10,294 bases of DNA, taken from NCBI GenBank assembly GCA_045862955.1, contig BTVI01000069.1, positions 1 through 10,294 of the forward strand. Reading direction: 5' to 3'. How positions within the stretch are numbered: position 1 is the stretch's first letter; the number at the start of each line of letters is the position of its first letter. The notes under the pieces are model-generated. The model saw only the letters and a program-made list of their open reading frames with translations, did no database searches and had not been told where the DNA came from. The DNA comes from Fimbriimonadales bacterium. Lineage in GTDB: Bacteria > Armatimonadota > Fimbriimonadia > Fimbriimonadales > JABRVX01. The position numbers and the translations under genes were made by a program. Below are positions 1 to 10,294 of this stretch, in pieces.

Positions 1-105
1 TTCGCGCTGTCTAACCAAACGCTGGAAGACCTGGACGGTTCGGGCACCGTGGACCTGCCCGACCTTAGCATCGCCCTCCTCGGTGTTGGCCGAGTTGGCG
101 ATTAG
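1..105 (+). CDS. 3' end of a gene with a C-terminal dockerin/EF-hand-like motif (partial, start lies outside the window)
   Basis: Frame 1 translated by hand reads FALSNQTLEDLDGSGTVDLPDLSIALLGVGRVGD*, with TAG at 103-105. DLDGSGTVDLPD fits the DxDxxGxVDxxD Ca-binding loop of dockerin-type repeats. Not in the supplied ORF track. Confidence 0.75.
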   Translation, partial: FALSNQTLEDLDGSGTVDLPDLSIALLGVGRVGD

Positions 106-950
106 GCTGCCTTCGCTTGGTCCGGGAACTGCGGTTGCTGCTTCGCTCTCGCTGGACGTGTTAGCCACGCGAGCATCAATGGCGGCAGCGAAATCACCAG
201 GCACGCCCATCCATACCCGAGCCACGGCCGGTCGATGAAGGCCGGTGTGTCGATTTCTTCCGGCCCCTGGGTGCCCACGAAGAGCCCGACCACGGAGCGC
301 GCGAAGCCTTCGAACCTCCCCAACCGGCTCCAGCGGAAGTATCGGGCACCGACCAACCGATACGGGTAGTTCGGGTGCTTCTCGAACACCTGTGCGAATA
401 TCTCGGGGTTATCCCGCACTTCCTCGATCGTGGCTATCCGGCGCTCTTCGTTCACCCAGTAGTGGTCGAAGGCGGGATCGAGCAGACGGTAACCCCCATC
501 GTGCCACACCGACACCATCTTGTGTTCGCCCACGGGTGGACCGTCCAGCAACACCATTCGCACCTTCATCCCACGAACCCGAGCTACCGCGCCAATCAGT
601 TCGCTCATACTCCCGCACTCACCGAAGCGTTCCGTGCCGGGGAAGGCGTAACCTTCGCGGAGGACCGTCAGGGGCGAGAGCTTTAGCGGCAGGCGCTCCT
701 CCAGCTTGGCCACCCAGTGAGCCTTCTCTGGGTCCACAGGATGCTTGCACTCCACTGCGACGTAGTGCAGCAGCTCCTTCAGCGAGTCCTCGGTGTCCAT
801 CCCCGGGCGAAAGAACTGCTCGGAGAAGCGGTACAGCTCGCGGTTGTCGAAGTACACCTTGGTCCAGCAGACTGCAGTACCGAGCAGCAGCACGAGGCCG
901 ATCACCAGCATCGCGCGCGAAAGCCAGCGGCTTCGAAACACTCTGCGCAT
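102..950 (-). CDS. Membrane-anchored transglutaminase-like superfamily protein (282 aa)
   Basis: ATG is preceded by GGAGGAAGCG. There is an N-terminal hydrophobic helix and a C-terminal hydrophobic helix (WLGYGWACLVISLPPLMLAWL). GEC..HKMVSVWHDGGYRLLDP gives a Cys112-His143-Asp158 triad in the transglutaminase-like pattern (GxC...HxxxxV....W..xDPT). Confidence 0.8.
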   Translation of the reverse strand: MRRVFRSRWLSRAMLVIGLVLLLGTAVCWTKVYFDNRELYRFSEQFFRPGMDTEDSLKELLHYVAVECKHPVDPEKAHWVAKLEERLPLKLSPLTVLREGYAFPGTERFGECGSMSELIGAVARVRGMKVRMVLLDGPPVGEHKMVSVWHDGGYRLLDPAFDHYWVNEERRIATIEEVRDNPEIFAQVFEKHPNYPYRLVGARYFRWSRLGRFEGFARSVVGLFVGTQGPEEIDTPAFIDRPWLGYGWACLVISLPPLMLAWLTRPARAKQQPQFPDQAKAA

Positions 951-1054
951 CGCTTCCTCCCCGTGTGTCGAGACATCGTTGCATCATAGGTTGGCAGCGA
1001 CCAACCGCACGAGAACCCCGATCCATAGAACACATCGGGCGACCGAGTTGCTCC

Positions 1055-2752
1055 CTAGAAGCGTATTCCTAGGCTGGCTTTGGCTTCGTACTCTCTCCGG
1101 TCCCTCATCAGCGAGCCGTGGTCGTAATAGTCCTTCATCCGCCCCTCCAGCGAGAGATGGAAGGAGCCACGCGCACTGTGAAAGCCGATGCCGTAGGACC
1201 GATACCCGGTAAGCGAATCGGCGAAAAGCCCCTCTTCCGCGTAGAGCAACCGGAACGAAGTCGAGCGACTGAAGAAGACGCCGCTCTGGAGCTCGAGCTT
1301 TCGCCGTTCTGCCGCGCCGCCGAACGGCGCGCTCTCCGCGTAGCTGCCGCCCACCATCAGCGAGCCTAACGTCAAGTCGACTCCAGCGGCGCGTCGGCGC
1401 ACTTCTTCCGGCACGCCCATCTTGTCTTCCGGTCGGTCCGCGTACTCTGCGCGAAGCGCCAGTGGTTGGATGGGCCGTGAAGTGACTCGCATCACGAGCG
1501 TGTCGATCGGCTCGCCTCCCTCGGGCGAGTCGCGACGCCTGCCCATACCCGTGAACTCGAGCGGGAGTAGCGGCGACCACTTCATCTCCACACCCGCGGC
1601 TTCGGCGAAGGGGGTGCCGCTTCCGGCGAAATAGGTGCCCGCCAGACCGATGCGCGAGACAGGCTGCCACCACAGCTTGGTGTCCGCGGCGGTGGCTTCC
1701 CCTTCGGCTACCGCCGAGGCCTCCAATCGCAGCGAGCGACTCACCCTTGCTTGTCCAGAGACCACCGTTTCGCCTGGGCCTCCGTGGTCGTTAGCGGTGT
1801 GCGAAGCTGCGAGCGAAGCGACCGGATCGGCAGCTTCGAAGCGCACCCGTGTCTTGCCGCCCGCACCCATCTCGCCGAGCCAGTCCACGCCAAACGTAAT
1901 CGGCTGGTAGGGAGTATAAGTCAGCCCGAGCCGGTCCTGCGTCCGCGTGCGTCCGCCATCGCTGCTCACTCCGCGCGAGGCCGCGAACGAGAGCTTCGGG
2001 TCGACCATGATGTCGAAGCCTGCACCGTAGGCAGACCGCTGAGCCCCCGTGGTCGTCTCCTCTTCCCAGAACTTCACGAAAGCGGAGCCGCGGCTGCCTC
2101 TGGCGCGCCAGTCTGCGGATACCACGTCGGTACCAGCCTTCACCCCCATCGCATTCGCGCCGGCGAACTGATCGCCCGCTGAGAAGTACGAAGCCTTGAC
2201 CGTGCCGCCGAGCAGCCCACCGTCCACTCCCATCTGCAGAAGGCGCGATCCCGGGGCAGAGATGTCTCTCTCGGAGAAGTAGTAGCCAGAGGTCCAACGC
2301 CACCCGCCTGTCGTGCGGTACGAGCCTCGCAATCCCAGAAAGCCGGCGAGGTCATCCCGCATCTGTGCAACGAGTCCCAGCCGAGCAGTGCCTGTGGATA
2401 GGAAGTCCGCTTCCAGCGGCACCAACGTGCGTCCCGATTGGCGCGAAGACCGGCCCCTGGCGATCTCGTACTCCACTTCTGCGGTCTCGCCGGGAGCCAG
2501 CGGAGGCTCGATGCGAATGGTGCCGAGATCCGGGTTGAAGAAGTAGTCGCGCCCCGCGACCAGCAAGAGCCCTCCTCGTCGCACTCGCTCGCTGCCAGCC
2601 ACGATACCTTGCCACTGCAGCTTCGGCATGGCCATGCCCGCTTCGCCGACGAGCATCTCCGACACTCGCTCGGTCTGCGCGAGAGCGCCGAGCGAAAGCG
2701 TCAGCACCCAGGTTGTCGCCAGAGCGGCGCGCATCGCTCCGACACCCGTCAC
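1055..2752 (-). CDS. Predicted outer-membrane beta-barrel protein, hypothetical (565 aa)
   Basis: GTG start with GGAGG 6 nt upstream (alternative ATG at 2734). Signal peptide ends ALA|Q. Amphipathic Gly/aromatic-rich strands run throughout, and the C-terminus ASLGIRF ends in Phe as in BAM substrates. Confidence 0.7.
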   Translation of the reverse strand: MTGVGAMRAALATTWVLTLSLGALAQTERVSEMLVGEAGMAMPKLQWQGIVAGSERVRRGGLLLVAGRDYFFNPDLGTIRIEPPLAPGETAEVEYEIARGRSSRQSGRTLVPLEADFLSTGTARLGLVAQMRDDLAGFLGLRGSYRTTGGWRWTSGYYFSERDISAPGSRLLQMGVDGGLLGGTVKASYFSAGDQFAGANAMGVKAGTDVVSADWRARGSRGSAFVKFWEEETTTGAQRSAYGAGFDIMVDPKLSFAASRGVSSDGGRTRTQDRLGLTYTPYQPITFGVDWLGEMGAGGKTRVRFEAADPVASLAASHTANDHGGPGETVVSGQARVSRSLRLEASAVAEGEATAADTKLWWQPVSRIGLAGTYFAGSGTPFAEAAGVEMKWSPLLPLEFTGMGRRRDSPEGGEPIDTLVMRVTSRPIQPLALRAEYADRPEDKMGVPEEVRRRAAGVDLTLGSLMVGGSYAESAPFGGAAERRKLELQSGVFFSRSTSFRLLYAEEGLFADSLTGYRSYGIGFHSARGSFHLSLEGRMKDYYDHGSLMRDRREYEAKASLGIRF

Positions 2753-2952
2753 AGTCAGCCTCCGTGCGTGAGAATACTCACACTCCTCCGCAGATACTGG
2801 CGGAAGAGCCCCGTTTCCTTACCGACTTAGACGTCTGGCCACCGCAATCGTGCCGATCCCACTGCCAAAGACCCGTCAAACCGCCGAGTCCCCTCCCGAC
2901 GCAAGAGGCGGAATGAACCGTCCGACAATTCCTGCGGAAGGTGGTTCGGGGG

Positions 2953-3156
2953 ATGGGAAACCGGGAACTAAGAATTGTGAAGCTGCTCCAGCCAGAGATG
3001 TGCCTGGAGTGCCGATTCGCGCAGATGGCGAACGTCGAGACCCCGGACGGCCGTGAGCAACGGATGCTCTACTGCCGTCGACTCGATTGCGACAACTGGG
3101 ATTACTCCAGCGCTGAGCCCGCTACCAAGGTGGACTGGGTCGAGGAGATCAAGTAG
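2953..3156 (+). CDS. Small hypothetical protein with four Cys (CLEC...CRRLDC), putative metal-binding (67 aa)
   Basis: ATG at 2953 (alternative GTG at 2941), protein-like composition, paired Cys motifs, and it fills the gap between flanking genes. Confidence 0.65.
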   Translation: MGNRELRIVKLLQPEMCLECRFAQMANVETPDGREQRMLYCRRLDCDNWDYSSAEPATKVDWVEEIK

Positions 3157-3685
3157 CACTGCCCGAGAACCGCACGGGCCCACCTATCGCTTGGACTCGC
3201 ACTTCCCGTGGCGTCACGTCCACGCGCTGTATCTGAACCGGGAAGGGGAGTGCCGACGCGTCTAGCAGCGGGTTCACGCTCTGCAGCACTCGCTCGACGA
3301 GCGCGTCTGGTGCCCCCATACCCGCGACTCGCACCGATGTAGGGCGAAACGCGATCTGCGTCCCTTCCCCTATCTCCAGGCGGCCTATGGCCTCTACCCC
3401 CAGCGGCAGCAAGCCCTGCATTCTCGCCGACACTCTCACCAACCCATCCTGCAGTGCGACCTGCAGGTCTTGGACCGCTTCCGGCGGGTTGTCCCGCACG
3501 AAGCGCAGGATCGACTCGGCCGAGATGCGCGCCGAAACGGTGGCCTGGCCCGGCAGCGCGAAGGTGCGGCGGTCTGCCTCGTAGCTCACGTCACCGGTTT
3601 CGACCAAGACCTCGTCCACGATTAAGCCGTTGTCCAAAGCGACTCCGGCCAACCTCAGTTCGGCGTGTCCGGCGGATAGCTTCAT
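3149..3685 (-). CDS. LmeA/DUF2993-like putative lipid-binding protein
   Basis: ORF 3149..3694, with ATG at 3685 or GTG at 3694. The beta-rich sequence has the family-like ending NPLLDASALPFPVQIQRVDVTPREVRVQA. Family assigned by resemblance only. Confidence 0.6.
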   Translation of the reverse strand: MKLSAGHAELRLAGVALDNGLIVDEVLVETGDVSYEADRRTFALPGQATVSARISAESILRFVRDNPPEAVQDLQVALQDGLVRVSARMQGLLPLGVEAIGRLEIGEGTQIAFRPTSVRVAGMGAPDALVERVLQSVNPLLDASALPFPVQIQRVDVTPREVRVQAIGGPVRFSGSAT

Positions 3686-3807
3686 CCCTAGCACTTTCGC
3701 CGCCGATGCCTCTGCTCCTTGACTACCGGGCAGGTCCTCGATAGAACGTGGGAAAGCGGCTTCTCCGCGAGACCGCAGATCGAGATGAAAGGACGGACAC
3801 GAATCAC

Positions 3808-3999
3808 ATGAGAGCCTTAGCCCTCACTGCTATGGGAGCGGCCTTCACAGCCGCATCGGCCCAGGAGTGGGACGTGGCCCAGGCGATCCCGGAGGGCACG
3901 AAGCCGCGCGTCATCTATGCCGAGGTGGGTGCCGACGGAATCGGTCGCGTAGTGTCTTCGCTCAACGTCCATACGCAGGCACGAACTCCCAGTGCATAG
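3808..3999 (+). CDS. Short ORF with signal peptide (63 aa); small exported protein or truncated gene remnant
   Basis: MRALALTAMGAAFTAASA|QEWD is a convincing Sec signal peptide, with purine-rich GAAAGGACGGA upstream. The ORF stops after only ~45 mature residues. Confidence 0.35.
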   Translation: MRALALTAMGAAFTAASAQEWDVAQAIPEGTKPRVIYAEVGADGIGRVVSSLNVHTQARTPSA

Positions 4000-4213
4000 C
4001 GCGCTCAAGTCCAGCGGCTATTTCAGCACTGCTGGGCCTAGTCGCCAAGACGGCATCGGGTCCATGCCTCGACGTTTCGGCTGCCGGAGCGGATGGTCAT
4101 AATTTACACCGTTGAGCCTTGCAGCGGCACGTCGAGGCCGTCCTCTCCCGCCTCACCCGTCTGCCTAGCCGGGCGCCTCGTAGTATGGGGTGTCCGGGTA
4201 CGATTCACTTCGC

Positions 4214-4289
4214 GCCCCCGTAGCTCAGGGGATAGAGCAACTGCCTTCTAAGCAGTGGGCCGATGGTTCGAGTCCATCCGGGGGCGCCA
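4214..4289 (+). tRNA. tRNA-Arg (anticodon UCU)
   Basis: Complete 76-nt cloverleaf: acceptor stem GCCCCCG/CGGGGGC, D-arm GCTC/GAGC, anticodon stem ACTGC/GCAGT with loop CTTCTAA (TCT at 4247-4249), T-arm GATGG-TTCGAGT-CCATC, discriminator G and encoded CCA. Confidence 0.97.
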
Positions 4290-4313
4290 TTGTTCGAGTC
4301 TCCTGCCGGGCGA

Positions 4314-4334
4314 CGGCATCCGGGTGCGATGCCG
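4314..4334 (+). other. Stem-loop downstream of the tRNA (possible terminator or processing hairpin)
   Basis: CGGCATC-N7-GATGCCG perfect 7-bp stem, with no clear U-tract. Confidence 0.35.
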
Positions 4335-4373
4335 CGGTATCATGCCAGCATCGTGAGCGAGGGTTTCCTGTTA

Positions 4374-4937
4374 TTGCGGCGCAGCTTTGCTTGGGTGGTG
4401 CTCTGTCTGTTACTCCTTGCCGGATGCGGTGGGGGAGATGCATCGCACGGCTCAGAAGTGTCGGACAGGACGGACGTTTCTGACAGGTCTGAACCCTCCG
4501 GCAAGTCGGAGCGGCCGGCAGCATACAATCCCGCCCGGCGCACCCAACTGGCAGACCTTCCCGTTGCCGAGGTGCGTATCGGAGAACAGGTCATGCCGGT
4601 CTGGATCGCCGCCAACTCGCTCACTCGCGAAGAAGGCATGATGCATCTCACCGATGCCGAAGTTCCCGATGACCACGGCATGCTCTTTGTCTTTCTCGAA
4701 GAAGCGCCACTCAGCTTCTGGATGCGAAACACGCTGATCCCGCTGGATATCGCCTTCCTCGACGCCAAAGGGGAGGTGCTCAACACCGAGCGGATGCAGC
4801 CCCGTGACCCGACACCCATACCCAGTAAAGGGCCGGCCAAGTACGCGCTGGAAGCCAAGGCAGGCACGTTCAAGCGCCTCGGCCTGCGGCCCGGCATGAC
4901 GATTAAGCTCCCGGCCGGCCTCAGCGCGATAGACTAG
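4374..4937 (+). CDS. DUF192-domain lipoprotein
   Basis: Likely TTG start at 4374 with GAGGG upstream (alternative GTG at 4353). Lipoprotein signal MRRSFAWVVLCLLLLAG|C. Hallmark DUF192 motifs REEGMM, GMLFVF, FWMRNTLIPLDIAFLD and YALEAKAG are present. Confidence 0.9.
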   Translation: MRRSFAWVVLCLLLLAGCGGGDASHGSEVSDRTDVSDRSEPSGKSERPAAYNPARRTQLADLPVAEVRIGEQVMPVWIAANSLTREEGMMHLTDAEVPDDHGMLFVFLEEAPLSFWMRNTLIPLDIAFLDAKGEVLNTERMQPRDPTPIPSKGPAKYALEAKAGTFKRLGLRPGMTIKLPAGLSAID

Positions 4938-4964
4938 CTCGACGCGTCCCCAACGGGAAGTCGC

Positions 4965-5837
4965 CTATGGGTGGTAAGTGATCACCCGATACGAAACCTC
5001 GACCCATCGCGGCTTGAAGAACCGCGTGTCGTAGGTCGTTCGCTTCGTCCAGTTGCCCTTCGAGTCGTAGGTGGCTTTAAACGTGTGCCGAGTCATCAGT
5101 TGCCCGTCGCCGCGGTAGACCACCAGCTTGGCCAGGTCGCCTTTCGCGTCATAGGTGTAGCGTGTGTTGCTGATCAGCGAGCCATGCCGCCAGGCCTTGT
5201 CCTCGGTGCAGCGGCCGTTGTCATCGTACTGATAGGCGTGCTTCCACACCTGCTTGCCATCGGGGCCGGTGCATGTGATCGTGGCCTCGCGGTCGTTCTG
5301 ATCGTAGGTGTAGGCTACGATCCACGGGGCGCCGCCGCCAGCGGGGGTGATGGTCTCTCGTGTCGGCTTTCCGCGCTCGTTGTACTCGAATGCCGAAGCA
5401 TTGAAAGCGGTCCCGTCTCCACGAGAGCGCTGCACCTCGATCAGCCTGCCGCGGCCATCATAGCGATAGCTCTCTCTACCGGTCAGCTTCTGCGCCGGAG
5501 TTTCGAAAATCGTCTTCTCCGCCACTCGACCGAACTCGTCGAGGGTGCAGACGGTCTTGGAGACGAGGGCTCCACTCGGCAGGAACTTCTCGTCGTCAAC
5601 AGGGACGCCTTGAGGGCTGTAGGTGGTCTTGCGCACAGCCACCCGCTTGCCCTCGACCCACTTGCCCGCCTTCTTGGCAAAGGGTGCCGACTCGGTGATG
5701 ACGACGCGGGGGCGGTTGCGGGGGATGGCTGCCTCCGGGCCCACCGTGGGCTCCGGCGGCTGCCAGCTCGGCTGGGCGAGGGCTGGGGTACCGCTCCATA
5801 CGGCAACCATCGCGAAGATAACGGCGATAGCGGTCAT
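4965..5837 (-). CDS. Exported YD/RHS-repeat-like protein (290 aa)
   Basis: ATG at 5837 with GGAGGT upstream. Signal peptide ends ALA|Q. About seven repeats of the YxYDxxGrl type (LDEFGRV, YRYDGRGRL, FEYNERGKP, YTYDQNDRE, YQYDDNGRC, YTYDAKGDL, ATYDSKGNW). No RHS core terminator or toxin domain. Confidence 0.8.
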   Translation of the reverse strand: MTAIAVIFAMVAVWSGTPALAQPSWQPPEPTVGPEAAIPRNRPRVVITESAPFAKKAGKWVEGKRVAVRKTTYSPQGVPVDDEKFLPSGALVSKTVCTLDEFGRVAEKTIFETPAQKLTGRESYRYDGRGRLIEVQRSRGDGTAFNASAFEYNERGKPTRETITPAGGGAPWIVAYTYDQNDREATITCTGPDGKQVWKHAYQYDDNGRCTEDKAWRHGSLISNTRYTYDAKGDLAKLVVYRGDGQLMTRHTFKATYDSKGNWTKRTTYDTRFFKPRWVEVSYRVITYHP

Positions 5838-6023
5838 GCAACACCTCCAATCGGGTGCATCTTCGCGCCGACCCCTGATGGGAATGGCGACGAAGGCGCT
5901 TGGCCCGACAGTCGATCTCGAGCGCGACACTACAGATTGTAGGCAAGCGTTGTACACGCGTTAAAAAAACTTCTTCGCGCCGTGCTCGCTGCAGGAGTCA
6001 TTCGTCAGCATACCGAAAATACC

Positions 6024-6037
6024 TTGCAGAACTGCAA
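6024..6037. promoter_or_regulatory. Perfect inverted repeat TTGCAG-AA-CTGCAA, candidate operator
   Basis: 14-bp dyad overlapping the predicted -35, with TTG-N8-CAA geometry like CRP/FNR-family boxes. Confidence 0.45.
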
Positions 6038-6052
6038 ACCGGGTGGTAACAT
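6024..6052 (+). promoter_or_regulatory. Putative sigma70-type promoter of the cytochrome operon
   Basis: TTGCAG (6024-6029), a 17-nt spacer, and TAACAT (6047-6052) with extended -10 TG at 6044-6045. It lies ~85 nt upstream of ATG 6136 in a locally AT-richer intergenic region. Confidence 0.6.
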
Positions 6053-6135
6053 GCCCGATAAAAGGCAGGGCAGGCTCTTTCGGTACGCTCCGGCAGCCCG
6101 TGTGCGGAGCGCGAGGATGAGCTAAGGAGGGCCGC

Positions 6136-7197
6136 ATGCGTTTTGGCAGACAGAACCCTCGTAGGGGGGTGCCGCTCTTCATTTTTGGTGTTGCGGCGCT
6201 GCTCGTGCTCGTGGTCTTAGCATCTGCACCAGCGTCGTCCGCGCAACAGGACTCTGAGAAGCGGGTGTCCGCCACAGAAGAGGCAGCGCGTAAGAAGGCG
6301 TTGGAGCAGGACCGCCCCGGACCCGATGCCGAACCGCTCGGGAGCGAAGCGTGCGAGATGTGCCACGAGGAAGTCGTGAAGGTGTTCAACGCCTCCCGAC
6401 ACACCATCCACCTTCGTAAGGTGCTGAAGGAAGCCAACCAGGCCTGCGAATACTGCCACGGGCCAGGCAGCGAGCACGTGGACTCTGGTGACGGGACCAA
6501 GATACTGCGCTTCCCACCGCGCTCGTCGGTCACCGTGAAGCGAGCAGCCGAGATCTGCATCAAGTGCCACGCCACCACCCACGACAGCCCGCACTGGCGC
6601 ACCAACGTGCACGCAGCGGCCGATGTTGGCTGCGTCGACTGCCATAGGTTCCACGGCTCGGACGACGACCCGTTCATGCTACAGAAGCCCATTGTCAAAG
6701 TCTCGAACCTCGCGGGCTTCCGCTACGACGCCAAGCACCCAACCACCAGCCAGGCAATCAACGGCGCCTGCCTGAACTGCCACGCCGCACAGGCTGCCCA
6801 AGCGAGGCTTCGATCCCACCATCCCATGCTGGAAGATCGCGTGAGCTGCACCGATTGCCATGAAGTTCACCGCAGCACGAACCCCGCCTTGATGCCGGTC
6901 AACAAGAGCATGTCCGCGGTGTGCACCAAATGCCACACCAACATCCGCGGCCCGTTCGTCTATGAGCACGAACCGACTCGGACGGGTGGCCTCGGCGAGA
7001 GCTGTCTCACCTGCCATCAACCGCACGGCTCGCCGAACCAAAAGCTGCTGGTGACGAACGGACGCGGCGTGTGCATCCAGTGCCACACGGATATCAACGC
7101 GGACGAGGCTCATCGAGGTCGGCCGGGCAGTTGCTGGCGCTCGGGCTGCCACTCGGACATCCACGGCTCCAACAAGAGCCAGTTGTTCTTCCGCTAG
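6136..7197 (+). CDS. DmsE/MtrA/PioA-family periplasmic decaheme c-type cytochrome (353 aa)
   Basis: RBS AAGGAGG at 6124-6130 and a signal peptide. Heme motifs CEMCH, CEYCH, CIKCH, CVDCH, CLNCH, CTDCH, CTKCH, CLTCH, CIQCH plus CWRSGCH. Family signatures CHGPGSEH, SHHP, RGPFVYEHEP, CHQPHGS and CHSDIHGSN. Confidence 0.92.
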   Translation: MRFGRQNPRRGVPLFIFGVAALLVLVVLASAPASSAQQDSEKRVSATEEAARKKALEQDRPGPDAEPLGSEACEMCHEEVVKVFNASRHTIHLRKVLKEANQACEYCHGPGSEHVDSGDGTKILRFPPRSSVTVKRAAEICIKCHATTHDSPHWRTNVHAAADVGCVDCHRFHGSDDDPFMLQKPIVKVSNLAGFRYDAKHPTTSQAINGACLNCHAAQAAQARLRSHHPMLEDRVSCTDCHEVHRSTNPALMPVNKSMSAVCTKCHTNIRGPFVYEHEPTRTGGLGESCLTCHQPHGSPNQKLLVTNGRGVCIQCHTDINADEAHRGRPGSCWRSGCHSDIHGSNKSQLFFR

Positions 7198-7205
7198 GGG
7201 TGAGG

Positions 7206-8945
7206 ATGATGAAGAACGCGAAATGCATGACAGGAGCTGCGGTGCTCACAGCGTTGTTCGTGAACGTTCTCGCCTCGTATGGTCAGGGGGGCGGTGGCGG
7301 TACCGAGGCAACCGGTGAGCAGGAGCGCACCGAGGACAGGCGGGCAATCGGCATCGAGCCCATCCACGTCGAGGTGGTTCCCGCGTTCAGTTCGGTGGAG
7401 TGGAATGGCAACGAGACGAGGCTGTTCCAGTATCGCTCGCTGGCAGAAGGCTTCTACGGAGATATGGTCTTCTTGGCCCTGCGCGACGCTCGCTCCCTGC
7501 GTTCCCTTGGCAGGGGGTACTGGCGCGACTTGGGAGAGCGAGACCAAGCGGGCTTTGTGGAGCTGATCCCGACAACCGAGAGCCACTCGCTGCGCTTCTG
7601 GGCGGACCGGTTCGCCTACTTCCCGGACGCCACACTCGATCTAAGCGACTCCTCCAGGGCTTCCTCTCGGCGCATCTGGCTGCACCTCGCCGGCCTAGGG
7701 GTGGCACCCAGCTTCGATCTGAAGGCGGCCGACCGTGAGTGGGAAGTACGCGACATCGTCCGGCAGAGGCCGGACAGCGGCTACGACTTTCGCACTCTCA
7801 GCTATGACGCCCTACTTAGCTGGCCTTTGTTGCGTGGAGACGTCAAGGTCGGTTGGTACTCCGAGGGTCTGAACGACCGACTGGGAGAGGTCCCGAACGG
7901 GTGGCTGCGGGAGATGACGATCAGCAGCACTCAGTCGCCCGCGCCGAACGTCGGTGCCTCGGTTGCGTACACCGACGTGAGGACGGACCACGAAGGACTG
8001 GGACGAAGCACCGCACAGATATGGCGCTTCGATGCCGGCTGGGCGGCGGCAGCCGACCTGCTCTTCCGAGCCGAGGCGCAGTTCGACACGGTGGATATTC
8101 CTTTCACCCTAAGCCGATATGCGCAGAAGACGAGCCGCGGGGGCGCGGAGGTCTCGTGGCGGCCAAGCCGGGCGGTGTATGTGAATGCAGGCTACACACG
8201 CCACGGCTGGCGACGCGAGATGAAAGGGAGCAACGTGGTTCAGCGTCCCGCCTCCGATGATGCGCATATCTCCGTACGCTTACGAACCGATGCGCTGGGA
8301 CAGTTCCGCCTGCGGTATCGCAACCGCAACCTGATCAACGCTCCCGACTCGGACATACTCCTATCCGATACGACGGCCACGCTGTACTATGACCGTACAC
8401 AGACGTTCATCGGGAGCTGGTCGCGCTCGTTCGGCTACCTCACGAGCTTGTACGCGTCTTATCAGTGGGCAGAGCGACGCAACAATGCTCGAGACTATAC
8501 GCTCCGGTTCAACTCGGTCAACGCGGGAATCAGCACTCAGTTTCTGCCGAACCTGGCGGGTTTCGTAGACTTCCTGTGGGAAGACTGGGGCAGCAACGTC
8601 AGCGGAGAGGATCCGCTCAACACGGGAGAAGACGGAGTGATCGGCGTCGGTTCGGCGGTGCGGCCGTGGTACAGCCAGGGTCAAGTGTGGACCGTCGGAG
8701 CCAACCTGGACCTGACCGAACGAAGCAGTCTGGACGGAACCTTGACCCACTACCTCAGTCGTGGCGGGGAGCGAAACGTTGCCACCTATGTGGGCCTCGA
8801 GTACCGGCAGGAGTTCTTCCGTGACTTCACGCTCGGTCTGGGCTTCCAGCGGCTGGTCTCGTCCGACAGACTGGTAGGCGATTTCGGATACGACGCGAAC
8901 GTTTTTTCTATCACGCTCAAGGGCACGTTCACGAGCGGGCAGTGA
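7206..8945 (+). CDS. MtrB/PioB-like outer-membrane beta-barrel porin associated with the decaheme cytochrome (~579 aa)
   Basis: Starts 8 nt after the decaheme stop (ATG 7206 or 7209). Signal peptide, followed by a GNETRLFQYRSLAEG segment resembling the MtrB-family N-terminal 'F.eYr' motif. Amphipathic beta-strands rich in Y/W/F/R/D, ending in GYDANVFSITLKGTF. Assignment rests mainly on synteny and composition. Confidence 0.75.
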   Translation: MMKNAKCMTGAAVLTALFVNVLASYGQGGGGGTEATGEQERTEDRRAIGIEPIHVEVVPAFSSVEWNGNETRLFQYRSLAEGFYGDMVFLALRDARSLRSLGRGYWRDLGERDQAGFVELIPTTESHSLRFWADRFAYFPDATLDLSDSSRASSRRIWLHLAGLGVAPSFDLKAADREWEVRDIVRQRPDSGYDFRTLSYDALLSWPLLRGDVKVGWYSEGLNDRLGEVPNGWLREMTISSTQSPAPNVGASVAYTDVRTDHEGLGRSTAQIWRFDAGWAAAADLLFRAEAQFDTVDIPFTLSRYAQKTSRGGAEVSWRPSRAVYVNAGYTRHGWRREMKGSNVVQRPASDDAHISVRLRTDALGQFRLRYRNRNLINAPDSDILLSDTTATLYYDRTQTFIGSWSRSFGYLTSLYASYQWAERRNNARDYTLRFNSVNAGISTQFLPNLAGFVDFLWEDWGSNVSGEDPLNTGEDGVIGVGSAVRPWYSQGQVWTVGANLDLTERSSLDGTLTHYLSRGGERNVATYVGLEYRQEFFRDFTLGLGFQRLVSSDRLVGDFGYDANVFSITLKGTFTSGQ

Positions 8946-8979
8946 TGCCGGCCGCTGGGCGCAATTGGGAGGTCGAGAA

Positions 8980-10182
8980 GTGATACGAGGCAAGCAGAGA
9001 TTGGGTATGGCCACAGCTCTTGTACTTTCTAGCACGCTGGGCCTGGTCACGCTGTTCGTTGCCGCTGGCTGTTCGGTCAGCGACCTGGTGTCGGGGTCTA
9101 CCGACGACGCTCCTCCTGGGTCTATCGTGTGGAACGATCCGTCGCCGATACCGTCTCGGAACGTTCCCGACGATGCGACCTACGTTGGCGTCGAGGTGTG
9201 TGCAGCCTGCCATGGTCGCTCGGCCCCGGGTCACCCGGAGGGCATCTATGCCGAGTGGAAGCAGATGGCCCATGCCAAGGATCCCACCAAGCTGGGTGGC
9301 TCTGGAACCATCGACATCTTCACGCGCTTCATCTCGGACGGGTTGGTGCCCAACACGCCATGTGCGATCTGCCACGTAACAGGGGCGCCGGACACCCCCA
9401 ACAATCCCGGATCGGACCGGGGTGGCTTCGACACCAACAAGGATGCACGGAGTGCGCACAACCTGAAGTTTTGGAGCGTTCAGTGCGAGGCGTGCCATGG
9501 TCCCGGGTCGGCTCACGTGGCGAGCGGTGGCAACCGCAACCTGATCAACCGCATCCCGGACTCGAAGGAGACGTGCTGGAAGTGTCACACCGGGTTGCCC
9601 AACACCAAGGGCGTCACGCCAGAGGGCCCGGCAACGGATGACCTAATCGCTCTCTTCAGCTCTTCTCTGGCGCGCGGGCACAATGCGGGGATCATGATTG
9701 CTGGTGCAGGGGGCTACGAGTATCCGGGTGTCGAGTACAAGCACTCCCCGCACACCCGAATCGCCAACACCTGCCAGACCTGCCATGCTCTTGCGACAGG
9801 CAGCAGCCGAAGGTGGAACCACACCTCGACGCTCCCGAAGAAGGAAGTGTGCGCGAAGTGTCATGGCGGCGCGAACAACGCGGCAGACATCGAGCACGTG
9901 GTAGTCAACTCCAGTGGCGAGACAGTGGAAGATATCCAGGAGCACATCGCCGACCTGCTAATCCAACTCGGGGGCTCCACGTCCTCTGGTGCGCCGGACA
10001 ATAACGCGAACGGTGGTGCGCTTCGTGCGTACCGAGATACCTATGGACAGGACGCGAAGTACCGAAGGGCGCGATGGAACTACTCGCTGGTCATCAATGA
10101 CGGAAGTCTCGGCGTACACAACTACGATTATGCCAAGCAGCTGCTCTTGAGCTCGCTGGCTGACCTGGCAGCCGGTCCATAG
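8980..10182 (+). CDS. Hexaheme c-type cytochrome lipoprotein (400 aa)
   Basis: GTG at 8980 with GGAGGT 6 nt upstream. Lipoprotein signal ending VAAG|C (Cys codon 9070-9072). Six CxxCH motifs: CAACH, CAICH, CEACH, CWKCH, CQTCH, CAKCH. N-terminal YVGxxxCxxCH..W...H of c554/c552-like type, and C-terminal ARWNYSLVINDGSLGVHNYDYAKQLL. Confidence 0.88.
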   Translation: MIRGKQRLGMATALVLSSTLGLVTLFVAAGCSVSDLVSGSTDDAPPGSIVWNDPSPIPSRNVPDDATYVGVEVCAACHGRSAPGHPEGIYAEWKQMAHAKDPTKLGGSGTIDIFTRFISDGLVPNTPCAICHVTGAPDTPNNPGSDRGGFDTNKDARSAHNLKFWSVQCEACHGPGSAHVASGGNRNLINRIPDSKETCWKCHTGLPNTKGVTPEGPATDDLIALFSSSLARGHNAGIMIAGAGGYEYPGVEYKHSPHTRIANTCQTCHALATGSSRRWNHTSTLPKKEVCAKCHGGANNAADIEHVVVNSSGETVEDIQEHIADLLIQLGGSTSSGAPDNNANGGALRAYRDTYGQDAKYRRARWNYSLVINDGSLGVHNYDYAKQLLLSSLADLAAGP

Positions 10183-10193
10183 TTGCAGTAGCA

Positions 10194-10214
10194 TGACGCC
10201 GATGGACGGCGTCA
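10194..10214 (+). terminator. Stem-loop after the hexaheme gene (possible terminator or mRNA-stabilising hairpin)
   Basis: TGACGCCG-ATGGA-CGGCGTCA, an 8-bp perfect stem 11 nt after the stop. It lacks a U-tract. Confidence 0.4.
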
Positions 10215-10294
10215 ACGCTTCCGGCGCCGGGGGGCCCCCGCGGGCGGGGCCCCCCCCACCCCCACAAAACCGCCCCGGGGGGGAAGGGAAAAAA

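Follow-up and report, generated by a model that had tools for sequence, protein, structure and literature searches.

A conserved gene trio of a Fimbriimonadia bacterium encodes an MtrA-family decahaem cytochrome, a predicted MtrB-like barrel, and a hexahaem relative of OcwA

Cultured Armatimonadota are aerobic heterotrophs. In the MtrCAB system of Shewanella (6R2Q), electrons have a path across the outer membrane in which the decahaem cytochrome MtrA sits inside the 26-strand barrel MtrB, and the decahaem lipoprotein MtrC lies on the surface. A cluster of three genes from an uncultured Armatimonadota bacterium, whose source is metagenomes of sludge and bioreactors, raises the question of whether a similar conduit exists in this phylum and, if so, which protein takes the position of MtrC. 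The window, that is, the whole stretch of DNA analysed in this work (10,294 nt), is an entire contig. The 3′ end of the cluster lies 112 nt from the contig end, and the region downstream of the trio is visible solely in relatives.

The initial annotation described three co-oriented genes with gaps of 8 and 34 nt. The open reading frames and start-codon candidates bear this out (Table 1): the shorter gap lies between the stop codon of gene 1 and gene 2, and the longer one between genes 2 and 3. When read from its most likely start, gene 3 has the same length as the database copy P0001. Because the HMM E-values were 4.5e-56 for gene 1 and 1.2e-13 for gene 3, the haem-protein matches of the trio are not due to chance. 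Contigs from the RNA libraries of four studies, which are short, mostly at least 99% identical, and uncontrolled for DNA carry-over, overlay parts of all three genes; none of the RNA-library contigs from these four studies spans a gene junction. The cluster resembles MtrCAB in being a compact three-gene unit with a multihaem lipoprotein as the third partner, but its order is A-B-X, compared with C-A-B in Shewanella as given in an excerpt of PMC12133095.

Table 1. Coordinates of the three genes and of two sites within them (positions in the window).
Feature	Position	Strand	Description
Gene 1	6136-7197	+	353 aa; from the ORF list, with AAGGAGG 5 nt upstream of ATG
CX4CH site of gene 1	7132-7152	+	CWRSGCH, residues 333-339; tenth (last) haem site
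Gene 2	7206-8945	+	579 aa; ATG at 7206 is the most likely start
Gene 3	8980-10182	+	400 aa; GTG at 8980 is the most likely start, with GGGAGG 6 nt upstream
Lipobox Cys of gene 3	9070-9072	+	VAAG-C, residue 31 of the 400-aa form

Judged by its sequence, gene 1 encodes a decahaem member of the MtrA/DmsE family of cytochromes; the product carries a Sec signal peptide and is predicted to be periplasmic. The TIGR03508 profile matched it over positions 1-257 of 258 (E = 4.5e-56) with a score of 190.2 bits, which is 2 bits under the curated cut-off (192.2), and we treat the protein as a divergent member of this family. The MtrA chain in the PDB (6r2q_A) is homologous to it (E = 1.5e-32), with both halves of the protein aligned and all ten haem sites co-linear. 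These two matches bear out the MtrA-like decahaem that was initially annotated. A homologue that is 56% identical to gene 1 (P0057) carries the JGI name DmsE family. Nine of the ten haem sites are CXXCH motifs, and the tenth differs from that of MtrCAB in being a CX4CH motif: the HMMER alignment pairs CWRSGCH of gene 1 with CLNCH, which binds the tenth haem in MtrA of Shewanella. Among the matches listed, 48 of 120 homologues have the CX4CH variant at this site, including the closest 40. The 16 haem sites previously counted for the trio stand if this variant is included, but not if only CXXCH motifs are taken (nine in gene 1 and six in gene 3).

Adjoining gene 1, 8 nt downstream, is the gene for a large predicted outer-membrane barrel. 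The product of gene 2 carries a signal peptide, and its AF2 model (mean pLDDT 87.2, pTM 0.78) has 26 beta strands, which equals the strand count of MtrB. In the Foldseek search of this model, MtrB (6r2q_B) came first (E = 2.2e-11, TM 0.68/0.61), with 22-strand receptors behind it. In VIA-align, 499 residues were superposed on 6r2q_B with Z 25.3 and rmsd 3.0, and the next entry reached Z 16.4. The sequence models gave a different picture, and the barrel differs from that of MtrCAB in being missed by them. PF11854 scored 17.6 bits (cut-off 23) and TIGR03509 scored 12.9 bits (cut-off 240.05); since both are below their cut-offs, membership in the MtrB/PioB families by sequence models was ruled out. 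PF11854 was touched, weakly, by four of the 28 aligned relatives of gene 2, and a profile of the gene 2 family did not retrieve MtrB from the PDB. Gene 2 is accordingly described here as an outer-membrane barrel that is predicted to be MtrB-like in fold; the large MtrB-like barrel proposed for the middle gene is borne out by the 26-strand model and its best match.

Gene 3 had been described as an unrelated hexahaem lipoprotein. It contains six CXXCH motifs, each invariant across an alignment of 15 family sequences, but the protein is not unrelated to known cytochromes. The Pfam model for MtrC/MtrF domain II/IV (PF22113) scored 51.4 bits (cut-off 30), and gene 3 is homologous to OcwA, OmhA, and a group of nonahaem lipoproteins. 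OcwA of Thermincola potens (6I5B) and OmhA of Carboxydothermus ferrireducens (6QVM) are terminal reductases that Gram-positive metal reducers carry on their surface. With the single sequence of gene 3, the E-values were 2.8e-9 for OcwA and 3.5e-5 for OmhA; with the A3 profile of the gene 3 family, which takes in nonahaem relatives, they were 3.7e-32 and 1.1e-21, respectively. In a wide fold search, the top seven entries were all OcwA, NrfA, OmhA, ONR, or MccA (Z 9.1-11.6; next entry 6.5), the best being OcwA (Z 11.6) and OmhA (Z 10.3). The model of gene 3 is poor as a whole (mean pLDDT 61.2), and its predicted C-terminal helical bundle (residues 307-322, 337-346, 350-365, and 373-388) has pLDDT values of 83-95 and aligns with the OcwA and NrfA chains.

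Gene 3 aligns end to end with the nonahaem lipoproteins of ~400 aa, which adjoin MtrA homologues in other phyla. Missing from it is a block of ~65 residues with three CXXCH motifs that correspond to haems 5-7 of these relatives. By these alignments, gene 3 belongs to the OcwA/NrfA/c554 superfamily and has lost a three-haem block relative to its nonahaem relatives. Its six haems set it apart from OcwA (nine) and OmhA (eleven), and it was rejected as an OcwA orthologue on the basis of its six CXXCH motifs versus nine; it is instead a pruned relative. An OmcA/MtrC decahaem was also ruled out, given six CXXCH motifs rather than ten and a TIGR03507 score of 23.1 bits versus a cut-off of 209.3. Thus, the partner differs from MtrC in both haem number (six versus ten) and lineage.

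The A3 profile also finds NrfA and octahaem nitrite reductases (E ~1e-10). These matches are consistent with a reading in which gene 3 encodes an NrfA/OcwA-like haem enzyme that catalyses the turnover of a soluble oxidant, for instance nitrite or hydroxylamine. The MtrAB-like core would feed electrons to this enzyme outside the cell, as DmsEF does for DmsAB. Outside the motifs, gene 3 has five invariant His for its six haems, and a sixth His is conserved in 90% or more of the sequences. As described in a portion of PMC6703420, two of the haems of OcwA are five-coordinate and have distal His-His motifs, and the protein reduces nitrite and hydroxylamine in vitro. Nevertheless, we consider a catalytic gene 3 very improbable. 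The CXXCK motif is absent, the near-invariant H151 could complete bis-His ligation of the six haems, and in the A3 alignment the deleted block takes out the position of the second open-site haem of OcwA (haem 5, following the same portion of PMC6703420).

The distribution of the trio provides further information on its third gene. RpoB places the host in the class Fimbriimonadia, which upholds the tentative assignment to Armatimonadota. Homologues of MtrA are present in 80 of the 301 Armatimonadota genomes sampled, and 17 of 20 inspected loci have the same layout, namely, MtrA followed by a barrel ending in F/Y and then a gene-3-like cytochrome with 7-8 CXXCH motifs. The system is therefore not the odd "hybrid" that it had appeared to be, because trios of MtrA, barrel, and OcwA-like cytochrome are common in the phylum. 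By comparison, the six-haem trio is rare, occurring in all three genomes of family f1 and in one distant genome. The trio is conserved as a unit in these four genomes of two distant lineages, and its flanks differ among G001, G002, and locus L006 (genome G045).

The common trio of the phylum and the trio in the window share their gene order, and in both the MtrA protein has CX4CH as its tenth haem site; the common partner is gene-3-like (phmmer E-values of 1e-7 to 1e-14). However, this partner has ~450-575 aa and 7-8 CXXCH motifs and is ~100 residues longer than gene 3. Neither in the tree of outer cytochromes nor in that of MtrA do the hexahaem trios group within the clade formed by the 7-8-CXXCH trios of the phylum. 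Because the common partner forms a separate, fully supported clade and its MtrA forms a separate clade as well, the trio in the window is not simply derived from the common trio.

The N-terminus of the hexahaem protein reads MIRGKQRLGMATALVLSSTLGLVTLFVAAG-C, with a signal peptide that ends in VAAGC; the lipobox was called by eye. Of the 15 family members in the alignment, the four closest retain the lipobox Cys, and in these four the lipid anchor is followed by a tether of ~35 residues. In the other 11, one of which comes from the L006 trio, the signal peptide lacks this Cys. Because of these 11 members, a lipid anchor is not a general trait of the family, and a periplasmic location is possible. 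In that case, the hexahaem protein would face the periplasm, as an inner-leaflet lipoprotein (soluble in relatives), and would shuttle electrons between inner-membrane enzymes and the decahaem, whose exposed end would be the sole extracellular contact. Small periplasmic carriers shuttle electrons in Mto/Pio-type systems, and we know of no MtoAB or PioAB operon that encodes a large outer multihaem partner. Like the trio, MtoAB of Fe(II)-oxidising Betaproteobacteria and PioAB of Rhodopseudomonas palustris have a homologous core of decahaem and barrel, and these homologues are without MtrC in the excerpt of PMC8805035 that treats them. Moreover, the third gene of such a cluster does not have to code for a surface protein; on contig C36 of the host, its place in a paralogous cluster is taken by a gene for an EB_dh-domain lipoprotein. 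Against a periplasmic hexahaem, its characterised relatives are located on the cell surface (OcwA and OmhA, from parts of PMC6703420 and PMC9250108), the four closest family members combine anchor and tether, and gene 3 follows the barrel, which is the slot of the large 7-8-CXXCH cytochrome in the 17 loci mentioned above. Taken together, we regard the periplasmic location as unlikely.

The reading that we prefer is a surface location. The products of the trio probably form a porin-cytochrome wire that crosses the outer membrane of this Fimbriimonadia bacterium, with the lipoprotein on the surface. By analogy with MtrAB, the decahaem encoded by gene 1 would be threaded through the barrel encoded by gene 2. 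The last haem of the decahaem, bound at the CX4CH motif, would be exposed outside the cell and would pass electrons to the surface-tethered lipoprotein encoded by gene 3. From this lipoprotein, the electrons may move on to Fe(III)/Mn(IV) oxides, humics, electrodes, or other extracellular acceptors. In contrast to OcwA and OmhA on the Gram-positive wall, gene 3 is predicted to be lipid-anchored in a diderm, beside an MtrAB-type core. Genes for cytochrome c maturation were found in the host genome.

For the direction of electron flow, we agree with the initial annotation that it is not readable from the sequence. Contig C20 of the host encodes a seven-CXXCH cytochrome c fused to a cytochrome b561-type domain, as well as a NapC/NirT-like multihaem protein and a 4Fe-4S/NrfD pair. 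We take the fusion and the NapC/NirT-like protein as candidates for Geobacter-type quinol oxidases of the inner membrane (CbcL and ImcH/NapC kinds). RuBisCO was not found in the host genome, which is 97.6% complete. Because of these candidate quinol oxidases, the missing RuBisCO, and the terminal-reductase role (as stated in part of PMC6703420) of OcwA, which among characterised proteins is closest to gene 3, we lean slightly toward outward over inward flow, and hold this less firmly than any other inference made here.

None of these three points is decisive against a conduit that runs inward, in which Fe(II), reduced minerals, or cathodes would supply the respiratory chain with electrons as in MtoAB and PioAB. 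An MtrAB core works either way, and the flow through the homologues MtoAB and PioAB is inward according to the excerpt of PMC8805035, whereas that of the trio may be either. In a section of PMC9671151, an MtoA-annotated gene of an Armatimonadota MAG is grouped nearer to PioA/MtoA. The host genome also encodes a haem-copper oxidase and an NrfA-like gene, the latter recognised from its translation and CXXCK motif alone, and both could be electron sinks. We consider inward flow somewhat unlikely.

In a broader context, these findings suggest, as a tentative proposal, that Armatimonadota may be a major unrecognised reservoir of electron conduits across the outer membrane, with an MtrAB lineage that has a CX4CH exit haem and OcwA-type partners, and with gene 3 as a minimised terminal reductase. 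To our knowledge, OcwA-type cytochromes have so far been characterised solely on Gram-positive metal reducers. If the proposal is true, MtrAB cores of a separate lineage pair with OcwA-type cytochromes rather than with MtrC, and the six-haem gene 3 would be the product of cutting three haems from a nine-haem scaffold with the wire still working. The trio itself probably represents a new variant of the Mtr system, in which a cut-down relative of OcwA takes the place of MtrC.

The window is a complete contig of a 3.36-Mb assembly (completeness 97.6%), and positions 6136-10182 are occupied by three ORFs on the + strand (genes 1-3, together the trio). The 400-aa length of gene 3 equals that of its database copy (P0001), and the gap to gene 2 is then 34 nt. 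Gene 1 contains nine CXXCH motifs and one CX4CH motif, and gene 3 contains six CXXCH. The initial annotation had counted 16 haem sites and called gene 1 a decahaem, which is right provided that the CX4CH site is counted (9 + 1 + 6). The G and C runs at the contig end probably caused the assembly break right after the cluster. Upstream of the trio, the genes for an RHS/YD-repeat protein and a DUF192 protein have the same position in the same-genus genome (G001); neither was found in the portions retrieved from G002, a genome from another genus of the family, or from L006, the trio locus of genome G045. Another gene, set apart from the trio by its orientation and a distance of 3.4 kb, encodes a secreted protein for which Pfam gave no match and NCBIfam only a negligible one (E 0.041, 11 bits). 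This protein looks like a further outer-membrane barrel without a family assignment.

Coordinates of the trio and of other features in the window and in the loci compared
Feature	Sequence	Position	Strand	Remark
Gene 1, MtrA/DmsE-family decahaem	window	6136-7197	+	353 aa; AAGGAGG (strong Shine-Dalgarno) 5 nt before start
CX4CH haem site (CWRSGCH)	window	7132-7152	+	last haem site of gene 1 decahaem
Gene 2, predicted MtrB-like barrel	window	from ATG 7206	+	most likely start; 8 nt past gene 1 stop
Gene 3, hexahaem lipoprotein	window	from GTG 8980	+	most likely start, GGGAGG before it; 400 aa
G and C runs (GGGGGGCCCCC..., CCCCCCCCACCCCC...), A-rich at end	window	10215-10294		final 80 bases
RHS/YD-repeat protein	window	4965-5957	-	330 aa
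DUF192 protein	window	4263-4937	+	
Secreted protein	window	1055-2752	-	565 aa; C-terminus ...LGIRF
Class I cytochrome c protein	L006	9052-10368	+	438 aa; overlaps 3' end of hexahaem gene
Five-CXXCH cytochrome	L110	1135-2115		
Five-CXXCH cytochrome	L113	1208-2224		
Five-CXXCH cytochrome	L120	990-2159		
Five-CXXCH cytochrome	L121	8520-9527		
Second, paralogous cluster	window genome, contig C36	~26885-30914		
Genes of the C36 cluster	L130	2886-3857, 3565-5481, 5491-6918		
Genes of the C20 cluster	window genome, L129	7006-8832, 5525-6943, 3986-4768, 2745-3986	-	

Gene 1 matches the whole profile of the DmsE-family decahaem cytochromes (NCBIfam TIGR03508, E 4.5e-56) with a score of 190.2 bits, the curated cut-off being 192.2, and is also matched by MtrA in the structure of the Shewanella Mtr complex (6R2Q chain A, E 1.5e-32). 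In the HMMER alignment, its CX4CH motif falls on haem site ten of Shewanella MtrA. Of the 120 listed homologues (P0054-P0173), 48 have this form of the last site (C-W-R/Q-x-G/N-C-H), among them the 40 closest; the other 72 have CXXCH. All Armatimonadota MtrAs sampled for the MtrA tree have CX4CH, as do the MtrAs beside nonahaem genes in L014, L042 (labelled Planctomycetota), L025, and L033 (both labelled Verrucomicrobiae). The MtrA of L048 has CXXCH despite adjoining a gene-3-like gene, so the link between CX4CH and partner type is not strict. According to a 2025 preprint, some MtrA homologues carry a Cx3CH motif at haem 1; "Cx4CH" and "heme 10" were not found in its main text.

Gene 2 had been annotated as MtrB-like, and the family models do not recognize it as such: both Pfam MtrB_PioB (17.6 bits, cut-off 23) and TIGR03509 (12.9 bits, cut-off 240) score below threshold. 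The single sequence found no relative in the PDB (best E 0.56), and a profile of 28 relatives found weak TodX/FadL-type matches only and no MtrB. A search of 1.84 billion representative proteins found only 24 relatives of gene 2. Modelled by AlphaFold2 with 28 relatives, gene 2 shows 26 strands, the number given for MtrB (PMC12133095), and the model is of high confidence (mean pLDDT 87.2, pTM 0.78). The top Foldseek match is MtrB (6r2q_B; E 2.2e-11, TM 0.68/0.61), followed by 22-strand TonB-dependent receptors (TM ~0.4-0.5). A second-look alignment with MtrB gave a Z of 25.3 (rmsd 3.0 Å, 499 residues), and the next entry had a Z of 16.4. Because the model has 26 strands and MtrB came first in both fold comparisons, we consider gene 2 to be MtrB-like by predicted fold, yet outside the sequence definition of the MtrB family. 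The large beta-barrel proposed for the middle gene agrees with this model.

The N-terminus of gene 3 consists of a charged N-region, then a hydrophobic core, and then VAAG-C, a motif that we take to be a lipobox. Gene 3, earlier described as unrelated, does have kin among known surface cytochromes: it is homologous to OcwA and OmhA, and it passes the Pfam model for MtrC/MtrF domain II/IV (51.4 vs 30 bits). Against the OmcA/MtrC family model it falls short (23.1 vs 209.3 bits). The best PDB relatives come from Thermincola (OcwA, 6I5B, E 2.8e-9) and Carboxydothermus (OmhA, 6QVM, E 3.5e-5); with a profile including more distant relatives, the two reach E 3.7e-32 and 1.1e-21, respectively. This profile also reaches octahaem and pentahaem nitrite reductases (~1e-10), c554, and MccA, and none of the 23 PDB sequences listed at E <=1 was recognized as MtrC, MtrF, OmcA, or UndA. 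AlphaFold2 modelled gene 3 poorly (mean pLDDT 61.2), and the model gave no Foldseek match at E 0.001 or better. In a fold search of 48,161 PDB representatives, the top seven entries are OcwA, NrfA, OmhA, ONR, and MccA (Z 9.1-11.6), and the eighth falls to Z 6.5. The protein atlas offered leads in the form of generic c554/c7/NrfA-like clusters only. OcwA is a nonahaem terminal reductase of the Gram-positive cell surface, with one c554-like and one NrfA-like module (PMC6703420). A complex prediction for gene 2 (45-579) and gene 3 (40-391) gave a score of 0.00 against a mark of 0.32, which weighs neither way on binding.

The close family of gene 3 comprises 15 relatives at 42-59% identity in a collection of 5.8 billion proteins, and all six CXXCH are invariant across the 15 aligned sequences. 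Its members align over their full length with lipoproteins of ~400 aa, most of which have nine CXXCH, and are without one clean block of ~65 residues that holds three CXXCH (nonahaem sites 5-7). Three of the nonahaem-type genes share a locus with an MtrA-like gene, namely, those in L042 and L036 (both labelled Planctomycetota) and L014 (labelled only "bacterium"). HMMER gives two alignments between gene 3 and OcwA because the two modules of OcwA resemble each other. As this register is ambiguous, the three-haem deletion is stated relative to the ~400-aa nonahaem relatives and not to OcwA. The loss agrees with a superfamily shaped by "grafting and pruning", as has been proposed; hexahaem, lipoprotein, and MtrA are not mentioned in the available passages on this subject (PMC9250108).

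The trio is found in the same order in the same-genus genome (91% identity for gene 3), in the other genus of the family (58%), and in L006 (48%), and its flanks differ in every case. In all, the hexahaem gene lies beside mtrAB homologues in four genomes. Since the trio is kept with differing flanks, the three genes behave as one unit, and chance adjacency is rejected on the same recurrence. The genome holding L006 is labelled as the same phylum (family f10); over an RpoB fragment it shares 64% identity with the window genome, compared with 76% for a same-order genome and 51-56% for three genomes of other or unassigned phyla. In the 438-aa protein of L006, a FixO-like stretch accompanies several domains of the class I cytochrome c type (PF13442, PF00034); this protein may be a fourth cluster member there. 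Unrelated genes take its place in G001 and G002, and the window contig ends before that place.

Among 41 close relatives, the six-haem gene is present in three, all of the window genome's family (f1), and in none of the 38 from the order's other families. Across the phylum, two of the 301 sampled genomes have this gene, and a metagenome scan for hexahaem loci gave, among the matches listed, only distant ones (best 26-39% identity). MtrA homologues are more widespread, occurring in 80 of these 301 genomes. We inspected 20 of the phylum's MtrA loci: in 19, a barrel gene (~525-570 aa, last residue F or Y) precedes one for a cytochrome with 7-8 CXXCH, and the remaining locus has other multihaems. 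The best match of the outer cytochrome among our queries is gene 3 in 17 loci (E 1e-7 to 1e-14) and gene 1 in two. Several Armatimonadota loci, including the four tabulated, have a five-CXXCH cytochrome of ~330-390 aa just upstream of MtrA; the window lacks one. A quick tree built from the outer cytochromes joins the hexahaem clade to nonahaem clades and splits it (SH-aLRT 100) from the 7-8-CXXCH clade of Armatimonadota. In a quick MtrA tree, the MtrAs of hexahaem trios form a clade with a paralogue from the window genome itself (support 95), and the MtrAs of the phylum's 7-8-CXXCH trios form a separate one (support 100). As both trees separate the hexahaem trios, the MtrA core and its outer partner appear to have travelled together.

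The paralogous cluster on contig C36 of the window genome consists of an MtrA paralogue (48% identical, also with CX4CH at the last site), a ~530-aa barrel, and then a lipoprotein in which an ethylbenzene-dehydrogenase-like haem domain (PF09459, 103 bits) replaces the multihaem cytochrome. Within a single organism, the MtrAB-type core apparently accepts more than one kind of outer partner.

By analogy with MtrCAB, the decahaem would be seated in the barrel with its last haem exposed outside the cell, where the tethered hexahaem would take electrons. Edwards et al. are said to have reported in 2020 that haem 10 of MtrA faces MtrC. We hold the core part of this conduit reading to be highly probable and moderately favour a surface role for the hexahaem. 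A role of gene 3 in the periplasm instead of at the cell surface is less likely but a serious rival, as the lipobox Cys is missing in 11 of the 15 aligned family members, including that of the conserved L006 trio. We lean weakly toward outward electron flow because of the C20 cluster, the cytochrome c maturation genes (on contig C20 too), and RuBisCO not being found in this 97.6% complete genome. In the C20 cluster, one gene fuses a seven-CXXCH cytochrome c to a membrane domain of the cytochrome b561 type; the others encode a NapC/NirT-like multihaem, a 4Fe-4S protein, and a membrane protein of the NrfD type. The fusion and the NapC/NirT-like multihaem resemble the Geobacter quinol oxidases CbcL and ImcH, and the C20 proteins are candidate inner-membrane links to the conduit. 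Inward flow is only a little less probable: its sink could be one haem-copper oxidase encoded in this genome or the product of an NrfA-like gene, identified by translated sequence and CXXCK motif alone, and MtoAB and PioAB show that the core can run either way (PMC8805035).

A 631-residue RpoB fragment of the window genome is 97% identical to a protein named Fimbriimonadia bacterium by NCBI, and the other named matches, a minority of the 120 listed, are all Armatimonadota, which confirms the host tentatively proposed before. Near-identical DNA occurs in sludge, bioreactor, and aquatic metagenome runs; part of the window DNA is contained in 20 entries from 12 studies, of which three may be the source. 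Assembled RNA-library contigs from four studies, all short and mostly at least 99% identical, contain pieces of all three genes, and those of run X16 touch all three. No contig spanning the gene junctions was found among these short assembled contigs. These contigs only hint at expression of the trio.

A survey of MtrCAB that demanded MtrC in the cluster reported three phyla, with Armatimonadota not mentioned in its available portion (PMC8805035), and a hot-spring study noted a gene annotated as MtoA in one MAG of Armatimonadota (PMC9671151). In the main-text literature searched, no account turned up of an MtrAB core that has an OcwA-type cytochrome as its partner, or of the six-haem form. The finding is solid, useful, and in principle unsurprising. 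With a barrel below the MtrB model cut-offs and an OcwA-like outer cytochrome, the conduit would escape surveys requiring MtrC, though about a quarter of the sampled Armatimonadota genomes have MtrA homologues. As DNA of this organism recurs in sludge and bioreactor metagenomes from several studies, the organism could play a part there in electron flow linked to iron, humics, or electrodes. The six-haem form is a natural pruning experiment on how far the OcwA/NrfA-type haem scaffold can shrink, and the CX4CH exit haem provides a way to ask how MtrA-type wires pick their outer partners.
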